From IMG/VR virus record IMGVR_UViG_3300038466_000014: DNA of 64,000 nucleotides; one strand, given 5' to 3'. The position numbers and the translations under genes are program-made. Below, one piece after another: positions 1-64,000 of this stretch. The notes beneath the pieces were generated by a model, which saw only the letters and a program-made list of their open reading frames with translations, had not been told where the DNA came from and made no database searches. The DNA comes from a virus. Numbering within the stretch: the first letter of the stretch is position 1; every line of letters starts with the position of its first letter.

Positions 1-496
1 TATCACAGCCCAATTGATATTTGGATTGACCAACAGGGCGTGTCTGATCGGATGTAGACACTTCGGGAAATATCCTAATTCTACCATAGGAACCGTCTAT
101 ATTGATCTTCATAGAACAATTTTGAAATATATCATCTTCGTCTCTACAATCAATTATCATGGTATCTTTAGGAATGAGATTGTTTATTGCCGGATTTGGA
201 TACCTTCCATATGACGCTTCTACCAAATATAGATTTTCATTTGTTCTTGTCAGATGTCTGCAAACAGATACTTTTGTTTTCCCTACGTTGTCTTCTTTTT
301 TAAAGCATCCGCAGTATGGGAAATTCTTTGGTTCGAGATAATCAAAATCGATAATAAAAATCTTTGATAATGTAGGATTTTCTATTTCATGCAAACATAA
401 TTTAAAAACAAGAGCTGCGCCTACTGTTCCGCAGCCAACTATAAGCAAATGTTTAGGAGTTGTAAAGGATAACTTCGGAGTATTAAAGAGGTCCAT
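1..496 (-). CDS. ThiF/E1-like protein with degenerate adenylation motif (3' end beyond window)
   Basis: Hand-translated, not in the ORF track: MDLFNTPKLSFTTPKHLLIVGCGTVGAALV...IIDFDYLEPKNFPYC...VGKTKV...IIDCRD. GxGxxG Rossmann motif, GGAG SD upstream, open to base 1. Confidence 0.75.
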   Translation of the reverse strand, partial: MDLFNTPKLSFTTPKHLLIVGCGTVGAALVFKLCLHEIENPTLSKIFIIDFDYLEPKNFPYCGCFKKEDNVGKTKVSVCRHLTRTNENLYLVEASYGRYPNPAINNLIPKDTMIIDCRDEDDIFQNCSMKINIDGSYGRIRIFPEVSTSDQTRPVGQSKYQLGCD

Positions 497-555
497 TGAT
501 TATTCTCCGTGATAAGGAGGAGGGGTTCAGTTCCCTCCTCCTTATATAATTTGTT

Positions 556-1293
556 CTAAGATGTTAACCCAAAAGATTCCATCTCTTCCATAATCTGTTG
601 ATTTCTTGCATAGAACTCTCTATCCAAATAATATTCTGCAAAATCGTCTTTGGAAGGGATATTGGCTTCACCAGGGACCGGAATCGTAATATGTTTTGAA
701 ATGGTATTGGAAAGCGGGATGGTAAAAACTTTGGGAATAATGTTTTCTTTGGCCATTTTGACGACTGCATCATTATAAATAAATGTTTTAACGATATCTA
801 CTTTTAGTTGTAATCTTCCGACTACGGTATCCACATTCACGATACCATCTACGAACTGTCCATCACACCACAACAAACTTGCCATGCAATTTTGATTTAC
901 CCATTCTTTATCCGTATGAGAAAATACTTTAAACCCTTCTGGATGTTTGTGTACTATAATATTGTATTCTCCTGAATCGGCCATGTCATCTACAGATGTG
1001 ACTGTAACCGTTTGTTTTGGGATAAACCAGTCATCCCAATCCACATCCAGACTTTTAGTTTCGGGATTAATTTTTCCTTTGAATTGTACGGAAAATTCAT
1101 ATTCTGGGAACAAATCTGAAACTGTCATCATCATATCGTATACGAATCCTGGAATTTCACATTTTATGCTTGTGGTAATTTTGTTTTTATTGCATGTAAA
1201 TACTTGTACCTTTGACCCGTCGGAATATCCGAATTTCTTTGCATAAGCGGGGGCACCAATTTTTCGCATAAATTTCTTTACAGTATTAAACAA
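556..1293 (-). CDS. JAB/MPN+ metallo-isopeptidase
   Basis: HKHPEGFKVFSHTD matches JAMM HxH-x7-S-xx-D; upstream E in PEYEF; adjacent to ThiF and E2. Confidence 0.8.
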   Translation of the reverse strand: MFNTVKKFMRKIGAPAYAKKFGYSDGSKVQVFTCNKNKITTSIKCEIPGFVYDMMMTVSDLFPEYEFSVQFKGKINPETKSLDVDWDDWFIPKQTVTVTSVDDMADSGEYNIIVHKHPEGFKVFSHTDKEWVNQNCMASLLWCDGQFVDGIVNVDTVVGRLQLKVDIVKTFIYNDAVVKMAKENIIPKVFTIPLSNTISKHITIPVPGEANIPSKDDFAEYYLDREFYARNQQIMEEMESFGLTS

Positions 1294-2158
1294 GTGGATT
1301 CAGAAGGGCTATTCCACTGCCTGGATCAGTCATCATATAAAACAAAGCCTTAATAATGGTATCATATATATACGGGTTATGTTTTCTAATTCTATCAATC
1401 ATATTTCCGAAGAATGCATATCTTATGATTTGTCTTGTATCCATACTTATATAATATTCCGGGTAAAACATAATTTTATTGAATTCCGAACTATGCTGGG
1501 AATCAATCATATTGTATTTATTGTTTTCTATATAGTGATGTACAACATTTAAATCATCAAACATCATTATACACACCATAAGAGCGGATAACCGGCTTGA
1601 TATAGAAAAACTTGGATTAGTGTATCCGTCTCTACCCATAACCGGATGATTCTCAGGATTCCCATCTACGGTAATAGATAGTTCATTATATGCGGATCTA
1701 TAAAATGAAATGTTATCAGTAAATTTTTTCATGCTTGATTTTATCGCTACTTGATCTCTAAAGTCAGAATCTCTACAATCGAAAATTACTACTTTTATTC
1801 GACTTGGGAACATATACGGGGCGATGTTATATTTGCTTAATAGTTCTCCTACGTCATCCTGTATTCTTTCCGGAATGGGGTATACCTGCATCGCAGGATT
1901 TCTTGTCGATATAATGGATGCGCAGCACTCACACTTATTTAATCCAACGTGCTCCAGTGTAAACGCGGATCTTCCTATGTTTGACAATTCGACTTTATCA
2001 TCATCAACCATAACAATTGTTTTAATATACGATTGGGAACTTAGAATATCTGCGACGTGGCTGCCAATCCCTCCAAGTCCTATTATTACCGCTAATACAT
2101 ATATATCACAATTAGTATCCCCCTCTCTACCAAATATTTCTTCCTCGACCGAAGGCAT
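1286..2158 (-). CDS. ThiF/MoeB/E1-family adenylyltransferase
   Basis: IIGLGGIGS, VDDDKVELSNIGRS, GLNKCE and FDCRD motifs. Confidence 0.9.
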   Translation of the reverse strand: MPSVEEEIFGREGDTNCDIYVLAVIIGLGGIGSHVADILSSQSYIKTIVMVDDDKVELSNIGRSAFTLEHVGLNKCECCASIISTRNPAMQVYPIPERIQDDVGELLSKYNIAPYMFPSRIKVVIFDCRDSDFRDQVAIKSSMKKFTDNISFYRSAYNELSITVDGNPENHPVMGRDGYTNPSFSISSRLSALMVCIMMFDDLNVVHHYIENNKYNMIDSQHSSEFNKIMFYPEYYISMDTRQIIRYAFFGNMIDRIRKHNPYIYDTIIKALFYMMTDPGSGIALLNPLV

Positions 2159-3582
2159 CAGATCCTCCTAACGGGCTTAGTACGTAAACACGATTTTTGA
2201 CTCTGCATAATATCAGCATGATCAATATTATCAACTCTACGTAGGTTTTTGGTATCCTTCATCCAAGTATTATGCCAGTACGAACTATCCAAGTTCATAA
2301 CCAATAATGATTTTTCAATATATTCCAACCCTTTAATCAATGCATTTATATCGAAACTATTCCATGAATCTCTAATGTAGTCTTCATTATCTCCGAGACA
2401 TACTTTACCAGACGAACGGCATATATTTGGATGAGATGCGTTTTCGGAGACAAACCGGATATTCGAGTTACTATCAAATCGTATAGACATATCTTTCACA
2501 TAACATTCGTTTGCGACTTCTTCAGGAATTAAAAACAACGTATTTTTAGAAATAATATATTTTGGAACTATGTTTACTTCTTTATAAAAATACCCGTTTT
2601 CATCTGGATTATATCCAAATGCTTTTAGTTTGGATATTGCCGAAATGGTTCTACTTAAAGTGTCTTTTAAATTGGATGCATTGTTAATATAAGCCGAATG
2701 TATTATCCGTTCCAATTTTACTCTATAAATCTTATTAAGGACCGATAGACCGATACCCGTAGTCTCCAATAGTTTGTCCAAGTGCTCGAATGCGCAATAA
2801 TTCCTTAAATTACATTCTTTTAATAAATAATTACTAATTTTTAAATTCATTTTATTTAAATGGATATTAATACCTTCCAGATAATTAATAATACATGATG
2901 AGTAATAAAAAACTGTTGATAAAATAGACAAGAGAGACTTTATCATATTTTTGTTTTTATGCTTTGTGTTTGTACAGGATACATTCCCTATCTGTGAGAG
3001 TAAGGACTGAATAACCGATGCGATGTTTAAAGTCAGCTTTAATGATATTATACCATCAGAATTAACGAATATACCTCCAATCGTGGTAGCATAATCCAAA
3101 CTAAAACATGTTAATAAATCATCATATGTTGGCAAGGATTCATTAACAAAATTGTTATCAAAATAAAACACTCGGATTTCTGGCGCCGCTAATGAACTCA
3201 TATTTATTTTTAGATGCGGAGATTCAACCGCTCTTGAATTTATATATGTAGAACCCGAGTCTTTTAATATGCTGGATATAACCAATCTATTTTTTTCGGT
3301 TATCTTTAAATTATTAGTTGCTTTTTCCGTTATATTTTTTATAGTCGAGTCACAACGGTCTGCTAATGCTGAATTATTGACAAAAAACGGCATCCAGCAT
3401 GTATAGTTATTTAACATGACATTTACGGTGTCTTCTAAATCTATAGGTGTAAACAAAATAAAGTCTATGATTTTTGTTATATCTTCTTGTGTTATATTTT
3501 CTACTTCGGTTATCATTTTGATGGTGTTTAAATGTTTATCATGATATTGCTTATTATATTCTTTGTTAATTAAAATGTTCAT
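2158..3582 (-). CDS. Protein with C-terminal prokaryotic E2 (UBC-like) domain
   Basis: SHPNICRSSGKVCLGD resembles the E2 HPN...G.(I/V)C catalytic motif; long N-terminal region unassigned; start overlaps the E1 gene junction. Confidence 0.7.
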   Translation of the reverse strand: MNILINKEYNKQYHDKHLNTIKMITEVENITQEDITKIIDFILFTPIDLEDTVNVMLNNYTCWMPFFVNNSALADRCDSTIKNITEKATNNLKITEKNRLVISSILKDSGSTYINSRAVESPHLKINMSSLAAPEIRVFYFDNNFVNESLPTYDDLLTCFSLDYATTIGGIFVNSDGIISLKLTLNIASVIQSLLSQIGNVSCTNTKHKNKNMIKSLLSILSTVFYYSSCIINYLEGINIHLNKMNLKISNYLLKECNLRNYCAFEHLDKLLETTGIGLSVLNKIYRVKLERIIHSAYINNASNLKDTLSRTISAISKLKAFGYNPDENGYFYKEVNIVPKYIISKNTLFLIPEEVANECYVKDMSIRFDSNSNIRFVSENASHPNICRSSGKVCLGDNEDYIRDSWNSFDINALIKGLEYIEKSLLVMNLDSSYWHNTWMKDTKNLRRVDNIDHADIMQSQKSCLRTKPVRRI

Positions 3583-3639
3583 GGCTCCTTCGGGTTGCGG
3601 GGGTGGCTGGGTATAAGGTCGGCCACCCCCGCAATAATA

Positions 3640-4290
3640 TTAGCAACCGGCCTTGTTGAACCTTTCGACCGTAAGTTCGATCAAAATAGAACTTCCGATC
3701 ACGTCTTCGGTAAGGCTGCTTACACACATTCCGCCGCGCGTTTTCGCAACGTAGTGAACAAATCCTTTATTAGCCGCAAACTCATCGATCGCATAAATGA
3801 TATCTTTTATATCCTCGACGACAAAGTTCTCGCCATTGATGGAAAGTACACGTTCTCCCGGACAAAGAACCGTTTCCTTTCCATCGATAATCACCTTATA
3901 AGTTGTATTGTCGATTGGAATGAATTGATACTTTGGGTTATTCGGAATAGTATATGTGGGAATCGAAGCGGTTTCGACTTCGGGAGGAGTTTCGACCGGA
4001 GGCGTAACGGTATTTTGCACAGTTGTATTGAGTGTATAAGCAAAATAAGAGCCATTAACAGTCTTTCTATGCAGAATCTTTTTATCGTACATATCGTTGA
4101 TCAGTTTCTTGAGGGGATCGCGAAGTTTCGTTTTGCCGAGTTTGTGTGCAATCATAGTAGCGGAAAGCGGCTGATTGTCGTTGCCTTCGAAAATGTCGAT
4201 AACGTCTTGTTCTTTAACCACATTCAGAGTGTCCACCATGAGTCGTTTTAACCTTTCTATGTTTGGTTTTTTACTAAGGATGAGAGTCAT
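3640..4290 (-). CDS. Winged-helix protein fused to a C-terminal ubiquitin-like domain (ends NKAGC)
   Basis: N-terminal LSATMIAHKLGKTK...LINDMYDKKILHR helix-turn-helix/wing pattern, P/T/E-rich linker, beta-rich C-terminus ending KAG-C; first gene of the E2-E1-JAB operon. Confidence 0.6.
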   Translation of the reverse strand: MTLILSKKPNIERLKRLMVDTLNVVKEQDVIDIFEGNDNQPLSATMIAHKLGKTKLRDPLKKLINDMYDKKILHRKTVNGSYFAYTLNTTVQNTVTPPVETPPEVETASIPTYTIPNNPKYQFIPIDNTTYKVIIDGKETVLCPGERVLSINGENFVVEDIKDIIYAIDEFAANKGFVHYVAKTRGGMCVSSLTEDVIGSSILIELTVERFNKAGC

Positions 4291-4321
4291 TGTATTAAAA
4301 ACGGTTTGTTGCAGTTTTAAA

Positions 4322-5491
4322 TTATTTATTCAACTTTGTGTTTATATAACTCTCGATAATTGTTAACGATTTAAACAGGTCTGTCAAATATTCTTTAGAT
4401 ATATGTTCCCTTGTGATAATATAACGATCCAATGCAAACGACATTCCGAGGCAGAAGTAGTATAGATTTTTAAGGGGGTCTGGTAGTTGAATCCACATTT
4501 TCGTAATAAATTCGCTAATAGATTTTGAAAAATATTGTTTAATCTTTTTGAAAATAATGTCATCGTGGGTAATTTCAATCTCGGATAAGGTTTGAATATT
4601 TGCATGAATATCAAATTCAAGATTTTTAATGTTATCATTTAATCCGAAAATTTTAGATCTGTGAGTGAAATTAACGGCTTTTGCGATCATGCTAAAATAA
4701 TCGGTAAACGAAGAAGTAGTTCCACCATGATTAAAATTGTTATATAATACATAATACATCTTTAGTTTACCTTTTCCATCATATGAATTTACGAACATTG
4801 TATTTACAGATGTGGTCATAGAATCGGTTTGTTCGAATGGAACACCCATAAATAAATTCGCAACGACCTTGGATGATTCGTTATCAGACCAGATGTCCAC
4901 ATCATCCATAATTTTATTTGTCCAAATCGATTTAAATGGAGCCGTTACGATTTTTGGGGCGGAAGTATATTCCGGTAAAACTTTTTGCATCTCGGATATG
5001 AATGTTTTAAGATTGGCAATCTTATAGTGTTTAGAGACTATACCCGGAGAGATATTCCACACTGCCGGTATTTTATCGGAGTAGAAAACCGCAAACCGGG
5101 AGGTCTTTTTACCATCGGGATCATAGATACGTGTAAATGCGTATTTAACACCGTTAAACTCTTCGAAATCGATAACGTCTGTGGTTTCATCCATAAGTGT
5201 AAGAACCCAATCCGAACTCATATCCGGTTGACCAGTTACCTCGGAATTATCTGGTGTGTCTATTGAACGTAGAGGGGCTGGGGCTGGGTACTTGGTCGTT
5301 AAATCTTCCGTATGCATAAGCGTATTTACTTCTCCGTCATTTAATGCCGTTTCGATATCCACCATAGTGTCGGTCGGATCCGATTCCATTGCGGGGGGAG
5401 TCATGTGTCCAAAAAGTGTTAAGAAATCCCGATTCGGTGTTTGGGACAGCGTTTCCATTATTTTCCGTCCTTGTTGAAAAGATGGTTCCAT
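4322..5491 (-). CDS. DUF932/DUF945-like phage protein
   Basis: GIVSKHYKIAN and FVNSYDGKG recall the VS..Y...N and NS(H/Y)DG motifs of this family. Confidence 0.45.
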   Translation of the reverse strand: MEPSFQQGRKIMETLSQTPNRDFLTLFGHMTPPAMESDPTDTMVDIETALNDGEVNTLMHTEDLTTKYPAPAPLRSIDTPDNSEVTGQPDMSSDWVLTLMDETTDVIDFEEFNGVKYAFTRIYDPDGKKTSRFAVFYSDKIPAVWNISPGIVSKHYKIANLKTFISEMQKVLPEYTSAPKIVTAPFKSIWTNKIMDDVDIWSDNESSKVVANLFMGVPFEQTDSMTTSVNTMFVNSYDGKGKLKMYYVLYNNFNHGGTTSSFTDYFSMIAKAVNFTHRSKIFGLNDNIKNLEFDIHANIQTLSEIEITHDDIIFKKIKQYFSKSISEFITKMWIQLPDPLKNLYYFCLGMSFALDRYIITREHISKEYLTDLFKSLTIIESYINTKLNK

Positions 5492-5841
5492 GCTATTATA
5501 GTTTTATTTAACATTTCCAGAAGTTTTATCTTCTGAGGGTGATCTGAATTCCAAATATTAAGTATTTTTTGGATTGTATCGTTGAACAGTTTTGCGTTTT
5601 TTCTATCTTCTATTTTTTTTGGATCTATATCATCTTTGTTAAACTTGGGAGGTTTGGCATTTTGACGCAGAGCCTGCTTTACTGGCGATGGGGGTATATT
5701 TTCAGATGGGGGTGTGCATTTTCCAGCATGTATATAACCACAATCAGGACATACTCGATTAGTAGTTGGTATTGGAGTAAAAGGAGCAGGCGCCGCAAAC
5801 TGACTTAGGTCTACTTTGGTTGGATCTATTGTTTTTGCCAT
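5458..5841 (-). CDS. hypothetical protein (CPDCGYIH metal-binding motif)
   Basis: Fits the minus-strand gene train. Confidence 0.65.
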   Translation of the reverse strand: MAKTIDPTKVDLSQFAAPAPFTPIPTTNRVCPDCGYIHAGKCTPPSENIPPSPVKQALRQNAKPPKFNKDDIDPKKIEDRKNAKLFNDTIQKILNIWNSDHPQKIKLLEMLNKTIIAWNHLFNKDGK

Positions 5842-5845
5842 TATT

Positions 5846-6151
5846 TTATCCTTTAATTAACAGTTCTCTAACGGTTCTTATTTCGTCTGGATATGATTGT
5901 CCGGCATTATAATGTTGCTTAGGAGATACTATTAGTCTACCAAATATTCCATAGTTTGATAACATTGAAATAGATTTTAGTCTGCGTTCCAAAATGTCTT
6001 TTGTTTTTAACGAACATCTAAAACCTATTAATCCTACAACACCAGCGATCTCTTCATCTGTTAACAGTTTTTGGTTTCTTATTCTGTAGGAAAGGCTTTC
6101 TTCGTCCACAAAACTCCATTCTTCAAATGAGTAAACGATTTGATATTGCAA
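5846..6151 (-). CDS. hypothetical protein
   Basis: Minus-strand ORF filling the gap; overlaps the upstream gene. Confidence 0.55.
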   Translation of the reverse strand: MQYQIVYSFEEWSFVDEESLSYRIRNQKLLTDEEIAGVVGLIGFRCSLKTKDILERRLKSISMLSNYGIFGRLIVSPKQHYNAGQSYPDEIRTVRELLIKG

Positions 6152-6528
6152 AGGGTTAGTTTTGGATTATTAAACATTTTTGAAAGTACACGGATATTAT
6201 CATCGATATAATATATATGAAAATATTCATCCGAATTCAAGTATTTATATAATAAATCAAACTTAATGGATGCCTCGTTGGTCTCTGATCTGCTACGCGA
6301 TAATTTATATTTTATTAGAATCTTTTTTGGGGATAATGAATTTAAGTACAAAAATATTTTTATAAATGGATAATGATAAACTGGACGCTCTGTAATGAGC
6401 ATCCAATCATAGCTTGGGCTGTGTTCAAACGCGGTGTTTATAATTCTACATAAATCAGTAATAGTGTTATATGTTGATTGTATAAGAGTATTATCCAGAT
6501 CTATACAAACTAAAAACTTGTTGTTCAT
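6079..6528 (-). CDS. HAD-superfamily phosphatase (PNKP 3'-phosphatase-like)
   Basis: CIDLDNTL (motif I), LITER (II), K (III), YYIDDN (IV). Confidence 0.75.
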   Translation of the reverse strand: MNNKFLVCIDLDNTLIQSTYNTITDLCRIINTAFEHSPSYDWMLITERPVYHYPFIKIFLYLNSLSPKKILIKYKLSRSRSETNEASIKFDLLYKYLNSDEYFHIYYIDDNIRVLSKMFNNPKLTLCNIKSFTHLKNGVLWTKKAFPTE

Positions 6529-6573
6529 ATTTACCTAAAAAACTTTTCGGCGTTACTCCGTTAGAGTATATGA

Positions 6574-6593
6574 TATTTAATATATATAATAAA
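6574..6593 (-). promoter_or_regulatory. Conserved 20-bp motif TTTATTATATATATTAAATA, copy 1
   Basis: Exact copy, about 45 bp upstream of the 6528 start. Confidence 0.6.
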
Positions 6594-6594
6594 T

Positions 6595-8973
6595 CTACAT
6601 TTCTAAATGTTCGTCACAGTCTATAACATCACGTAATGTATGGGAGATTAAAAATACAGAATATTGTTTGGCTAATTGTCTAAGAATATTTATTACAACC
6701 TCTGAATTTGGGATATCCAGGCTATCAAGAATTTCATCGAGGAAAAATATATTATATGATGTATCGTTTATCTTTTCTGTGGCATATCTTAAAGACAACA
6801 AAGTAATAATATCTATTAGACATCTTTCACCGGCAGAAAAATCGTCGATTTCATCTGTTAGATTGGAGGTCTGTACAGCACTGACCACAAACTCGTTTTT
6901 TGTTTTTCCAGACTTTGTTTCTTTTTGGGAATCGAAATATATTTTCAGTTTTCCTGTCGCGTTGGATAGTTCGCGTGCCCTAATATTCATAAGGGGAACT
7001 ATTTCATCCAATAAGATGGCTTTTATACCGGAATCGGAAAACGCTTTAATCCAATATGTACAAATTTCTTTTTCGGCTGATAATACACTCATTAGCTTAT
7101 TAAATTCTATAATCGATGTGTCTACATTATCGAGTTTGGATTTCCATCCGTCGGCGTCTTTTTGTAGAGAGTTTATAGAAGATTCAAAATGCTGTTTTTT
7201 AGTCACCAACTCTTTTTGTACAGAGTCCAAATTTTTCTTGTCCGCATCTATAATCGTATTGATTGCCTGAATCTCTTTTATCCTATCGGTTACCTTTACA
7301 ATATGATCTCTGAGGATGGGTATCTTTTTGCGGTAATTCTGTGCCTTGGTTTCAAACTCAATCTTTATGTTATTTGTATTCTTATCTGCTTGTACTCGCG
7401 CATCACTGATTTTATCATTATATGACTTTTCTATGGTTGATATTTTGATTTGTATGTTTTTGTTAATTGTTGTGTGCAGCTGCTTTTTCTCGTTTATAAT
7501 TTTATCAACATCTACTTTATATTTATTAACCTGCTCTACAACAGCCTCTTTGATTTTTAATAAATGATCTTCTTTATTTTTTCGGAACCCATCAATCTCT
7601 TTTTCTTTTTCATTAAATGCAACAGACAGGGTTTTATATTTTTGTTCAAGGTCGCTAATCTGAAGGGATAGTTTATCATATTCTTCGATCCGGGATTTCA
7701 GATTCGACCGCATTGTACACATAGCTCCTTCATCTACAATCTTTTGTCCGCACATATAACATATAGGAATTTCATCCTGCAATTTTAGTTTAACAGCATC
7801 TATTTCCTGTGATTTAGTGGTTTGAGTTTTCCGAAGGTCTTTTCCAGTTATAAGAATATTGTTCAGTTCGGATTTTATATTATTTAATTCAATATCTTTT
7901 TGATTTATCATAATATCATATTTCTGAGACGTATTTGATATACTATTGGTAAGAGCATTTCTCTGGTTACTTAAATAAATATCTTTCTGATTTTTTAATT
8001 GACTGATTTCTATAGATAAATTGTTCAACTTATCTTGTTCTGCGGATAAATGTTTTTGTTTATCCGCCGTCATATCTTTAATAAATATTGAGGTGTTGAG
8101 TTTTAAATTTTCTTCAATACCGCCTATTTGTTGTTTCATTAGATTATCTAAATTCGACAGTTCTATATTATAATTAGATATTTTTGTCGTTGAATTGTTT
8201 TTTATTTCCGACAGATGATCTATAGATTCTTCCGGGTTTAAACGTTTCTGATTAATAAGTATAGAAGCGCTTAGACTTGCAATGTTGGAATTCATCTCAT
8301 ATACATTTTTTTCATATTGATCGGTCAGCATCGTAAACTGTGTTTCTATTTCTTTTAATTTATCTTTAGATACACTTTCCAAAGTTCTTACCTTGGTTAA
8401 TTCGGTTTCGATCTTTGTAACGTTCTCGTCGATAACGGTTAGCTGCGCTACGAATTTCTTTCTGTATTCCTCGTATTGTCCCGTATTTAAAATTTGCTCT
8501 ATAATATCGGCTTTTCCGGAATACGTTAACTGGGTAAAAGATTTATCTATGAATTTAGAAAACATGATACAATTTGTAAATATGGAATACGGTAAGACGA
8601 GATTCTTAATTACTAAGTTTGTATCTTTTGTAGTCGCTCCGGATATATTTTCTCCATTTTTAAATAAATGTTTAGAATCTCCGAACTCTTTATGTTTTCT
8701 ATAATTACGGATTTCATACTGGTCATCATCTATATCAAAGGTGAGAACGACAGATGTGTTTTTTCCATCGCGTTTGCGTACTACAGAATCGGCTTTTCTT
8801 CCTCTCGGAGTAATATCATAGAGACACCAGCAGATGGCATCGAATATACTTGATTTGCCGGATCCGTTAGGCCCTGTTATCGCTACAAGACGGTTGGTGG
8901 AAAAATCTACTCCGAGTTCGGAATGACATTTAAAATTTTTTAATTCGAGCGATTTAAACTTAACCTTTCTCAT
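6595..8973 (-). CDS. SbcC/Rad50/gp46-like SMC ATPase
   Basis: GPNGSGKSS Walker A, coiled coil with CYMC hook, FSAGE signature, FFLDE Walker B, LISH. Confidence 0.95.
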   Translation of the reverse strand: MRKVKFKSLELKNFKCHSELGVDFSTNRLVAITGPNGSGKSSIFDAICWCLYDITPRGRKADSVVRKRDGKNTSVVLTFDIDDDQYEIRNYRKHKEFGDSKHLFKNGENISGATTKDTNLVIKNLVLPYSIFTNCIMFSKFIDKSFTQLTYSGKADIIEQILNTGQYEEYRKKFVAQLTVIDENVTKIETELTKVRTLESVSKDKLKEIETQFTMLTDQYEKNVYEMNSNIASLSASILINQKRLNPEESIDHLSEIKNNSTTKISNYNIELSNLDNLMKQQIGGIEENLKLNTSIFIKDMTADKQKHLSAEQDKLNNLSIEISQLKNQKDIYLSNQRNALTNSISNTSQKYDIMINQKDIELNNIKSELNNILITGKDLRKTQTTKSQEIDAVKLKLQDEIPICYMCGQKIVDEGAMCTMRSNLKSRIEEYDKLSLQISDLEQKYKTLSVAFNEKEKEIDGFRKNKEDHLLKIKEAVVEQVNKYKVDVDKIINEKKQLHTTINKNIQIKISTIEKSYNDKISDARVQADKNTNNIKIEFETKAQNYRKKIPILRDHIVKVTDRIKEIQAINTIIDADKKNLDSVQKELVTKKQHFESSINSLQKDADGWKSKLDNVDTSIIEFNKLMSVLSAEKEICTYWIKAFSDSGIKAILLDEIVPLMNIRARELSNATGKLKIYFDSQKETKSGKTKNEFVVSAVQTSNLTDEIDDFSAGERCLIDIITLLSLRYATEKINDTSYNIFFLDEILDSLDIPNSEVVINILRQLAKQYSVFLISHTLRDVIDCDEHLEM

Positions 8974-9181
8974 ATATGTCTATTCCCAGGGCTGGGGGTT
9001 CTTTTTCATACAATTTACTATAAAAACTTAGAACTTTTTTAGCAAAATCTCTTGGGTGGCCTTGACCGGTCAGATCTCGTTCTCTTATTCCATCCAGAAG
9101 ATCAAACAACAAGAACTTTAGAAAATTATTTCTTTCTTCAATATTCATATCTTTATAAGCAGAATACAAGTCATTCTCCAT
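8960..9181 (-). CDS. hypothetical protein
   Basis: Translationally coupled between the sbcD-like and sbcC-like genes. Confidence 0.65.
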   Translation of the reverse strand: MENDLYSAYKDMNIEERNNFLKFLLFDLLDGIRERDLTGQGHPRDFAKKVLSFYSKLYEKEPPALGIDIYEKG

Positions 9182-10190
9182 TCGTCTGTTCCTCTTTGTT
9201 TAAAATGGACAAGGCATAGTTTATATATAGTGGTTTGTTAGCATCATCCATTTTTGTTATATCCGCCCATTTCGACAATTGTTCGTCTATAGTCATCCCG
9301 CAATTAATTCCTCTCATTTCATATTGTTCTATAGAGGTGTCGATTACAATAATATCATTTTTATATTGATCTGGAATTTTTAGTTTTTTCGACGAGGTGT
9401 TTTTGATATAAACATAATGACCTTCGTTTCTAAGAAGATCGGCCTCTTTTAAAACAGTGTCAATATCAGAATCGTCTGAAACTTCTATCTCAACATATTT
9501 TCTATATCCTGTGGTTAGTACAGAGTCTACAGAAAAAGTATTTGTATCCACTACTAAAAACCTTTTATCTTCATTCTTTTCATCTCTTCTTAACTGGATA
9601 ATAGATCCACAATAGTATACGTTACCTAAATTCTGTGGTTTGTGGTAATGGCCGAGAAGGACAAGTTTGAATTTACTCAATTCTTTTAATCCTACCGGAG
9701 ATGAAATGGATATACCGGATGATAGTTGAGCATCGTTTACACCGAAATGGCTAATCAATATATCGTGTGACGGTAGGGCATTAACCACATCGTATATCTC
9801 ATGTGAAAAAGGAACCATTATAATATTATCCAAAACAAAATTTTCCGTTGTTACACATCTAACATTATTCGTACCATTTAAAAGTTCTATGGCTGAATAT
9901 TTATCTACTTTTTGAGTTGAGTCGTGATTTCCGTGAATGAAATAAAAATTTATATTATTATATTTTTCGATTATCTTCTTAAGTAGAACAAAACCTATAG
10001 TATATACTACATTCTTTGTATCGTTTGTATCTCCGGCGATAATAATCGTATTTATATTATTGGATGTGGCATACTCGCACATCTGATTAAAACACATGAG
10101 AATATCATTTAATTTTCTGGGTAGATTATTGATATAATGTTTATCATCCCATGATTTTAAATGAAGATCTCCACTAACAATTACCCGCAT
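9171..10190 (-). CDS. SbcD/Mre11/gp47-like nuclease
   Basis: GDLH, AGD, HGNHD, SHFG and GHYH metallophosphoesterase motifs; next to SbcC. Confidence 0.92.
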   Translation of the reverse strand: MRVIVSGDLHLKSWDDKHYINNLPRKLNDILMCFNQMCEYATSNNINTIIIAGDTNDTKNVVYTIGFVLLKKIIEKYNNINFYFIHGNHDSTQKVDKYSAIELLNGTNNVRCVTTENFVLDNIIMVPFSHEIYDVVNALPSHDILISHFGVNDAQLSSGISISSPVGLKELSKFKLVLLGHYHKPQNLGNVYYCGSIIQLRRDEKNEDKRFLVVDTNTFSVDSVLTTGYRKYVEIEVSDDSDIDTVLKEADLLRNEGHYVYIKNTSSKKLKIPDQYKNDIIVIDTSIEQYEMRGINCGMTIDEQLSKWADITKMDDANKPLYINYALSILNKEEQTNGE

Positions 10191-10214
10191 TGATAAACTC
10201 CTCTTGTGAAAATT

Positions 10215-10721
10215 TTATTCATCATGACCAGCTACACTGAAATTTGGAAATCTTTTTAATATGTATTGCCTAAAAAACAAAGAATATATTGTATTTGGAA
10301 GTACATAAGAAAGTATGTGTAGATTCGATGATGGATCTAAGTTATGTGCTTTTTTCCATTCCAATATATATTGTTTGCATAACCGGATAAAAAACTCCGG
10401 GGTATATTCAATATCTAAATATTCTACACTCATTAACTGAAGTGGATTGGGATATGGAGCGGTTAGAAAAGAATTATTAATAAATTTGTATTTAATCCAT
10501 GGGGTATACATCAAATTATGACTTTTAATGATATTTGACAAAATATCGAAATGTATATTTTTATAACCGTTATATGTATTTTCAACCTTTCCTGCTCGTT
10601 TGATCCACGAAATAAAAATTGATTTTTCATCATTCTCCATAGCAGATAAATCGAAATATTGTTCCGGATCATTTATAATGTTGTCATTTTCAAACCCAAC
10701 GTATATTAGTTTGGTAACCAT
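10215..10721 (-). CDS. hypothetical protein
   Basis: Minus-strand ORF in the gene train. Confidence 0.65.
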   Translation of the reverse strand: MVTKLIYVGFENDNIINDPEQYFDLSAMENDEKSIFISWIKRAGKVENTYNGYKNIHFDILSNIIKSHNLMYTPWIKYKFINNSFLTAPYPNPLQLMSVEYLDIEYTPEFFIRLCKQYILEWKKAHNLDPSSNLHILSYVLPNTIYSLFFRQYILKRFPNFSVAGHDE

Positions 10722-10758
10722 AGTTGTTGGCGGGGGATTACTCCCCCGCCTGTATTAT

Positions 10759-11373
10759 TTAACCAGTTGTCCGGGAACGCCGTGTTTTCGGCGCAATGTC
10801 GGCTGGTGTTTGTTTCTTTACGTATGATTTTCCACGGGTTGTATATGTTTTTTTAATCTTGTCATTCTCTTTTTTCATCCTACTCACCTCTTCCATCAAA
10901 ATTTCTTTCTGACGCTTCATTTCTTCATATTTTGCAAAATCTTTATGATTTCCAGTTCCGAACGTTAGACTATTCAAATAATTGGTTTTATTAACCCTCT
11001 GGCGCCGAGTCAAGAGCTTATACTGAGCGCAATTTAACTCATCATCACACCGTTTGGCCATATTGTGTACTTTGGCAATTTCAGGCGGAGCAAAATCCAC
11101 AATATCTCCAGATGTGAACTTTCGAAATCCGAATCCGCGTTCGCACCGGATAACAATATTGTACTCGTCCCGAAGGATTTTTTGTGCCCGTTTAACGATC
11201 TGATAACCTGTAGCGTCATGTACCCCGGAGGATACACAAATCTGCTGTGGGTTATACCCAATACAATCCCGGATATCACTATAAGTCATATAAGATCCAA
11301 ATTCTTTCGCGCGGAACGCTTCCACCAGTTTCAACGTAGAGTCCAAATGCTTGGTGTTTTTAAACCGAGGCAT
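10759..11373 (-). CDS. hypothetical basic protein
   Basis: Minus-strand ORF with a K/R-rich C-terminus. Confidence 0.7.
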   Translation of the reverse strand: MPRFKNTKHLDSTLKLVEAFRAKEFGSYMTYSDIRDCIGYNPQQICVSSGVHDATGYQIVKRAQKILRDEYNIVIRCERGFGFRKFTSGDIVDFAPPEIAKVHNMAKRCDDELNCAQYKLLTRRQRVNKTNYLNSLTFGTGNHKDFAKYEEMKRQKEILMEEVSRMKKENDKIKKTYTTRGKSYVKKQTPADIAPKTRRSRTTG

Positions 11374-11402
11374 AGTTTACCCTATGAGGGTATTAAACGT
11401 TT

Positions 11403-12119
11403 TTATGCAAACATGTACAGACCCGCTTCGATAAATTTCTCTTTTACCTTTTCCATTAATATCCGAATGTCGGGATGTGCCCTCTGTGAGCGACGTTCTT
11501 TGAAAATATGCATCCATTCACGAATATTAGCACTCATAACAATTTCGGCTTTAAGACATGTTGGTAATATATGTCTTGCAAATTGTGGGGATTTCCCTTT
11601 TGTAATTGAATCGAAATATGCTTCTTCTGCCGTTAATAACGAATTTATATTCATATACATATTATGACTATTTTCTACAGTATCTTTAATTTCCGAACCT
11701 GATACGATGATAATTCTATCGCTTTCAGGATCTTTTATATACATACCCTCAATCAAATGGTCGTCACTGGTCCAGTCTCTGCAACTCCATGGTAATATTA
11801 CGGTGATTGATTTTGAAAATTTATCTTTGCTGTAATTGCAATATCGGGTACTTTCCTGTGAATATGATACCAGTCTATGTCGTACAAGTTCATGGGTTAT
11901 CCCACGATCTGTTTTTATTTTTACCGTAATCGTATTATGCTCTACAACACTTAGATGCCCGGACGCAATAATCTTGTTTATAAAATCTTTATTAACATCT
12001 GTTCCAGTTCTATCTTCGGATCGATAACACGTTCTTCCGGCAATTTCGATAATTCGTAGAAATTCTTGAATCATAGATGGGGTTGTCAATAACTCCACAG
12101 ATGGGTATTCTACAAACAC
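11403..12119 (-). CDS. thyX: Flavin-dependent thymidylate synthase
   Basis: GHLSVVEH, RGITHELVRHRLVSYSQESTRY, and ARHILP motifs. Confidence 0.97.
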   Translation of the reverse strand: MFVEYPSVELLTTPSMIQEFLRIIEIAGRTCYRSEDRTGTDVNKDFINKIIASGHLSVVEHNTITVKIKTDRGITHELVRHRLVSYSQESTRYCNYSKDKFSKSITVILPWSCRDWTSDDHLIEGMYIKDPESDRIIIVSGSEIKDTVENSHNMYMNINSLLTAEEAYFDSITKGKSPQFARHILPTCLKAEIVMSANIREWMHIFKERRSQRAHPDIRILMEKVKEKFIEAGLYMFA

Positions 12120-12679
12120 GGAGTTTCCAGTATATTAATAAGGCGATTGTAAGTATTTGATTTTAATACTTCAAACGTATTATGAGAAAGAACTATTTCG
12201 ATCGGTGTATCAAACCCGAGCAGTTGTTTAAATCTATAAGATTCGGATTTTTCGAATCCAAAATCACAAATATGCTGATGCAACTCCCCCGTTCTCGGAA
12301 ACCTATATGCCAAAGATATAATAATATAATTTGATATGATTTTGGTTATTGTTTTAGAATAATTGAATTTATATCTAAAATCATTTAAGAATCTCTGTGT
12401 TCCGTAGTTTTGTATTAAAACTTCTACCGAGACAGGGCCTGGTTTCTTATAATTGGGAAAATATTTTTTCTTAAAACACCCAATACAATAATTTTTTTTA
12501 TCTTTTTTAATACACCCTTCTTCGTAGATTTCGTGGCCACATTCTGAACATACCATATCATAAGGCTTATATCTATCAGGAGTATCACTTTGTATTTCTA
12601 TTAAATGGTACAATTTTTTTCCTATCCTTATTCTTTGGCGGGTCTTCGTTTTCTTGAGAGACATCAGAGTAAAACTCAA
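12110..12679 (-). CDS. hypothetical protein with CxxC...CxxC zinc motif
   Basis: CSECG...CIGC; true start is probably downstream of the track start. Confidence 0.6.
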   Translation of the reverse strand: MSFTLMSLKKTKTRQRIRIGKKLYHLIEIQSDTPDRYKPYDMVCSECGHEIYEEGCIKKDKKNYCIGCFKKKYFPNYKKPGPVSVEVLIQNYGTQRFLNDFRYKFNYSKTITKIISNYIIISLAYRFPRTGELHQHICDFGFEKSESYRFKQLLGFDTPIEIVLSHNTFEVLKSNTYNRLINILETPCL

Positions 12680-12881
12680 TTATTCCGGAAGAGTACAATT
12701 TTGTTTTAGATACTAAAACGGTGCAATCCGGATCGGCGCTCTTGAAATGCCAGAACTCTTCTTTATCATCTTCAAGTATTTTTTTAATCGTGTTTACAAC
12801 TAAATTCATTGGTTCTTTAAATGTTAATACATATATAATATCATCGATATACACATACATAGTGGTAGTTTCTACCGACAT
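12585..12881 (-). CDS. hypothetical protein
   Basis: Minus-strand ORF. Confidence 0.55.
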   Translation of the reverse strand: MSVETTTMYVYIDDIIYVLTFKEPMNLVVNTIKKILEDDKEEFWHFKSADPDCTVLVSKTKLYSSGIIEFYSDVSQENEDPPKNKDRKKIVPFNRNTK

Positions 12882-12968
12882 AACAATTATTTTCCTCGCG
12901 GTTGATTGTTTAATGAAAAATATAAATATCTATATAATATCATATATAAACTAACCAACTAAAAAGTT

Positions 12969-13493
12969 TTAGTATGTCTTTTCATCGAGATTATGTTCCT
13001 TCTTTACCTGTTCCATCCACAAAGGGTATGAACATCCGGAATTTCTGTAATACTTCATGCATCTGGTCATAAAGTTAAGAACTGCCGTAAACGGAGTCAC
13101 CTCGGAATAGAACATATTCATATACTTTTCTTTTTCGTCGGATCCAGATCCGATATTATTAAGAATCTCTTCCTTCTTTAAAGCGCTCTTTTTTGACTTC
13201 GGATTCCGCAGATATACTTTTTTGTATACCGGAAGTCTTTCGTAAATCCTATCGATGTCCTGATAAATCATTTTTTCCACCCTCTGCAAGGCAATGTCGA
13301 AAGCTTTGTCCGGGTCATATTTATCTTTTTTATTCCAAAACGAAAATCCGATGCCCACAAAATCTTTTTTCCCGCCCTCGACTTTACTGGCTACCAAAAC
13401 ACCGACCTTTTTCCCTTGTTTATCATACAACCACTTGGAAATAAAATCCGGAGAATTGCTATTGTCTTTTTCGTTGTTTTCACGGATTGTCAT
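12969..13493 (-). CDS. hypothetical phage protein
   Basis: Minus-strand ORF with a GFSFWNKKDKYDPDKAFDIALQR segment. Confidence 0.7.
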   Translation of the reverse strand: MTIRENNEKDNSNSPDFISKWLYDKQGKKVGVLVASKVEGGKKDFVGIGFSFWNKKDKYDPDKAFDIALQRVEKMIYQDIDRIYERLPVYKKVYLRNPKSKKSALKKEEILNNIGSGSDEKEKYMNMFYSEVTPFTAVLNFMTRCMKYYRNSGCSYPLWMEQVKKEHNLDEKTY

Positions 13494-13509
13494 TTTCTAC
13501 CTCATTATA

Positions 13510-14259
13510 CTAAGGACGTTCCAGTTTTACACCTGCCCAAACACTAATCGGAATTATATTTGTAACTCCTATATTTGTCCCTAACTTAATGAACAATATC
13601 TCTTTTTCAGCATTATACCAAAATTCCATATCAAAGTTGTTCGTGTCGATATTAAAGGGTGCTATTGGAAAACTACAGTCTCCTTTAAGTTCGTTATAGT
13701 CCAGAGTGTTGATGGTTAGTAATGTACCGACTACCGATTGCACTTTTTCTTTCATCTCCAATTTTACAGATATTTTATCTTTTTCAAAAACGACTTTAAG
13801 ATATTCTGATTCCAGCCCGATCGACCAATTATTAATCCTTTCCAGTAATTGTTTTGAAACACTATATTTTGATACTCTTATACATTGTGTGGGATTGATT
13901 ATCTCATCAAGTTCTGTCTCTGTTATAAAATCGTTTATTACTTTATATGGTTTCTTAAACGATAATGCCGATGTGCCATCTGTAAAGATATACTCATCTT
14001 TGTCGATGTAAATATCAACATCCACCATTTGCTTTTTAAAAATAGTTAATAATTTTTCTTTAGACCCTATATTTGTCATTTTTATATTTGCGTCTCCGAG
14101 AACGCTTGTACAATCAATATCGAATACAGAATGTATCGTATTTGATCGTTGTCTGATATGACCGTTTTCTATTGATACATCTTTATTAGTTTTTGATAAA
14201 TAATTTAATACCTGAAGGAAAGTTTTTAATGATTCTTTCGTAAGTGGTATTTTTTTCAC
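13510..14259 (-). CDS. Probable sliding clamp (T4 gp45-like)
   Basis: Length 249 aa, N-terminus (LTKESLKTFLQVLNYLSKTNKDVSIENGHIRQRS) patterned like gp45, replication-gene context. Confidence 0.5.
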   Translation of the reverse strand: MKKIPLTKESLKTFLQVLNYLSKTNKDVSIENGHIRQRSNTIHSVFDIDCTSVLGDANIKMTNIGSKEKLLTIFKKQMVDVDIYIDKDEYIFTDGTSALSFKKPYKVINDFITETELDEIINPTQCIRVSKYSVSKQLLERINNWSIGLESEYLKVVFEKDKISVKLEMKEKVQSVVGTLLTINTLDYNELKGDCSFPIAPFNIDTNNFDMEFWYNAEKEILFIKLGTNIGVTNIIPISVWAGVKLERP

Positions 14260-14262
14260 AAT

Positions 14263-15693
14263 TTATCCCTCAAACCTAAATTCTTTTACTTCCCATTTTT
14301 TCTCTTGATAAAACAATTTTCTCTTAACTGCCATTCGATCGAATATAGATACTTTATAACCAAGATCTTTCGAATATACCAGTGGTCCGTCTGTATCTAC
14401 TATATCTAAAACATAGGGACATTTTTTATCCGAAAGCTCTCTAAGTATTCTTCCTATAGCCTGTTCTATATTTTTTGTTGGTGTAGTCATAATCAGAGTA
14501 TCTAATGTTTTTCTGTTGTTTCCATCTCTACAAGCATTATATGTAGACAAGACTATTCTGCGGTTTTTAAATGCGTCATCTAATCCATTATAATCAATAA
14601 ATTCGGATATTTCTTCCTTAATAGATTTTTTCCCTTTTTGTTTCTTTTCTACTGAAGGGATAAAAAATCCTATTTCATCCTTTGGTATTTCAAGAAGCCG
14701 TAACATTTCTATAAATGGTTTTATACGTATACCCAATAATAAAATATTTCTGTCTTTATCGTACAATTGTTTTGTATAATGAGCTATTCTTTTTAAATAA
14801 AGTTCAGATTTGTATAATTGTTGATAATATTTACCGTAACTAAATTGTCCACCATACGATAAATATTTTTTATGTGCGGAATATACCCCGAATGGAAAAT
14901 AGATCATGTATACTACTGGAGCCATTAATTCCCCCACTTCTGGAAGAAAGTATCTTATTTCCCCAAGATGATAGTTTAGTATATCAGTAGTTCCATCATC
15001 CCTATACGGGGTCGCACTTAACCCAAAAACCCGTTTAATCGGAATGTGCAATGAACAGTTACTAAACTTCTTAGATCCTACGGTTGCGTGGGCTTCATCG
15101 AAAAATGCAATTCCGATGTTTGCAGAATCCACACATTCTTTAAATCCCGGAACCGTTTTTAAAAAGCTACTGAACCCCTGAACCGTAGAAATTATGATCG
15201 GTTTATCTAATTGTTTTTTATAATGCTTCCTGGTCAGAAAGGGGATGTCTTCATCTTTAAGATTGGTAAACGTTAAAATCTCTTCTTTCCATTGTCTCCG
15301 CAGCTTATCTTTGTGAACAAAAATGATAGTCTTTTTCTTTAGTTTGGATATAGTGGCAATTGCGACAACCGTTTTTCCAGATCCTGGTTCTAATTTCAAA
15401 ATACCTGAATTGGACATCGTTAAAAAATCAATTGCGTTTTGTTGCCTTTCATTCTTAGGAACAATATGCGATTCAATATCTATATCCGCTCCATCTTCAC
15501 ACTTATCTATAACCATATCTCCTATAGGATAATTTCTTGGAATAAGAACGTCTCCGTTAGGCAGATCCTCATAATATTGTATCTGTATCATAGCGCCAGT
15601 AAAGGTTTTAATATTTTTATCCAAATGGCTTTTAATAATTTCTATATTTTCGTAATCTTTAGGAATAATTATTCCTGATGTTCTGATTAACAT
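14263..15693 (-). CDS. SF2 helicase, UvsW-like
   Basis: PGSGKT, FFDEAH, GLSATPYR and QAIGRILR motifs. Confidence 0.92.
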   Translation of the reverse strand: MLIRTSGIIIPKDYENIEIIKSHLDKNIKTFTGAMIQIQYYEDLPNGDVLIPRNYPIGDMVIDKCEDGADIDIESHIVPKNERQQNAIDFLTMSNSGILKLEPGSGKTVVAIATISKLKKKTIIFVHKDKLRRQWKEEILTFTNLKDEDIPFLTRKHYKKQLDKPIIISTVQGFSSFLKTVPGFKECVDSANIGIAFFDEAHATVGSKKFSNCSLHIPIKRVFGLSATPYRDDGTTDILNYHLGEIRYFLPEVGELMAPVVYMIYFPFGVYSAHKKYLSYGGQFSYGKYYQQLYKSELYLKRIAHYTKQLYDKDRNILLLGIRIKPFIEMLRLLEIPKDEIGFFIPSVEKKQKGKKSIKEEISEFIDYNGLDDAFKNRRIVLSTYNACRDGNNRKTLDTLIMTTPTKNIEQAIGRILRELSDKKCPYVLDIVDTDGPLVYSKDLGYKVSIFDRMAVKRKLFYQEKKWEVKEFRFEG

Positions 15694-15698
15694 AATGA

Positions 15699-15902
15699 TT
15701 ATTCCTTGAAAGGGATACCTAATTTTTCCGCTATTTGTTTAAGTGAAAAGTATGCGTATTCTCCATCTCTTCCAATTCTAACTTCTCCTCCTCTTACATG
15801 ATGTGGCCGAAACTTCTCTATAACCCTTGAGAATTTGAACATTTTATAATGTTCCTTCTCACCTTTCGTTCCCTTTCGTCTCCGGCTACGGTTTTTGTTC
15901 AT
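15699..15902 (-). CDS. small basic hypothetical protein
   Basis: Coupled between the topoisomerase A and helicase genes. Confidence 0.6.
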   Translation of the reverse strand: MNKNRSRRRKGTKGEKEHYKMFKFSRVIEKFRPHHVRGGEVRIGRDGEYAYFSLKQIAEKLGIPFKE

Positions 15903-17340
15903 TAGTATTCTTTGTTATAAATTTAAAAATTGTTTGATAGTCCGTAATACATTTATTCGTCATGGACACATCCGATTCTACTATTTGTTCTAATCTGGAT
16001 ACCTCATTGATGATATCGTTGGTATCTGTCCCTATAGACAATAATTGCTTTATACTATATTTTGCGCAAATTGTTTCAATTCTTTTTGGATCTATATTTG
16101 TTTTTTTACTCAATATATCTACTTTTTCCGAGAATGATAACTCCAATGTTAACGTTGATATATGAGGAATAATTAATCTAATTACCGCTATCTCATCTAT
16201 TTTCTTTTTAAATTCGTCTATTTTTTTAATAATATTAACCTTTTGAGCCTCTTTAAATTTAGAATACGCATTCATAAGCATTGTGTCCACTGGAGTTATC
16301 TCAACATTACTACTCTCGTTTACAGCATATATGTTATACAATAAAACAGATTCCAGAGAAGAAATGATAGCATTTTTCATCTTTGTGAATATCTCGTCAG
16401 TATTTCTCTGTTTCGCTACGGAAAATACAACTACAGTTTCGTCTATTCCGTTTCCGGTCCTATCTGCATAACCTATTTCATTATTACTCAATAAATTATA
16501 ATCGTTATATTTGTCTATTCTGGATAATAAAGTTTCGAACGTAAACCTCGGAGACCATCCATTAACTATTATTGTCTTATTATCTTCATCTATTGTATAT
16601 CTACCTCTTATCTTTATTTCGCCGGTTCCTTTCGTCAAAATCTTTTCAAATTCCCCATCTATAACATTACATCCAAAAACCATTGGTTTGATAATATATC
16701 CTTTATCTTTTCCTTTCAAAAGACTCATAAGCCGTATAATAAGATCTTTATGGGTATAACACGGGATGACAGATTTTATTCCGAATGCCGGTTTCGATTT
16801 CTCAAATTTGGATATTAGACAAAAAGGAATCATAGTTGGTAAATATATTGGCTCCTCTTTCATATTGTTATCTCCAGAATACCACGGAACGTCATTGATA
16901 TACTCCATGGATATTCTTTCGATAAATTCATTAGCTTTAACTTTGGTATATCTCATAGCAGCACATCCGGATGGGTTAGTACCTATACCGCTCCCCCAAA
17001 GTCCTGATCCATCTACAAAATTGTTCATTACCAGAGTATTAACAGTATCTTCAGATAATTGATGCGGATGCCATTTTGCCATTGTATCTCCAATAATAGC
17101 CGCAGTTCTTATATATTCGTTTTTACAATTATAATGACACGAAAGAAGCAGTCTCCTCTGAACGGGAATGAGACCATCCAAAGCGCTCGGGATCATCTTG
17201 GAGGTAATAACATACATTCCATATCCTTTATACTGCGATACAGCAAGGTCGATCATATTTATATCGTCAATCGATCCGGGAATCAAAGATAAGTTGTTTC
17301 CGTTCGTCTGATTTTTTGAAGAGTTGGATAAGTTTTCCAT
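15886..17340 (-). CDS. Type IIA topoisomerase, GyrA/ParC-like subunit (no CTD)
   Basis: DGLIPVQRRLL, WHPH and AAMRYT (catalytic RY). Confidence 0.92.
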   Translation of the reverse strand: MENLSNSSKNQTNGNNLSLIPGSIDDINMIDLAVSQYKGYGMYVITSKMIPSALDGLIPVQRRLLLSCHYNCKNEYIRTAAIIGDTMAKWHPHQLSEDTVNTLVMNNFVDGSGLWGSGIGTNPSGCAAMRYTKVKANEFIERISMEYINDVPWYSGDNNMKEEPIYLPTMIPFCLISKFEKSKPAFGIKSVIPCYTHKDLIIRLMSLLKGKDKGYIIKPMVFGCNVIDGEFEKILTKGTGEIKIRGRYTIDEDNKTIIVNGWSPRFTFETLLSRIDKYNDYNLLSNNEIGYADRTGNGIDETVVVFSVAKQRNTDEIFTKMKNAIISSLESVLLYNIYAVNESSNVEITPVDTMLMNAYSKFKEAQKVNIIKKIDEFKKKIDEIAVIRLIIPHISTLTLELSFSEKVDILSKKTNIDPKRIETICAKYSIKQLLSIGTDTNDIINEVSRLEQIVESDVSMTNKCITDYQTIFKFITKNTNEQKP

Positions 17341-19075
17341 AGTCTTCTGACCAACCTATTCTTTGAAGGATTCGTGACTTCTCGTCCAGAATGAAAGTTT
17401 TTAAATCTTTTGGATCGAACTCGCCTAATCCTTTAAACCTCAGAATTTTATATTTTGATTTAACCTTAAGAATTTCTTCTTCGTTCCATAGCGGTATAAA
17501 TTTTCCAGTTTTGTCTTTGTATCCGAAAAGAGGCGTTTTACATACATATATTTTTTTATGTTTAATGAGTTCTGGTAAAACAGTTACAAAAAACACTATT
17601 AGCAGCGATGAGATTAACCATCCTGCCGGATCCGCGTCTGTGGCTATAATGATTTTATCGTATCTAAGTTTGGATATATTGAACTCACTGCCAATACCTG
17701 TACCAATCGCGGCAATAAGATCTTTCACTTCTGTATTATTTAATAAATCCTGTCTCTTAGTCGCCGCCGCATTTGGAACAACTCCTCTTAACGGAAGTGC
17801 CGCGTGTTTTTTAGAATCTCTTTCATTTATCAGTCCGTTTATAGCCGAGTCACCTTCTCCTATAATGAGTTCTCCCCCCTCGCATTCACAATCCACAAGT
17901 TTTGTAAATTTGTTAAATAGGCGTTTCGAACTTCTTTTACCTGTGATCTTTTTCGAATCTTTTCCGGATTTATAAGCCTCTATATCAGTACATATTTTAT
18001 ATAACATTTCTTTATCATTTGCAAAATATTTTTTTATTTGTATTTCAACAACATTGAAAACAGAAAGGTCTGTTTTATTTCCCAAAGTAGTTTTGACCTG
18101 GGCTTTAAATGATGTATCTGTCAGCCTAAGATCCATGTAGCATCTAAGATGTGGAATTACGTCTTTACCTTCAAATGTGAATCCGAGTTTTTTAGAAGCA
18201 GATTCAAAATAATCTTTTATAATATTTATAAATTTTGTAATATGCGAACCCGATGATACAGAAATCATATTGACTATGGTTAAAAATTTAGGAGTGGGGG
18301 AAGACTCGTAGTCCCAAAAGAATTTTACCAATCCATAATCCGATTCGTAATTTGCGGAAATTCCTATACACCGATCTATTTCTTTTGAATCGTTTAAATT
18401 ATCCGCTAAAAAAGAATTTATGTTTCCACTAATCTCTTCGACACGGTTATCTATGATCAAATGTATATTCAAAGTAGGAAAATGCATTTTGAGTATAGTC
18501 AATCTGTTTTTAATGGAATCTACATTTACTTTTACATCATCGAATATAGACGGATCTGGAACTATAGTGATTCTGGTTGAGAATTTGTTATTTTGGTTTT
18601 TCTCATAGGCACGGCCTTCAAAATGTCCGTTTACAAATTTATATACGGCGGTCTTGGTTTTTTTCTGAATTTCTATCGATAAAAAAGTTGATAAAAAATT
18701 AACAACTGTTAGACCAACACCATGTTTTCCGGCAGCTATCTTATATGGACTATCATCAGATTTTTTATTAAATTTCCCAGATGTGTGCAATTCAGTACAT
18801 ACCAACACCGGAGAATCTTTTTCCGGCGGAAGTTTCATATTGTAAGGAAATCCCCTGGCGTTATCCGATACTGAATAAACACCATCTATAGTATTTAAGT
18901 TTATACACAGTTCTGTAGCGTATCCAGCCAATACTTCATCTATAGCATTATCCAATAATTCATCTATTAACTGTGTAGGATTTTCTATAGAACCTATATA
19001 CATCTCCGGATTTTTTCGTACTGTCTCGTACTCTGACAGTTTTATAATCTTATCGGTAGTATATTCGTTTGACAT
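17267..19075 (-). CDS. Type IIA topoisomerase, GyrB/ParE-like subunit
   Basis: ELLDNAIDE, DNARG, GKHGVG, EGDSA, PLRG, TDAD and RFKGLGE motifs. Confidence 0.95.
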   Translation of the reverse strand: MSNEYTTDKIIKLSEYETVRKNPEMYIGSIENPTQLIDELLDNAIDEVLAGYATELCINLNTIDGVYSVSDNARGFPYNMKLPPEKDSPVLVCTELHTSGKFNKKSDDSPYKIAAGKHGVGLTVVNFLSTFLSIEIQKKTKTAVYKFVNGHFEGRAYEKNQNNKFSTRITIVPDPSIFDDVKVNVDSIKNRLTILKMHFPTLNIHLIIDNRVEEISGNINSFLADNLNDSKEIDRCIGISANYESDYGLVKFFWDYESSPTPKFLTIVNMISVSSGSHITKFINIIKDYFESASKKLGFTFEGKDVIPHLRCYMDLRLTDTSFKAQVKTTLGNKTDLSVFNVVEIQIKKYFANDKEMLYKICTDIEAYKSGKDSKKITGKRSSKRLFNKFTKLVDCECEGGELIIGEGDSAINGLINERDSKKHAALPLRGVVPNAAATKRQDLLNNTEVKDLIAAIGTGIGSEFNISKLRYDKIIIATDADPAGWLISSLLIVFFVTVLPELIKHKKIYVCKTPLFGYKDKTGKFIPLWNEEEILKVKSKYKILRFKGLGEFDPKDLKTFILDEKSRILQRIGWSEDYGKLIQLFKKSDERKQLIFDSRID

Positions 19076-19118
19076 TTATTACACCCATAAAAACATTTGG
19101 GGTTGTATAAACAGACGA

Positions 19119-19163
19119 AAAGGCCGGGAGAGGTATCTTAATGACACCAGCCTCCCGGCCTTT
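19119..19163 (-). terminator. Intrinsic terminator
   Basis: AAAGGCCGGGAG...CTCCCGGCCTTTT stem followed by a U run on the minus strand. Confidence 0.65.
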
Positions 19164-19178
19164 ATTCTCCCGGAAATA

Positions 19179-19346
19179 TTATTTCTTCCGGGTGAGTTTC
19201 CTTATAATCGTATCGATGGCTTTTCCAGGCGTGTAAATCTCAATACCCGCCTTTTCCAGCATGGACACCGTACAGGGGCAATCAATTCCTCCACATCCAA
19301 GTCTGGACACAATCGCATACTCTTGCATAGACCGTGATAAGCTCAA
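19179..19346 (-). CDS. small Cys-containing protein (55 aa, TTG start)
   Basis: AAGGAGGTGA SD then TTG; MSLSRSMQEYAIVSRLGCGGIDCPCTVSMLEKAGIEIYTPGKAIDTIIRKLTRKK; not in the ORF track. Confidence 0.55.
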   Translation of the reverse strand: MSLSRSMQEYAIVSRLGCGGIDCPCTVSMLEKAGIEIYTPGKAIDTIIRKLTRKK

Positions 19347-19365
19347 CGCGAATCACCTCCTTCCT

Positions 19366-19617
19366 TTAAAGAATAATGGAAGTCTTTGCATCCTCGATTT
19401 CCGACAGTGTTTTCATGAGGGGTTTCCCGCATTTCATACAAATCAAATCCGCCGGAAGAGTCGCAAGTCTTTCATGCCCTTCGGACATCGGATGTGTTGC
19501 CGGAACTTTCTTGACGACAACCCCCTGTGCAAAAAGCTTACACCCACACCCACACCCAACATCTTCAAGATCGTCAGGATTTACAGAGATGCTCTGCTGC
19601 TGCACACGACCAGTCAT
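19366..19617 (-). CDS. small zinc-ribbon protein
   Basis: CGCG...CMKCG; GGAGG SD. Confidence 0.7.
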   Translation of the reverse strand: MTGRVQQQSISVNPDDLEDVGCGCGCKLFAQGVVVKKVPATHPMSEGHERLATLPADLICMKCGKPLMKTLSEIEDAKTSIIL

Positions 19618-19635
19618 TTATACCCCTCCCTGCGT

Positions 19636-20247
19636 TTAGAAAGGAATGTCGTCGCCCATGAAACTCGGCGGACCTGTTTCTGAGTTGGAGTTGTGTGTGT
19701 TTTTATTGAGATTAGATTTATATCCCCCGCTATTATTTTTATTTCCATCTTTGTTTTTATTGTTTGTAAAAGTTTCGTATCTCTTCATCGACTGGATAAG
19801 TAACGCTTCAGAAGGCAGTTGTTCACAACCAAACTTCAACAAATTATAAAACAGGTAAGACTGTTCCGAAGTGAATATATATGAAGTTTGGGCGATCGAT
19901 ATACCAAGTCTTCCGTCGCGATCAGATTTGAATAATCTCATGTGATTCGGAATATTTTCTTTGAAGTGCGTAACTGTATAAATATTTTTATATTTATCGT
20001 CAGTAGCTTTAGGGTTCACATAGGAACCCTCGCTAATTTGTTTCCACTTCAGAACTATCGCGGCACACTCTTCCGGAGATAGAGAAAAGAATACAGCGTT
20101 ATCCCAATCGAACAGTTTTACTCCATTTCTGGCGTCTTTTACCGATGCGTTTGGATTCAGAGTTTTCGCGATTTTTAACTGAATGGTTTCTTTAACCAGC
20201 GAGATGTCAAATGTTATCGCACTCAATTTAGGATTAAAAAACTTCAC
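19636..20247 (-). CDS. Probable single-stranded DNA-binding protein
   Basis: Flexible N/K/G-rich tail ending DDIPF, the SSB C-terminal tip. Confidence 0.55.
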   Translation of the reverse strand: MKFFNPKLSAITFDISLVKETIQLKIAKTLNPNASVKDARNGVKLFDWDNAVFFSLSPEECAAIVLKWKQISEGSYVNPKATDDKYKNIYTVTHFKENIPNHMRLFKSDRDGRLGISIAQTSYIFTSEQSYLFYNLLKFGCEQLPSEALLIQSMKRYETFTNNKNKDGNKNNSGGYKSNLNKNTHNSNSETGPPSFMGDDIPF

Positions 20248-20314
20248 GAATTCCTCCTGATGTTTGAGGCAGACACCGGAGATGATTTTCCGGTGTCTGC
20301 CTCTTAGGGGTTAC

Positions 20315-21031
20315 CTATTTCTTGTCTTTCCGGGGGAAAGTCCTGGTGGACCACGTAAGATTCAGATCCGCTCCCCGGTTGCTCATCTGTTTGATGATGA
20401 GCTGTGAACGGTCTCCCTCTTTTCCGAACGGGGGGTTGAGGACGAAGGAAACCGAACCGGCGTCCCTCATGGACGTGAACAGGTCAATGTCCGGCTCCAC
20501 GAGTTCAATGCCCTTCTTGTCCGGGCGGAAGAAGTCCCCGACCGTGAACGGCGTGAACTTCTTAACGCCTTCGTCAGTCAGAGGGTATTCCGCCGTAGGC
20601 GTAAACAGCGGCGGGCAGTCCAGGAGGAGCATCGGAATTCCGGTTCCGCAGAATCCGGGTTCGGTGATGTCCACCTCCGGCATGAACACGAACAGGTCCG
20701 AGCGCGCCATATAGACGACCGGAGCCTCATCGAACCCGTCAACGTTCAGATAGACCCGACGGGCGCTCTCAAGGTTTTCCAGGCGATGGAGAGCCTTGTG
20801 CTTCTTGCACAGACTATCGCCTGTGCATTCCCGGCATTCGCGCTTCTGCCATCCTGAAAATTCTGTATTGTAAAACTGTTCTACAAGATCCGCAATCCAC
20901 GACCAATTTAAAATCAGTTTGATCATGGCGTTCGGGAAAATACCTTTCCCGAACACATCTTGTGCCTTCTGATGCGCGTCGCGTCCCGTCATGCTTTCCT
21001 CCAATGTATTTTTTGCTACGAAAAAAACCAA
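20315..21031 (-). CDS. hypothetical protein (GC-rich codon usage)
   Basis: Directly downstream of motif copy 2; CRECTGDSLCKKH motif. Confidence 0.7.
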   Translation of the reverse strand: MVFFVAKNTLEESMTGRDAHQKAQDVFGKGIFPNAMIKLILNWSWIADLVEQFYNTEFSGWQKRECRECTGDSLCKKHKALHRLENLESARRVYLNVDGFDEAPVVYMARSDLFVFMPEVDITEPGFCGTGIPMLLLDCPPLFTPTAEYPLTDEGVKKFTPFTVGDFFRPDKKGIELVEPDIDLFTSMRDAGSVSFVLNPPFGKEGDRSQLIIKQMSNRGADLNLTWSTRTFPRKDKK

Positions 21032-21077
21032 ATATTATAGGATTAATCTTCAAGCATCTGTATAAGATGCTTACCTA

Positions 21078-21347
21078 TTATTTAATATATATAATAAAAT
21101 CATATTTTTCCAGACATATTATATTTTTATATCCTTTTCTTTGAAATTCTAAAAGATTCTCTTTTAAATACGGTTCATATCCTTTCCACATTTTAACGGC
21201 AGGATGATTTTTATATCCGGTCTTATTGGTTAATTCCAATAAAATGGATAGTATCTGAATTGTTTCCTTTCTTTGGCTTCAGAGTCGTTTATTATAAAGA
21301 ATATCAAATGTTTCTTTAGGGCTACCGGATATAAGAAAAGTCTGCAT
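21078..21347 (-). pseudogene. Pyrimidine-dimer DNA glycosylase/DenV-like pseudogene
   Basis: MQTFL...KRL*SQRKETIQIL...YKNHPAVKMWKGYE; in-frame TGA at 21279-21281 and the C-terminal half is missing. Confidence 0.7.
21079..21098 (-). promoter_or_regulatory. Conserved 20-bp motif, copy 2
   Basis: Exact copy, about 48 bp upstream of the 21031 start. Confidence 0.6.
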
Positions 21348-21366
21348 GGCGATATCCGGGGCGATA

Positions 21367-21657
21367 TTAAGTCAAACCGATATTTTTCTTATTATTTAAG
21401 TCGGTTAAGACCTTATTAAAAATGATGTTTAACACAGTCTCTTCTGATTGATCCTGACATATCTTTATAAAATATTCGAATGAAATATCGGCATCCAAAT
21501 AAACCGGTTCTGGTAAGGATCCTTCTTTATGTTTCATCATTTCCATACATAATTTTGTTCCATCCTCATTCAATCTATAAACAACTCTGTCGTGTTCTAT
21601 ACTATTACCATTATATAAATGTTTATATACTTGGCTCACGCGAACGTCCAGATGCAC
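21367..21657 (-). CDS. hypothetical protein
   Basis: Minus-strand ORF. Confidence 0.6.
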   Translation of the reverse strand: MHLDVRVSQVYKHLYNGNSIEHDRVVYRLNEDGTKLCMEMMKHKEGSLPEPVYLDADISFEYFIKICQDQSEETVLNIIFNKVLTDLNNKKNIGLT

Positions 21658-21829
21658 CGATGTTCCTTTTTCGTAAACTATTGACCGTTTTTTCTATAAG
21701 ATGTATACACATTGATTTAGGCATATTGAATTCATTTTCATATCTATCTATAACCGGCAATATAACCGACGATACCTCTTCTGTAAAATCACGCATAATT
21801 TTTTCCAGTTTTTCGTTTTCTATATCCAT
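21623..21829 (-). CDS. hypothetical protein
   Basis: Minus-strand ORF. Confidence 0.6.
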   Translation of the reverse strand: MDIENEKLEKIMRDFTEEVSSVILPVIDRYENEFNMPKSMCIHLIEKTVNSLRKRNIGASGRSREPSI

Positions 21830-21832
21830 AGC

Positions 21833-22024
21833 TTACGCCCTCGCTTTTGCGGAATGGGTTTCTGAGTTTGTTACAAAAACCCCGTTACAGTTTGGGCATC
21901 TTTTAATATTTGATGGGACTACCCATTCTGATAAACAAATGCTGCATGTTACGTCTTTTAGTAATGGTGTTTCATTAAAATATATTACAGGTTTATTTTT
22001 ATACCTAACGGTTTCGAACTGCAT
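21833..22024 (-). CDS. small zinc-ribbon protein
   Basis: CSIC...CPNC. Confidence 0.65.
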   Translation of the reverse strand: MQFETVRYKNKPVIYFNETPLLKDVTCSICLSEWVVPSNIKRCPNCNGVFVTNSETHSAKARA

Positions 22025-22073
22025 TGTATTATGAGGTTCCTTTCTCCAAGAGGGGATTGATCTGAATATCGGG

Positions 22074-23024
22074 TTACAATAACATATTTAGTTTCGATAT
22101 CATTTCGTCTTGAGTGACTTTAACCAAACGTTTTGTTATTTCCAACCCAACCATAATCAAAATTACTTTTTGCAGAGTAGTATTACATCCTGCCGCATTA
22201 CATTTTTGAATAATATTATTAAATTCCAGATCTTGTGAATTGGTAACAGAAATATCTTTCCATAGTTTTTGATTTTTATTAAGGATATTTAAACCTTGTT
22301 TTATCATAGGAGCGGCATGTAATTTATTCATATCGGCAAAATCTAAAATCCTTTCACACCATTGAATTATATCGGCATTTTTAACGATACATTTTGTACC
22401 CATTTCGACTCGGTTGAACCATCCTATAAATCGTTCCTGTGTCTTATTGTTAGTCATGATCTCTATATATCGAGACCCTTGTTGTATATTGAGAAACAAC
22501 CATAAATACTTATCTCCTATATTTTTGTTTATAAAATTAATAACATTAATGCTTTTTGTACCGAGGTTTCCATCAATGGTCAGTGGATAATTTGAATGTT
22601 TAGATTTCATATTATCCATCAGCCGGTTACAAGAAGCCTGTGCCCATCTACATACAGATGTTGGGTGAAAATTAACTCCGGAATCAAATATTTCATTTGC
22701 CACTATCTGTGATTCAATCGAATCACCATTAAACACATCCCAATAATTCTTTTTATACCTGTCTTGTTTTAAGGATTCCAGTTTTGCGTTGTGGTTGGTA
22801 AGATTTTTCGGAAATCCTGTTTTTTTCTTACTTTCATCAATTATTTTCCATCCGGGCCAGTCTGGGTTAGCCTTTCTGGATATTCCTCCATATGTTTCTC
22901 CGCCGTTATCACCCGGATTGCATGACCAGTCATTTTTTCCCTCGTGACCCATTGTTCTATCATATGCGGTCTTGAAGATAGCCATTAGACATTCCTTTTT
23001 GAAATTAATGGTTTTAAAAAACAA
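22074..23024 (-). CDS. Glycoside hydrolase family 108 endolysin
   Basis: GHEG...DNGGETYGGIS catalytic motif, FDSGVN, and a PG-binding-like segment ending FIGWFNR. Confidence 0.88.
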   Translation of the reverse strand: MFFKTINFKKECLMAIFKTAYDRTMGHEGKNDWSCNPGDNGGETYGGISRKANPDWPGWKIIDESKKKTGFPKNLTNHNAKLESLKQDRYKKNYWDVFNGDSIESQIVANEIFDSGVNFHPTSVCRWAQASCNRLMDNMKSKHSNYPLTIDGNLGTKSINVINFINKNIGDKYLWLFLNIQQGSRYIEIMTNNKTQERFIGWFNRVEMGTKCIVKNADIIQWCERILDFADMNKLHAAPMIKQGLNILNKNQKLWKDISVTNSQDLEFNNIIQKCNAAGCNTTLQKVILIMVGLEITKRLVKVTQDEMISKLNMLL

Positions 23025-23042
23025 ATCTGTATAAATGTGTTA

Positions 23043-23355
23043 TTACACTCCCGAATGTTTTTCGTTTATACAGGTTATATATTCTGGAAGATTCCGTATA
23101 AAATCCATCTTGAACATTATGTTTTTTATTATTAAATCAATAGTTATTTCTGATACCGGAAAGAAATCCCACACATCCACTCCCACATTAATACAATTTT
23201 GACATACCAAACAAAAACAGATCGTGAATATGACCTACAATGCAAGGATGTTGTTTTACTACCGTGGCAATAACAGGATCATGAAACAAACAACATTTAA
23301 AATAAAATAATTAATTCGAGAGATGCGTGTACAGACGTGAATCCGATGTCCACAT
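23043..23355 (-). pseudogene. Calcineurin-like metallophosphoesterase remnant
   Basis: Fragments in different frames: MWTSD...; LFHDP...GHIHDLF; NCINVGVDVWDFFPVSE. Large internal deletion plus frameshifts. Confidence 0.65.
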
Positions 23356-23374
23356 AATTAAACGGAGATACTGT

Positions 23375-23824
23375 TCATTGTTCTCCCGCTCCAGGATCCT
23401 CGTCCAATTCTCTACAAGTCTCATCCGGATATCTGGTCTCACCTACTACGTATAATGGGTTCAAATGCATTGCTGTCACTCTTCCCTCTTCGTTTTTAAT
23501 CTCTACAAGTTCAAAAACATAATAGGTATCGGGCATTTCTTCGGTCGAACGTGTATCGTAATCTTTACGATTCCTACAAACAATTCTACGGTGTTCGTAG
23601 TCATATATCATAAGTCGTAGTCCGCCCGGAAGTTTAATATGTCGTTTCTGATCTCCCATAATATCATCAAGAGATTCGGATGTGACAATATTGCGCGTTG
23701 TTAAACTTTCTGATACAAATAAGTGTGTAATTTTAAGCAAAGAATACGATCCAACCGAAGTGAAAACAATCACGAGCATGTACAGCAACACAAACCCTGC
23801 ATTAGAGATTTTCTCTACAAACAT
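23375..23824 (-). CDS. hypothetical membrane-anchored protein
   Basis: N-terminal hydrophobic helix. Confidence 0.65.
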   Translation of the reverse strand: MFVEKISNAGFVLLYMLVIVFTSVGSYSLLKITHLFVSESLTTRNIVTSESLDDIMGDQKRHIKLPGGLRLMIYDYEHRRIVCRNRKDYDTRSTEEMPDTYYVFELVEIKNEEGRVTAMHLNPLYVVGETRYPDETCRELDEDPGAGEQ

Positions 23825-23839
23825 TAGTTACCTCATGGT

Positions 23840-25138
23840 TTAAACATGTTTTGAATTGAGAACAGCCTTGATACACCGTTCTTTTACTTCTGCTATAGTA
23901 TATTTGTTTTCTCTGGATTCTTCACGTATAGCCTGTTTTACGTCGCCTGGAAGATCGTATGCTATTTTGTTGATCATAAATTCTATACCCTTTTCATCGG
24001 AAGAATGAAATTCGAATACGGAATCAATCCTTCCGGGTCTGGTTACGTGACCGTTTCCACAAAGAGCAGGATCGATAGAATCTGGATTGTTTGTCGTGAT
24101 AAACAAATAATAAGGACTATTATTATTCGCCCCATCGAGACAATTTAAAATACAATCAAATGTCAATGGTATTTTATCGTTTACAGGGTTAGATCCTGAA
24201 AATACCCTGTCAAAATCTTCGAATAATATAATATGGGGAATATCCGTAAACACCTCTGTAAACGCGGTTTTAAATTGGGTATTGTTTAATTTAGACAAAT
24301 CAAATACTATAATTGGAATCTTGTATTTTATAGACAGATAAGTAATGGAATGTGTTTTCCCTGTACCTGGACTTCCATATAGGAGTGAACCGCGTTTCCA
24401 GTTTAATCCATGTGATATATACCAATCCTTATTGTTCAGCCAGAAACTAAAATCATGTTCAACTTCCGCAATTGTATCAGTAACATATATATCTTTTGCG
24501 ATATTTATTTGATCGTATATTTTCATACCTTCGAAAATATCTGTTTTTTTATCACAAAATATAAACTCATCTGAACTACCTAAAGATATAGTCTGTACAT
24601 CATAATCATCATCACCGGATGGCGCAACATATTTTATATATGGAGAAGTCTGTGTAATATGTTCTGATAAAATATGATCATTAATCTCGTTTAACCATCT
24701 GGCAAAAATTTTTTTAACATTTATAGTATATCGGATATAGTATATTTCCAAATCCGCGCTATCATATTCTTCTGATGTGGTGATAATAATCGGAACCTTA
24801 TCTATAAAAAACAGAAGGACCGCTTTTTCTTCTGTTGATAAAGCATAGTATAATTGATTGTATTGATAAAATCCGGATATTATGTTATATGTGGGATTCT
24901 TTAAATCGATATATGTATATCTTTCTTTTAACAGTTTTATAAGCTTATAAATCACAATATTTCTACCAAAAACCGAAAATACGGCGTTCTTTACGAAAAA
25001 TCCAAACATTAATGATAAATATTTTTTATTTTTTACATTTCTGATCGTATCAAAAAGTTCATCGCCAATATATGTAGACGGTACATCATTTCGACTGGAA
25101 GAGGTTACAGGTATTTGTTTCCTGTGGGTTGGCATCAT
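23840..25138 (-). CDS. BCS1-like AAA+ ATPase
   Basis: WKRGSLLYGSPGTGKT, ILFEDFD, LNCLDG and RPGRID motifs. Confidence 0.88.
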   Translation of the reverse strand: MMPTHRKQIPVTSSSRNDVPSTYIGDELFDTIRNVKNKKYLSLMFGFFVKNAVFSVFGRNIVIYKLIKLLKERYTYIDLKNPTYNIISGFYQYNQLYYALSTEEKAVLLFFIDKVPIIITTSEEYDSADLEIYYIRYTINVKKIFARWLNEINDHILSEHITQTSPYIKYVAPSGDDDYDVQTISLGSSDEFIFCDKKTDIFEGMKIYDQINIAKDIYVTDTIAEVEHDFSFWLNNKDWYISHGLNWKRGSLLYGSPGTGKTHSITYLSIKYKIPIIVFDLSKLNNTQFKTAFTEVFTDIPHIILFEDFDRVFSGSNPVNDKIPLTFDCILNCLDGANNNSPYYLFITTNNPDSIDPALCGNGHVTRPGRIDSVFEFHSSDEKGIEFMINKIAYDLPGDVKQAIREESRENKYTIAEVKERCIKAVLNSKHV

Positions 25139-25472
25139 TCCCCTCCTGTATTATAGAACAATTGTAGTCAATTTTATATTTGCATATAAACTGTATTTCG
25201 CGGTTTTTTATATTATCTCTTACAACTACGTTTATACCCGAATCTGTAGACCTAAGCGAACTCAGCATATTTTGTCCGCGTTTGGATTTTAAAAGATTCT
25301 TAGACGCTATATCCACTATAGCCCTCATCATTTCATCGTCATTTAATTTATCATTGTTAAATGGAAAATCCTCAAATTCACACAAACCATCGATACGCAC
25401 AGAAAATCTATGTTTTTTATCTTTATCTATCTTATCTATAACCATCGGAAGATTATTTGGGTTTTTTTCCAT
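25086..25472 (-). CDS. hypothetical protein
   Basis: Minus-strand ORF abutting the RNA ligase gene. Confidence 0.65.
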   Translation of the reverse strand: MEKNPNNLPMVIDKIDKDKKHRFSVRIDGLCEFEDFPFNNDKLNDDEMMRAIVDIASKNLLKSKRGQNMLSSLRSTDSGINVVVRDNIKNREIQFICKYKIDYNCSIIQEGNDANPQETNTCNLFQSK

Positions 25473-26567
25473 TTATTCCTTCGTAAGATATTGTTTTATT
25501 ATTTGCTGCCTTTTGGGGTTTAGTGCCCTCGGACCATTGTAACGGTCTTTTCCATACAGTTTCTGAATGATATAATGACGCAGTGGATTATCCTTCAACA
25601 CCACATTATAAATATTATTTTTATCATCTAAATTATAGTTTTTCTCCACATAATCAGCATTTGTGATTATATCGGATACAAATTTACTATATGCGTCTAT
25701 TATAGGTTGAAATAAATGTATTTTTTCCGGAAAAGTTGCAAGATACTCATCTTGCTCACAGTCCCATACCAAATTGATTATCTTTTTAAATGATAAATTA
25801 TTTCCTACCATTCGATGAAGAATCAAATATTCCGGATTTTTTACTTTGATTCTTAGCTGGGTTTTAGTATTCCATAAGACATATCCCTCGTCTCTTGGAG
25901 CAAGATCAACAAACGACTCTATCAGATTTTCGATAGTGTCAAAATTGTAAATCTTTGGCATTTCTATACCTATGGATTTGGCCGCTTCAAACATCCTATC
26001 TAAAGAATAATAATCGCCCGTATACGTGTGACGTACTCCAAGAAGTACGATTCTTGGGCGATCATAAATAGTCACATTCTGATTTTCTTTAAACGCGCCT
26101 TCCATAATGTATGTGTATGATTTATTCATATTTTTCATCTTATCGTTTATATCACCAAAGTATTTCTCAAATAGTTCTTTCCAAGTAAGCCGATCTCCAT
26201 CGAGATTTTGTTCCGCTTCGATCTGCCTTCTGGTCGAAACATACCAACTATTCTGATTGTTATCGAAATATACATTAAACATTGTACCATCTACTTTTTC
26301 CAATATCACGCTATTATCTAAATCTACAGAATCAACATCGTTTTCACCGAGGTTAAAAAATCGATCGAACGTTCTGCATACAGGATTATGATTTAGATCA
26401 AGAATTAACCCCCTGCACTCTACTACAATAGGATGCGTTTTAAACGGCCAACTATTAATCTGGTCATAATCCAGTCCTATTTTATGATTATAAAAATTAA
26501 TATGAATACCCAAATCTCTTAATGATTGCATGGATGGATCTTGTTCGAAAAGTTTTTGAACTTCCAT
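25473..26567 (-). CDS. RNA ligase, T4 Rnl1-like
   Basis: ECRGLIL, TFDRFFNLGE, EKVDGT (motif I), EGYV and KVKNPEY. Confidence 0.88.
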   Translation of the reverse strand: MEVQKLFEQDPSMQSLRDLGIHINFYNHKIGLDYDQINSWPFKTHPIVVECRGLILDLNHNPVCRTFDRFFNLGENDVDSVDLDNSVILEKVDGTMFNVYFDNNQNSWYVSTRRQIEAEQNLDGDRLTWKELFEKYFGDINDKMKNMNKSYTYIMEGAFKENQNVTIYDRPRIVLLGVRHTYTGDYYSLDRMFEAAKSIGIEMPKIYNFDTIENLIESFVDLAPRDEGYVLWNTKTQLRIKVKNPEYLILHRMVGNNLSFKKIINLVWDCEQDEYLATFPEKIHLFQPIIDAYSKFVSDIITNADYVEKNYNLDDKNNIYNVVLKDNPLRHYIIQKLYGKDRYNGPRALNPKRQQIIKQYLTKE

Positions 26568-26640
26568 GTATACCCCTATTAATAAAATGGCAGATTAAAT
26601 ATATTAAATAACATATATTCTTGTTAAATGGTATATATAC

Positions 26641-26660
26641 TATTTAATATATTTAATAAA
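26641..26660 (-). promoter_or_regulatory. Conserved 20-bp motif, copy 3 (1 mismatch)
   Basis: tatttaatatatttaataaa, upstream of the Rnl1-like gene. Confidence 0.5.
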
Positions 26661-26691
26661 AAAATAAAAATCATTATCCATTACTTAAAAA

Positions 26692-26767
26692 TGAAGCCCC
26701 ATAAGGGAGTCGAACCCTTAACATCCTGATTACAAATCAGGTGCTCTGCCAATTGAGCTAACGGGGC
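26692..26767 (-). tRNA. tRNA-Thr(UGU)
   Basis: Cloverleaf with CCTGA-TT-TGT-AA-TCAGG; 3' end reads TCA, not CCA. Confidence 0.93.
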
Positions 26768-26779
26768 TTTACTTTTAAG

Positions 26780-27094
26780 TGGTGGGCGAGGGAGGAATCG
26801 AACCCCCAACATTTCGGTTCCCGTTTGTGTAGCTTTCGCTACTCCGTGGACTATTTCTTCACCCTCGATACACTGTAGGGTGTCGGGCGCTCTTGCCGGT
26901 CATTAAGGGGACTATACCCCTCCGGTAGTCTCTAAACGTTCCATAGGTGTACCTATGGCTTCGCTCGGAGTTGTCATGGGTAAAATTAATTTACCTTTAG
27001 ATTTCTCCGAATTCACCCAATCCACTCTATGTATTACTACATAGAGGCACAGTTGTCTATGAGCCGAAGGTTCTAACCGTTGAACTACTCGCCC
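26780..27094 (-). tRNA. tRNA(CAU), Ile2 or Met, split by a group I intron (exons 27059-27094 and 26780-26819)
   Basis: Spliced anticodon arm TTCGG-CT-CAT/AA-CCGAA; ends in CCA. Confidence 0.9.
26820..27058 (-). mobile_element. Group I intron (IC3, Azoarcus tRNA-Ile-like), ORF-less, 239 nt
   Basis: P1 guide GTG pairs exon CAU; GAATTCGGAGAAA, TAGAGACTA and ATAGTCCA core; ends GCGAAAGCTACACAAACGGG with terminal G. Confidence 0.9.
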
Positions 27095-27153
27095 GTTACA
27101 AACCAGATTCCGGCGGATAACGTGATGGTTTACGTTATCCGCCGGAGGTTCAA

Positions 27154-27435
27154 TCAGTTTGCAAGCCCCGACATCTTGAATTTGTACGCAGATCCTTTCT
27201 TAAGCATATATTTGGAGTGCTGCCGGGGCGTTGCTTCCACCCCCGCGTTGTCGCACATCTCAATAAAAAACGTATCATTCTTTGAATACCACCGGTGCGT
27301 GGTTTCCGGCTCCGGATATCTGTAGGTGGACGGTTCCGGCTTGTTCTTGAAGTCCGCCCTGTGAACTTTTTTCTTTTTCCCGCCCGCTTTTACGGCGATG
27401 ACCTTCACCTTCGACTTTGCTTTGCCCATAATCAA
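27154..27435 (-). CDS. small basic hypothetical protein
   Basis: GAGAGG SD; GC-rich codons; CDNAGVEATPRQHSKY segment. Confidence 0.65.
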   Translation of the reverse strand: MIMGKAKSKVKVIAVKAGGKKKKVHRADFKNKPEPSTYRYPEPETTHRWYSKNDTFFIEMCDNAGVEATPRQHSKYMLKKGSAYKFKMSGLAN

Positions 27436-27468
27436 CCTCTCGTCTATTAGTTTACATCGACTTCGACA

Positions 27469-27550
27469 TGGTGCCCGGAAGAGGACTCGAACCTCTACGC
27501 TTTCGCACGGGGCCTAAACCCGTTGGCTATGCCAATTCGCCTATCCGGGC
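27469..27550 (-). tRNA. tRNA-Leu(UAG)
   Basis: ACGGG-TT-TAG-GC-CCCGT; variable arm; CCA. Confidence 0.93.
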
Positions 27551-27554
27551 GGGC

Positions 27555-27803
27555 CTACTGTTTAAGAGACTTCTGCAAATTCTTCCAAAAAGTTACTGAT
27601 GTTCCAAACAATCCCGCAAGATTTGCGGATATTTCGCTGGTCAACTTTCCATCATTATACAGGATATCCCTCATCTTAGATTTGGGAATTCCCGTATATA
27701 ATACCATATCCGCAAAGGTAATATTATATGGTTTCATAAAATCGAGTAGAATAATTTCCCCAACCGTAATCGGTGAATTATCGTGTTCGTAGGAATTGTT
27801 CAT
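27555..27803 (-). CDS. HigA-like HTH antitoxin (orphan)
   Basis: TVGEIILLDFMKP...LTSEISANLAGLFGTSVTFWKNLQ; start reassigned to ATG 27803 because the longer track ORF overlaps tRNA-Leu. Confidence 0.75.
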   Translation of the reverse strand: MNNSYEHDNSPITVGEIILLDFMKPYNITFADMVLYTGIPKSKMRDILYNDGKLTSEISANLAGLFGTSVTFWKNLQKSLKQ

Positions 27804-27881
27804 ACGGTTCCTTTGCGTATAAAATGTTTTGGTGCCCGGAGCGGGATTTGAACCCGCATGATCTGTCGATCGGGGGATTTT

Positions 27882-28554
27882 CTTACCACTTCGGCTTTCG
27901 CCGCCCATCTTACGATGGTTCGTGGTCTGGACTTTCTCTTCACCCGCAGCATAAGCTGTTAGGGTGCGCCGTGTAAAGTCTCTACACTCTGTTCGTTTCG
28001 AACATAGCACGGGATTACCATAGAGGTTAAGGTTTCCCCGTTTTAGCGGCGTCCACTTCAAGAGTTTCTTCTTGAAGGCCCAGTTTTAAAGTAGTGTATG
28101 TCGGGTTTATTGGTGTAATTTCTATCACCAGCCCGCCGTGTTGAATCATGGCCCCATATTTCCCAGAACAACGTTTGCTACAGAATATGCCGGTTTTTCC
28201 TCTTTTTCGATTACCAATCGCCGTAGAAAGTTTTTTACCGTCCAATGTAAAAATATATCCGCACCACGGGCACACAAACTGTTTTTTCTGTAGCCTTACA
28301 ACATCCAGGATAGAGTGTTCTACCCTATCAACAATTTGGATATTTTCTGGGGAGTTATCTGTAAAATCTCCATTTATGTGGTCAACCGTTTCGTTTTCCA
28401 TTAAATATCTTCCAATTCTTATTTCAGTTAAATACTTTGGATAAGAAACAGATGCCCTTTTTCCGTTCGGGTAAATTATAATAATAATTTATCTTTTATC
28501 CGTTCTTTGATATGGACCATAAATTCTACAATTTTCGTACACCACTTTTCACCT
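27882..28554 (-). mobile_element. Group I intron (trnL-UAA type) with HNH ORF in the P1 loop
   Basis: GGGCCTTCAAGAAGAAACTCTTGAAGTGGA...GGGGAAACCTTAA...GGTAATCCCGTGC...GTAGAGACT...AAGTCCA core; terminal G. Confidence 0.88.
28027..28542 (-). pseudogene. Intron-encoded HNH endonuclease with in-frame TAA
   Basis: GTG start; YENCRIYGPYQRTDKR*IIII...SYPKYL...ETVDHINGDFTDN; stop at 28489-28491. Confidence 0.75.
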
Positions 28555-28602
28555 AAGTCCCCGCCGTCTACCAATTCCGGCATCCGGGCAAGTATTTTCT
28601 AA

Positions 28603-28677
28603 TGGTGGGATCGGAAAGAATCGAACTTTCGTTTTCCCGCTTAAAAGGCGGGTGCCAAACCAATAGGCGACGATCCC
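28603..28677 (-). tRNA. tRNA-Lys(UUU)
   Basis: CCCGC-CT-TTT-AA-GCGGG; CCA. Confidence 0.92.
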
Positions 28678-28685
28678 TAAAGAAA

Positions 28686-28810
28686 TAGAGGACTGCTCCG
28701 TTAAACACTTTTTTTCTTTTGCTCTACCGTTGAGCTACACCCCGAAGTCGGGGTGAATGGAGTCGAACCATTACCCAAAGTTCCACGTTGAATGTTTAAC
28801 AGCACCTCTA
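28686..28810 (-). ncRNA. YrlA-like Y RNA 1 (permuted tRNA-like domain)
   Basis: Terminal stem TAGAGGTGC...GCAGTCCTCTA. The T-arm (GGTTCGACTCC) precedes the D-arm (TAGCTCAACGGTAGAGC) and the acceptor-like stem is closed by a loop. Confidence 0.8.
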
Positions 28811-28825
28811 TTAAACTGAAATGAA

Positions 28826-28898
28826 TGGGCGCTACAGGACTTGAACCTGTGACTTCCACCTTGTAAGGGTGGCACTCTCCCAACTGAGTTAAGCGCCC
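28826..28898 (-). tRNA. tRNA-Val(UAC)
   Basis: CCACC-CT-TAC-AA-GGTGG; no encoded CCA. Confidence 0.93.
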
Positions 28899-28907
28899 GG
28901 ATTCAAT

Positions 28908-28976
28908 ATGCGGGGACTAATGTTATGACGTATAGCGTCGTGAAAGGTCGTTGAACGTCACAACGACACCCCGCAT
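28908..28976 (-). ncRNA. Short Y-RNA-like element 2
   Basis: ATGCGGGGTGTCGTTGTGACGTTCAACG...ACGTCATAACATTAGTCCCCGCAT. Confidence 0.65.
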
Positions 28977-29029
28977 TAAACGTAAAAATTGGCGCGCCCG
29001 GCAGGAATCGAACCTGCGGCCTACGGATT

Positions 29030-29890
29030 CAGGTTTGTGTTACTTTCGTAACTTCCTGGACTTTCTCTTCACCGTGCGAAATATATCCTCCGTTTAGGTG
29101 GTGGCCGTCATTCATGTAGAAAGGGTTGAAGAACTATGCGCTTGGGTATTTCGATCTTATACTGCATTGATGGAATTATATATTCACCAAATAGATCTAC
29201 AAAACTTCGGGCTTGTTTGGTGCCACAACGTACACTAAACCTGCCTTTATTTCTTTTTTTGGTGAATGTTATTCCCCAAACTTCCGAAAAATAAGCAATG
29301 ATGATATCTACCTCTATTTCGGAGCAGTAAGTCGAAATAGACAAATCATAGGCATGAATTTGTCCATTACGTTTTTTGGCGCTAAGTCCTCCATCATCCA
29401 TATACCATATAGCAATGGCTTTCGGAGTTAACTTATCCAGAATTTTCCTGGATATAGTTTTTTTACCATCTTTATATAACCATTTATGCACGATTCTGAT
29501 ATAAGGAATACTTTTTTCGAATCCACAAGCTGGTAATAATCCGCTGAAAAATGGGTTCACCTTCGTCAGTTTACCTGTAATTTTCTCAATGAGACTGGCT
29601 TTATACTGTATGTATTCCTTTTGTTTTTCAGAATGTCGAATACACAAATGGGTATTTTTGTTGCGTCTAATGTGCCCATCTCCAATTGCCATTGCCATGA
29701 GTATACTCTTGTCATCCCTTGTCATTTTTCACACTCCTGTGTGATTTTTTGTTTTTCTACACGACAGTCTCTACACCTTCCTTATTTCTAAGGCTTGGCT
29801 CGGGATTACCACCGGCATTACCCGCTGAGGCTTCCCCGAATTTGACCACTTACACTCATAGGATTTCTCCTATGAGGCCCGTTTTTAAAC
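29030..29890 (-). mobile_element. Group I intron (IC3) carrying a LAGLIDADG ORF
   Basis: CAAATTCGGGGAAGCC, GGTAATCCCGAGCC, GTAGAGACT and AAAGTCCAGG...ACACAAACCTG core. Confidence 0.9.
29108..29725 (-). CDS. LAGLIDADG homing endonuclease (two-motif, I-SceI-like)
   Basis: LMAMAIGDGHI and IAIWYMDDGGL motifs; lies inside the intron. Confidence 0.88.
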   Translation of the reverse strand: MTRDDKSILMAMAIGDGHIRRNKNTHLCIRHSEKQKEYIQYKASLIEKITGKLTKVNPFFSGLLPACGFEKSIPYIRIVHKWLYKDGKKTISRKILDKLTPKAIAIWYMDDGGLSAKKRNGQIHAYDLSISTYCSEIEVDIIIAYFSEVWGITFTKKRNKGRFSVRCGTKQARSFVDLFGEYIIPSMQYKIEIPKRIVLQPFLHE

Positions 29891-30017
29891 AGAAGTCCGT
29901 CTCTCTTTCCAACTGAGATACGGGCGCAGTATATTATCTATTCGAACCGAAGACAAATTATAAAACACCTACGTAATCAGTTCGAACAATTCTTTATACA
30001 AATAAAGGAAATACACC

Positions 30018-30509
30018 ATGAACAACTGTAAGAAATGCGGGAAAGAAACCACTAATCCACATTTTTGTAGTAAATCCTGTTCTACGTCATACAATAATAG
30101 CATATGCTACAAAAGAACAAGAATACTTCGTCTATGTAAAAAATGTGGAAAAGATATTACATGTCTACATAAAATAAATGGGCATCCGCGTCGATTATGT
30201 GATGATTGTTTACCAACAATAAATCAAAATGTCACTTTAGGAGAACTTAGAGGTAGAAGGAAATATCAAAAAAGCTCGGTTGTTCGAGATATGGCACGAA
30301 GAGCTTGTTTTTCCCTTCTACAAGAACCTAAATGTGAAAACTGCGGATACAGAAAGCATGTAGAAGTGTGTCATATACGCCCTATTAAATCTTTCGATGA
30401 TTCAACCCCAATCGGAGTAGTTAACGCCAAAGACAATTTAGTTGTGCTATGTCCGAACTGTCATTGGGAATTAGATAATAGTATACTTTGTTTGTCTGAT
30501 TTTCGTTAA
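30018..30509 (+). CDS. Free-standing HNH endonuclease with zinc fingers
   Basis: CENCGY...VCHIRPI...NLVVLCPNCHWELD; AAGGA SD; one of very few plus-strand genes. Confidence 0.85.
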   Translation: MNNCKKCGKETTNPHFCSKSCSTSYNNSICYKRTRILRLCKKCGKDITCLHKINGHPRRLCDDCLPTINQNVTLGELRGRRKYQKSSVVRDMARRACFSLLQEPKCENCGYRKHVEVCHIRPIKSFDDSTPIGVVNAKDNLVVLCPNCHWELDNSILCLSDFR

Positions 30510-30521
30510 CAGTCAGAATAT

Positions 30522-30656
30522 ATTGTCAAGGACTTATTCCGGAACATTTTTTTACCGCTTTGCCGATTAAGCTACACCTCCATACGGAAGTGACGGGCCT
30601 CGAACCCGCAACAGTCGATTAAATGTCGTTGAATGTTCCAGGTTTACCTCGACAAT
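30522..30656 (-). ncRNA. YrlA-like Y RNA 3 (permuted tRNA-like domain)
   Basis: Terminal stem ATTGTCGAGGT...AGTCCTTGACAAT; GCGGGTTCGAGGCCCGT T-arm before the TAGCTTAATCGGCAAAGC D-arm. Confidence 0.78.
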
Positions 30657-30671
30657 TTTAAACCTAATTAA

Positions 30672-30748
30672 TGGTCTGGGTAAGTGGATTCGAACCACCG
30701 ACCCCCGGCTCCCAAAGCCGGTGCTCTACCAGACTGAGCCATACCCAG
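30672..30748 (-). tRNA. tRNA-Pro(UGG)
   Basis: CCGGC-TT-TGG-GA-GCCGG; CCA. Confidence 0.94.
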
Positions 30749-30760
30749 ACAAAAGAAGAA

Positions 30761-30830
30761 ATGCAGGGACTAATGCTATGACGTATTTTAGTTACCAATT
30801 AACGTTGAACGTCACAACGACACCCCGCAT
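30761..30830 (-). ncRNA. Short Y-RNA-like element 4
   Basis: Both stem arms nearly identical to element 2. Confidence 0.65.
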
Positions 30831-30929
30831 TATTTTAACAACGAAAAAATCAATCTTTGACCATTTGAGAAATATGTCATAAAATTCTTATAACATATTC
30901 CTCTTAATATTCAATATATACAATAAATC

Positions 30930-32453
30930 TTAATTTCTGTTTTGACGAATGGTTTCCATACATCTGATAACATCTATCACACTGTCATTCCATCCAAAAA
31001 TTTGAGTTACATTATATCTTTTAGCATCCTCATTGGAAATGGGACGGTGCGGATATGGATCAACTCGAATCATGTAAGCTCGGGCATTTGGATAAGCGGA
31101 ATGATATCGTTTCCACTCATTAGTAAATCCTTCGCCGAATTCCTCATTGTCTGTTATCAAAATAAATATATCTGTTTCGATTTTATTCTGGAGAAGGTAT
31201 CTTACAGGAAGCTCCATATAGGTTCCACCGCCGTTTGACGCTCTAATCTTTTCGATGTGTGTAAACACGGAATCTGTTTTTGGTACTGTGTATTTATGTA
31301 CCTCGGTATCCCATGGAACAACCATCGAATTCTGTAATCCTTTATATAGAAATCCTGTAAACATTCCGGCAATAAGAGATGGATATATTAAAGATTTTCC
31401 GTTCTTAATACCAGTAGTCATAGATCCAGAAACATCCGGAGCAATAACCACTTTTTTATCTTTGAACACTTCCCAATCAGCAATAGTTACATATTGGTCT
31501 AACACTTCGCGAATATGACCGGAAACATCTTTATCAAAACTTTTCTCGTTTAAATTTTCAAGCAGTGTAAACAACCGGAACGGGAGAACTTTTGCCCGTT
31601 TAAGATTTTCAGCGGTAATTTTCTTCCTCATAGTGTCTTTATCCAGCGCGTCCTCTCTGATCAATTTATTCATATATTTGATGTATGCCATTACGCCCAT
31701 CTGATTACCCAACTCTTTCCAAATCGCCGAATTGAGGTCGGGCATACCTGTAAATGAAATTGGATCAAGTCTATGTTCTTTAATCAGGTTAACAGCGTTT
31801 TTCGTTTTCTTATTTTGAATCTCAATTTTAGCTTGTTCAAAAGCATTTAACATCGGATATTTTTCAAGGGATTCTCCGAACTTCGGAGATGTACGTCCAT
31901 GATATTTCAAAATATAATCATAAATACAGTCTTCCGTTTTAAATCTTGCAAGTCTTACCATATTCCCAATCTGTTTTGTATATTTTAAAGCATAGAACGG
32001 AGTAACCCGTTCTTTTGCCCATCGTTCCATTGCTGATTTTATACCTCTTCCAAATCCACGATTATTCGCTCTGACAAGCGAAATAAAATCTTCCATATCG
32101 TTTCCGGTAATAATAACGGAATTGAAAATCCTTTGAAATTCTCTGATATTATATTTAGAAAGAATAACCAGCCCAAGGATAGGGGCTGTGCGGATGAATC
32201 CTTCAGTCCTTCCTTTTACAATCGCATTCGCCAGTGTATATGGTTCTCTTTGAGCAACCTCATTTATAAATCCGACAAATTCATTAATCTGATCTTTTCT
32301 TGACATATAAAATGTTGGATTCATTGTTCCGGTCATCATCAATTGTTCGAGTCTGTTAACATCATTGGGGATGTATGATTTACCCCCTTCGAAATTAACT
32401 GTTTCGGTTTTCTCTGTGGTCACTCGTTTTACAGTAGCCGCGATTTTTCTCAT
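30930..32453 (-). CDS. TROVE-domain Ro60/Rsr RNA-binding protein
   Basis: NFEGGKSY, RGFGRG, VLPFRLF and vWA MIDAS APDVSGSM...LITDNE. Confidence 0.92.
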   Translation of the reverse strand: MRKIAATVKRVTTEKTETVNFEGGKSYIPNDVNRLEQLMMTGTMNPTFYMSRKDQINEFVGFINEVAQREPYTLANAIVKGRTEGFIRTAPILGLVILSKYNIREFQRIFNSVIITGNDMEDFISLVRANNRGFGRGIKSAMERWAKERVTPFYALKYTKQIGNMVRLARFKTEDCIYDYILKYHGRTSPKFGESLEKYPMLNAFEQAKIEIQNKKTKNAVNLIKEHRLDPISFTGMPDLNSAIWKELGNQMGVMAYIKYMNKLIREDALDKDTMRKKITAENLKRAKVLPFRLFTLLENLNEKSFDKDVSGHIREVLDQYVTIADWEVFKDKKVVIAPDVSGSMTTGIKNGKSLIYPSLIAGMFTGFLYKGLQNSMVVPWDTEVHKYTVPKTDSVFTHIEKIRASNGGGTYMELPVRYLLQNKIETDIFILITDNEEFGEGFTNEWKRYHSAYPNARAYMIRVDPYPHRPISNEDAKRYNVTQIFGWNDSVIDVIRCMETIRQNRN

Positions 32454-32472
32454 TGTCTCTCCATTTTCGTAC

Positions 32473-32496
32473 TAAGGGACTTTTTAACAACCCCTA
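32473..32496 (-). promoter_or_regulatory. Mini Y-stem hairpin in the Ro60 leader
   Basis: TAGGGGTTGTTAAAAAGTCCCTTA reproduces the GGT.../...AGTCC terminal motif of the Y-like RNAs, about 20 nt before the start. Confidence 0.45.
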
Positions 32497-32512
32497 CAGG
32501 CTGAGACTAAAA

Positions 32513-32581
32513 TTCAGGAACTAATGTCGTAACGTATGTTTCGTTTCCAATTAACGTTGAACGTCACGACGACACCCCGAA
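32513..32581 (-). ncRNA. Short Y-RNA-like element 5
   Basis: TTCGGGGTGTCGTCGTGACGTTCAACG...ACGTTACGACATTAGTTCCTGAA. Confidence 0.65.
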
Positions 32582-32586
32582 AAAAG

Positions 32587-32664
32587 TTAGAGGACTATAT
32601 CAAAGGCATCAAGACCGATTATTTTTGAAATTAATTGTTGTTGAATGCCTTTGGCCACCTCTAA
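32587..32664 (-). ncRNA. Short Y-RNA-like element 6
   Basis: TTAGAGGTGGCCAAAGGCATTCAAC...ATGCCTTTGATATAGTCCTCTAA. Confidence 0.6.
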
Positions 32665-32674
32665 TTCAAAAATA

Positions 32675-32757
32675 TTTACGAGGACTACAATGAAGCATTT
32701 TGTTCACGTAGGACATTTTTGGGATGTTTCGTTGAATGCCTCAAAACACCTCGTAAA
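32675..32757 (-). ncRNA. Short Y-RNA-like element 7
   Basis: TTTACGAGGTGTTTTGAGGCATTCAACG...ATGCTTCATTGTAGTCCTCGTAAA. Confidence 0.6.
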
Positions 32758-32771
32758 GTCATAAGTCTATA

Positions 32772-32844
32772 TACTCCTGACGTGGTTCGAACCCGTAATT
32801 CCGGCTTGAAGGGCCAGGATCTTAGCCGATTAGACGACAGGAGC
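32772..32844 (-). tRNA. tRNA-Glu(UUC)
   Basis: CTGGC-CC-TTC-AA-GCCGG; one T-stem mismatch; no CCA. Confidence 0.82.
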
Positions 32845-32847
32845 TTT

Positions 32848-32922
32848 TGGAGCTGGTAACGGGAATTGAACCCGTACATCCAGATTGGAAGTCTGGAACT
32901 CTGCCAGTTGAGTTATACCCGC
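32848..32922 (-). tRNA. tRNA-Gly(UCC)
   Basis: CCAGA-CT-TCC-AA-TCTGG; one acceptor mismatch; CCA. Confidence 0.88.
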
Positions 32923-32930
32923 CATTGTAT

Positions 32931-33125
32931 TCATTTAAAATGCTTTATCACATCAGACATGACTTCGAGCCGAACTTCATTACATAGATCGTTAATCATA
33001 TCGCGTAATTTATCCTCTGGATGTATTTGATCTTCGGGGTGCTCAGTCCATCCTATTTTTTCCAGATATATAAATCCCATTACATATTCTATAAGTGTTT
33101 CTTTAGCCTTATCGGTTTTTCCCAT
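32931..33125 (-). CDS. hypothetical protein
   Basis: GAGG SD; lies between tRNAs. Confidence 0.6.
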   Translation of the reverse strand: MGKTDKAKETLIEYVMGFIYLEKIGWTEHPEDQIHPEDKLRDMINDLCNEVRLEVMSDVIKHFK

Positions 33126-33152
33126 AATGAACCTCTAAAGTTAAATTAAAAG

Positions 33153-33227
33153 GGTGAATGGTGGGATTTGAACCCACAACCTCCGAGGCCACAACCCGGC
33201 GCTCTAACCAATTGAGCTACATCCACC
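33153..33227 (-). tRNA. tRNA-His(GUG)
   Basis: G-1:C73; CCGGG-TT-GTG-GC-CTCGG. Confidence 0.9.
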
Positions 33228-33240
33228 AAAACAGAATAAC

Positions 33241-33510
33241 GGAACCAAACAACAGCCGGAAGTGCGGTTGAGGTAAAAGGATCCTCAGCACTTAAGTCCG
33301 GATTTAATGAGACTTGAATCATAAATTCTTAATCTTAAAATTCTGAGGCTTGATTTCTGAACCTTGAATCTTTAAGTTTATAATTAGGTTCCGATTGTAA
33401 GTCGGAGTCGTCCCATTTATTTGTCGTGCCTAACGGGGTCACGCCGCCTTTTATTTCTACCTGTTTACGCTGCCGATTCCGTTTTGTAATCCGTTTATCC
33501 GTAGACCCGT
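33241..33510 (-). ncRNA. Candidate structured RNA with imperfect heptamer repeats
   Basis: Non-coding. CGGAACC...GGTTCCG closing helix, about 9 (A/C)TT(C/T)AAG-like units, nested CCGG/AAGTGC/TGAGG hairpin. Confidence 0.4.
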
Positions 33511-33514
33511 GTTT

Positions 33515-34051
33515 CTAAACCACGGGCGGGATTTTCAGTGTTGTTGTCGCGTTGACGGTTTCCAATACTATATCAATCTCATTGTAGAAATCCTGCGACT
33601 CTCGCAGTTTTTCCTGCTTCCATCCCTCATCATAATATCTTTCTATTTTTTCTCCTGCTCCCGTTCCCCGACCAGATTTACTTGAAAAGTTCATATCGTT
33701 CATTGCCGTAAGCGTACCATGTTTAAGCGGATGAAGCATCCTTTTATATTGGATCAGTTGGGCGATGGTATACTCCCGTTTTCCGATCGTGACCGGAGTG
33801 ATAATATTCGTATATTCAAGACACGCCTTAATATCCATGAATCTTTGGACCAGATCGTCGTTGGCTTGTACAAGCTCTCTAATCTTATTTTTCTGTGTCT
33901 CCGCATCTCCAAGAAGAGGTTTCTCATTATCTCCTTGCGATGCGTATGTCTGAATCAGCCTAATGTTTTCCCGGATTCTCTCGGGAATAATCTTCCTCTG
34001 CTTAAGTGCCGCAGAGAGCGTCACGTTTTCCAGTGTTTGGTCGTAATGCAT
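33515..34051 (-). CDS. Coiled-coil protein, DIP1984-like
   Basis: TLSAALKQRK...LEYTN...YTIAQLI...YD...IDIVLETVNATT pattern. Confidence 0.55.
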   Translation of the reverse strand: MHYDQTLENVTLSAALKQRKIIPERIRENIRLIQTYASQGDNEKPLLGDAETQKNKIRELVQANDDLVQRFMDIKACLEYTNIITPVTIGKREYTIAQLIQYKRMLHPLKHGTLTAMNDMNFSSKSGRGTGAGEKIERYYDEGWKQEKLRESQDFYNEIDIVLETVNATTTLKIPPVV

Positions 34052-34156
34052 TTTCCCCTCTATACTTTAACCTTAAAGTTTAAAGAAAAACGACAGTGTT
34101 CCAAGTTAAACCTAACCATTCGGACATAAAACTGTCCAAATGGTTTCTTATTCTAA

Positions 34157-34176
34157 TATTTAATATATATAATAAA
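34157..34176 (-). promoter_or_regulatory. Conserved 20-bp motif, copy 4
   Basis: Exact copy, heading the DIP1984-like/tRNA/Y-RNA unit. Confidence 0.6.
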
Positions 34177-34185
34177 ATCAGATTT

Positions 34186-35193
34186 TTACAGATTATACAT
34201 ACTTGATAGTATTGATGCTGCATATCTGCCTTGTTTGAATATCATTCGATTTTGATGTTGTTCGGTAATCCTCTCCAACTCATCCGCATAATCACTTCTA
34301 AAATCTTTTTCCGCATCCTCTACAATCAACGGAATAAAATATTCAAAATCTTTTTTTGATTTTAATTGTCTTATTTCTTTAGATAGAACATTCTTAATTC
34401 TGTTTTCGTTTATATATCCTGAAAATATATTATAGAGACGGACAGCCCCCTCTCCAACTTCTTTTTTCTCTGACGGAGTGCTTCCTTCGGAGAACTCTAC
34501 GTTTTTAATCTTAAACTTAAATTCGTGAGTACGGTCATTCATCATTCTAATGACACATCCTTCTATCGGTAAATTTTTCTTTGGATTGAGTGGAGAAAGT
34601 TTCGACGGGATTCTAATATCTGTTTTAACAATATTATCAAGACCTTTTTCTATATTTATAACTGGAACATATACAGACATCAAACCTAATTCAATTAGCA
34701 AATCTATTTCCTGATTAACAGACATTCTTTGATCATCCTGAATTATATAAAACAATCTAAAATTCTTTTTGAATTTATTATCTTCTATATATGAAATTTC
34801 GTTCATTACCCCAGATCCAAAATATTCACCATACCAAATCATATTTTTGTTTGTAATTTTTGAATATTCGTCCATTGTTTTCAACATATCAGAACATAGG
34901 ATATAATCACCTTTGACATCAAATATAATTTTCCCTTTTGTGAAATATGACTGATAATCATAGAATTTTTCACTCTGTGCCGAATCAATATATCCAAGAA
35001 ATGCGTTTCTTCTTGCAAACACGGGTTTATCGGAATTAGAGGTATAAATAGAAAAATTGGTTCCGTGAATCTTTTCTGTAGCAACAAATTCTGTTTCTGA
35101 ATCGTATACTTCAGAATTTATATAATTATCAAAAAATCGTTTATTGTGATATCCTTCTATGATACTAAACTTTCGATGGATACGTTTTTCCAT
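34186..35193 (-). CDS. RNA ligase, T4 Rnl2-like
   Basis: ATEKIHGTNFS, YGEYFG, EGCVIR, FKIKNVEFSE and YINENRIKNVLSK motifs. Confidence 0.92.
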   Translation of the reverse strand: MEKRIHRKFSIIEGYHNKRFFDNYINSEVYDSETEFVATEKIHGTNFSIYTSNSDKPVFARRNAFLGYIDSAQSEKFYDYQSYFTKGKIIFDVKGDYILCSDMLKTMDEYSKITNKNMIWYGEYFGSGVMNEISYIEDNKFKKNFRLFYIIQDDQRMSVNQEIDLLIELGLMSVYVPVINIEKGLDNIVKTDIRIPSKLSPLNPKKNLPIEGCVIRMMNDRTHEFKFKIKNVEFSEGSTPSEKKEVGEGAVRLYNIFSGYINENRIKNVLSKEIRQLKSKKDFEYFIPLIVEDAEKDFRSDYADELERITEQHQNRMIFKQGRYAASILSSMYNL

Positions 35194-35274
35194 TTTTTAT
35201 TTCTTGTATTATTCTTCTTTTATTAACATGTTATACATTTTATCCCCGGCCTCTATACCCGCATCTATCATTTC

Positions 35275-35520
35275 CTATGTGTATTTTGGTGTATCGTAGA
35301 AAAATATTTTAGATTTTTCCGACTCATCTTTAGACACCATTATTTCACACCAAAAAGGTTGACCGACCTCTATATCTTTGAATACCTCCGGATCGTTACT
35401 AAACTTTTCAAAAAGAAAGCCTACATATTCGTCGTCGGCGTTGATATCCGGATAAGATATAATCGCATCGAATCCGTCCATATAAACTCTGTCGATTACA
35501 CCTACTATTTTATATTTCAT
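35275..35520 (-). CDS. hypothetical protein
   Basis: GAGG SD. Confidence 0.6.
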   Translation of the reverse strand: MKYKIVGVIDRVYMDGFDAIISYPDINADDEYVGFLFEKFSNDPEVFKDIEVGQPFWCEIMVSKDESEKSKIFFYDTPKYT

Positions 35521-35548
35521 AAACCCTCAGTTACATTGATTTTTATGG

Positions 35549-35633
35549 TGGTGGGAAGGGAAGGACTCGAACCTTCGAAGGCCGAAACCAGCAGATTTAC
35601 AGTCTGCGCCTTTTGCCGCTAAGGAACCCTCCC
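35549..35633 (-). tRNA. tRNA-Tyr(GUA)
   Basis: GCAGA-CT-GTA-AA-TCTGC; variable arm; CCA. Confidence 0.94.
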
Positions 35634-35647
35634 ACGTCCATTATTAT

Positions 35648-35884
35648 TTATGCCGGAACAAAGATCCATGTATTAGGCTGTTGCGGTTCTGGTATTTTAC
35701 CGTCTTTTCGAGAACAGCAAAACCACGGTAAATCTTCGACCTTTCTTCCAGATTCCGCATATTCCGAGAAGGCGTAGAGAAATGCCATATGGAAGGGTTT
35801 ATCCTTCCACTTTTCGATAATCTCAGGATCGTGCAGCATTGTTTTAAAATGATTATTTTCCATGAGTTCTAACTCCTCCACCAC
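35648..35884 (-). CDS. hypothetical protein
   Basis: Overlaps the end of the PurA-like gene. Confidence 0.6.
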   Translation of the reverse strand: MVEELELMENNHFKTMLHDPEIIEKWKDKPFHMAFLYAFSEYAESGRKVEDLPWFCCSRKDGKIPEPQQPNTWIFVPA

Positions 35885-37302
35885 GAATTATTTGTTATAT
35901 TTTTGTCTTTATATGTCGACCCATTTGAAATCAAAACAACCGGAAGCTCTAAATATTTTTCAACGAAACTTACAAATTTGGTTCTCCAATCCTTGCCTGT
36001 AAATTCTTTATATATGGGCTTCGCGTATTGTAAAATAGCCGTTCTGTTTGGGATATGCTCGGAAAAACATTCTATCTTATCGTTATCTGGTTGATAACTA
36101 TCTGGATATATCTCTGTCTTATTGGTTGTTTCATTAAAATGTTCGGAAACAGCATCCCGTCCTACGCGATAAACAACATCATTCAAATTATATTTAACAC
36201 ATACCTTAATACCATCGAGTTTTTGAAGGGTATCATAATGAGTCATAACAATACCTCTTATACCTCCCATATGGGCCGCATAAGAGGTAGCCACTAAATC
36301 CGGCCATCCAGTCCGAAAATCTCCCTGCCATTCGTTCATTATATTGTGTTTTTCATCCATTACTGATTTTAAATCCGGATCTTCTGTTACAAACGGACCA
36401 TTTCCGTGTCTTGTCATCAAAGTGCGCATAACACCCAATACTTTTATATCATCCCAATCGCAATTACCACACGAAGGATACTGATACTCCAAATTATCTG
36501 TTTTTGTAATATACGGAGCAAATCCATAAGACGGATTTAACAATATACCCTGTCCGCTTTCATAAATGGTAATATTGTTATTGTCGATTAAATCAGATAC
36601 ATGAACTTCATTATGAGTATCTATGTTATGTTTTTCTATTATGGTATAGTACGAATCCAAAAGATTCTCAATATATTGTTTCGTACTCATTGAACTCAGC
36701 TTTTGAAAAAATCCATATTGGTGAAGCACTTCTCTGTTCTTATCAGTCACTAATTTTTTAAATTCATCGTTTGTATATTCCATAAGGTCTGCTATAAAAT
36801 CGTGAATTTTAGGTAAATTCAGACTACTTAACCTAATTGAGAGATCATCCTTCACAACGGATTGTCTGTGCGTTTCTCCAACACCGCAACCGACTGTTCC
36901 CAATCTATTATCCAATCTTGCGGTTTCTCTTGCCATGCCGAGAATTACATGATATGGAGTAATAAGTCTGGTTTTATGATCTACGAACAATCTATTATCA
37001 ATGGTGTGTATTTTTTCTTTGATGATGTCTATCTCCCGATCCAGGGTTAAAAGATCCAGATAAGTCTGACACATAACATATCCGGTAGCTTCATCATGAG
37101 ACAGTAAATTGGATGTTAACTGACTAAAACAATGATGTCTTCCATCCGGTCTAACTACGTTGTGGGCACATTGGGATCCGCCATGATATCGGATAACCGC
37201 GCTTTTTCCATATACGCTACCCAAATAGTCAATCGTCGTTCCTTTTCCTTCATCTCCATATCCAAGACCCAGGACTACAATTATATTATTTTGTCCCGCC
37301 AT
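35869..37302 (-). CDS. Divergent adenylosuccinate synthetase (PurA)-like protein
   Basis: GLGYGDEGKG, RYHGGSQCAHNV, GTVGCGVGET, YESGQGILL and TRHGNGPFVTE motifs. Confidence 0.88.
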   Translation of the reverse strand: MAGQNNIIVVLGLGYGDEGKGTTIDYLGSVYGKSAVIRYHGGSQCAHNVVRPDGRHHCFSQLTSNLLSHDEATGYVMCQTYLDLLTLDREIDIIKEKIHTIDNRLFVDHKTRLITPYHVILGMARETARLDNRLGTVGCGVGETHRQSVVKDDLSIRLSSLNLPKIHDFIADLMEYTNDEFKKLVTDKNREVLHQYGFFQKLSSMSTKQYIENLLDSYYTIIEKHNIDTHNEVHVSDLIDNNNITIYESGQGILLNPSYGFAPYITKTDNLEYQYPSCGNCDWDDIKVLGVMRTLMTRHGNGPFVTEDPDLKSVMDEKHNIMNEWQGDFRTGWPDLVATSYAAHMGGIRGIVMTHYDTLQKLDGIKVCVKYNLNDVVYRVGRDAVSEHFNETTNKTEIYPDSYQPDNDKIECFSEHIPNRTAILQYAKPIYKEFTGKDWRTKFVSFVEKYLELPVVLISNGSTYKDKNITNNSWWRS

Positions 37303-38213
37303 CAGGTTATCCCCATTTTATTAAGAATAGTCACCGCATGCGAAAAATGTCGGGTAGAGATGCCGTCACTTAACATAAAACATTTATATCCCATACGTTT
37401 CATGAGTTCTATATCAGACAAATCGGAAACAGAGGGGGTCTCTCCGGAATCAAGACTCGTCAACAACCTTGAGGCTACCATAGCATCAGGATCTGTCATG
37501 ACTATAAGTTGAAGATACGACAGAAAGGCATGATATTTATCGAGTGAATTAATAAATAGATCATCCCGTGCAGCCATTAAACAACAATTGGAGTAACGTA
37601 ATAAATATTCACTAATGGTACTGACAAAATCCAACCCCAATTTTGATTCTATTTTCAGTATTAAATTGGATTCGGGCGACAATTGTTTGACTTTTAAAAC
37701 ATCTTCCCATTTTTCAACAAATGATAACATAAAATTCTTTATATTCAGCTTATTACATGCATTAATATATTCTATATCAGAATCAGTCAAATATCCTTCT
37801 ATCTGTAAATTGTTTCCTATAATATTGACCGCCTGCCCTTCTCCTAAAGCAAATGGCGGGTCCGGAGTAACAAAGATACGATTACCATCTACTATATTTG
37901 TAATTGTACAGGAAGGCGCATCTCCCCTAAAATAAATTTTAGCTGGTAAATCAACTTTAATATTATGGTTTAAAACAATGTCTCCATATGTCGGTACTGC
38001 CCATTTAGTAATCCTTAATTGTCTACCCTTTAAATCAATATATAATAATTTGTGGTTTTTTACGCATAAATCATTAATAATCTCAATCGTAGAGGATGGA
38101 GAATACGGGGATTTACATGCCGTATTATATCTAACGACCCCGATTCTATCATCTTGTAGCATGTTTAGTAAAACATCTTTATGATGTATAGGCGGAAGTG
38201 TTGTTAGAATCAT
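37302..38213 (-). CDS. Divergent pyruvate-kinase-like protein (barrel and B domain only)
   Basis: VRYN, IDLKGRQLRI, LKIES, MAARDDL and FMLSD correspond to PK motifs. Confidence 0.75.
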   Translation of the reverse strand: MILTTLPPIHHKDVLLNMLQDDRIGVVRYNTACKSPYSPSSTIEIINDLCVKNHKLLYIDLKGRQLRITKWAVPTYGDIVLNHNIKVDLPAKIYFRGDAPSCTITNIVDGNRIFVTPDPPFALGEGQAVNIIGNNLQIEGYLTDSDIEYINACNKLNIKNFMLSFVEKWEDVLKVKQLSPESNLILKIESKLGLDFVSTISEYLLRYSNCCLMAARDDLFINSLDKYHAFLSYLQLIVMTDPDAMVASRLLTSLDSGETPSVSDLSDIELMKRMGYKCFMLSDGISTRHFSHAVTILNKMGIT

Positions 38214-39175
38214 AACTTCCGCATGGAGCTATTACGATTTATTTTGCTGGATTTTTCGGGTAGTGTTCCCATGTCTACAATCGTGGTCAAAGCCGTAGTA
38301 TAATTCTGGAGCGATGATTTAACACTGCTAATCCGTTCATCGTTCTGCCCTCTAACAACAAGATCTTGTGTGTACTTGTCGAGATCTCTCGTTTTTGTCG
38401 TCATCGCAATAATTCCAAGCATAACATCGATAATCGATTTCTCCTGTTTGAGGCGGATAATCCTCTCTTCCGGAATATATTTTCTCCATTCATCAATAAT
38501 CCAAGGAACCCAATCACCGCCGCAATACTTATTCAGAAGGACAAAGACATTACCATGAAATTTCTTATCAAGCTGTTTAAACACTTTTGAGGATAGAATA
38601 TCGACATTAGTATCTTCATCAAACACTTTTTTGATATTTCTCCGGAATATATCTGCATATGGGGCTTCATCGGCGATAAAGAAAAAGAACGGCACTATGG
38701 CTTTATCGATGTTGCATTTATTATTGTAGTAATACGCAGCCAACTCATAAGTTTCATGCAGTTGTCCACCACCACCGCCTTCCAGATAGATTTTCTTAAT
38801 CCAATTATCGAGTTCAATTCCATAAGCAAAATCACCGATTTGCAGTGGGGCCGAATCACAATATGCGTCACCACACGCGGAAAACGAAATTTCGAATTCG
38901 TTTGCCGGAAGATATCCTTGTTGCTCGATTTGTCCGTGCATCATCGGAGCTTTGTCATAACAAACCTTGGCGAGATTTGTATTCGAGCCAGTAACATCCA
39001 ACATTACAACAATTGGATACTTAACGTTCGACGAAACTGTTTTTTTAGGTGTCATGTATACTGACATATCATCAGCATTCATTTCCTGAGTCGCCGTGTT
39101 CGATGTCATCCCAGAACCAAAAGCAGCCGATGACGTGCTTCCATATACAGGTCTTGCGTATGTACTACCACCCAT
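38210..39175 (-). CDS. vWA-domain protein
   Basis: MLDVTGS MIDAS, GDAYCDSAPLQIGDF, EGGGGGQLHETYELA and FFIADE. Confidence 0.8.
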   Translation of the reverse strand: MGGSTYARPVYGSTSSAAFGSGMTSNTATQEMNADDMSVYMTPKKTVSSNVKYPIVVMLDVTGSNTNLAKVCYDKAPMMHGQIEQQGYLPANEFEISFSACGDAYCDSAPLQIGDFAYGIELDNWIKKIYLEGGGGGQLHETYELAAYYYNNKCNIDKAIVPFFFFIADEAPYADIFRRNIKKVFDEDTNVDILSSKVFKQLDKKFHGNVFVLLNKYCGGDWVPWIIDEWRKYIPEERIIRLKQEKSIIDVMLGIIAMTTKTRDLDKYTQDLVVRGQNDERISSVKSSLQNYTTALTTIVDMGTLPEKSSKINRNSSMRKL

Positions 39176-39189
39176 GGTGTCCCTCGGTG

Positions 39190-39604
39190 TTATTTTAGTT
39201 TGTCAAAATGATGTGTAAACCGCTCGAACCCAAAATGTTTTGTTCTCATCTCATCTGTCTGAATAAAAACATTATGAATTAAAAAATTACAAAGTACATG
39301 TCTATGGCAAAAATCTCCAGATTTTTCATAACATAACAATATACTACCATTTTGAATAGATTTTACGATGTTTGCCGCCGATAATGGTAAACATTTTATA
39401 TACTCAATAGAATACTCTTCTTCGGATATAATCTTGTTTTTATATCTGTAGGACAATTCTTTTTTTTGGGGCAAGATCTATTCGCCGGTGAACTCCCTGA
39501 AAATCAGGAGGTATAGCACCACTTATACAAATCAGCTTTGATCTGAAATCTGCGTTAGATATATGGGGACGGACCATTGAATAGTATGAGGTGTATATAA
39601 ACAT
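39190..39604 (-). pseudogene. DUF488-like gene with +1 frameshift in an A8 run
   Basis: MFIYTSYY...ICIS...DLAPKK continues into ELSYRYK...LLCYEKSGDFCHRH only if the A8 run at 39460-39467 is read as A7. Confidence 0.7.
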
Positions 39605-39741
39605 AGGATATTATTCCTTTTTTGTCAGATTGGTTAACTATTTAATTTTCCTACTCCGGCAGTAAAGATAACATTTCTCTAACGGTTAATAGTATATACT
39701 TATTATCATCTGTTTCGTACATGCCGATTTGAGTATTTTTA

Positions 39742-39833
39742 TGGAGGAGGGTGTGGGATTCGAACCCACGGAGGCTTTTTACACCCCAACGGTTTTCAAG
39801 ACCGTAGCATTTCATCCGCTCTGCCAACCCTCC
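39742..39833 (-). tRNA. tRNA-Ser(UGA)
   Basis: ACGGT-CT-TGA-AA-ACCGT; long variable arm; CCA. Confidence 0.93.
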
Positions 39834-39893
39834 ATTAAACCCGGAGAGAGATTAAATCCTCTCCCTGGGGTTGCGTCAACTAAGTCCTTCTTG

Positions 39894-39974
39894 TTACTGC
39901 TGATTCGGCCCCGGCTGACCGCCGCCGAAGTTCCCGAACATCCCCTGTCCACCGCCAATCATCATCGTCATCAT
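39894..39974 (-). CDS. Candidate 26-aa Gly/Gln/Met-rich peptide
   Basis: MMTMMIGGGQGMFGNFGGGQPGPNQQ*; AAAGGG upstream and a hairpin downstream. Confidence 0.3.
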   Translation of the reverse strand: MMTMMIGGGQGMFGNFGGGQPGPNQQ

Positions 39975-40014
39975 CGTTACAAATACCCTTTCTAAGAGGG
40001 TTTCCTATATATTA

Positions 40015-40089
40015 TGGCTCCCGGAGCAGGACTTGAACCTGCAACCTATTGATTAACAATCAAACGCTCTGCCATTGAGCTATCCGGGA
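40015..40089 (-). tRNA. tRNA-Asn(GUU)
   Basis: TTGA-TT-GTT-AA-TCAA; CCA. Confidence 0.92.
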
Positions 40090-40123
40090 GTAAATTATTA
40101 CTCAAAAATATATTATACCATTT

Positions 40124-40198
40124 TGGCAGGAGGGGGAGGATTCGAACCTCCAAATACCGGCTCCAAAGACCGGTGTCTTACCATTTGACGACCCCCCT
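40124..40198 (-). tRNA. tRNA-Gln(UUG)
   Basis: CCGGT-CT-TTG-GA-GCCGG; CCA. Confidence 0.92.
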
Positions 40199-40319
40199 GT
40201 AGGGGAATCGAACCCCTTAAAATACGACCCCAGATTTATATTCAAATTCATCATATACGTGACCTTTCAATAAACCCTACAGAATTATATAAAGATAGTT
40301 TACCTTCGTATATCTTGGT

Positions 40320-40604
40320 TTAGACTTTCGCGGATGCCGCCTCTTCAATACGATCCAAACACTCCCGCATTTCCCGGATTGCGTCATCGAGTCTTGGATC
40401 CTGACACGGTTCCTTGTCCTGTTTACGGGCAAGGAAGTAGTCGTTGATGGCTGTCATTATGTTCATGCTTTCCCACTTCAATAGCCCGACATTGGCAGCC
40501 AATATTTTATACCTATCAATCACAACTCCCATTTCCGGAGAAATCTGTCCGACCTTCGAGGTCGCAATCCAGCGAGTATTTTCATCCTCCCTACGATTCG
40601 CCAT
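40320..40604 (-). CDS. hypothetical protein
   Basis: GAAGGA SD; GC-rich codons. Confidence 0.65.
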   Translation of the reverse strand: MANRREDENTRWIATSKVGQISPEMGVVIDRYKILAANVGLLKWESMNIMTAINDYFLARKQDKEPCQDPRLDDAIREMRECLDRIEEAASAKV

Positions 40605-40630
40605 TTAAAACGTCCTTCTTAGAATTAAGT

Positions 40631-40844
40631 TGGTGTGGGCGGCGGGATTCGAACCCGCGAAAACACCATCCGCCGACTTGTCGAGCGGATCGGCATATCC
40701 TTGGAAATGGGCTTCCCTACATGACGTATATCATGACCCGGTGCCATTCGCAACCTTGTGGATAGCCGTCTTTGTGGTGTTTGGCATTTTCATACCTCTC
40801 CCCCTCATTTTGGGGTGCCTTTACCTTTCCTTGGCCACGCCCAC
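40631..40844 (-). ncRNA. 214-nt tRNA-scaffolded structured RNA (tRNA/tmRNA-like, identity unknown)
   Basis: Perfect acceptor GTGGGCG/CGCCCAC plus ACCA, D-arm GCC...GGC and T-arm GCGGG-TTCGAAT-CCCGC, enclosing about 150 nt of nested helices. Confidence 0.75.
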
Positions 40845-40919
40845 ATTGCGTGTTTTGGTAAACCGATTCCCCCCTTATTACTAAAACAGTTACACGGATA
40901 ATAATCATCCATGTCTTAA

Positions 40920-40941
40920 TATTTAATATATATATAATAAA
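40920..40941 (-). promoter_or_regulatory. Conserved motif, copy 5 (extra TA)
   Basis: tatttaatatatatataataaa, about 75 bp upstream of the 214-nt RNA. Confidence 0.55.
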
Positions 40942-41098
40942 AGTAATAATTATTTATCTTTCAATTGACTGTATTGTAACATCTCTGAACTGAAGAGGAT
41001 ATCGTCTTCGATTATTTTAAAATGCTCCCACTCTTCTGGAAGCGCATTATATCGTTCCAGTATACTCCTTGTAAATTCCAATATTTCTTGAATTGGGT

Positions 41099-41341
41099 TC
41101 ATTTTATCCTCTGTACCTCGACAAATATCTCCCCACCAGGAGAAACATATTCATCCGCGCCTTCCACATCTTTCCATACTTTTAATACATCGTTAATTTC
41201 CATTTGAATCGATGGAAATCTCGATTTATCCATGTCTGTGGAATATTCGGTAATATTTTTGGATTTTTTACATCTATAGTATTTTCTATTGAATTCGAAT
41301 ATATATAAAAAACTACCTTTTCCTTCCAATACAACAGCCAT
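41099..41341 (-). CDS. hypothetical protein
   Basis: Minus-strand ORF in a coupled train. Confidence 0.6.
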   Translation of the reverse strand: MAVVLEGKGSFLYIFEFNRKYYRCKKSKNITEYSTDMDKSRFPSIQMEINDVLKVWKDVEGADEYVSPGGEIFVEVQRIK

Positions 41342-41342
41342 A

Positions 41343-41732
41343 TTATAAAGTCTCCAGATATTTTTTTACTTCGTTATTATCGATCTGCCCGGCAAATTTG
41401 ATGCCCACATCTTTCATCATCATCATTTTATTTTTATAACTGGATATATCCAAAGAATTAATAAATTCAATCACTTCTGAGAAGTCGACTTTTTTAGGCA
41501 ATAGATCGTCAATCATCTTAGTTAAATCAGACTCTTCCATGTTCATATATTTCAACCGCTCAATCTCGTTTTTACGCAATACTTTCAATATCTTAATTTC
41601 CATATCGGTCGTAGTGTTTTTATCGGGACTTCTTTCAATTTCTCCAATCATAACTTTCAGAACATTTCTTTTTTCGTAATCATGATAATATTCTTTCAGC
41701 ATATTTTTAAGTTTTGTTTTTACTTCCCCCAA
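41343..41732 (-). CDS. GatB/YqeY-domain protein
   Basis: LKVMIGEIER...KNE...DLLPKKVD...GQIDNNEVKKYL pattern. Confidence 0.7.
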   Translation of the reverse strand: MGEVKTKLKNMLKEYYHDYEKRNVLKVMIGEIERSPDKNTTTDMEIKILKVLRKNEIERLKYMNMEESDLTKMIDDLLPKKVDFSEVIEFINSLDISSYKNKMMMMKDVGIKFAGQIDNNEVKKYLETL

Positions 41733-41798
41733 AATGGATTTTCCCTCTATATTTACGATGTTTAATGTGTGACTATTTAATCACTTGCTTTTAATAAA

Positions 41799-43451
41799 TC
41801 ATTCAATAGAAATAGTTTTACTGTCTTTGCTTGGTGTTCTTAGATACTTATCCAACATTTCATAATCTGTGAACTCATATTGATTCGGAGAAAAAGACGA
41901 CGCCCCGATTTTATTTGATACTAAATCAATATATTTGGAATATATTCCTTCATCTGAATAATATGACTGAGCATCTACCCCAAACTTATCTAATAATTCC
42001 TTCCCAAGTAAATTAACCATAGCTGTATCTACACTAATCCCTTTGCTCTTATTAAGCTCTAAAAAATATTCCTTATCCAATCTATATCTATCACAGTGTT
42101 TACCACGCCCACAATTCTTAAATCCAAGATATAATATGTTTATATACATGGAAGAGCATACTCCGATTATATACGCCAAATCATTTATATCAAACAATTC
42201 GGGTATAATATGTATTTTTATATCATTATGTTTTTTATTAATTTTATTGTCTCTATAAGCATCGCAGAAATTTTTAAATTCTTCTATCGTCGATATCGAT
42301 ATACCAATACCGTCAATACATTTGAAATTATCCATATCATTGAAAATACGCTGATAATTTTTTGTGCTTAGGCCAAGAGACATACCTTTATCTTTTATGT
42401 ATCTGATTATACTTAAGATATTTGGATGTTCAAGCGGATCTCCGCCTCCAGGCGCAATCTCCAACACACCTTTGTTATATAAATAATCAACCATTTTGAA
42501 AATATGTTCAGTATCGGCATGTTTTCCGTCGGAATGGGAGCTTTGATAACAAAAATCGCAATTATAATCACACCGATCTGTTATTTTCAAATCAATCAAC
42601 TCCGGATAATAATTTTCCGGAATCATATATGAGAATGTTTTGTCGCGGTATCTTTTTGGGGGTGTATTAATATAGTTAGAGTTTTCGGAAAAATCGAATC
42701 GTAGCTTGGTTCCTTCATTTTTATGAAACAGTACATACATATTATCTTTTTTAACCGATACCCAATCGGAGTCCGACAATATCTTTCGCAATCTGTCATA
42801 CGGAAATTGGGTATTAAATCTCGCACTATTTATACTTTCATCGCTTCCACCAGTAATAATATAATTATCATTATTTAAAACAGTTTTTATAAAATCACGT
42901 GCAAAATCATAATCTATTTCCTCTCCATTTTCATCTACAGGATATTTTTTCGGAAAAATTATAACTGATTGGTGATCTACATACGGATAAAACTCATATT
43001 CTATCGTCTCATCGATATTCATTTTCTCAATAAACTCATCAATAACTTCCGGAACAAAATCCAAACCATTTTCTCTTATTTTTGTGATTACAGAATACAT
43101 ATATTTCCGAATCGCTTTAGAATGTGTCATACTATCTTTAGTATAGTACATAAACCCAATCATATCGCAGAATAATTGTGTAAATAAATATCTATACTTC
43201 TCTTTCTTAGACACACATACGAAATGATCGTGTCCGTAGGCAAACTTGTAATTAACAACATCAACAATTTCTATCATATTATTGTCGACCGTTTTTACAC
43301 ATTCCGGATTAAATTGAAACATATTCTCCAGGTCGTGTTGATCTCCATTAATATCACTTTTGGTATATACCCAGATAAACGAGTGCAAAGAGGAAGAGTT
43401 TGTGGCAAACCCTTCTCTGATTGAAAGGAGTCTAAACATTCGCGTTTCCAT
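41799..43451 (-). CDS. Radical SAM protein with N-terminal TNSSS domain
   Basis: REGFATNSSSLHS; PELIDLKITDRCDYNCDFCY (CxxxCxxC); GGGDP. Confidence 0.88.
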   Translation of the reverse strand: METRMFRLLSIREGFATNSSSLHSFIWVYTKSDINGDQHDLENMFQFNPECVKTVDNNMIEIVDVVNYKFAYGHDHFVCVSKKEKYRYLFTQLFCDMIGFMYYTKDSMTHSKAIRKYMYSVITKIRENGLDFVPEVIDEFIEKMNIDETIEYEFYPYVDHQSVIIFPKKYPVDENGEEIDYDFARDFIKTVLNNDNYIITGGSDESINSARFNTQFPYDRLRKILSDSDWVSVKKDNMYVLFHKNEGTKLRFDFSENSNYINTPPKRYRDKTFSYMIPENYYPELIDLKITDRCDYNCDFCYQSSHSDGKHADTEHIFKMVDYLYNKGVLEIAPGGGDPLEHPNILSIIRYIKDKGMSLGLSTKNYQRIFNDMDNFKCIDGIGISISTIEEFKNFCDAYRDNKINKKHNDIKIHIIPELFDINDLAYIIGVCSSMYINILYLGFKNCGRGKHCDRYRLDKEYFLELNKSKGISVDTAMVNLLGKELLDKFGVDAQSYYSDEGIYSKYIDLVSNKIGASSFSPNQYEFTDYEMLDKYLRTPSKDSKTISIE

Positions 43452-43458
43452 TTAAAAA

Positions 43459-44214
43459 TTAATGAAGAACAATATCCAGACTATCCTCTATTCTTGCATA
43501 CCGTAACGCATAAATTAAATGATTATTAAATTCCATAACAAATTGGTCTAAATTGGAATTAATCGGTTTATTACAGATTTCACAAAAAGATTCGTATACA
43601 CTATCGAAGCCGGATAAAAAACGATCATCGATATGAAACACTTTATCCGGAATACTGTCCACTTTAAAACTCAAATGTGAATTATACTCATCTACAATGT
43701 ATAAAAAAACAATCCTATCCGAGCACATATTATTATAATATGATTGTATTTCATCTATAATAATATGTTTGTTAACTGGACGTTTAACCTCTTTATGCGC
43801 ATGAAAATACATTTTTATACTATCAACACAATCATATAATTTAAAAAGTATTGTCGTATAATTATGCATTAACCACATATATAATAGTACGCCAGGATAT
43901 ATCAATACAAATACCCAACACGATACGAACCCATTATTAAATCCGGCAGTATAAAATACTCGTTTGATATTCCCGAAACCCGGAGAATATATAAGATGTA
44001 AATACGTCAATATACCCCAAATAAAATATACACTATTGAAATACTCGTAAATGAATGGTGTCATGGTGTCCTTGATTATAAAACACCTACATGTTTTTTC
44101 GATATACCCAATACTGATTAACATTAAATCCACATATAGGTTCTCTGCCTTTATGTGGTAAAACACGACTTGCCAATCTAATATTATATGTAATATTACC
44201 ATTATCCAAAACAT
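43459..44214 (-). CDS. hypothetical membrane protein
   Basis: Several hydrophobic segments. Confidence 0.6.
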   Translation of the reverse strand: MFWIMVILHIILDWQVVFYHIKAENLYVDLMLISIGYIEKTCRCFIIKDTMTPFIYEYFNSVYFIWGILTYLHLIYSPGFGNIKRVFYTAGFNNGFVSCWVFVLIYPGVLLYMWLMHNYTTILFKLYDCVDSIKMYFHAHKEVKRPVNKHIIIDEIQSYYNNMCSDRIVFLYIVDEYNSHLSFKVDSIPDKVFHIDDRFLSGFDSVYESFCEICNKPINSNLDQFVMEFNNHLIYALRYARIEDSLDIVLH

Positions 44215-44692
44215 AAAAATCAGTATCAGTCACATGAATACACGCGAACATATGACCAGATATAATTACCATCCCAAGATAAGAGGGATCAAACCCGGCC
44301 AGTCTTAACTTTTTCCACACCAACATCGCAAAATCATCACAGTCCCCTTTCATCTTAAGTTCTATCTCTGGAGTAGTAGACCACACCTCTGATTGGTTAT
44401 ATTGTTCTATATCTTTAACGTATGTAAACTGTTGCAAACACTCGTTATGTATTTTTTCGGCTACATCGAGATCATAATAATTTTTCAAATATGGTATAAA
44501 TTTACATCCTGTTTGTTCTCTATACTGCCAATTTTCAATTTGTTCCGCCCATGGTTCTTTTGCCCAAAATCCCAAAATGGCACGTTTGAATTTAATTGGC
44601 GATTTTTTAGACAAAAAATCCCATAAAACAATATCGTACATTTTCTTTAATTTAAGTAAAATTACAGAAAAAATATATTTTACCATTACCAT
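44087..44692 (-). CDS. Transglutaminase-like (BTLCP) cysteine protease
   Basis: KGDCDDFA...GHMFAC...YVLDNG Cys-His-Asp triad; start trimmed to the ATG after AAGGAA. Confidence 0.75.
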   Translation of the reverse strand: MVMVKYIFSVILLKLKKMYDIVLWDFLSKKSPIKFKRAILGFWAKEPWAEQIENWQYREQTGCKFIPYLKNYYDLDVAEKIHNECLQQFTYVKDIEQYNQSEVWSTTPEIELKMKGDCDDFAMLVWKKLRLAGFDPSYLGMVIISGHMFACIHVTDTDFYVLDNGNITYNIRLASRVLPHKGREPICGFNVNQYWVYRKNM

Positions 44693-44771
44693 TAAGATTC
44701 CTTTACTTATAAAATGGGCTTGCGAAATCTCCGTTAATGGAAATCCCACAAGCCCATTTTTATGTTTTTGG

Positions 44772-44972
44772 TTAGATAATCCGTACCGCCGGAATTGGCT
44801 CACGGACCAGACTGATTTCACCAGACACGGTTTCGGAAAAATCGTATCCAAACTTTTGAAACTGTGTAATCAACCGGTTTCGTTCCGAGCATACATCCTT
44901 CATCCTTTGAACCATAAATTCGAATTCACGGTTGAACTTTTCAACCTCATACCGGCTTGGCGCATCACTCAT
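44772..44972 (-). CDS. hypothetical protein
   Basis: Coupled ORF. Confidence 0.55.
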   Translation of the reverse strand: MSDAPSRYEVEKFNREFEFMVQRMKDVCSERNRLITQFQKFGYDFSETVSGEISLVREPIPAVRII

Positions 44973-45358
44973 GGAATTTCTCCTTCCCCCTGCGGGTTTA
45001 AAAGTCTGGACAGTTGATCCTGAACATCATCCCAATTATTTGCAACATTTGAGTCTTTGATCGCGGTGGCCGCTTCCTCCGCTTCTTTTATCTTAATTGA
45101 TTCAACCAGTTTATCACACCGTGATTTAAACTGATGGTGATTTGCCGACAGCTTCATCAATATACCGTTTATGGTTGTTTGAATAGACCTGTCCGGGCAC
45201 GTAATTCTTACATCGACTGTGGTGAGTATAGATATCAGCGTTGACGCACACACCCCCATGCCCCACACGGCATCCATAACAGACAAAATTGTATCATAAT
45301 CATCCGTTTTACCAAAATATTTATGAATCAGATAATCTGTAAATTCATTTTTGTCCAT
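44969..45358 (-). CDS. hypothetical protein
   Basis: Coupled ORF. Confidence 0.6.
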   Translation of the reverse strand: MDKNEFTDYLIHKYFGKTDDYDTILSVMDAVWGMGVCASTLISILTTVDVRITCPDRSIQTTINGILMKLSANHHQFKSRCDKLVESIKIKEAEEAATAIKDSNVANNWDDVQDQLSRLLNPQGEGEIP

Positions 45359-45663
45359 TAACCTATTTCCGGTCCTACAAGAGTTGCTCCCGTATTTCGG
45401 TCTTTAATGATAGGGGTTTTTGTCGTAAACGAGGTAAGATCTGGATCTTCTTTGACCGGGCATTCCGGTTTCTGATAATCCGTTTTGTACCATCCTCGAC
45501 CTTTTAGATGGAACGACGACATCGAAATTATCCGTTTACACTCACTTCCACAACCACACTCGATAATCTCGTTATCCGCATCGCTCGCTTTTACATACAA
45601 CCGGGAATAAATTTTGCCACATCCGGTACATTCGTATTCGTACATAGGCATTAAATACCTCAC
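45358..45663 (-). CDS. FmdB-family zinc-ribbon protein
   Basis: MPMYEYECTGCG...CGCG...SFHLKGRGWYKTDY. Confidence 0.85.
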   Translation of the reverse strand: MRYLMPMYEYECTGCGKIYSRLYVKASDADNEIIECGCGSECKRIISMSSFHLKGRGWYKTDYQKPECPVKEDPDLTSFTTKTPIIKDRNTGATLVGPEIG

Positions 45664-45983
45664 ATTTTATAAAAAAAACGCCCAATGTCCGATCTATATA
45701 TATTAATCATATAGGTTTCAATAGATGCTCCAGATTCTACCCCGAATATAGGTACAGGATTTCGAATTTCCCAGAACGAATTCAGAGTTTCGAACCGGGC
45801 ATAATAAAGTAATTTTATATCGGCATAAACCTCTTCTAAATCCCAATCACAAGATTTTAGTCTGAACAATATAGAAACTCTATTTCTTAAATAATATACA
45901 AATGGGGTCGGGTTATCGTCAAAATTCAACCGTATATATCCGTTTTTAGAGGCGTCAATTTCCTCATTAAGATATACCAACAC
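45660..45983 (-). CDS. hypothetical protein
   Basis: Coupled ORF. Confidence 0.55.
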   Translation of the reverse strand: MLVYLNEEIDASKNGYIRLNFDDNPTPFVYYLRNRVSILFRLKSCDWDLEEVYADIKLLYYARFETLNSFWEIRNPVPIFGVESGASIETYMINIYRSDIGRFFYKM

Positions 45984-45993
45984 ACATTACCTA

Positions 45994-46701
45994 TTAAATA
46001 TTAATATGAAATGTATCGATGTCTTTTTTATACGAATCAGGATTTATATGTTCTCCAGAATGTCTACTCGAATCATTTTTACCATGAATAATTTGAATAT
46101 ACATCGGTATTGTATTATTCACGTTTACGACATCGAATGTCTTATGGACGCTTTGGTGGCCTTTTCGATTACCATATACGGTCGTAAACGGAATATTTGG
46201 TTTTCGGTTTTCTATGGAAGACAAAAATCCTGAAATCGAAGGATATGCGTGTTTAGTCCACGAATTAGTAACAGTATTGTATTTAAATCCATTTTTATAA
46301 TGAACCGCCACGTTGTCATTTGATCGGGATAAAAGATACTCCTGCACAGTGGAAATATATTTATCTGACAGACAATCGTCTGAATCGACTCGTGTCGTAA
46401 TCAGATATTCAGTATTCTTACTCACAAGAGAATTTACAAATTCACCAGTTTCAGACGAGCTTTCAAACGTTCTCTTGATATATAATGGAATATATCCCGG
46501 AAGACTTTCGGAAACATTCCTGTCTGTACTATCATCAAAAACAACTATCCATTTAAAATTCTTATTTAATTGGTTCATTATAGATGGATAACAAAACTTC
46601 TTAAATATATCAAACCTGTATAACAACCATTCATGAGACGGAACTTTTTTCTTAAATGCGACATTCATACGGGTCATAATAATGTGTTCAAAATTAGACA
46701 T
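45994..46701 (-). CDS. GT-A glycosyltransferase (putative rhamnosyltransferase-like)
   Basis: HIIMTRMN, FCYPSIMNQ..KNFKWIV and TTRVDSDD motifs. Confidence 0.75.
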   Translation of the reverse strand: MSNFEHIIMTRMNVAFKKKVPSHEWLLYRFDIFKKFCYPSIMNQLNKNFKWIVVFDDSTDRNVSESLPGYIPLYIKRTFESSSETGEFVNSLVSKNTEYLITTRVDSDDCLSDKYISTVQEYLLSRSNDNVAVHYKNGFKYNTVTNSWTKHAYPSISGFLSSIENRKPNIPFTTVYGNRKGHQSVHKTFDVVNVNNTIPMYIQIIHGKNDSSRHSGEHINPDSYKKDIDTFHINI

Positions 46702-46752
46702 TATATTTTCACCCCCCTCTATAAACAGATTTGGCGCATCCCGTTTTACGCG

Positions 46753-47004
46753 CTAATTACCAAGATAGATTCCCGGTTGTTTACGTTTATTGTTGGTTGT
46801 AAAATCAATAATAGCTGTAGAAATACTCTGATATCCGGTAGCCATAACCGCCCGGGCCATCGTGACAGGAACCCTTGGAACAGTAAGAACCCACCCATTC
46901 ATAAATGTGAATGTCAGTTCTGCCATTCCTTCTTCATGAGATGTAGATTCTTCATAGTTCTTTACATCCCCCTCGACAGTGATTCCTTTTGCAATGATTT
47001 TCAT
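46753..47004 (-). CDS. hypothetical protein
   Basis: GGAG SD. Confidence 0.6.
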   Translation of the reverse strand: MKIIAKGITVEGDVKNYEESTSHEEGMAELTFTFMNGWVLTVPRVPVTMARAVMATGYQSISTAIIDFTTNNKRKQPGIYLGN

Positions 47005-47066
47005 ACTTCAGTTCTCCGTGTTTTGTGTTTAACCAACGGAAACACCATGTTTCCGCATTCAAAGTC

Positions 47067-47663
47067 CTATGGTGTTATAAAATATTCTACAAACTTTGAC
47101 AGATCATAATTGTCTATGGTATTAATAGCAAACATTAACCAATGAGGCGCCCCGTATCTGGTTAGAAATCCAACGAGAGCATCTCTGGTAGTAGGAATTT
47201 TTTCATCATAAATATTTATATCGGGAAGTCTGCCTTTAAGATATTTAAGCAATCCGATAACATTAACTATCGATTCAGTATCCAAACTATCATCGAGAAA
47301 ATTCTTAAGAGTATTCAGACTATAAACATTGATAATCTCTTTTAAAACAGTAGACCAAAAAACACCATCAGATCCGTCAACGCTGTCTATTAAAAAATTA
47401 AATTCATATTTTGATATTCTTTTATCTGCTATTTTATCCAGAAGATCCCGCTGATCGTGTTGTAACAATGCTTCCACCATTATATCGTCCTGATCTTCTC
47501 CAGCATCTGAATGTAATAGATAATGACCAAGAATTACAGACTCATCTATCGACAACCTAAATTGCTCCTTTCTTTTAGGTATTATATCCCCTTTAAAATT
47601 TGTCCTGAACCTTATGGTAAAATTGGTTAAAAAATGGTTTGATTTGATTAGCCACTCCCCCAC
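47067..47663 (-). CDS. hypothetical protein
   Basis: Downstream of motif copy 6; start lies within a GC hairpin. Confidence 0.6.
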   Translation of the reverse strand: MGEWLIKSNHFLTNFTIRFRTNFKGDIIPKRKEQFRLSIDESVILGHYLLHSDAGEDQDDIMVEALLQHDQRDLLDKIADKRISKYEFNFLIDSVDGSDGVFWSTVLKEIINVYSLNTLKNFLDDSLDTESIVNVIGLLKYLKGRLPDINIYDEKIPTTRDALVGFLTRYGAPHWLMFAINTIDNYDLSKFVEYFITP

Positions 47664-47788
47664 CGGTATCGTGGCGGCGATTACCAGCAGGGGAGTGGCG
47701 CGGGGTTTACCCTTCAGACATGGATGGGATCGCGAACACCATCAATTTCACGGACCAATTCCGCAAAATCAATAATACTCTATCTTAT

Positions 47789-47808
47789 TATTTAATATAT
47801 ATAATAAA
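47789..47808 (-). promoter_or_regulatory. Conserved 20-bp motif, copy 6
   Basis: Exact copy. Confidence 0.6.
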
Positions 47809-47834
47809 CTTGTATTTTTTAATAAAATTATAAA

Positions 47835-48524
47835 TTATTCCTCGTATATACAGGATTCGATACCACCATCTCCGGAAAATGTCAATTCAGCGTCCCAGGT
47901 GTATTTATTCCATCGAACCACTCTGTTTTTAAGAGCATTGGAGCATCTAAGTTCCGATTCCTTATCTATAATTATATATTCCGGAAATAGTCCGGCTTTA
48001 TCTTTATGTTTAGTCCATTTATATTCAGAGGTTAACCATAAATTTTTATCTTTGTGATGTATATAATAATCAGGCACCCTGATTTCATTATCAACATTTT
48101 CTATATATTCCTCGGAAATTAATCCCTGTTCTCCGGTGGAAGGATCGTAATCCCATGAATTCGATATTCTTATAAGACCACACCTCGGGCAAATTTCTTT
48201 CGAGATGACTCCTCCACCGTTACCCCATGTTCTACAATGAGGACCATCGTCGGCCCATCTATGTCCACGCTCCGAATAACATTTAATTACATCAGGTTCT
48301 ATTTCTATTCTATAACTACCTATATATTTTTTATGATTTGAGTGTAATCCATGCATAATCACATTTTTCTCTTTTCTCCATCCGCCCCATACATAAATAC
48401 GCACCCATGATGTTTTGGTATTTATTCCCCAATCACCACCATCGACATATTTTTCCGCCGCTTCTTTAGGATTTGAAGCCTCGATCATCATACTGTAATT
48501 TCCATCATCAGCCACATAAAACAT
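47835..48524 (-). CDS. hypothetical phage protein
   Basis: Minus-strand ORF with CPRCG. Confidence 0.65.
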   Translation of the reverse strand: MFYVADDGNYSMMIEASNPKEAAEKYVDGGDWGINTKTSWVRIYVWGGWRKEKNVIMHGLHSNHKKYIGSYRIEIEPDVIKCYSERGHRWADDGPHCRTWGNGGGVISKEICPRCGLIRISNSWDYDPSTGEQGLISEEYIENVDNEIRVPDYYIHHKDKNLWLTSEYKWTKHKDKAGLFPEYIIIDKESELRCSNALKNRVVRWNKYTWDAELTFSGDGGIESCIYEE

Positions 48525-48651
48525 GACAAATACCCCCCAATAAAAATGTACTACGGTTATTCATGTAAAACTCCTAAATAAAAAATTTGTTAATGACCTA
48601 ATTGAATCATATGAAAACATATTATTCATCAACCGTTTCATATATCATTGT

Positions 48652-48671
48652 TATTTAATATATATAATAAA
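48652..48671 (-). promoter_or_regulatory. Conserved 20-bp motif, copy 7
   Basis: Exact copy, just after the RNAP beta stop. Confidence 0.6.
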
Positions 48672-48714
48672 ATATACGTGTATACGTATATATTATTATT
48701 TATATAGGAATCCG

Positions 48715-51700
48715 TTATATACTTTCGAGCATAATAGCAATCATATACTGCTGCATCATATCTCTTACCGGATTGGTCTTTGGATACTTAAATTCACAAG
48801 AACCTCGGTTAACTATATCTCCAATTAGTTCGTTTTTAGTGGCATGATCCGAAGATAACGCACCGAAGAACTCCTCAATACATATGGGACAATCCCACGA
48901 CAAAAGACCGTATAAATCCCATTCTCCGACAGCCTGTCCACCCTCTCTCTTTTTGCCCTGGGTAGGAGCCATTGTTCTACTGACGTATTTTCCAGTTGAA
49001 CGGGAAGCCATCTTCTTTTCAGATAGGTGCTCCAGTTTAGTTTCATATAAATATCCAACCAATACTTTCTCTTTCGTCTTTCCATATCCTGGAATATCAA
49101 GTACATATCTTGGGGACAAATCCATTACATTTAAAGCCTTTAAAATATCAGATCTCTTCGGAGTTTTAAACGGTGGAAACACTAATGGGAAAAATTTCTT
49201 TTTATAGATATAATTTTTAATCTTGTCATATTCTTCTTTGGACATAGACTTGAATTTAGAAATCATACTTTTACTCATCTGTTTATTTTGTGTTCCATCC
49301 AATAAAGTAATAACCTTGCTAAATGTGTCCATAAATCGTTCTTTTGTTTCTGTGCCCATCATAATAGACAATTTCCTACCAATCATAGTACAGTGCATCT
49401 CAATCACCTGATTTAGATTCATACGGTTAATAACACCAAGCGGATTCAGAATAAGATCTACTCTGTCTCCCCATGGAAGTTTGGGCATATTTGCGTCTTT
49501 TTCTATAATTGACACTACACCCTTATTGAAAAATCTGTTATTCAATTTATCGCCTTTCATCAACATAAAGTTTTGCTGTATGATAAATTTAACCAAGATA
49601 CCTTCAAATGATTCGTTCTTTTCCTTAAACGATCCTTGTGGATATTTCCCATTAGATTTAACAAATCTCTTTTTAAACCGGTCATATGCCGGAACGAGTT
49701 TTTCAGGTATTTTGTCTATGTTCGCATATATCTCGATATTTAAAATCTTTCCACCTTCTGTTCTTAATCTTTTATAAGACTCAACATCATAGACCGCATT
49801 GGAATAAGATAATATGATATCACCTTTCTTAAATGATTCTCCTTCATCTGCTATAAATACTACATCCTCATCTTCTGCTATGTACACAAACTCTTCGAGG
49901 ATGTGCATAGAGGTATATTTCTTTGCGGCACTTTCAGAAATAACCACCGCATCTTCGTAATTATATCCTTTCCACGGCATAAGAGCAGTAAGCATATGAA
50001 CACCCAGAGCGATCTGTCCATCTCTTACACCACTACCTTCGGCGATCACATCACCCTTCTTTACAATTTGTCCGCTAACTACCGTGGGAGAAAATACGCT
50101 TATTCCGTTTTTTCCCTGTCCGCTCTTTAATAATCGTGGTTTTATATCAACATTAACTATTTTTTTGTCCGGGGTCAATATCGAAATATGATCCTTTGTT
50201 ATATTGGCAACGGTTCCGGAAACCTTTGTTTTCTTTATAAAATCATCACTAAGCAATGGTACGAGAGAGGCATCGAATCCCGTACTTACACAAGGCGGCT
50301 CCGCGTCCAGTAGCGGTATAGCCTGTTTTATCTGTCCAGACGCCATCAGTACCCGGTTTCCGTCACAAGACTCTGCGAAAGGAATCATAGCCGGTGAAGC
50401 ACTTAGCATTCCTACACCCGACACCATATTCGGATCTTTTATAGCAAATTGTCCTCTTTTACTGGCAAGAGATGTTCCAATAGACAAATGCTGAACTATA
50501 CCAATTCCAGGGCCGTCTGGGGTTTCCAACGGATCTATATTTCCAAAATATGTATCGTGAATATTCATAGACTCTTTTGTAATTGCCCGTTTATCCGGAA
50601 TTCCTCCAATACCAACGGGGGTTACTCTGGTCATCATTGATAACTCTTCAACTGGATTGATATTCTCTAATAACTGGACATTCTGTGATGTAATAACCTC
50701 CGAAAACGCTTTAGTAGGATTAAACTGAAATTTAGCGTTTTCGTCTCCACCTAATTTCTTTGCAAGATATTCGTTGTACGCGGCGTTTACCTGTTTTGAA
50801 ATTAATGCGGCGAACACTTCGGCGGTACGTATTCTTTGTTTTTCAAGGGAATTACGATCATCAACCACTCCCTGAACAACCTTGGAAGATATATAGTGGA
50901 TAATACTAACCAGATCTGAAGGATCCCCGTGTGTTTTTAAAACTTCAACTTCTATAGGCGTCAATATATTATTCCAAACCTCATCTAATATATATATTGA
51001 ATTACGTGTACCAGTCATCGATGAAACAACGCTTCTCCAAAATTCATCATCTTTTAAATCCGATTCGGACATATCTTTAGGAATATCCGGCAGAGCATAT
51101 CCAAATGAATTTACAAGCTGTTGTCCTTCTTCATTGTTGAATTGGAATGTAAGATAATTGTCTCCGATCTTAAATGTTTTAGTATTATCCGAGTCTACGG
51201 CGGGTCTTTTATCCCTGAAGTAATATTGAATATTAAACAATTTCAATAGGTTATCAAATCCAATTTTATAAGCACATATTGGAAACATAGGCAGTTTATA
51301 TCCACCGACAAATATCATCAAATACGACCCGGCTTTTACAGCCTTACTCATAATTGTCAATGTAGAATACACGGTGGATAACTGACCATAATATGGTTTA
51401 AAAAAGAATATAGGATATGTTATCATTTGATTAATTAATATCCTTGATCTTCCATTAATTAAAAATGTTCCATTATCAGTAAGATGCGGAAGATCAATAT
51501 AGGTCTCATGAATAATTCCGTCTGGATCTGCTATACGGATATTATATCTGTCCTTAATTGTAGGATTAAGTTCGGAGACCGGAGTCCTCATGACATCTTT
51601 TCGGAGCGATACTACTTTAAAAGGAATCTGTTTCTTCTCAAGAGACGTAAATATATTTGTGATATCCTGTTCCAGTCCTTCGTTAAAATCAAATCGCCTT

Positions 51701-52755
51701 TTTTCATATATATGTTCCGGGGTTTCATTCTCCAACAATTTAGGAATATCATACATTCTTAAAACCGGATTATTTGTATGGACTATAGCATCGTTTTTCT
51801 TAACTATCTGAGCCGAGTATTTCTCAATAACCCGCAAATGTTGATCCCTATTCAGTCTCTCTGAAATTTTTTCGACCTTATCGGTATCTCTTGTCACATG
51901 ATAGAGAACGGCTTTGGAAGAAGATTTAATTGGATCGGTTTTTACAATATTGTCCGGACTTACCCGTGCGTATGCTTTTAACGCGGTGTTTATTTCCGGC
52001 GCGTATCTGGACAGATCTTCATTATGCTTAACGACATTTTTAATAATATCCTTTCGCACTTTTTCTTTTTCCTCATCATCATAGTCCACCAAATCATCGA
52101 AATAATTTAATCTCATAATCATACTCTTCATTCTCGGTAAATCTACTTTCTGTCCTTTTTCATAAAACTTATAATATTTTCCTTCATCCTTATTATAAAG
52201 AAAGATAAACCAATAATCAAATGGAAAAGTACCTTCCATAATAGAATTATAAAAACTGAAAATTCTTTTATAAAAAAATAAGTCGGGAATTGGTTTCTCC
52301 GTATTTATAGCATACATCAACACTCTGCTATGGGTATCGTTTGGAATTCCATTGGCGATCCCGATTGCATTATCCATAAATTTTTTAGCTTTGCCAGTAC
52401 TAAAATTCTCAAGTTTGTATTTAGTAATACCCATTTGAGTATACCAACTCATATCTATATAATAATTAATATTTGTATATTTTTCGTATTCTCCAATCTG
52501 CATCGAAACCGGTCTAAGCATATGAGATTTAATAAGTTTTTTTAGGGAAGGCACCAGTCTGGTAACCGGTTTTTTAGTTATCGGAACCATTAAATAATTA
52601 ACCCACGAAGGTTTAATCTTCATATACTGATACGCATCTAAAAAATATGAATTTTCAGAAAAGTACATAATCGAAAAATGTTTTTTGTTTATACCGGAAG
52701 TTGGTATTTCCAACCGTTTCTGAGGAACAAATAATTTAAACTTGTCTATACGCAT
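48715..52755 (-). CDS. Phage multisubunit RNA polymerase beta subunit (unsplit, N-terminal extension)
   Basis: NGTFLINGRSRILINQ, ETPDGPGIG, DGNRVLM, GYNYEDAVVISE, GDKL...NKGV, NPLGVINRMN and GQAVGEWD motifs. Confidence 0.93.
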   Translation of the reverse strand: MRIDKFKLFVPQKRLEIPTSGINKKHFSIMYFSENSYFLDAYQYMKIKPSWVNYLMVPITKKPVTRLVPSLKKLIKSHMLRPVSMQIGEYEKYTNINYYIDMSWYTQMGITKYKLENFSTGKAKKFMDNAIGIANGIPNDTHSRVLMYAINTEKPIPDLFFYKRIFSFYNSIMEGTFPFDYWFIFLYNKDEGKYYKFYEKGQKVDLPRMKSMIMRLNYFDDLVDYDDEEKEKVRKDIIKNVVKHNEDLSRYAPEINTALKAYARVSPDNIVKTDPIKSSSKAVLYHVTRDTDKVEKISERLNRDQHLRVIEKYSAQIVKKNDAIVHTNNPVLRMYDIPKLLENETPEHIYEKRRFDFNEGLEQDITNIFTSLEKKQIPFKVVSLRKDVMRTPVSELNPTIKDRYNIRIADPDGIIHETYIDLPHLTDNGTFLINGRSRILINQMITYPIFFFKPYYGQLSTVYSTLTIMSKAVKAGSYLMIFVGGYKLPMFPICAYKIGFDNLLKLFNIQYYFRDKRPAVDSDNTKTFKIGDNYLTFQFNNEEGQQLVNSFGYALPDIPKDMSESDLKDDEFWRSVVSSMTGTRNSIYILDEVWNNILTPIEVEVLKTHGDPSDLVSIIHYISSKVVQGVVDDRNSLEKQRIRTAEVFAALISKQVNAAYNEYLAKKLGGDENAKFQFNPTKAFSEVITSQNVQLLENINPVEELSMMTRVTPVGIGGIPDKRAITKESMNIHDTYFGNIDPLETPDGPGIGIVQHLSIGTSLASKRGQFAIKDPNMVSGVGMLSASPAMIPFAESCDGNRVLMASGQIKQAIPLLDAEPPCVSTGFDASLVPLLSDDFIKKTKVSGTVANITKDHISILTPDKKIVNVDIKPRLLKSGQGKNGISVFSPTVVSGQIVKKGDVIAEGSGVRDGQIALGVHMLTALMPWKGYNYEDAVVISESAAKKYTSMHILEEFVYIAEDEDVVFIADEGESFKKGDIILSYSNAVYDVESYKRLRTEGGKILNIEIYANIDKIPEKLVPAYDRFKKRFVKSNGKYPQGSFKEKNESFEGILVKFIIQQNFMLMKGDKLNNRFFNKGVVSIIEKDANMPKLPWGDRVDLILNPLGVINRMNLNQVIEMHCTMIGRKLSIMMGTETKERFMDTFSKVITLLDGTQNKQMSKSMISKFKSMSKEEYDKIKNYIYKKKFFPLVFPPFKTPKRSDILKALNVMDLSPRYVLDIPGYGKTKEKVLVGYLYETKLEHLSEKKMASRSTGKYVSRTMAPTQGKKREGGQAVGEWDLYGLLSWDCPICIEEFFGALSSDHATKNELIGDIVNRGSCEFKYPKTNPVRDMMQQYMIAIMLESI

Positions 52756-52783
52756 AATAAATTTATTCCTTCATTGAGAATAA

Positions 52784-54286
52784 TTATTTCTTAATTTTAC
52801 CGTCTTTGTCAACGTCAAGCAACGGCTCTCCAAAAAACACTTTTTCTATTGGAGAAGACGGCCCGCGATCTGAAATTAATCCGGCTGATATGGCGGCATT
52901 AAAATTCTCAAAGCATATACCAAGGGGCCATGAAATTAAAGACGGGAGAGTTTTAATTGAATGCAATTCATATTCATATGGTTCGACCAACCTTGCCGGT
53001 TTCTGCGGATTCTTCTTATTTCTAAGTATATTGGAAAGAATAACTTCTATATGCACACTATCATAAGGCTCGTCAAACGCATATAAAGATCTCATGAATT
53101 TTAGATATAAACTTGATGGATCGAAAGATGGGCTTTTACCTCCTACCAGACCATCCATTACCTGTGCGAGCTTTGTATAATCTTTAGGAACCGGATATAC
53201 AGTATACATTTTTTCACCATCTCCATAGAGTATATTTATATATCTCGAATCTTCTTCAATATTCTCTTTATCTTTTGGAAGATGAATGATTGTCTCTTGT
53301 TCTATACTTGACCGGATAACAAGATCATTATATTTCAACTCAAAATATCCCACTGGTAATAGTAATTCGCCTTCTTTTCTTGTAATAGGAGAAGATTTTT
53401 TATAAATACTCTTATCAATAGATATGACGATCATTTCGGTCTTGGCGTACAACGAATAGTCTACCTGGGATACTCCCTTCATAACATCTTTTCTTAAATG
53501 CTCATCTGTATTGACCATCAACTCTTCTTTTAAATTAATCGCCCTAAGAGATATACTTCCGCCCAAATGGAAGCTGTTGTGTGTTTGTACTGATCCAATC
53601 ATAAATTCTTCAGAAGATGTCTTTATATCGTATACCGGAAACTTATATTTTTTACATATATTGGTTTTCTTAACAGGAACATATCCCGTTATTTTCGGAA
53701 TACTATTTTCGAGTTTACTGAGCTTATATAAGAACCAGCATCCGCACGGTTTGTCGTGGGAGCATTCTATTTCAAAACTATAATTATCTAATTTGTCACA
53801 AATTGTTTTTAATTGGGATAAGAAATTAATACTACAAATAGAAAACGCCCACGGAGTAAAAAATTTTATAAATTCCTCTAACCAATCATTTTTAAATGAA
53901 TAAAACTGCGGATGTAGTCTGAAATTGCTAAAGTTGCCCTTAATATACTTATCATCCATATTAATGTTTCTATTGGTAGCCACGAGATGTATCTTTTCAA
54001 ACATATCCTCGGGGCTTATATCGGGTACAATTTCTTTTTCAGGAATTGGATAATCATTATTTACATATATAGAATCAAACGAGGTTATTTTACCGGCTTC
54101 TTTAATATGCAGTCCCGCTACTGGATGAACAACTATAACGGGATGATCTGTTTGACAAAATAAAAAGTGTCCAGACTCCAGACCGATTAAAATCATTGGA
54201 GATGATGGATTGTGTTGTTGGATTGTTTTCCCTAATACAAATCCATCTTTACCACAAACATTTAAAGAAATATTTTTAGATTCCAA
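52784..54286 (-). CDS. RNAP beta-prime part 4, preceded by long C-intein 2 (53576-54286)
   Basis: CQTDHP (block B), VYDIKT...VQTHN/SFHLGG; C-terminal HIEVILSNIL and CFENFNAAISAGL. Confidence 0.85.
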   Translation of the reverse strand: MESKNISLNVCGKDGFVLGKTIQQHNPSSPMILIGLESGHFLFCQTDHPVIVVHPVAGLHIKEAGKITSFDSIYVNNDYPIPEKEIVPDISPEDMFEKIHLVATNRNINMDDKYIKGNFSNFRLHPQFYSFKNDWLEEFIKFFTPWAFSICSINFLSQLKTICDKLDNYSFEIECSHDKPCGCWFLYKLSKLENSIPKITGYVPVKKTNICKKYKFPVYDIKTSSEEFMIGSVQTHNSFHLGGSISLRAINLKEELMVNTDEHLRKDVMKGVSQVDYSLYAKTEMIVISIDKSIYKKSSPITRKEGELLLPVGYFELKYNDLVIRSSIEQETIIHLPKDKENIEEDSRYINILYGDGEKMYTVYPVPKDYTKLAQVMDGLVGGKSPSFDPSSLYLKFMRSLYAFDEPYDSVHIEVILSNILRNKKNPQKPARLVEPYEYELHSIKTLPSLISWPLGICFENFNAAISAGLISDRGPSSPIEKVFFGEPLLDVDKDGKIKK

Positions 54287-54409
54287 TTGAAATATACTCT
54301 CCTTTCCGTGAGAAGTATAAATTGATAAAGGGTGAGTAATAAAATCTATATACTTATCTTATAACAAATGCGAATAATAATCCTATTATTAAAGCACATA
54401 AAATATCTT

Positions 54410-55801
54410 CTACAACTCTTCCCATGCTGTGTTTTCCCATACATCATCAAATGTCACAAATCCTTTGGTATCAGAATGGATCATACCTACACTGCATTTC
54501 ATGATCCTCTCCGAGAGGTTTGTTACTGATGACGCAAGAACACCAATGTTTCTTGAACGTACTTGTTGGAACAGATTACCATAACACACAGGACACACAT
54601 CTCTGGTCTTACAGAATACGGGAGATCTTATTTCCACAGTTTTTCCGATCATTTTTTCTGAAATAGGTTCATATTTATCTACACCTGTAATAACATTTCT
54701 TCCTCCCATTTTATCGAATATCTCTTTCGTAAGTTTAACCTTTAATCCTCTTCGCGTTCCACAGTTTTTGACCTCTTTATTCAGCATAACATCGGAAACT
54801 ATATACAAGGTCTTTCTTGCACTATAACCGCCAAATGCAGTATTCAAAGCCCTGTCTATTGTACCTTTTCTTGATCCGGCGGAAGCTTTAAAATACTCTT
54901 CTGGGGTATATCCTTCCGCGAGAGATCTTGTAATAGGAGGTAGAACGTTTCCTTTCGGATCCGATATCAAACCTTTGGCAACCATAATCTGTCTAATCTG
55001 CTCTTTACCCTTGGATGCTCCGGAAGCTACTTGAATATATAGATCAGGATGGGCTATTTTTAGAAAGTCTACAAGTTCATCTTCCATCTCACTAATAATT
55101 TTTGATTGTTTACCAACATCTTTCTCTTTTGCCAGATCCAGTTTTAACTGCTCCAATTTAGGAGAAATAGTCATCATATCCAAAGAAAAAGATAACGGAT
55201 GTTGAGTGGCATACTTAAACGCAAGTCTCATAAGAACATCAATGGTTTTAACAAAATCCGCCTGATTTTTAGATATGACCTGCTGCATAAGTCTTTTCAA
55301 TTGTTTTTTGTCTACTGGATAATCCACGTATGGAAACCACTCGGGCAACGTATTGTTAAATAAAATTTTACCAACAGTTGTTCTTCTTTTAGCTCCTTTA
55401 TAATCAATTATTATATTATGACCAATATCATATTTGGAAATGTCCTGAATCTTGTTAATAGTGGTCGGATGGTTCTTATCGTCATAATATGTCAATGTAA
55501 ACACACCTGTAATCATCTCTTGAGTAAGGCTAAAGTTCATATCGTTTGTATGATTGGCTCCAGTAGCGGAAACCATCTGGGTTTTAATTTCCTGTTGGGC
55601 CTCCTCACTAAGAACAGCGAAGACCGCCATGGTGTCTTCTACAAACACCCCATCGAATGTACTAAATGTAAAATTATTCTTTACAGTCATATCACATCCT
55701 TTAGTCTTATTTTTATCGTATATAATCTCGATCTCAAAAGCTGGAATCAGTTCTATGTTCTTAAAATTATATTTTGATGAATGCATAATAGAAACAATCA
55801 T
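54410..55801 (-). CDS. C-intein 1 (55634-55801) + RNAP beta-prime part 3 + short N-intein 2 (54410-54496)
   Basis: CDMTVKNNFTFSTFDGVFVED/TMAVF; TTVGKILFN, SGASKG, EEYFKASAGSRKGTIDRA, RSPVFC...CPVCYG, SERIMK/CSVG. Confidence 0.88.
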   Translation of the reverse strand: MIVSIMHSSKYNFKNIELIPAFEIEIIYDKNKTKGCDMTVKNNFTFSTFDGVFVEDTMAVFAVLSEEAQQEIKTQMVSATGANHTNDMNFSLTQEMITGVFTLTYYDDKNHPTTINKIQDISKYDIGHNIIIDYKGAKRRTTVGKILFNNTLPEWFPYVDYPVDKKQLKRLMQQVISKNQADFVKTIDVLMRLAFKYATQHPLSFSLDMMTISPKLEQLKLDLAKEKDVGKQSKIISEMEDELVDFLKIAHPDLYIQVASGASKGKEQIRQIMVAKGLISDPKGNVLPPITRSLAEGYTPEEYFKASAGSRKGTIDRALNTAFGGYSARKTLYIVSDVMLNKEVKNCGTRRGLKVKLTKEIFDKMGGRNVITGVDKYEPISEKMIGKTVEIRSPVFCKTRDVCPVCYGNLFQQVRSRNIGVLASSVTNLSERIMKCSVGMIHSDTKGFVTFDDVWENTAWEEL

Positions 55802-55806
55802 CCTCC

Positions 55807-57018
55807 TTATTTTATAATTTTATTTATTTTAAACCCGACATTATTTAATCCGTCTACAACAATTCGACTACGATCTCCGTCATCATTATGTGATTTGTAA
55901 ACACATTTACATATCCAATTTTGATGCTCATCGACAGGCATTACAATGAATAACTCATAGAATTTTTTTGATAAGAATGTATATTCATAATACACCATTA
56001 GTGCAGGTGTGTATCCTTTTACAGCACTTAACTTTTTAATAAGTTCCTCATCTAAAATACAAAAATTATAATGTTTAATCTCACACAACAAGTTTTTAGA
56101 TTTAATTAAGACATCTGGAAACCAAACTCTAAATTTCCCATTGTCATCATATTCTACTTTAATTTTTGGTTGAACATCAACATCTGATATATCATATTTT
56201 GAGAAAATATAATCCAGCCATTTTTTCTCAATTTCACTATCTATTTTTACACTATTTCCATTTGGCAGTAAATAATCTATACCGGACGATTCGAGTATCC
56301 TTTGTCTTATTTCCACATTCTGTGAAACATTAGGAACGCTCCAATTTTGTAAACTTGTTTGCTCTTTTTTATCTTTAACTTCTTGAATCTGAGAAACATT
56401 ATCGACCCCATACTTTTCTTTAACCCCCTGTCTCTGCTCTTCTTTACCTTTTTCAGACTGCCACGGATAATCAGTCCCATAATGTTCCTTTGAAGTAGCT
56501 TTCTTTTTATCTTTTATTTCCTCAAGTTGTGATATATTTTCACATCCATATGTTTCAATAATCGTTTGTTTTTGTTTTTCTTTGACGCTCTCTGCTTGCA
56601 TCGCATTGGTTACTCCATATTTATCTACATTGGTTTGTTCCGCCTTGGATTTAAATTCATCGGTCTGAAATCTATATTTACCGCCATATTTTTCTTTTTC
56701 TTTTTCGACCCGGTTTTTAGCACCACACTTTAATCCACACGAAGGATTATACCCTTTTGAAAAATTCTCAAACGAAGCATAATCACCACATATAACACAT
56801 TTAGGATGATCATCTAAAGAGTTTATATTATTCTGAATGCAATACATTCTTTCGGAAGGAGTTCCTACTTTGGATTGCTTTCGGACATGCCCATCTAAAA
56901 ACGAAGTATAATTACGAACATCGTCTTTATGATAAGCATTCATATGTTTAATAGCTTTAACCGTATCATGTTCCCTCAAGATATTTTCAAACAGGGTAAG
57001 AAGTTCTTCCTTTGTCAT
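55807..57018 (-). CDS. Free-standing PD-(D/E)XK homing endonuclease with KYGxxNxxQ repeats
   Basis: CVIC...CGLKC zinc motif, about six 22-aa repeats, FPDVLIKSKNLLCEIK; sits between the two halves of a split intein. Confidence 0.75.
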   Translation of the reverse strand: MTKEELLTLFENILREHDTVKAIKHMNAYHKDDVRNYTSFLDGHVRKQSKVGTPSERMYCIQNNINSLDDHPKCVICGDYASFENFSKGYNPSCGLKCGAKNRVEKEKEKYGGKYRFQTDEFKSKAEQTNVDKYGVTNAMQAESVKEKQKQTIIETYGCENISQLEEIKDKKKATSKEHYGTDYPWQSEKGKEEQRQGVKEKYGVDNVSQIQEVKDKKEQTSLQNWSVPNVSQNVEIRQRILESSGIDYLLPNGNSVKIDSEIEKKWLDYIFSKYDISDVDVQPKIKVEYDDNGKFRVWFPDVLIKSKNLLCEIKHYNFCILDEELIKKLSAVKGYTPALMVYYEYTFLSKKFYELFIVMPVDEHQNWICKCVYKSHNDDGDRSRIVVDGLNNVGFKINKIIK

Positions 57019-57020
57019 TC

Positions 57021-57731
57021 TTAGTTTTCCTTTTGTTTAAGTAGGTATTTTCCGGCTGGATTTTTCATAAGTTCGATTGGAGAAATCTCGACAATATTAT
57101 CCAATAACGAATCATATACTATTAATGAATGATCAGATGATACCCAAAAATCCTCGAATCTGTTTTGGGAATCGTGCATTTTATACATTTCTAAGTTAGA
57201 GTGTATCGTAAATTCCAAAATCTCTTCATACGATGATTCTCCAGTTTCTTTATTAATGGAATTAATAAATAATTTATATCCTTCTTTTATTCCATAAGTT
57301 TCAACGGTTATATTGGTATCATTCTGTGTAATACCCTTAAAAATCAATGCTTCGGTCTTATCTATCAACTCATCGGAGTTACAAATAATTTCACGTACTT
57401 CATCCGGCAGACCATCATGTAATCGGGTTTCGATGCAACGAAGTCTACCCCAAAGACTGTCTCCGTCGAAGTCGGCTCCGAATGGTGCCGTAGTAGCGGG
57501 GTGCATATCTATTGTATTACCATCGATGATCTTAACGTATCTTCCCTGCATACGACCGCGCTCAATATTAGGATCTCGTTTGATAATCACTACCCGTTCC
57601 TTATTTTCCACCTCTCTTATCGCAGCATTCTTTACTTCTTGGTATAATATTTCCGGCACTTTATATCCTTTGGATATATATTTCAATAGCATCCTAATTT
57701 CTTCAATTGATGATCTTTCTACAACAGCCAT
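57021..57731 (-). CDS. RNAP beta-prime part 2 (catalytic ADFDGD) + N-intein 1 (57021-57458)
   Basis: VIIKRDP...MHPATTAPFGADFDGD/SLWG...VSSDHSLIV; AAGGAG SD. Confidence 0.88.
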   Translation of the reverse strand: MAVVERSSIEEIRMLLKYISKGYKVPEILYQEVKNAAIREVENKERVVIIKRDPNIERGRMQGRYVKIIDGNTIDMHPATTAPFGADFDGDSLWGRLRCIETRLHDGLPDEVREIICNSDELIDKTEALIFKGITQNDTNITVETYGIKEGYKLFINSINKETGESSYEEILEFTIHSNLEMYKMHDSQNRFEDFWVSSDHSLIVYDSLLDNIVEISPIELMKNPAGKYLLKQKEN

Positions 57732-57839
57732 GTCTTCTCCTTATTAAAAAGTAACTTTTTTATTCATATTTTAACCAATGGTTTATTGGCGGATAATTTC
57801 GTTTTTATAATTTGTCGTCAAATGGTCAATCAACTTCAT

Positions 57840-58487
57840 CTAAATAATTTCACCGTTTTTTATAGATTCCTTTTCTTCGTCCGTTAAAATAGAATGTTTT
57901 ATCATCACGTCATAATGTCTTTTATAGAACTCCGAGGATTCTCTTCTCAAATTATAATGGGTGTATTTATCAGCATTAAATAATCTTTCATTATCTATTG
58001 TATTACCATAAAAAAATCCTTTAAAAAACCGGTTATAATTGTTACCTGTACATAAAAGAAGATCAAAAAATATTTCGCCTTTATATTCAATATTTTTCAA
58101 TAATTGTTCAACTTCTTTTCTGTCTACCATAGGGTTAAAATAATTTACCGATAAAATCAGATATGGACCATTTGGAGGATCGATCTGTTTAATCGCATAG
58201 TCTTTAGTATTATCAAAATATATTTTTTCGGTTATAGTATTTCTATACACGATCAAATTAATACTTAATCCGGATTGGGCTTCGATTTCAAATTTTACTT
58301 CATACTCACCATTAGTACATCTATTAGGATCGAGTATATTCAAATCGCGAAGTATCTTAAAATACTGATTTTTTAATTTTATTATAGCGTCTTCTATCGA
58401 GGTGCCGTTAAAAATATGTGTATATGGAAAATCAATCATATGCACAACTTCTTTTTTCGTCTTTGTGTTAAACATGTAATAATACAT
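57840..58487 (-). CDS. hypothetical protein
   Basis: Minus-strand ORF within the beta-prime gap. Confidence 0.65.
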   Translation of the reverse strand: MYYYMFNTKTKKEVVHMIDFPYTHIFNGTSIEDAIIKLKNQYFKILRDLNILDPNRCTNGEYEVKFEIEAQSGLSINLIVYRNTITEKIYFDNTKDYAIKQIDPPNGPYLILSVNYFNPMVDRKEVEQLLKNIEYKGEIFFDLLLCTGNNYNRFFKGFFYGNTIDNERLFNADKYTHYNLRRESSEFYKRHYDVMIKHSILTDEEKESIKNGEII

Positions 58488-58511
58488 TTGGATTAAACCT
58501 TTACTATATTA

Positions 58512-58760
58512 AAAAATGGTGCAGTAATAGTCGCCAACAATAACAGCAGGGTGCTTTGCGGTAGTCATTCTACCGTATCTGTTTACTGCCACAATCAAGT
58601 ATATGCCGGATATAACTCCAAAGTATCCGGACAAACAGGAACCATGTTCACCATAATACACGAAGACGGTAGACCCCGCATTGCCTATGTCGGCGAGAAC
58701 GGAGTCGAGCCGGGTACACTCTACCGGCTCGACGAAAATAGGCAGTCCGTAAAAGCCTGA
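58512..58760 (+). pseudogene. 5'-truncated C-terminal fragment of a phage AGxxS beta-helix repeat protein
   Basis: ...YAGYNSKVSGQTGT...AYVGENGVEPGTLYRLDENRQSVKA; in-frame stop just upstream and no good start. Confidence 0.5.
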
Positions 58761-58820
58761 TAGAACAGTAAACCATAGTGTGGGAGATTATTACTCACAC
58801 CATGGTATGCCTAATGATCT

Positions 58821-58879
58821 AAATTTTATTTTATTATATTTATAAATTTTATTTTATTATATTTATAAATTTTATTTTA
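58821..58879. repeat. Tandem 23-bp AT-only repeat, about 2.6 copies
   Basis: aaattttattttattatatttat x2 plus aaattttatttta. Confidence 0.85.
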
Positions 58880-58966
58880 ATGAAATAAAAAAAGGGGATA
58901 GTTTTACGGCATATCCCCAAGGCCGTTGGAGAACAAACTCAAAATAATAACCATCCCCCTTATCGC

Positions 58967-59427
58967 TTACCCAATAAGAAGTAAATATCGGAACTCTATT
59001 TTTACGGTATGTGAAATGGTGTACCCCGGAGGGGAAAAACGGGGATTCACCATTCCGTGTTTTTGCGCCCAGGAAGAGTAAATCTTATCTTCAATGATTC
59101 GGCATTCATCTGTGACAGGTTGAGTACGCATAATTTCTCTGTCACCCACATAATCAACATGTAAAGCGCCCATCCTCAATCCTTTTTTAAATGAAAAATC
59201 GTGCCACAGCGAAGCAGTATTTGGATGCTCGATTCTTGCTTTAAAATGTTTCAATCCTGCTCCATTAATCATACTGACTAAATCGTTTCCAAGAGAATAA
59301 GCTATCTTAATGTTATTCTAAAGCTGTTGTTTGTTGACTGAAGGGTAATTTGGAGTTTCTTCTTTTACCGGAAGTGGTTGAGTAACCGGTTTTTTGCTTT
59401 GTTAAACATCCATTCAAAAATAAGCAT
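58967..59427 (-). pseudogene. Probable decayed hypothetical gene
   Basis: GGGAG SD and ATG 59427 join the downstream frame only via a frameshift at an A6 run; one in-frame TAG before the 59272 ORF. Confidence 0.4.
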
Positions 59428-59504
59428 TATATGCTCCCTTCCGGCGAAGTCGGGTGTATAATAATAGAGTCTGGCTTTCTATACATAGTTGTACCTTTAC
59501 CTTT

Positions 59505-60599
59505 TTATTTATGAAACTTTTTTAACAGGTTTTTTACCCGTATGTTAGACAATTTTTTAAATAGTTTTTTACGGCTTTCATAAGATTTTTTAACCTTTTC
59601 CGGATCTGAATGTAAATCTATTCCTATTTTTTCTAACGCGGGAACAGAATACATATTCATAGATGCTTGTATAGTCGGTTTTAATAATAGTGGATTTTTT
59701 ATAACCCTTTTCGGATCGTGCCAAATACCTTCTTTTTCAAAATTTCGTATCGATTTTTTGCTTTTATACTGTTTCATATCCGCATCTTCTCCAGTAACAT
59801 CTCTTAATACATCAAGAGTCGGTGTTTTATAGTCTCCATATAAACGCCCCCTGTTTCTAAACTTCTGTTCCTGTGAAAGTATTTCAGGAGATTTATGAGA
59901 AAAATACTGTGCTCCTCCTGCGGTCTTTCTTCTTTTTCTTTTACCTCCAGCATATACACCTAATCGGAATTTCTTATTAAAATCATCTGTATATTTAGCA
60001 TCTTTTTTTAGTTCGTGTGTTTCATGCCTATCTGTAATTGCCTGCTCCAAGTCCGTCAGTTTCTTTTTAACCCCTTCTGGAAAAGTTAATTTCGGAGGAG
60101 TTTCATATCGTATTTTTGTTTTATTTCCTTTTTTGTATGGTTCAACAATCATTTCAGCATCATTTGCAGATGGTGCGTGTGCATCAACTGAACGTAATAC
60201 ACCGGCGAAGCCGTTCCTAAGCTTTTCTCTAATTTTAATATTTTTCATATCTTCAGGAACTATTAAATCAACAACATCTTTATATTTATCAATACTCTTC
60301 ATCCCGGTTTTTTGTACTCCGCCGAGTTCTTGTTGTATATTGTAAGTTCCCTTTCTAATACCTTCTATATAATCTTTTTCTGATTTTACCATTCCTCTTG
60401 GTTTAGCCTTCTCGTATTGTTTTTCAGAAAAGTCTTTTCCTTTGGATATATCTTTTTGTAGCTGTTTCTTCTCTAAAAGATCTTGTTGATTAGTATATTT
60501 ATCTTCTTGCACTTTTTTCAGACCAGGACCACTAATCTCTCCAGATTCTATTTCCCGTTTTAATCTGGATTCTTGTAGTATATATTCAGAAATAAACAT
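59505..60599 (-). CDS. hypothetical basic protein, possibly virion-associated
   Basis: AAGGAG SD before MFISEYILQE; RHETHE motif. Confidence 0.65.
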   Translation of the reverse strand: MFISEYILQESRLKREIESGEISGPGLKKVQEDKYTNQQDLLEKKQLQKDISKGKDFSEKQYEKAKPRGMVKSEKDYIEGIRKGTYNIQQELGGVQKTGMKSIDKYKDVVDLIVPEDMKNIKIREKLRNGFAGVLRSVDAHAPSANDAEMIVEPYKKGNKTKIRYETPPKLTFPEGVKKKLTDLEQAITDRHETHELKKDAKYTDDFNKKFRLGVYAGGKRKRRKTAGGAQYFSHKSPEILSQEQKFRNRGRLYGDYKTPTLDVLRDVTGEDADMKQYKSKKSIRNFEKEGIWHDPKRVIKNPLLLKPTIQASMNMYSVPALEKIGIDLHSDPEKVKKSYESRKKLFKKLSNIRVKNLLKKFHK

Positions 60600-60728
60600 T
60601 ATTTTATTCTCCTTTAGAGTCCACATCCTCATTTTCTTTTTGTGCTTTATTCTTATACTTATCATATAATTTCTTTCCGCCGTATAGACCGGCTGTAGCA
60701 AGAATAGTACCGGCAGCACCAGTCCCTT

Positions 60729-61658
60729 TTAAATTAAAAGTTCGGGGTCCAGTTCCTTGCCAAGGAAATCCTTTAGTGTTTTATGGAACTCAGCAGATAT
60801 ACCTCTGGATTCTGGTGAATTAACCAATCCATATATAATAAATGGCTCAAAAATAGAACACGCCATCGGCATAGGGATACCAACTTCTCCGAGTTTTAGT
60901 TCTGGATTTGGGGTGATAACCGCTCTTGCTGAGAAGTCCACTCTTTTACCAAGCATCAATGATCTAATAACACCGAATTTTTTCGATTCTTTCACCTTTA
61001 CAAATTCATATAAATCTTTTACCAGTTGCTGCATCTTAAATGTTAAAATGTCGTACAGTGTTCCTGAAACGTTTTTAATCTGATTGGACAATAATATAAT
61101 TCTTCTGTATATTTCATTCATTTCATCTATCATGGAATCTTTCTGGGTTTCACCTATAAATACAGGTCTTACATATGGAGATACTACAATAACTTTATCA
61201 ATAAAAAATAAATTTTGTTTTATATTATTTTCTATCATATCTACTATCTTATCTCTTTGTGATTCTTCATCATCTTTGGAATTCTTTCTAAATTTTATTT
61301 TTTTAATGTTATCTTCAAAACTTTTGAATCCGGATATCGGTCCTTCTTCCGATTCTTCCAACTCATTGTTTTTATTTAGTTTAAAACTTTTTTCTCCAGA
61401 TAATACATAGTCTATTTTTCTCTCGATTCTTTTAGTCAATACATCATATATCGTAGGATGAATTACTTTACAATTAAGGTCTATCCACGAAAAAGACGAT
61501 CTCCTCTCAGGAGACCCTTCCATTCCGAATATTTCTTCGGATAACAATCCCTGTGGATGAAAAGAAGTTGTTTTACCAAGAAACATTTGAGGACTGCCTA
61601 CTGGTCCCTTTAAATTGTTTTCCTTGATAAACTTTTTTGTGTCCATAAGAACGATCAT
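60729..61658 (-). CDS. RNAP beta-prime part 1 (clamp region)
   Basis: GLLSEEIFG, IVVSPYVRP, MLGKRVDFSARAVITPNPELKLGEVGIP...FEPF. Confidence 0.9.
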   Translation of the reverse strand: MIVLMDTKKFIKENNLKGPVGSPQMFLGKTTSFHPQGLLSEEIFGMEGSPERRSSFSWIDLNCKVIHPTIYDVLTKRIERKIDYVLSGEKSFKLNKNNELEESEEGPISGFKSFEDNIKKIKFRKNSKDDEESQRDKIVDMIENNIKQNLFFIDKVIVVSPYVRPVFIGETQKDSMIDEMNEIYRRIILLSNQIKNVSGTLYDILTFKMQQLVKDLYEFVKVKESKKFGVIRSLMLGKRVDFSARAVITPNPELKLGEVGIPMPMACSIFEPFIIYGLVNSPESRGISAEFHKTLKDFLGKELDPELLI

Positions 61659-61678
61659 TTAAGTTTAACCTCTTTGCA

Positions 61679-62140
61679 TTACATGGGATTTGTAAGTTTA
61701 GATTGTAAAATTCTTGATAGATCATCCACTATATTCATTCGCAAATCTGCGGTTGGACCAATATTGGTTTTATCGTTCATCATCATTAATTTATCTCTCA
61801 ATTGGTTTATAATATTTAAATATTTTGCATCACCAGTTCTTGAGTACACTTTCTTTGCTAAAAATATACTTTGTCTGATAAGCTCTTTGGAAAGCCCTCC
61901 ATAATTATCTATGTATTTAAAAGTATGGGTTTTCATCATTGAAAAATCAGGATGGTATTTATTAAAAGTATACATATTAGCGGAATAATCCCCTAAGAGA
62001 TTTGATACATCTTCTCTACACTCATGGAGAACTCTATCTTTTATAGTTTTTAATTTAGCTTTGAGTTCAGAAAGTTCTGATTTCTTTCCGGCGCTCATCA
62101 ATATGGATTTAGCTATAGACATTTTATTTAAAACCTCCAA
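61679..62140 (-). CDS. hypothetical helical protein
   Basis: Minus-strand ORF with GGAGG SD near an internal ATG. Confidence 0.65.
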   Translation of the reverse strand: MEVLNKMSIAKSILMSAGKKSELSELKAKLKTIKDRVLHECREDVSNLLGDYSANMYTFNKYHPDFSMMKTHTFKYIDNYGGLSKELIRQSIFLAKKVYSRTGDAKYLNIINQLRDKLMMMNDKTNIGPTADLRMNIVDDLSRILQSKLTNPM

Positions 62141-62228
62141 AAAAATAATTGTGTATTGTATTACCCCGGAGGATCCGTATAAAACAGATCCTCCGGGGTC
62201 GAGTAATTTCTTTTATTATAATAACTGG

Positions 62229-63086
62229 TTATAATAGTTCAACACAAGACGAATTGTTTCCATCATAACATCCGAGACATACTTTATTTCTAATTTTAGG
62301 GGTGGTTACACAATTAAAAACATCTGCCAATCTTGTATACTCAAATATATTTATATTCTCAAATATGTAATTGATTTTATCGCAAAACGAAACTTTTCCG
62401 TCCGGATTAATAAACATTGTGTTACACAATCTATCTGGTTTAATTCCCGATTCTATATTTCTTTTCGTTCGGATACATTTCGCGTATGACGGGTCAATCT
62501 TATTACAAATAGTTTTTTCAACTATTTTTATGTTTGGGGATAATTCTTTTATCTTTTTAATAGTAGGAGTACAATCCTCGTCTATATAATTTTTCATAAT
62601 ATTTATTATAGGATATTTTACTAAATGGTTTGATATTAGATAATAAATCGTATTATATCCTTCAATAGATTTTTTGACTTCATCTATATCATAGTTCATA
62701 TTCATATAATTGTTTTGTATAGAAATTCGTATTGAATTAAACTTATGTATATACTTTAAACACTTAGCCATATTTTGCCGTATAGTGACGGTTCCGTTAG
62801 TATCGATAATATATCTAAAATTATAATCATGTAAATTGTTTATAATTCTAAATAGATTTTCATATAAAAACGGTTCACCGCCGCTAACCACTATTACAAC
62901 ATCAGACCAATTATATTCTTTAAATATCTTATCTAATAAAACAGTCCAATATCCAAAATTTGTTTCGTCTGTGTTTATGTACGGTATACCACAATAACTG
63001 CATCTTAAATTACACTTATATGTAACATTAAATACGAATACACGGTTTACAGCCCGGTCGGGGTTAAACTCCACCATTGTCCCCAT
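62229..63086 (-). CDS. Radical SAM protein with SPASM/twitch-like tail
   Basis: CNLRCSYC, SGGEP, DTNG; C...NPDGKVSFC...CLGC. Confidence 0.88.
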   Translation of the reverse strand: MGTMVEFNPDRAVNRVFVFNVTYKCNLRCSYCGIPYINTDETNFGYWTVLLDKIFKEYNWSDVVIVVSGGEPFLYENLFRIINNLHDYNFRYIIDTNGTVTIRQNMAKCLKYIHKFNSIRISIQNNYMNMNYDIDEVKKSIEGYNTIYYLISNHLVKYPIINIMKNYIDEDCTPTIKKIKELSPNIKIVEKTICNKIDPSYAKCIRTKRNIESGIKPDRLCNTMFINPDGKVSFCDKINYIFENINIFEYTRLADVFNCVTTPKIRNKVCLGCYDGNNSSCVELL

Positions 63087-63113
63087 GTATGATACAAATA
63101 TATGATTACCGTT

Positions 63114-63932
63114 CTAATAAGTTTTTATCGACACTATCTTTTTAGCAGGTTTACCTACCATAAACACTATCTTTAAAATTCCATTGTTTGTATAGCTCGA
63201 AAGGATATTGTTTGGATCTACATCATACGGAAGAGATAGTGTTATATGTATAGTATCATCTTCGGGGGTATTACCAATCACAAGCATTAAAAATTCATTG
63301 GCGTCTTCGCTATAAGACAATTCAAAATGGCTTGCGGCCAACCCCGGCAAAGGAATATATAGAACGCCGACAATATGTTCAGTAGCAGCCATGCACTGAA
63401 CCCCATCTTTACTTACGATAGTATTAATAGGCGGTAAACATTTATCAGAATCTATAGCAAACCTGTGATCGATCGAATCTTCGCAATAATAGAAATGCTT
63501 TACCTTGGGTGTATATAGCGTACACCCAGAGAACGGCTCTATTTTACCGAATGGGGATTCCGGATTAAATGGTACGCGCGCACTATAATTGTTGATATCA
63601 TGTGTCGAACGGTTTCCGTTTTCGGGTTCTACTGGATATGTTTCGTTAGAATTTTTCGGTGTATTATTTTTTTTTATTTCGAGTTTATTACGGGTAAAAT
63701 AATCAAACACAGGATGGTCCAGATTCATCCACGAACACTGCGTTTTCTTGCGGTCTGGTCGTTTATTACCAATCTTTTCAAAATCTCCTATAGTGTAACC
63801 GTTAAACATTTTCTTTCCAGATAGGTAATCATACCCGACCGGCTCTGAAAGGTCAGCGCCGAAAAGTTCTTGTAATGTTTTTACCAAACTATCCAAAACA
63901 TCTTTCCTGTTCTGTTTTTCCTCTGATGTCAT
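63114..63932 (-). CDS. Protein with C-terminal Hsp20/alpha-crystallin domain
   Basis: IPLPGL...LSLPYDVDPNNILSSYTNNGILKI. Confidence 0.65.
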   Translation of the reverse strand: MTSEEKQNRKDVLDSLVKTLQELFGADLSEPVGYDYLSGKKMFNGYTIGDFEKIGNKRPDRKKTQCSWMNLDHPVFDYFTRNKLEIKKNNTPKNSNETYPVEPENGNRSTHDINNYSARVPFNPESPFGKIEPFSGCTLYTPKVKHFYYCEDSIDHRFAIDSDKCLPPINTIVSKDGVQCMAATEHIVGVLYIPLPGLAASHFELSYSEDANEFLMLVIGNTPEDDTIHITLSLPYDVDPNNILSSYTNNGILKIVFMVGKPAKKIVSIKTY

Positions 63933-64000
63933 ACTAAACCCTCTCTTTTTAGGTTGATGTGATTAGACAATTAAAACAACAGACTAACGTCAGTGCCGAA

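Follow-up and report, generated by a model that had tools for sequence, protein, structure and literature searches.

The stretch of DNA analysed here (referred to as the window; 64,000 nucleotides) starts with five minus-strand genes in a row, all of which were located by the ORF check within positions 1-4290. They encode a pre-modifier protein (the tag), an E2-like protein, the adenylating enzyme E1a, a JAB/JAMM peptidase and E1b, a second ThiF-like paralogue. The genes are co-oriented and both the E2/E1a and the E1a/JAB junctions overlap, the start of E1a with the stop of the E2 gene and the end of E1a with the start of the JAB gene (by 8 nt); the positions of motifs in these ORFs were verified by translation. 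This phage-encoded set looks like a full tagging kit, composed of a tag, an activating enzyme, a conjugating enzyme of eukaryotic style and a trimming protease. Comparable systems have so far been described in bacteria as anti-phage defence and not as a phage component, and our literature search revealed no paper describing such a phage-encoded cassette.

The source of the window is a large uncultured groundwater phage, the markers of which include multisubunit RNAP beta, SbcCD, topoisomerase II and 12 tRNAs, and the cassette is located among its early, replication and repair genes. The sequencing runs listed for the source are all of DNA. The preliminary description had placed the complete machinery in a jumbo phage. 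The phage context and all parts of the machinery were recovered by us, but the contig, of 180,230 bp, is just below the 200-kb jumbo mark.

The 57-nt gap between the modifier and E2 genes contains a GC-rich stem-loop with a 13-bp stem (3593..3632, minus strand), for which RNA folding gave -29.7 kcal/mol and z of -4.4, with none of 200 shuffles being as stable. No T-run follows the stem in the sequence as read and, judging from the sequence, this element may set the tag to enzyme ratio, either by terminating part of the transcripts or by affecting mRNA stability. A second stem-loop, with a perfect 13-bp stem (512..545, minus strand; -23.6 kcal/mol, z -4.6), lies between the JAB gene and E1b and was picked up also by a terminator-like scan. 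Six relatives have a Gat-QueC gene at the place of this stem-loop.

Proteins of the cassette

The pre-modifier (3640..4290, minus strand; 216 aa, or 199 aa if translated from Met18) has a winged helix at its N-terminus (aa 11-87, nt 4030-4260), followed by a disordered P/T/E linker at aa 92-117 and then by a small C-terminal domain (aa 121-216), the core of which (aa 143-215, nt 3646-3864) ends with NKAG215. Its translated terminus, FNKAG-C-stop, includes Gly215 (nt 3646-3648) and Cys216 (nt 3643-3645), the latter being a one-residue cap. In ten tag homologues N212, K213 and A214 are invariant, position 215 is occupied by G or A, and 0-15 variable residues follow; P125 and N152 are invariant as well. 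Unrelated tails of 0, 1, 15 or 18 residues were seen after the terminal NKA[G/A]. Stand-alone tags of 75-96 aa (~90) comprise the C-terminal domain alone and end with YDVAG plus 0-5 extra residues, while in the contig L010 the tag is joined to the N-terminus of E1, with YNEAG at the junction. The tag core is colinear with both of these forms. The C-terminal KAG-C, noticed previously in the sequence, is thus confirmed by translation and by the invariance of NKA[G/A] among homologues.

The AF2 model of the pre-modifier (pLDDT 75) shows the winged helix-turn-helix (wHTH), the linker and a beta-beta-alpha-beta-beta core with pLDDT of 85-93. The wHTH matched ArsR, MarR and Z-alpha domains with Z of 9-10 in the fold search. 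Profile searches with the tag gave no ThiS, MoaD or ubiquitin match, and the Pfam ThiS model found nothing. Fold searches with the whole model returned winged-helix and Fur-like proteins and two weak ubiquitin-type rows (E 0.17-0.18); the N-terminal winged helix dominated these searches. The beta-grasp fold expected earlier for this domain is thus putative, being supported in part, by the beta-beta-alpha-beta-beta core of the model, and the absence of ThiS, MoaD or ubiquitin matches counts against the cascade reading.

The E2-like conjugating enzyme (2158..3582, minus strand; 474 aa) has a C-terminal UBC-like domain (aa 279-474, nt 2161-2748) with H384-P385-N386 (nt 2425-2433) and the predicted catalytic Cys395 (nt 2398-2400), which lies within SHPNICRSSGKVCLGD; N430, S433 and the C-terminal RRI are its other landmarks. 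An exhaustive HMMER search identified eight distant homologues, in the C-terminal part only, and H384, N386, C395 and N430 are invariant in 16 E2 sequences. The N-terminal region of ~280 aa varies greatly in sequence and length, the homologous proteins being of 321-707 aa, and is a candidate target-recognition module. The E2 family profile matched the eukaryotic UBE2C (E 9.4e-4), with HPN, the catalytic Cys, the next helix and the N-x-DS loop aligned, and nearly all of its best 60 matches are E2s. Comparison of the AF2 model (pLDDT 82.8, pTM 0.70) with the whole PDB by VIA-align gave almost only UBC/UEV/RWD chains among the top 50 (Z up to 6.4), and the atlas search gave an archaeal UQ_con protein (TM 0.49/0.60). 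These results substantiate both the HPN...VC motif and the UBC-like character of the domain, as claimed in the preliminary description. Two observations count against the cascade reading: the structural matches are middling (Z about 6, best Foldseek E 0.07), and the E2 protein of the window has no Pfam match. Two of its relatives match Pfam UQ_con below threshold, over profile positions 68-128, and the score of 23.4 bits (vs. 27) for a relative speaks for the cascade. The two C-terminal helices usual for E2s may be missing, since order in the model is poor past residue ~160.

E1a (1286..2158, minus strand; 290 aa) is a minimal ThiF-type adenylating enzyme (Pfam ThiF, E 1.5e-16) with intact adenylation motifs: G27xG29G30xG32, D52, D54, N60, R63, K75 and D127-C-R-D130. 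Invariant in its family are G27, G29, G30, G32, D52, D54, N60, R63, K75, D127, C128, D130, Y157, Y179 and S183. Its profile matched MccB (4e-20) and ThiF (1e-17) in the PDB, and also UBA1, UBA5, MoeB and Cap2 (5e-11). The presence of MccB and PaaA, neither of which conjugates proteins, among the best sequence matches counts against the cascade reading as well. The E1a family has no conserved catalytic Cys, its sole invariant Cys being that of the DC(R/T)D motif, which is present also in ThiF; therefore, E1 is unlikely to form a thioester with Ubl in the classical way, and the transfer would be unorthodox, another point against the cascade reading. The visible 165 aa of E1b (2..496, minus strand; the C-terminal ~25-40 aa extend beyond the window start) match Pfam ThiF (E 2.8e-9) and retain GxGxxG, Lys and DCRD, with KNFPY standing in place of SNLNR, the Arg-finger motif. 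All E1b orthologues from six relatives (180-207 aa) have KN[FIL]P[YF] instead of NLNR. On these sequence features E1b is a candidate for an inactive partner subunit. The Pfam and PDB profile searches agree with the earlier recognition of two ThiF domains, of which that of E1a has the intact motif set.

The JAB/JAMM zinc metallopeptidase (556..1293, minus strand; 245 aa) contains Glu66 (nt 1096-1098) and H115-x-H117-x7-S125-x2-D128, residues 115-128 (nt 910-951) reading HKHPEGFKVFSHTD. The JAMM motif reported previously holds, with E66, H115, H117, S125 and D128 invariant in 18 homologues. The only PDB matches of the JAB profile, aligned at this motif (E 0.011), are of Citrobacter BubCD, the JAB domain of which is thus the nearest solved relative. 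Pfam Prok-JAB matches the window protein below its cut-off (14.4 bits vs. 25, E 0.035). Removal of the cap that follows the Gly residue and, possibly, deconjugation are the predicted roles of this peptidase.

Distribution and genomic setting

The survey of this neighbourhood in other phages, proposed in the preliminary description, found the five genes in the same order in many independent phage contigs. Phage contigs with the same cassette, located downstream of SbcCD, number about 20 and are 27-268 kb long. The gene order is identical in all eight contigs that encode E2 homologues, and it occurs also in IMG/VR contigs of up to 268 kb; relatives of 193-236 kb have an estimated completeness of just 61-69%. 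The cassette of this phage is one member of a phage-wide family and is not unique to it. Its proteins have no close relatives, but distant ones exist, and families assembled from those, at 20-44% identity, show no variation in the motif residues. This invariance, together with the recurrence of the gene order in independent contigs, indicates that the cassette is more than a chance assembly. The identity to relatives is 24-44% for the cassette proteins, 23-31% for SbcC and 34-40% for SbcD; the cassette has thus diverged about as much as SbcC/SbcD, and therefore looks like an inherited core module and not like a defence island. In 185,579 species genomes searched with the JAB profile, only one locus was found, on a 16-kb contig in a MAG.

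Proposed mechanism and relation to known systems

Taken as a whole, the cassette is best read as a phage-encoded, self-contained ubiquitin-like protein conjugation cascade, to which we assign a probability of about 0.7. The pre-modifier would be made with its one-residue cap, and the JAB peptidase would cut off whatever follows Gly215; this trimming step is suggested by the invariant NKAG with variable tails and by the precedents of Bub and Cap3. E1a, given its intact motifs, would then use ATP to adenylate the carboxylate of Gly215, and for this it probably dimerises with its Arg-finger-less paralogue E1b. The activated tag could pass to Cys395 of E2 straight from the adenylate or via Tyr179/Ser183, as in Bub; either route is most likely because E1a has no conserved catalytic Cys. 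In E2, Asn386 of HPN would support catalysis, and the variable N-terminal region may pick the target, a lysine of which would be joined to the tag. Such conjugation would covalently attach a nucleic-acid-binding winged-helix module to the target, and the JAB peptidase may reverse the mark too.

Among known systems, the bacterial ISG15-like Bil (BilABCD) has, like the phage cassette, four separate genes for Ubl, E2, JAB peptidase and E1. Neither has an E3, and therefore the E2 is thought to choose the target. The E1 of Bil joins an inactive and an active adenylation domain, which resembles the one intact and one degenerate ThiF domain of the phage; in the latter, however, these are separate small proteins without the mobile Cys domain. 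Other differences from Bil are the winged helix of the phage tag, the failure of the PADLOC BilA, BilB and BilC models to match the phage cassette, and its location in a phage core region, while Bil resides in a bacterial defence island. The Bub system (6E/DUF6527; Citrobacter BubAB/BubCD/BubE), in addition to providing the only solved relatives of the phage JAB profile, shares several features with the cassette. The E1 of both is minimal, of homodimer type and devoid of a catalytic Cys, with an invariant Tyr further downstream; the JAB site lies just after the conserved Gly of the tag (the cleavage being predicted for the phage); the tags vary in their N-terminal domains; and some pre-proteins are fused (BubAB in the one, the Ubl-E1 fusion of L010 in the other). 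In contrast, the E2 of Bub works through Ser by oxyester chemistry while the phage E2 has the canonical HPN and Cys, the phage genes are separate, and the Pfam search revealed no DUF6527/BubE protease near the phage cassette. The phage E2 model scores lower against BubB (Z 4.7) than against eukaryotic E2s (Z about 6). With canonical UBC E2s of eukaryotes and archaea (Pfam UQ_con; UBE2C, UBE2D) the phage E2 shares a common UBC alpha/beta core, HPN, the catalytic Cys 11 residues past the His, the next helix and an Asn-x-Asp-Ser loop aligned to PNIDSP of UBE2C; it differs from them by the ~280-aa N-terminal extension and by Pfam scores below threshold.

CBASS Cap2/Cap3 also combines E1, E2 and a JAB protein acting on a C-terminal Gly or Ala, but the phage has neither an E2-E1 fusion nor a CD-NTase, its tag is a dedicated protein, and its E2 model matches the Cap2-type E2 (CdnG-E2) with Z of 4.3 only. 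The only phage Ubl-plus-JAB pair that we found described in the literature is that of TAPI (Ubl) and TAPK (JAB-NlpC/P60) of lambda/T1 tail assembly (Iyer 2006). This pair is encoded in a tail gene cluster without E1/E2, while the cassette described here has a complete enzyme set among replication and repair genes. The ThiS-ThiF, MoaD-MoeB and MccA-MccB pairs provide the best sequence matches for E1a and likewise use a ThiF-fold enzyme to adenylate a C-terminal carboxylate, but they have no E2 and conjugate no protein, and the phage tag is missed by the ThiS model.

Possible functions and alternative readings

The early/replication setting, the SbcCD-like divergence and the near-absence from cells make it most likely that the cassette serves the infection programme of the phage itself and is not a mobile defence. 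The roles offered in the preliminary description, modification of host or phage proteins or jamming of the host defence, are conjectural. A rather unlikely alternative is that it neutralises ubiquitin-like or CBASS immunity of the host, by JAB deconjugation of host marks, by tagging and thereby inactivating host defence proteins, or by a decoy tag flooding host enzymes. Host Bil is reported to tag phage tail proteins, against which a phage could profit from an isopeptidase or a competing cascade of its own, and the high variability of the E2 N-terminal region (proteins of 321-707 aa) is what an arms race would predict. However, a lone JAB would suffice for deconjugation, yet all five genes are conserved, and PADLOC detects no similarity to BilA, BilB or BilC. 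It is also unlikely that the same machinery rides on the phage as a defence system directed at other phages, for superinfection exclusion of the Bil or Bub kind. Every bacterial Ubl-E1-E2-JAB system characterised so far (Bil, Bub, CBASS Cap2/Cap3) has a link to anti-phage immunity, and E1a matches PADLOC CBASS E1-E2 models (2e-12) and E1b matches BilD (1.3e-5). Against this stand the absence of PADLOC matches for the tag, E2 and JAB, the fixed position next to SbcCD with core-like divergence, unlike that of a variable island, the near-absence from the 185,579 cellular genomes, and the presence of the cassette also in a ~34-kb phage.

Improbable, too, is a carrier system of ThiS/MoaD or MccB style, in which E1 would adenylate the C-terminal Gly to enable sulfur transfer or the attachment of a nucleotide, and which would feed a nucleic-acid modification pathway, e.g., that of neighbouring 7-deazaguanine genes. 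The top solved relatives of E1a are MccB, ThiF and PaaA, and E1a has no catalytic Cys; Gat-QueC is encoded inside the cassette, between JAB and E1b, in six relatives, with QueD/PTPS nearby in one contig; and E2-less sets of JAB, E1 and carrier are known in sulfur pathways (Iyer 2006). Nevertheless, every HPN-type cassette has kept an E2, invariant in HPN, Cys and N-x-DS, that has no use in carrier chemistry, Gat-QueC is missing from the otherwise complete cassettes of the window and L013, and the Pfam ThiS model does not find the tag. Finally, that the 216-aa protein is a mere winged-helix (Fur/MarR-like) regulator of the operon, leaving the cluster without a tag, is very improbable: Fur proteins align with the whole model in Foldseek, over both domains (E 0.006-0.05), the wHTH match is strong (Z 9-10) and HTH regulators often accompany bacterial Bub operons, but the Fur alignments have rmsd of 17-20 A, the invariant residues (P125, N152, N212, K213, A214) include no metal-binding His/Cys, and NKA[G/A] with variable tails, stand-alone homologues of 75-96 aa and the E1 fusion would be left unexplained.

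The cassette has a conserved upstream neighbour (4322..5491, minus strand; 389 aa), a possible member of the system. Its product has no Pfam, PHROG, PADLOC or PDB profile match and may be an accessory protein, an adaptor or a target; in L002, L004, L009 and L013 an orthologue is encoded immediately upstream of the tag gene.

Gene organization and genomic surroundings of the cassette

The preliminary description assigned window positions 1-4290 as an operon encoding a ubiquitin-like (Ubl) modifier, an E2, an E1, a JAB peptidase and a second E1. Our analysis bears out this layout: five consecutive ORFs of the minus strand follow one another with almost no spacing. The gene of the putative modifier, referred to here as the tag (3640-4290, 216 aa), is followed by the gene of the putative E2 (2158-3582, 474 aa), the gene of the ThiF protein E1a (1286-2158, 290 aa), whose ATG overlaps the stop codon of the E2 gene, the JAB gene (556-1293, 245 aa), which overlaps the E1a gene by 8 nt, and the gene of the second ThiF protein, E1b (2-496), of which 165 aa are visible before the window edge. 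The sequence motifs on which the assignment had been based are also present in the translated products. The tag ends with FNKAG215-C216 directly before the stop codon, the E2 contains H384-P385-N386 and V394-C395, E1a has the ThiF motif set and E1b is a second ThiF protein (Pfam ThiF, E 1.5e-16 and 2.8e-9, respectively), and the JAMM motif of JAB comprises E66 and H115KH117PEGFKVFS125HTD128. Pfam gave no match for the putative E2, no useful one for the tag, and a sub-threshold Prok-JAB match for JAB (14.4 bits vs. a cut-off of 25); as it was silent on the E2 and the tag, the assignment of these two proteins required other tests. PHROGs and PADLOC provided nothing useful for the tag, the E2 or the 389-aa protein encoded next to them.

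The surrounding 64 kb clearly represent a large phage. Nearly all genes of the window are on one strand, 12 genes encode tRNAs, and PHROG matches include SbcC, SbcD, the topoisomerase II large subunit and the beta subunit of a multisubunit RNA polymerase. The source contig on record is 180,230 bp long, and part of the stretch is present in groundwater metagenome runs, the listed runs being of DNA. Among GenBank phages there is no close DNA or protein match to the window, with the topoisomerase reaching only about 32% identity.

Both intergenic gaps inside the cassette contain a strong 13-bp stem-loop without a T-run after the stem (3593-3632, -29.7 kcal/mol, z -4.4; 512-545, -23.6 kcal/mol, z -4.6). 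They were found by eye and by folding, and neither was listed by the inverted-repeat scan. Possibly, they set the stoichiometry of the tag and the enzymes or mark RNA processing sites. Scans for sigma-70 promoters and terminators gave results no better than those for shuffled sequence. Upstream of the tag gene lie the gene of the 389-aa protein (4322-5491), which has no detectable family and is conserved in four relatives in the position just before the tag gene, and, between the cassette and SbcC, the genes of two proteins with weak signals, one of 127 aa (zinc ribbon; 5458-5841) and one of 149 aa (NIF/HAD phosphatase; 6079-6528), the 149-aa gene being also kept in relatives.

Distribution and inheritance of the cassette

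The relatives of the cassette are distant. Scans of IMG/VR with E2, E1a and JAB as single proteins revealed none, and the sole matches of a word-indexed protein search were the E2 and the tag of the window itself, and a repeated search with a profile did not extend this list. Eight homologues of the 474-aa E2, with 27-36% identity limited to residues ~280-460, were identified when 1.84 billion representatives were scanned exhaustively with HMMER. A survey of gene neighbourhoods, proposed together with the preliminary assignment of the operon, revealed the same neighbourhood on all eight phage-like contigs that encode these homologues. The shared order starts with SbcD, SbcC, two small genes, a ~365-aa gene, a ~205-aa tag gene and the E2-like gene, and continues with a ThiF gene, a ~235-290-aa JAB gene, often a gene of a Gat-QueC fusion, and a short ThiF gene. 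When IMG/VR was scanned with a degenerate pattern derived from the JAB alignment, 14 further viral loci were obtained, their contigs being 27-268 kb long. The use of HMMs allowed us to map the whole cassette in the viral loci L001, L002, L004, L009, L011/L012, L013 and L015, and other loci yielded parts of it. Judging by the CheckV completeness values, several phages with the cassette are larger than 300 kb; the tag-E2-E1-JAB set is also present in one phage of ~34 kb.

Some of the relatives form a second subfamily (L017-L021 and L023; see e.g., L018:1572-4246), in which a stand-alone tag of ~90 aa, ending with YDVAG and 0-5 further residues, is accompanied by a ~300-aa protein with the invariant HYH...CWG motif and an LE-x-IN-x-x-S helix-loop, an E1 of ~195 aa and a JAB with HSHH. 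Locus L022 encodes E2, E1 and JAB of this type without a recognizable tag. The alignment of the HPN-type and HYH-CWG-type E2 families by hhalign is weak (E 0.047), with the Cys-Gly, helix and IN-x-x-S features aligned, and the kinship of these families that it may suggest can be treated as a lead only.

Three observations argue for vertical inheritance of the cassette in phages and not for its acquisition from bacterial defence in recent times. The identities between cassette proteins and those of relatives (24-44%) resemble the values for the flanking SbcC (23-31%) and SbcD (34-40%), and the synteny with SbcCD is kept. The cassette is also nearly absent from cells: the JAB profile, used to search 185,579 prokaryotic species represented by one genome each, found a single locus. 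This locus is a cassette of the second subfamily; its 16-kb contig had been assigned to an archaeal MAG and is probably viral. Additionally, PADLOC defence models did not recognize the tag, E2 or JAB. These results point to a core module of the phages rather than to a defence island.

Certain relatives contain additional genes in or near the cassette. In six of them, the JAB and E1b genes are separated by the gene of a fusion of glutamine amidotransferase and QueC, an enzyme of the 7-deazaguanine pathway (e.g., L001:4170-5831, L002:11142-12836, L004:7902-9590 and L009:7670-9361), and on one of these six contigs a QueD/PTPS gene is also nearby. Gat-QueC is absent from this position in the window (64 kb) and in L013. 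A functional link between Gat-QueC and the cassette is possible. On the ~193-kb contig of L011 (12206-13729), and similarly in L012, ~5 kb separate the cassette from the E1b gene downstream of it, and the gene of a second, short E2-like protein (233 aa, HPNL...C) comes directly after E1b; therefore, in some phages E1b may work with an E2 of its own.

Putative modifier and its enzymes

The ends of the tags are conserved in a particular way. In ten tag homologues, the terminal N-K-A is invariant and is followed by G (by A in two of them). No residue follows this motif in L004, L009, L011 and L013, one residue follows it in the window, L002, L006 and L007, 15 residues in L001 and 18 in L015, and these extensions are unrelated in sequence. 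A conserved terminal Gly with a variable tail is, on the sequence level, the signature of a processed ubiquitin-like modifier. Stand-alone tags and tags fused to E1 end with (D/N)xAG. In the fusion encoded by L010:5557-6918, the tag domain, which ends with ...YNEAG, forms the N-terminus of E1, ~170 residues ahead of the Rossmann fold. Such an arrangement is that of a pre-protein, similarly to the Ubl-E2 fusion of the Bub system, and would need cleavage by JAB.

In the AF2 model of the tag (pLDDT 75), a disordered linker joins a winged helix (aa 11-87) to a C-terminal domain. In its last 70 residues, this domain adopts a beta-beta-alpha-beta-loop-beta arrangement with a tail (core aa 147-210), and this 70-aa core can be aligned colinearly (hhalign E 0.002) with tags of the stand-alone and E1-fused types. 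Taken together with the terminal motif, these features suggest that the tag is a ubiquitin-like modifier with a putative beta-grasp C-terminal domain. Fold searches with the whole model were dominated by its N-terminal wHTH and returned winged-helix and Fur-type proteins, the ubiquitin-type rows in Foldseek being two weak ones, 5oxh and 9cd2 (E 0.17-0.18). Profile searches with the tag matched no known beta-grasp family. The ThiS model (PF02597) did not match the stand-alone tags, nor did it match anything in five viral records at E up to 10. ESM Atlas searches with the tag and its C-terminal part were uninformative because of the low pLDDT of the Atlas model (0.51). Assignment of the tag as a Fur-like protein was considered and dropped; it leaves the terminal motif and the minimal stand-alone homologues unexplained, which is also the case for a PDZ protein. 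The weak PDZ_6 match (aa 142-169, E 0.0017) is limited to a hairpin and a helix, and the PDZ assignment was dropped as the homologous stand-alone tags are only about 70-aa cores ending with AG.

The presence of a UBC-like domain in the product of gene 2158-3582, which had been predicted from its motif, is corroborated for the C-terminal part of this protein by residue conservation, profile searches and modelling. In the alignment of 16 C-terminal domains, H384, N386, C395 and N430 are invariant and P385, G397 and S433 nearly so; the HPN-to-Cys spacing is 11, and the sole exception to HPN is HAN in L013. The search of all PDB sequences with the E2 profile gave human UBE2C as the top match (E 9.4e-4), in which the two Cys residues align, and nearly all of the best 60 matches were ubiquitin-conjugating enzymes. 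The alignment to UBE2C spans HPN, the catalytic Cys, the next helix and the N-x-DS loop (PNIDSP in UBE2C). The AF2 model built from the E2 alignment (pLDDT 82.8, pTM 0.70) gave weak Foldseek matches in PDB, which were overwhelmingly to E2 or UEV proteins. In an independent structural alignment to 48,161 PDB representatives, the best 50 matches were almost only UBC, UEV and RWD chains, with Z up to 6.4 and 114-132 residues aligned, and eukaryotic E2s outranked BubB (Z 4.7) and the CBASS E2 (Z 4.3). A shape search of the ESM Atlas returned a viral cluster, an archaeal UQ_con cluster (TM 0.49/0.60) and a Prok-E2_D cluster. Pfam UQ_con (PF00179) did not match the window E2 and scored 15-23.4 bits (cut-off 27) for two of its relatives, at profile positions 68-128, which correspond to the active-site region. 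We conclude that the C-terminal domain is a UBC-type E2 with canonical HPN/Cys chemistry; as the scores are middling, the support for it is good without being overwhelming. The N-terminal ~280 residues show little conservation and vary in length, hence the members of the family have from 321 to 707 aa.

The two ThiF proteins of the cassette, of 290 aa and about 190-205 aa, are separate and lack an inserted Cys domain. The E1a family profile matches MccB, ThiF, UBA1, UBA5, MoeB and Cap2 very strongly (MccB, ThiF and UBA1/5 at 1e-16 to 4e-20). Every adenylation residue is invariant in this family (GxGGxG, D52, D54, N60, R63, K75 and DC(R/T)D), as are Y157, Y179 and S183. There is no conserved Cys in the E1a family other than that of DC(R/T)D, which is also present in ThiF. 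Seven E1b orthologues retain GxGxxG, Lys and DCRD, but the Arg-finger stretch SNLNR is replaced by KN[FIL]P[YF] in all of them, which indicates a conserved, probably adenylation-impaired paralogue. By analogy, E1a and E1b may form an active/inactive pair. In JAB, residues E66, H115, H117, S125 and D128 are invariant in 18 homologues, and the sole solved structures matched by the family profile are those of Citrobacter BubCD, at the JAMM motif (E 0.011).

Relation to known conjugation systems and a possible pathway

The prokaryotic systems of Ubl-like conjugation characterised to date are anti-phage weapons of bacteria (Bil, Bub and CBASS Cap2/Cap3). The cassette, with its ThiF E1, UBC/Cys E2, JAMM peptidase and capped terminal Gly, fits in all these features the generic prokaryotic Ubl-E1-E2-JAB class (Iyer et al. 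2006), and differs in other features from each of the particular systems. The E1 of Bil is a single polypeptide of IAD-AAD-CYS architecture, with inactive and active adenylation domains, while that of the cassette is split over two ThiF proteins and has neither a Cys domain nor a conserved Cys. Among the Bil models of PADLOC only BilD matches, and only E1b (E 1.3e-5); the tag, E2 and JAB have no Bil match. Nevertheless, the active and degenerate E1s of the cassette recall the IAD-AAD arrangement. Heterodimeric E1s of eukaryotes are also active/inactive pairs.

In the case of Bub, the catalytic residue of the E2 is Ser (oxyester), whereas the phage E2 has at the aligned position after HPN an invariant Cys. 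The serine protease of the DUF6527 family (BubE) has no Pfam match in the five cassette genes and three upstream neighbours. The E1 of Bub has no catalytic Cys, and its crossover region contains an invariant Tyr (Y370 of BubCD); the phage E1a, likewise without a conserved catalytic Cys, may be analogous to it in its invariant Tyr residues (Y157 and Y179). The JAB domain of BubCD cuts the pre-tag right after the conserved Gly. In contrast to Cap2 of CBASS, which is an E2-E1 fusion, the phage E2 and E1 are products of separate genes, and scanning of the cassette genes and neighbours with Pfam and PADLOC gave no match to the CD-NTase family. The phage E2 shares HPN and the catalytic Cys with canonical UBC E2s, yet remains below the UQ_con gathering threshold. 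As to the sulfur carriers ThiS/MoaD, kinship of the tag with ThiS is not detectable by the family model.

The cassette combines features assigned to different branches: an HPN/Cys E2, a Bub-like minimal E1 without Cys, an active and a degenerate E1 encoded by two genes, and a tag with a predicted nucleic-acid-binding domain. We consider it somewhat less than an even chance (about 0.45) that a lineage of large or jumbo phages, together with a second lineage with stand-alone tags, vertically inherits its own Ubl pathway, with a eukaryote-type HPN/Cys E2, a split active/inactive E1 pair, and a tag that covalently attaches a DNA/RNA-binding winged helix to its targets during infection. If so, the pathway would be the first example of a complete ubiquitination-type system that bacterial viruses possess natively, and could be a missing link from the Bub and Bil systems to canonical E2 chemistry. 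Many viruses of eukaryotes manipulate ubiquitin; the cassette, a complete enzyme set that belongs to the conserved backbone of these phages and has essentially no counterpart in cellular genomes, would mean that bacterial viruses, too, tag proteins covalently to their own advantage. The phage Ubl genes described by Iyer et al. (2006) are only the Ubl-plus-JAB pair of lambdoid tail assembly. Jumbo-phage overviews (2021, 2026) do not mention such genes, and the Bil preprints, Bub papers and a 2024 review of ubiquitin evolution that we searched do not mention phage-borne versions. We found no description of a complete phage-encoded Ubl-E1-E2-JAB cascade in the open-access literature, and an earlier report elsewhere is possible.

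From the motifs, the folds (putative in the case of the tag beta-grasp) and their conservation we infer a cascade whose step order, E1 pairing, hand-off and targets might be as follows. JAB would uncap Gly215 of the tag, and E1a, perhaps paired with E1b, would adenylate this residue. The tag would then pass to Cys395 of the E2 without a classical E1 thioester, the target would be chosen by the variable N-terminal region of the E2, and the mark would possibly be reversed by JAB. As the cassette is small, modular and should lend itself to reconstitution, the E1-to-E2 hand-off without an E1 cysteine is directly testable.

A minor observation concerns the protein C-termini. The E2 ends with RR[VI] in 10 of the 16 family members (2161-2169 in the window), and the 15-residue tail that follows the Gly in the tag of L001 (L001:852-896) also ends with LRRV. 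These ends could be a shared docking peptide.

Follow-up and report, generated by a model that had tools for sequence, protein, structure and literature searches.

Three tRNA genes of a large phage interrupted by group I introns, probably homing introns acquired separately

Results

Three tRNA genes, each interrupted in its anticodon loop by a group I intron, are packed into 3.2 kb of one phage tRNA cluster in IMG/VR record IMGVR_UViG_3300038466_000014, of which the whole stretch analyzed (64,000 nucleotides) is referred to here as the window. The genes, tRNA-Ile2(CAU), tRNA-Leu(UAA), and tRNA-Arg(UCU), all lie on the minus strand, as do all features given below, and their introns are of 239, 673, and 861 nt. 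The analysis confirmed that these split genes and their introns are real, and we propose that the introns are probably selfish homing elements that were acquired separately and that each represents a different stage in the cycle of homing.

The tRNA-Arg(UCU) 5' exon (29891..29927) ends at U36 and is followed by the intron at position 36/37 (29030..29890), with a U.G-containing P1, a core, a P9 GAAA hairpin, and a terminal G, and then by the 3' exon with CCA (28990..29029). The tRNA-Leu(UAA) 5' exon (28555..28589) ends at U34; its intron at position 34/35 (27882..28554) has a P1 loop of ~470 nt and a ribozyme formed by the last ~205 nt with a 2-nt J7/3, and the 3' exon (27830..27881) carries the long variable arm and CCA. 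The 5' exon of the CAU gene (27059..27094) ends at U36, the intron (26820..27058) is ORF-less with a 36-nt P7.1 domain, and the 3' exon (26780..26819) again includes CCA. The first-pass annotation had placed introns after CAU, after U34 of UAA, and after UCU, each with a P1 guide, core, and terminal G, and the borders and helices found here agree with it.

In each of the three genes a U at position -1 and a G at omega coincide in exactly one of the nine registers tested, and U(-1) pairs with a guide G in P1. The same borders were recovered by an unsupervised split-tRNA search, and splicing in silico gave full cloverleaves of 77, 87, and 76 nt for the Arg, Leu, and CAU tRNAs with CCA encoded (ARAGORN). 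Helices P1, P2, P3, P4, P7, P8, and P9 pair in every intron, and the P3-P7-P8 and P4-P6 core with a bulged-A G-binding site was found in all three, the Arg P7 forming five of six pairs because of one terminal G.A mismatch. The ribozyme parts fold with z-scores of -5.2 (Ile2), -6.4 (Leu), and -3.5 (Arg), and an S-element plus T-loop pattern occurs three times in the window versus none in 300 shuffles. A search with the Infernal group I model, which the first-pass annotation had proposed, was clear for the CAU intron (72.3 bits against the RF00028 gathering threshold of 50) and gave partial matches below that threshold for Arg (37.6 and 20.4 bits) and Leu (34.5 bits), in which ORFs split or precede the core. 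In the contigs of one sequencing run, possibly from the source sample (X1), both Ile2 junctions were matched with zero differences, and a run from another study (X2) matched the Leu 5' junction and the region of the HNH stop described below. No joints were seen at the intron borders in the sequencing-run contigs examined; the joints present belonged to tRNAs of other organisms. No further group I introns were found elsewhere in the window, and sigma-70 promoter matches did not exceed chance level.

The CAU gene is probably a tRNA-Ile2, as the spliced tRNA contains G1-C72, C4-G69, U12-A23, C29-G41, and A73, which we take to be the IleRS identity elements that mark it as a predicted lysidine-type Ile2 rather than an initiator or elongator Met tRNA. 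Its intron resembles that of Azoarcus tRNA-Ile2 in its site after U36 of CAU, a P1 formed by CAU and a GUG guide, the lack of an ORF, and a short 3' end bearing a single P9 GAAA hairpin. The Azoarcus intron is of 205 nt rather than 239, has no P7.1 domain listed, and is chromosomal, whereas the present one lies in a phage. We considered P7.1 as the mark of a phage-only lineage and dropped the idea, since chromosomal Ile2 introns of gammaproteobacteria share both the site and the 36-nt P7.1 and align with the phage intron over ~210 nt.

The P1 loop of the Leu intron holds a broken HNH homing endonuclease gene (28027..28545) that runs into the guide, P2, P3, and P4. The internal guide, CUGGGCC (28077..28083), pairs with the exon end and intron positions +1 and +2 across the HNH loop; P1 contains two U.G pairs, and its extension has an A-U pair here versus U-A in L333 and L224. 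The full HNH frame in relatives is ~174 amino acids, and the Leu-intron copy is interrupted by an in-frame TAA at codon 19 (28491-28489), a position occupied by Q, K, or L in relatives. Recoding of TAA was rejected as the cause, since TAA terminates 13 of 25 long ORFs, and an assembly error is unlikely, as runs X1 and X2, from two studies, have identical letters. Leu(UAA) introns contain the nearest HNH relatives (44-54%), and Arg(UCU) position-34 introns contain others that are further removed (28-36%).

The P7.1 loop of the Arg intron contains an intact LAGLIDADG_2 ORF of 205 amino acids with two motifs (29108..29725; PF03161, E=2.9e-28), so that both nuclease ORFs are in peripheral loops. 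The acidic motif residues D16 and D111 are invariant. At the base of the loop is an 11-bp stem (29764-29754 paired to 29122-29112), which varies in sequence and retains pairing in four of the five introns folded; a 6-bp hairpin covers the Shine-Dalgarno sequence (29729..29744), and similar hairpins lie ahead of the ORF in four related introns, so that all five have one. Of the LAGLIDADG relatives, the nearest three (62-65%) are in introns at Arg(UCU) position 36/37, from which the target is predicted to be an intron-less Arg(UCU) allele near the insertion site, and the next (48-53%) are in Leu(UAA) introns. Most other Arg(UCU) introns in our survey lie after U34, not U36.

One could argue from the HNH nonsense codon, the Arg P7 mismatch, the two U.G pairs in the Leu P1, and the intact twin of an interrupted tRNA present in 5 of 117 related contigs that at least one intron is dead for splicing and that the tRNA genes are decaying pseudogenes. 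We regard this as highly improbable, however, as the exons of every gene join into perfect cloverleaves that include CCA, the core helices all pair, and the window contains no intact twin of any interrupted tRNA. Splicing is likely to be under selection, because the codons served are heavily used in the window: AUA makes up 42% of Ile codons, and UUA (32%) and AGA (52%) are the top Leu and Arg codons.

About 100 similar introns were found in IMG/VR contigs, and our survey covers 99 viral and 123 bacterial tRNA introns in a pattern-biased sample with redundant sequences kept and with automatic tRNA calls that may be off (L330, an Arg(UCU) position 36/37 intron, was first called Gln). Introns longer than 400 nt, most of which hold endonuclease-like ORFs, number 44 of the 99 viral and 22 of the 123 bacterial copies. 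On the intron tree, which has 97 anchored columns and is unrooted and poorly resolved, the Ile2, Leu, and Arg introns are not one lineage, their monophyly being rejected (AU test, p=0.016). With regard to subgroup IC3, for which a compact core lacking P7.1 is expected, the Leu intron has a 2-nt J7/3, the Ile2 intron a 36-nt P7.1, and the Arg intron an ORF-bearing P7.1.

Their insertion positions match Ile2.5Ug, Leu.3Ug, and Arg.5Ug, the classical classes of bacterial tRNA introns (Williams 2020). The site parallels drawn in the first-pass annotation hold for all three positions. The Agrobacterium intron (Arg.5Ug) is alike only in its position after nucleotide 36, as its anticodon is CCU rather than UCU and the LAGLIDADG gene in P7.1 belongs to the phage copy; grouping the Arg intron with bacterial CCU introns gave a p-AU of 0.56 on the 97-column tree. 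The cyanobacterial and plastid Leu(UAA) intron (Leu.3Ug, IC3) shares the site after U34, a GAGCC-type guide, and the 2-nt J7/3, but the phage copy has the HNH gene in its P1 loop and its core is far from the cyanobacterial type in sequence, these introns giving the lowest alignment scores (60 versus 212 for its best relative). The two are apart in the free, poorly resolved tree, although forcing them together was not rejected (p-AU 0.18). The phage Leu core is nearest to phage-like Leu introns and, among bacteria, to chromosomal Thr(UGU) introns in a thrU-tyrU-glyT-thrT operon (L077, which has birA- and coaX-like ORFs as neighbors), with 91% core identity and a starred clade supported at 98/92.

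Among cultured phages, BLAST of the three ribozymes against INPHARED gave no tRNA-intron match. The matches obtained lay in or beside protein genes (the psbA region of S-SRM01 and crAss-like phages), in an intact tRNA-Leu exon, or in Gordonia phage Daredevil, in which no split tRNA was called. The record of an uncultured 595-kb phage, LR756511.1, does have a Leu(UAA) intron, of 700 nt. The search for intron-less alleles turned up none that was close, the best intact Arg tRNA being 83% identical, so gain or loss is not directly visible; three viral matches to an exon-junction pattern for an intron-less Arg gene were rejected, as ARAGORN calls no tRNA there. Nor were close relatives of the phage found, its best matches being 35-43% for Rnl1, 29-35% for an AAA ATPase, and ≤50% for Ro60. 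A PurZ-like PHROG match (35869-37302) retains the PurA-type Asp (GDEGKG), so a Z-base reading was dropped.

Discussion

We propose that the three introns were independently acquired at conserved anticodon-loop sites in the tRNA cluster of a large phage. [quoted passage not shown] For an intron to spread, its nuclease would cut the uninterrupted copy of the tRNA gene in a co-infecting phage, and the intron would be copied over during repair. The LAGLIDADG gene of Arg is intact, the HNH gene of Leu is broken, and the nuclease of Ile2 is absent, which would represent three stages, and the conservation of tRNA genes from phages to bacteria would account for the presence of the same lineages on chromosomes. 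The two endonuclease ORFs, which the first-pass annotation omitted, offer a simpler account of three introns in one cluster, and their closest relatives lie in same-site introns on other contigs, as homing predicts. The homing mechanism itself is well known. In T4 td (PMC2988022) the nuclease ORF is likewise loop-borne, its end overlaps structured intron RNA, and a hairpin covers the ribosome-binding site of I-TevI, although the td intron interrupts a protein gene and I-TevI belongs to the GIY-YIG nucleases.

The first-pass annotation had speculated that unspliced precursors lack a cleavable anticodon loop and may form a nuclease-resistant pool, for which the introns would be kept as a stock to be spliced once host and phage tRNAs are cut. 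The precursor does lack a closed anticodon loop, the HNH Shine-Dalgarno sequence overlaps P1 and could slow splicing of the Leu intron, and the presence of Rnl1, Rnl2, Ro60, and Y-like RNAs in the cluster makes it likely that damage to tRNAs is of importance for this phage. However, decoding needs spliced tRNA, which can be cleaved like any other tRNA. Efficient splicing in vitro is known for the precursor from Azoarcus (PMC13168695), a regulator was not seen, and the remaining 12 tRNAs in the window are intron-free. The sites used in phages, mostly Leu(UAA) and Arg(UCU), track nuclease families, a pattern that homing already accounts for. We found no support for such a pool and consider it very unlikely. 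Somewhat less remote, but still unlikely, is that the nucleases are weapons that cut intron-less tRNA genes of rival phages or the host while the intron shields its own site. The LAGLIDADG gene is intact, and interference by an intron nuclease has reportedly been seen in a Pseudomonas jumbo phage, but with HNH broken and Ile2 without a nuclease, decay after fixation fits better than a lasting benefit.

As an addition compatible with homing, it is possible, and we put it forward tentatively, that phages act as the principal reservoir and vehicle of tRNA introns found in bacteria. The intron would enter either when a phage nuclease cuts a chromosomal tRNA gene of the host or when phage and host tRNA genes recombine, with surviving cells keeping the intron. 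The Thr(UGU) operon introns, the alignment of the Ile2 intron with its gammaproteobacterial counterparts, the bacterial Arg(UCU) position-34 introns that nest among viral ones in the unrooted tree, and the more frequent retention of ORFs in viral copies all speak for it. Against it, bacterial fMet and Arg introns bear their own nuclease ORFs (the Synechocystis fMet enzyme, I-Ssp6803I, is a PD-(D/E)XK nuclease), so a phage source is not needed, and a lytic phage kills the would-be heir of the intron. The kinship of the Ile2 and Thr(UGU) introns supports an exchange of tRNA introns between phages and bacteria, and that part of the vector idea in the first-pass annotation stands, while the direction is not readable because the tree is unrooted with few columns.

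As cited in PMC3984707, the Synechocystis tRNA-fMet intron encodes I-Ssp6803I (Bonocora and Shub 2001) and is likewise an anticodon-loop group I intron with a homing endonuclease, but it is chromosomal, at position 33/34, and its nuclease is neither LAGLIDADG nor HNH. Lak megaphages also have introns in tRNA genes, which the accessible part of that report terms enigmatic and does not describe as group I ribozymes (Devoto 2019, PMC6784885). [quoted passage not shown] None of the three genes is detected by default tRNA finders, and the intron mode of ARAGORN wrongly reports the CAU gene as Pro(CGG), so such genes are undercounted in inventories of phage tRNAs. The first-pass annotation held that classical phage group I introns sit in protein genes, in agreement with a review that confines all of them there (PMC3984707), a claim that this locus contradicts. 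The contribution of this locus lies in its three independent intron types within 3.2 kb and in the LAGLIDADG cassette of P7.1, and the nuclease-bearing Leu and Arg introns make the sideways movement of such introns testable by a cleavage assay. Also tentatively, large phages may hold a mobile pool of nuclease-bearing introns whose nucleases also cut the conserved anticodon region of host tRNA genes, delivering introns to chromosomes and to new tRNA sites. If so, that phage pool would account for the patchy distribution, among bacterial phyla, of tRNA introns that mostly lack ORFs.

[quoted passage not shown]

Three tRNA genes on the minus strand of the window are split by introns and were missed by ARAGORN, which at default settings reports 12 tRNAs there. 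The intron of tRNA-Arg(UCU) (29890-29030, 861 nt) follows U36, that of tRNA-Leu(UAA) (28554-27882, 673 nt) follows U34 and that of tRNA(CAU) (27058-26820, 239 nt) follows U36. Only with these registers do all three genes have U as the last 5' exon nucleotide and G as the last intron nucleotide, and their exons, when joined in silico, form complete cloverleaves including CCA. P1, P2, P3, P4, P7, P8 and P9 are paired in each intron, the sole exception being a terminal G.A in P7 of the Arg intron, folding z-scores are -5.2 (Ile2), -6.4 (Leu) and -3.5 (Arg), and the window contains the diagnostic pattern three times, versus none in 300 shuffles. Registers, cloverleaves, core helices and shuffles thus agree with the first-pass annotation that group I introns split the three genes, and these introns are real. 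Of the Infernal group I models that it proposed as a check, Rfam RF00028 recognizes the CAU intron (72.3 bits) and gives partial matches only for the Arg and Leu introns. Spliced tRNA(CAU) is most likely Ile2 because its sequence carries G1-C72, C4-G69, U12-A23, C29-G41 and A73, which we take to be Ile2 identity elements.

The insertion sites are, as had been claimed, classical chromosomal positions, and they represent three of the four classical classes of Williams 2020, which surveys assemblies of bacteria and archaea and makes no mention of phages. For the 205-nt Azoarcus intron, the helices described are P2-P9 and P9.0 alone (PMC13168695), whereas the Ile2 intron of the window has 239 nt and a 36-nt P7.1, which it shares with gammaproteobacterial Ile2 introns. 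The further claim that classical phage group I introns lie in protein genes is in line with Hausner et al. 2014 (PMC3984707), who place all phage group I introns there despite many phage tRNA genes. Devoto et al. [quoted passage not shown]

Intron-encoded endonucleases

The first-pass description of the introns was right in anatomy but overlooked nuclease genes within two of them. The Arg intron encodes an intact LAGLIDADG_2 protein (29725-29108, minus strand, 205 aa, E=2.9e-28) with conserved catalytic acids, placed between the P7 5' strand and the P3 3' strand in a loop shut by an 11-bp stem, whose sequence differs but whose pairing is kept in three compared contigs (L328, L330, L249). A 6-bp hairpin covers its ribosome-binding site, and a hairpin precedes the LAGLIDADG frame in all five folded introns; in T4, a hairpin of this type controls I-TevI and protects splicing (PMC2988022). 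An HNH gene (start 28545, minus strand) is located in the P1 loop of the Leu intron and extends into the ribozyme core, the guide lying ~470 nt downstream (28083-28077, minus strand). The HNH relatives are open frames of ~174 aa; here codon 19 is TAA, in a region with identical letters in two independent studies. In this intron the P1 extension begins with an A-U pair, which is U-A in contigs L333 and L224. The Ile2 intron has no open reading frame.

Relatives and exchange of the introns

Exact patterns were scanned for three times in IMG/VR and once in GTDB, and an exon-based caller applied to the hits yielded 108 viral and 112 bacterial tRNA introns, a pattern-biased, non-dereplicated sample with a few wrong calls. 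Viral introns lie mainly in Leu(UAA) and in Arg(UCU) at 34/35, with further cases among UCA, CUA, Lys, Asn, Thr and CAU tRNAs; in this biased survey 44 of 99 viral versus 22 of 123 bacterial cases exceed 400 nt. The three closest LAGLIDADG proteins (62-65%) are all inside Arg(UCU) introns at 36/37 (L328, L330, L332), the next-closest (48-53%) are inside Leu(UAA) introns, as are the closest HNH proteins (44-54%); nuclease kinship tracks target site, as homing predicts. Multiple introns per tRNA cluster are not unique to the window, since L328 has one Leu and one Arg intron and L207 has three.

Four side observations arose here. Intact and intron-split tRNA-Leu(UAA) share a contig in L328 (2686-4070) and L333 (4903-4987 and near 7953). 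Viral tRNAs in L174, L178, L211, L018, L040, L212 and L232 have the stop-reading anticodons UCA/CUA only after in-silico group I intron removal. The 595-kb uncultured phage LR756511.1 (L367:5322-6110) carries a 700-nt group I intron in Leu(UAA) that is unannotated and whose P6 contains an HNH-like insert. Introns that follow position 36 of chromosomal tRNA-Thr(UGU) genes in Pseudomonadota (L077, L112, L151, L061, L145) fall into two separate lineages.

In an unrooted tree of 97 anchored core columns and 102 rows, the three window introns do not group together, and the AU test rejects them as a monophyletic set (p-AU 0.016). The Arg intron clusters with L328 and L330 (97/82), and grouping it with bacterial CCU introns gives p=0.56 in this short tree. 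The Leu intron falls in a clade (98/92) with L333, L328, L334, L203 and chromosomal gammaproteobacterial introns, including that of the thrU-tyrU-glyT-thrT operon in L077 (91% core identity). Alignment scores against it are lowest for cyanobacterial-type Leu introns (60 vs 212 for its best relative); grouping the Leu intron with these is not rejected (p=0.18, again in a short, unrooted tree). The closest relative of the Ile2 intron is a viral Ile2 intron (L177), followed by those of gammaproteobacterial Ile2 genes. As read from aligned cores, the tree shows introns passing between phage and chromosome and between tRNA sites, but not in which direction, because it is short and unrooted and its paired columns are non-independent. 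That phages were the source of chromosomal tRNA introns is plausible, but we consider it less likely than not.

The phage and the surroundings of the tRNA cluster

The window comes from a 180,230-bp contig, and matching DNA was found in one groundwater and one freshwater metagenome. Its source is a large phage, because it encodes split phage-type RNA polymerase subunits, a two-gene topoisomerase II, SbcC/D-like nucleases, an endolysin and two RNA ligases; no structural genes were identified among the window proteins scanned. An RNA-repair set surrounds the tRNA cluster on the minus strand, comprising an Rnl1-type ligase (25473-26567), Ro60/TROVE-vWA (30930-32453) and an Rnl2-type ligase (34186-35193).

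At 28698-28799, 30523-30652 and 32640-32752 there are YrlA-like RNAs scoring 35.9 and 37 bits, under the Rfam gathering score, and, upstream of Ro60, two more copies of a shared motif (D12, D13). A ~66-nt element with pairing ends and without an Rfam match is present within the tRNA cluster in three copies ~1.8 kb apart (D3, D6; 28908-28973, 30761-30827, 32512-32579), possibly as Ro60-binding RNAs. A free-standing HNH gene (30018-30509, plus strand, opposite to the cluster) just upstream of tRNA-Arg could, by analogy, act in trans like T4 SegB. An 80-aa HTH antitoxin-like gene (phrog_1381, 27555-27800) separates tRNA-Leu(UAA) from tRNA-Leu(UAG), a 214-nt tRNA-shaped element (40631-40844) has a 122-nt insert without a group I core, and an adenylosuccinate synthetase homologue (35869-37302), labelled PurZ-like in PHROGs, retains the PurA-type Asp.

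Proposed mechanism

It had been suggested that unspliced precursors form a nuclease-resistant tRNA pool. We consider this highly improbable because only spliced tRNA decodes, no splicing brake is seen in the window introns, the remaining 12 tRNAs are uninterrupted and homing alone suffices as an explanation. The nearby Rnl1, Rnl2 and Ro60 suggest that tRNA repair is handled by means other than intron precursors, and group I splicing requires no ligase. The analysis shows the intron anatomy, the nuclease genes in their differing states, the separate origins and the site-linked nuclease kinship. Beyond this we propose, as likely when taken jointly, that the introns spread by homing, that their nucleases would decay after fixation, which would account for the coexistence of intact, broken and absent genes, and that self-splicing would restore tRNAs for AUA, UUA and AGA, codons that make up 42%, 32% and 52% of their families in the window.

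What the first reader, a model, noticed from the sequence alone, without database searches (positions are those of the whole stretch)
28686..32757. Seven Y-RNA-like genes around Ro60 sharing a GGT / AGTCC stem and an invariant TTCAAC
Seen: two elements have a circularly permuted tRNA-like domain (T-arm before D-arm) and five are ~70-80-nt stem-loops. All begin (G/A)GGT, carry RCRTTCAAC where the 5' stem strand ends, and end AGT(C/T)C, with compensatory stem changes between copies. Established: YrlA tRNA mimics occur next to Ro60 genes, including in some phages. The number of copies, the short class with swappable loops and the TTCAAC motif are new to me. Inference: a family of Ro60 adaptors or decoys, each loop recruiting a different partner.
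Basis: partly seen in the sequence, partly recalled or inferred. Interest (0 to 1): 0.82.

Follow-up and report, generated by a model that had tools for sequence, protein, structure and literature searches.

The report
Phage Ro60 with seven Y RNAs
A large groundwater phage carries a Ro60 RNA-surveillance gene surrounded by seven small partner RNAs ("Y RNAs") that share one conserved stem and an invariant UUCAAC; the same undescribed RNA family sits beside related Ro60 genes in other big phages (up to nine copies) and in the RNA-repair operons of some bacteria.

Summary
Seven elements lie on the minus strand, the strand of Ro60 and of all 12 tRNAs. Two are YrlA-type permuted tRNA mimics and five are 69-83-nt hairpins. 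All share a closing stem ending in GG, then a U paired to the A of an A-GU-CC tail, an internal loop, an 8-10-bp upper stem and UUCAAC.

A covariance model built from them finds 82 copies in 26 of 35 Ro60 loci. All 82 are on Ro60's strand, and 79 lie within 2 kb of the gene. It finds none in 709 kb of unrelated viral DNA. About 94% of cells form standard pairs, against 60% after shuffling, and 16 of 17 pairs show compensatory changes. UUCAAC is identical in 82 of 82. One UCCAAC variant turned up in a motif-free scan.

Related phage contigs carry 5-9 copies interleaved with tRNAs. Lentisphaerae and Kiritimatiellae MAGs carry 1-4 copies in the leader of rtcR-controlled rsr-rtcA-rtcB operons.

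The protein is a true Ro60. The RNAs lack the published Ro-binding motifs (GNCGAAN0-1G, GGUCCGA), and no Rfam family reaches its gathering score.

Verdict: a real Y-RNA subfamily with a new handle, expanded in phages. Ro60 binding, discrete transcripts and loop-specific partners remain untested. This scan noted other phage Ro60-like "handle RNA" families before, but none with this handle.

The parts
30930..32453 (-). Ro60 (Rsr/TROVE2-type) gene, 507 aa: HEAT-repeat ring plus vWA domain with the MIDAS residues DxSxS..T..D conserved
   Evidence: Pfam vWA_Ro60 3.8e-11, above its cut-off; TROVE weak. A profile of 30 homologues hits human RO60 9nen at 4.4e-38, Xenopus 1yvp at 3.5e-37, Deinococcus Rsr 2nvo at 5.6e-25 and phage phiLo 9kop at 1.1e-22. 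AF2 model pLDDT 85.8. The top 13 Foldseek PDB hits are all Ro60, with TM up to 0.77. Invariant D340, S342, S344, T411 and D435.
28684..28812 (-). E1: YrlA-type Y RNA. Handle, UUCAACG, V region, T arm (AUGG-UUCGACU-CCAU), closed 7-bp acceptor-like stem, UA, D arm (GCUC-AACGGUA-GAGC), A-rich linker.
   Evidence: Rfam YrlA 35.9 bits, E 1.2e-5, below the gathering score of 69; fold z -4.74; R2 37.6 bits
28908..28976 (-). E2: short hairpin Y RNA (handle plus 25-nt loop)
   Evidence: R2 60.3 bits; z -3.78
30522..30656 (-). E3: YrlA-type Y RNA with permuted tRNA-like domain
   Evidence: Rfam YrlA 37.0 bits, E 5.5e-6; R2 43.4 bits; z -4.37
30760..30831 (-). E4: short hairpin Y RNA, paralogue of E2 and E5
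   Evidence: R2 68.8 bits; z -4.95
32513..32581 (-). E5: short hairpin Y RNA, 59 nt upstream of the Ro60 start codon; tail AGUUC (closing G.U)
   Evidence: R2 63.7 bits; z -2.28
32587..32664 (-). E6: short hairpin Y RNA (UUCAACA variant of the seventh base)
   Evidence: R2 50.9 bits; z -3.10
32675..32757 (-). E7: short hairpin Y RNA
   Evidence: R2 46.1 bits; z -3.34
28603..28677 (-). tRNA-Lys(UUU), 6 nt downstream of E1
   Evidence: ARAGORN, Rfam, spacing
28826..28898 (-). tRNA-Val(UAC), between E2 (9-nt gap) and E1 (13-nt gap)
28990..29927 (-). tRNA-Arg(UCU)-like gene split in the anticodon loop by a group I intron of about 870 nt that carries a LAGLIDADG ORF (29108-29725); E2 starts 13 nt after it
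   Evidence: Intron_gpI 37.6 bits; LAGLIDADG_2 2.9e-28; the joined exons fold as a tRNA in ARAGORN
30672..30748 (-). tRNA-Pro(UGG), between E4 (11-nt gap) and E3 (15-nt gap)
32772..32922 (-). tRNA-Gly(UCC) and tRNA-Glu(UUC), immediately upstream of E7 (14-nt gap)

Best explanation
This is a phage-encoded Ro60 ribonucleoprotein system: one Ro60 ring protein and seven Y RNAs. Every RNA has the same handle. It consists of a closing stem, an invariant U-A pair next to a 2-nt 3' bulge (GU), a small internal loop, a freely covarying 8-10-bp helix and the invariant UUCAAC(G) where that helix opens. I infer that the handle is the Ro60-docking module, and that UUCAAC together with the GGU / A-GU-CC junction replaces the GGUCCGA and GNCGAA motifs of other Y RNAs. 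The distal part varies. In E1 and E3 it is a permuted tRNA mimic; in E2 and E4-E7 it is a small hairpin plus an A-enriched single strand. By analogy with known Y RNAs, it would tether Ro60 to other proteins (exoribonucleases such as PNPase, or tRNA-binding enzymes) or gate Ro60's cavity. The genes lie in one minus-strand tRNA array with 3-15-nt spacers. They are therefore most likely made as one precursor and released by RNase P and the tRNA 3'-end machinery. With Rnl1, Rnl2 and the phage tRNAs, the unit would maintain or remodel RNA during infection. Shown here: the sequences, the structure by covariation, the linkage to Ro60 and the identity of the protein. Inferred: Ro60 binding, processing, partners and biological role.
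For: Structure: 93.9% of cells form standard pairs against 60.1% after shuffling. The covariation score is 0.849 against at most 0.151 when the partner is slid. 16 of 17 pairs change on both sides, and the U-A pair is 81/81.

Linkage: 82 model hits in 26 of 35 Ro60 loci, 82/82 on Ro60's strand, 79/82 within 2 kb. There are 0 hits in 709 kb of other viral contigs, and only these seven in the 64-kb window.

Cellular relatives lie between a sigma-54 promoter with divergent rtcR and rsr-rtcA-rtcB. This is the operon type in which YrlA and YrlB were found (PMC4201824).

Metatranscriptome contigs from one bovine-gut study cover a relative's Y RNA plus the rsr start, and nothing upstream of it.

E1 and E3 match YrlA stem for stem.

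UUCAAC is 82/82, while the other loop positions vary.

The protein is a full-length Ro60.

Interleaving with tRNAs recurs in related phage contigs L001 and L004.

Precedents: Y RNAs tether Ro60 to PNPase; M. smegmatis Y RNAs are cut from one precursor (PMC4201824); phage phiLo Ro60 binds two phage Y-like RNAs and host PNPase (PMC12135203).
Against: There is no RNA data for this phage: only groundwater DNA runs hold it. Discrete RNAs and their ends are therefore unproven. No binding data exist. The published Ro-recognition motifs are absent from all seven, so the docking role of the handle rests on co-inheritance alone. Two phage-like loci with Ro60 at about 40-42% identity (L010, L013) show no such RNA within about 5 kb. 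The model was trained on UUCAAC-bearing seeds, so part of the 82/82 is ascertainment. A motif-free scan did find one UCCAAC member, L004:9313-9446. Promoter and terminator scans are uninformative.
Confidence: 0.72

Rival explanations
1. The handle stem binds Ro60, but UUCAAC is not a Ro60 contact. It is instead a structural module or the site of a second factor. For example, it could be a T-loop-like pentad (UUCAA equals T54-Psi55-C56-A57-A58) stacked on the upper helix. It could also be an elaborated version of the conserved YUAY kink that begins the V region of YrlA.
For: UUCAAC sits exactly where the Rfam YrlA consensus has CUA, and where Chen 2014 and Wang 2018 place the conserved YUAY / U23-A24 kink (PMC4201824; bioRxiv 10.1101/312249). 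UUCAA is the T-loop sequence of several tRNAs in this same window. Chloroflexota YrlA-like RNAs have UUCGAU or UUCGCC at that place. In Xenopus, Ro60 contacts mainly the 5' strand of the lower helix, not the distal junction (quoted in PMC4201824).
Against: The motif is just as invariant in hairpins that have no tRNA-like core to fold against. No closing 53:61-type pair is conserved, by my reading of the sequences. Its invariance tracks the Ro60 clade.
Confidence: 0.3
2. The elements act mainly in cis. They would be Ro60-binding or structural sites in the leader and trailer of the Ro60 message that autoregulate or stabilise it, or hairpins that protect neighbouring tRNAs from exonucleases, rather than free trans-acting Y RNAs.
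For: In the bacterial loci they lie in the 5' leader between the sigma-54 promoter and rsr. RNA contigs join the element to the rsr start. In the window, E5-E7 end 59 nt before the Ro60 start codon.
Against: E1-E3 lie 0.3-2.1 kb downstream of Ro60 and are separated from it by tRNAs, by an HNH gene on the other strand and by an intron-split tRNA. The two tRNA-mimic members match a class shown experimentally to be free, Ro60-bound RNAs processed from operon transcripts (PMC4201824). Copy numbers of 5-9 with diversified distal modules are hard to explain by leader regulation.
Confidence: 0.12
3. The elements have nothing to do with Ro60. They would be degenerate or pseudo-tRNAs, repetitive extragenic palindromes or miniature mobile elements that happen to accumulate in phage tRNA arrays.
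For: They sit among tRNAs, homing endonuclease genes and introns, a region prone to insertions. E2, E4 and E5 are near-duplicates.
Against: They occur next to Ro60 in bacterial rtc operons that have no tRNA array. There is none elsewhere in the 64-kb window or in 709 kb of other viral DNA. The strand bias is strict, 82/82. Covariation with an invariant single-stranded motif is the signature of a functional RNA, not of a DNA repeat. ARAGORN and the Rfam tRNA model do not call them.
Confidence: 0.03

Closest known systems
YrlA (Rfam RF02553), the tRNA-mimicking Y RNA of Salmonella, Mycobacterium, other bacteria and 22 phages (Chen et al. 2014, PMC4201824; Wang et al. 2018, bioRxiv 10.1101/312249, PDB 6cu1)
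   Same: E1 and E3 share its whole plan. A long 5'/3' stem with an internal loop leads into a V region, T arm, closed acceptor-like stem, UA and D arm. They are encoded within 4 kb of Ro60 on the same strand. The bacterial relatives sit in rtcR-controlled rsr/rtcA/rtcB operons.
   Different: They score only 36-37 bits against a gathering score of 69. The defining 5' motif GNCGAAN0-1G is absent. The handle has other invariants: G-U..., A-(G/U)U-CC and UUCAAC. UUCAAC stands where YrlA has YUAY.
YrlB (Salmonella, M. smegmatis) and Yrn2 (D. radiodurans): the second, hairpin-type Y RNAs (PMC4201824)
   Same: E2 and E4-E7 are short stem-loop RNAs. They share the Ro-binding end with the tRNA-like sibling, lack the tRNA core and are encoded beside it.
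   Different: The published ones have a small pyrimidine-rich loop and, for Salmonella YrlB, the GNCGAA motif. Here the loop starts with UUCAAC(G), usually holds a mini-hairpin and ends A-enriched. There are five copies rather than one.
Thermus phage phiLo Ro60 with Yrl1 and Yrl2 (PMC12135203; PDB 9KOP, 9L5Y)
   Same: A phage Ro60 with phage-encoded Y-like RNAs next to the gene. It is the only phage system with binding data: Ro60-Yrl, and ternary complexes with host PNPase.
   Different: phiLo has two RNAs, recognised through a CGAA motif in a large bulge. Its protein is a more distant relative (profile E 1e-22 against 4e-38 for human RO60). It has no tRNA interleaving and no UUCAAC.
Metazoan Y RNA paralogue sets (human Y1, Y3, Y4, Y5) bound by Ro60
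   Same: Several paralogous RNAs have a conserved Ro60-binding stem and divergent distal loops that bind different proteins. This Ro60 clade is closer in sequence to animal Ro60 than to Deinococcus Rsr.
   Different: The animal motif is the bulged helix GGUCCGA/UUGAC; only the GGU is shared. Animal Y RNAs are Pol III transcripts with a La-binding U tail, not units of a tRNA array.
Felix O1-type phage Ro60-like protein (Bas63 gp130, reported to counter the Ppl defence; PMC11482910) with 'handle' RNAs in the tRNA array
   Same: A Ro60-shaped phage protein lies next to about four small stem-closed RNAs in tRNA spacers. Each has a constant stem plus an invariant single-stranded motif right after the 5' strand.
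   Different: That protein family is only structurally Ro60-like, and its handle motif is ACAGCAAA according to the earlier notes, which I did not test. The family here is a true Ro60 with a UUCAAC handle.

Membership tests
Y RNA (functional class: Ro60-bound ncRNA) | Encoded close to a Ro60 gene, on the same strand (bacterial and phage Y RNAs: within about 4 kb) | tested here: met
   All seven lie within 2.2 kb of Ro60 on its strand. Homologues: 82/82 on the same strand, 79/82 within 2 kb.
Y RNA (functional class: Ro60-bound ncRNA) | The 5' and 3' ends pair into a long stem that carries a conserved Ro60-binding site | tested here: met
   A two-part terminal stem is supported by covariation, and the junction nucleotides are invariant (U-A 81/81).
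Y RNA (functional class: Ro60-bound ncRNA) | Carries one of the known Ro60-recognition sequences (GGUCCGA in animals and Deinococcus; GNCGAAN0-1G in YrlA/YrlB) | tested here: not met
   A regex search of all seven finds neither motif. The corresponding positions covary freely.
Y RNA (functional class: Ro60-bound ncRNA) | Physically bound to and stabilised by Ro60; accumulates as a discrete small RNA | not testable with these tools
   No RNA run holds the phage. For a bacterial relative there are only assembled metatranscriptome contigs covering the element plus the rsr start.
YrlA (Rfam RF02553) | Reaches the family's gathering score (69 bits) | tested here: not met
   E3 scores 37.0 bits and E1 35.9 bits. 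E2 and E4-E7 have no hit even at E<=10.
YrlA (Rfam RF02553) | Permuted tRNA-like core: T arm, closed acceptor-like stem, UA, D arm, in that order inside the terminal stem | tested here: met
   Met for E1 and E3 only. Not present in E2 or E4-E7.
YrlA (Rfam RF02553) | Conserved YUAY at the start of the V region | tested here: inconclusive
   UUCAAC occupies the aligned position (model CUA against UCA). It resembles YUAY but does not match it.
Ro60 / Rsr (TROVE + vWA ring protein) | Full-length similarity to solved Ro60 proteins, ring fold, vWA domain with MIDAS residues | tested here: met
   Pfam vWA_Ro60 is above its cut-off. Profile against PDB gives 4.4e-38 over residues 6-462. Foldseek TM is 0.77 to 1yvp. 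DxSxS, T and D are invariant. Pfam TROVE alone is below its cut-off (16.1 against 23 bits).
tRNA | Cloverleaf with open acceptor stem and anticodon arm, recognised by tRNA finders | tested here: not met
   ARAGORN and the Rfam tRNA model tRNAs in the window, none at E1-E7.

The most novel reading that the evidence does not exclude
UUCAAC together with the G-U / A-GU-CC junction is a new Ro60 recognition code, co-evolved with one Ro60 clade shared by PVC bacteria and large phages. The phages have expanded it into arrays of 5-9 Y RNAs whose exchangeable distal modules (tRNA mimics, multi-hairpin modules, A-rich loops) couple one Ro60 ring to several different host or phage RNA enzymes, or act as decoys for tRNA-targeting defences. 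That would make it a programmable adaptor set embedded in, and processed with, the phage tRNA operon.
Probability: 0.3. Interest if true: 0.78.

Novelty: new variant of a known kind. Interest (0 to 1): 0.6.

Why it matters
Ro60-Y RNA particles are conserved from bacteria to humans, where they are a major lupus and Sjogren autoantigen. How bacterial and phage Ro60 recognise their RNAs, and what the RNAs recruit, is known for only a handful of cases.

This family gives about 80 natural sequence variants of one handle, with a sharply defined set of invariant nucleotides. That makes the recognition question directly testable by EMSA, by co-structure and by mutagenesis of six bases.

It also shows that large phages keep whole batteries of Y RNAs inside their tRNA operons, next to RNA ligases. 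This points to a role for Ro60 particles in the RNA-level conflict between phage and host.

Finally, it supplies the missing Y RNAs for the rsr-rtcAB operons of Lentisphaerae and Kiritimatiellae, which are common gut and rumen bacteria.

Tried and rejected
(1) Rfam at gathering and at E<=10. There are only sub-threshold YrlA hits for E1 and E3 and nothing for the five hairpins, so the family is not catalogued in Rfam.

(2) Nucleotide search of GenBank phages. Only tRNAs match. tblastn with the Ro60 protein finds isolates at 25% identity or less (Streptomyces, Gordonia and Mycobacterium phages, Mx1), so no cultured relative is available.

(3) Single-protein scan of IMG/VR found nothing. The alignment-based scan found 5 loci.

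The model rejects all 80 listed loci. This served as a negative control but not as a census.

(5) MAFFT alignments of the elements were off by one column in several rows. I therefore seeded the model with six rows that fitted the structure and re-aligned with Infernal.

(6) Expression: no RNA run holds the phage. For a bacterial relative there are only assembled contigs, so ends and strand cannot be read.

(7) The sigma-70 promoter and terminator scan gave no enrichment.

(8) I considered a canonical T arm formed by UUCAAC, with a 53:61 closing pair, and a D-arm mimic (the motif resembles GYUCAACGG of D arms). No consistent closing pair exists in the seven copies, so both remain speculation.

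(9) The whole genome is not held. The Chen 2014 supplements are not held, so I could not check whether any Lentisphaerae YrlA was in their list. The two reviews by Sim and Wolin are not held.

Full report
WHAT IS THERE. The region 28.6-33.2 kb of the window is one minus-strand block. Read 5' to 3' on that strand, it contains:
- tRNA-His and a 64-codon ORF
- tRNA-Gly and tRNA-Glu
- E7, E6 and E5
- Ro60 (30930-32453)
- E4, tRNA-Pro and E3
- an HNH endonuclease gene on the opposite strand
- a tRNA-Arg(UCU)-like gene split by a group I intron with a LAGLIDADG ORF
- E2, tRNA-Val, E1 and tRNA-Lys

Gaps between neighbouring RNA genes are 3-15 nt. The window is phage-like. It carries an SbcC-like nuclease, a helicase, topoisomerase II subunits, Rnl1- and Rnl2-type RNA ligases, a PurZ-like enzyme and an RNA polymerase beta-like protein. 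It has 12 tRNAs, all on one strand. DNA runs that hold it come from groundwater metagenomes. No whole genome is held and no GenBank phage is close.

THE OBSERVATION. The shared anatomy, 5' to 3', is:
- a closing stem of 7-10 bp ending in G-C, G-C (G.U in E5)
- a U that can pair with the A of the 3' tail A-GU-(C/U)C, leaving GU as a 2-nt bulge
- a 3-5-nt / 3-6-nt internal loop
- an 8-10-bp upper helix
- UUCAAC, followed by G in six of seven
- a variable distal part
- an A-enriched run
- the returning strands

E1 and E3 carry a V region, T arm, closed 7-bp acceptor-like stem, UA and D arm. They are the only Rfam hits: YrlA at 35.9 and 37.0 bits, below the gathering score of 69. E2, E4 and E5 are close paralogues. 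E6 and E7 are more distant. The composite pattern occurs 4 times against 0.03 expected. There are no further copies in the 64 kb.

IS IT A REAL RNA FAMILY? Homologues of the Ro60 protein (at most 50% identical) led to 39 other loci. A structural descriptor found the same element in them. So did two covariance models: R1 from six seeds and R2 from the 41 first hits.

R2 gives 82 hits at E<=0.1 in 26 of 35 sources. All 82 are on Ro60's strand, and 79 lie within 2 kb of the gene. In 80 unrelated IMG/VR loci (709 kb) it gives none.

On the 81 distinct sequences, 93.9% of cells form standard pairs, against 60.1% after shuffling. Sixteen of 17 pairs change on both sides. The covariation score is 0.849, against at most 0.151 when the 3' partner is slid by 1-3 columns (one search gives the same picture for the first 41). 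The alignment was fitted to the structure, which inflates these numbers somewhat, but the margin is very large. Frequent G.U pairs fix the strand; for example, the last upper-stem pair is U.G in 52 of 81.

INVARIANTS. UUCAAC is identical in 82 of 82. The next base is G in 51, U in 19, C in 6 and A in 6. No other loop position is conserved. The 5' U and its partner A are 81/81. The base before the U is G in 76 of 81. The tail is AGUCC in the phage loci and mostly AUUCC in the bacterial ones.

Because the models were trained on UUCAAC, I also ran a motif-free descriptor. Every strongly structured hit it printed carried the motif, except L004:9313-9446, which has UCCAAC. The output was cut, so this check is not exhaustive. 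The first one or two U's are often paired with the purine-rich 3' end of the loop. They never covary, which points to a constraint on sequence as well as on pairing.

WHERE ELSE. Phage-like contigs carry arrays:
- L004 (also fetched as L011), a 315-kb IMG/VR contig: 9-10 copies
- L001: 7 copies
- L005: 5 by the model and 7 with the descriptor
- L007: 5-6 copies
- L012, L009 and L003: 2 each

tRNAs lie between the copies in L001 and L004, and RtcB or other RNA ligases are nearby. Distal modules fall into three kinds: tRNA-like, two or three hairpins, or a single loop.

MAG contigs of Lentisphaerae, Victivallaceae and Kiritimatiellae carry 1-4 copies. There the order is divergent rtcR, a sigma-54 promoter (TGGCAC-N5-TTGC), the RNAs, rsr, rtcA and rtcB. 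This is the RNA-repair operon type in which Salmonella YrlA and YrlB were discovered (PMC4201824).

Contigs from two bovine-gut metatranscriptome runs of one study lie on L019:3808-4034. That covers the RNA (3840-3908) plus the rsr start, with nothing upstream. This fits transcription from the sigma-54 promoter. It is weak evidence, because contigs show neither strand nor ends and DNA carry-over cannot be excluded.

Two phage loci (L010, L013) and the more distant Ro60 loci show no such RNA. The distant loci are from Chloroflexota, an archaeal MAG and a Clostridia MAG, at 31-37% identity. The Chloroflexota locus has YrlA-like RNAs with UUCGAU or UUCGCC at the equivalent place.

THE PROTEIN. 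The evidence for a true Ro60 is:
- Pfam vWA_Ro60 above its cut-off
- profile hits to human, Xenopus, Deinococcus and phage phiLo Ro60 over the full length
- a confident AF2 model whose 13 best PDB matches are all Ro60, with TM up to 0.77
- conserved MIDAS residues

HOW IT MOST LIKELY WORKS. Shown: the structure, the conservation, and the linkage to a true Ro60 and to RNA-repair genes.

Inferred:
- The handle is the Ro60-docking module of this clade, and the GGU / A-GU-CC junction and UUCAAC replace GGUCCGA and GNCGAA, which are absent.
- The RNAs are cut out of a tRNA-array precursor by RNase P and the tRNA 3'-end enzymes. The support is the 3-15-nt spacers and the published single-precursor processing in M. 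smegmatis.
- The distal modules tether Ro60 to other proteins or gate it, as in RYPER and in phage phiLo (PMC4201824, PMC12135203).

The biological role is open. It could be RNA quality control or repair together with Rnl1, Rnl2 and the tRNAs, or counter-defence. The one functional hint for a Ro60-like phage protein is Bas63 gp130, reported to counter the Ppl defence (PMC11482910).

Whether UUCAAC touches Ro60 or forms a T-loop- or kink-like module at the YUAY position cannot be decided here. I put direct Ro60 recognition at roughly 50%.

COMPARISON AND NOVELTY. Ro60 with YrlA-type RNAs in phages is published. So is the presence of at least two Y RNAs per genome, one tRNA-like and one hairpin (PMC4201824; PMC12135203). 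The following appeared in no paper that my three searches returned and are matched by no Rfam family at its gathering score:
- this handle
- its invariance across a Ro60 clade spanning phages and PVC bacteria
- arrays of 5-9 copies interleaved with tRNAs
- short members that look like YrlA with the tRNA core deleted

The scan's earlier notes describe analogous arrays beside Ro60-like genes of Felix O1-type phages, but with a different handle. None mention UUCAAC. I class this as a new variant of a known kind, with interest about 0.6.

Noticed in passing
window 28990-29927 (-): A tRNA-Arg(UCU)-like gene is interrupted in the anticodon loop by a group I intron of about 870 nt. The intron carries a LAGLIDADG homing endonuclease ORF (29108-29725). 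The joined exons fold as a tRNA, and CCA appears to be encoded.
   Followed up: partly
window about 26780-27094 (-): A second tRNA, with anticodon CAU (Met/Ile type), is split by a group I intron with a clear Rfam match (26827-27070, 72.3 bits). ARAGORN misses the gene until the exons are joined.
   Followed up: partly
window 35869-37302 (-): A 477-aa ORF matches phrog_1211, '2-aminooxy adenylosuccinate synthetase' (PurZ-like), at E 1.6e-59. This hints that the phage may replace adenine by 2-aminoadenine (a Z genome).
   Followed up: no
window 25473-26567 (-) and 34186-35193 (-): An Rnl1-type RNA ligase (phrog_562, 2.1e-45) and an Rnl2-type RNA ligase (Pfam RNA_ligase plus T4_Rnl2_C) bracket the tRNA / Y-RNA / Ro60 block, so the whole stretch looks like an RNA supply-and-repair hub.
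   Followed up: partly
window 33227-33514: About 290 nt between tRNA-His and the next ORF have no ORF of note and no Rfam hit. I did not examine this stretch for structure.
   Followed up: no
L017:1845-7741, L028:1653-7587, L019:3757-3775, L029 about 3575-3600: In Victivallaceae and Lentisphaeria MAGs the order is divergent rtcR, a sigma-54 promoter (TGGCAC-N5-TTGC), 1-4 UUCAAC-type Y RNAs, rsr, rtcA and rtcB. The Y RNAs lie in the operon leader, not between rsr and rtcB as in Salmonella.
   Followed up: partly
L001:3756-3826 (+): A match to Rfam int-alpA RNA (RF02996, 48.6 bits, above its gathering score of 35.8) lies just downstream of Ro60 and before a NUMOD4-HNH endonuclease gene in a related phage contig.
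   Followed up: no
window 54410-55801 (-): An ORF resembles phage multisubunit RNA polymerase beta subunits (phrog_2962, 1.9e-30), as in jumbo phages that bring their own RNA polymerase. If so, host-type promoter scans say little about how the array is transcribed.
   Followed up: no
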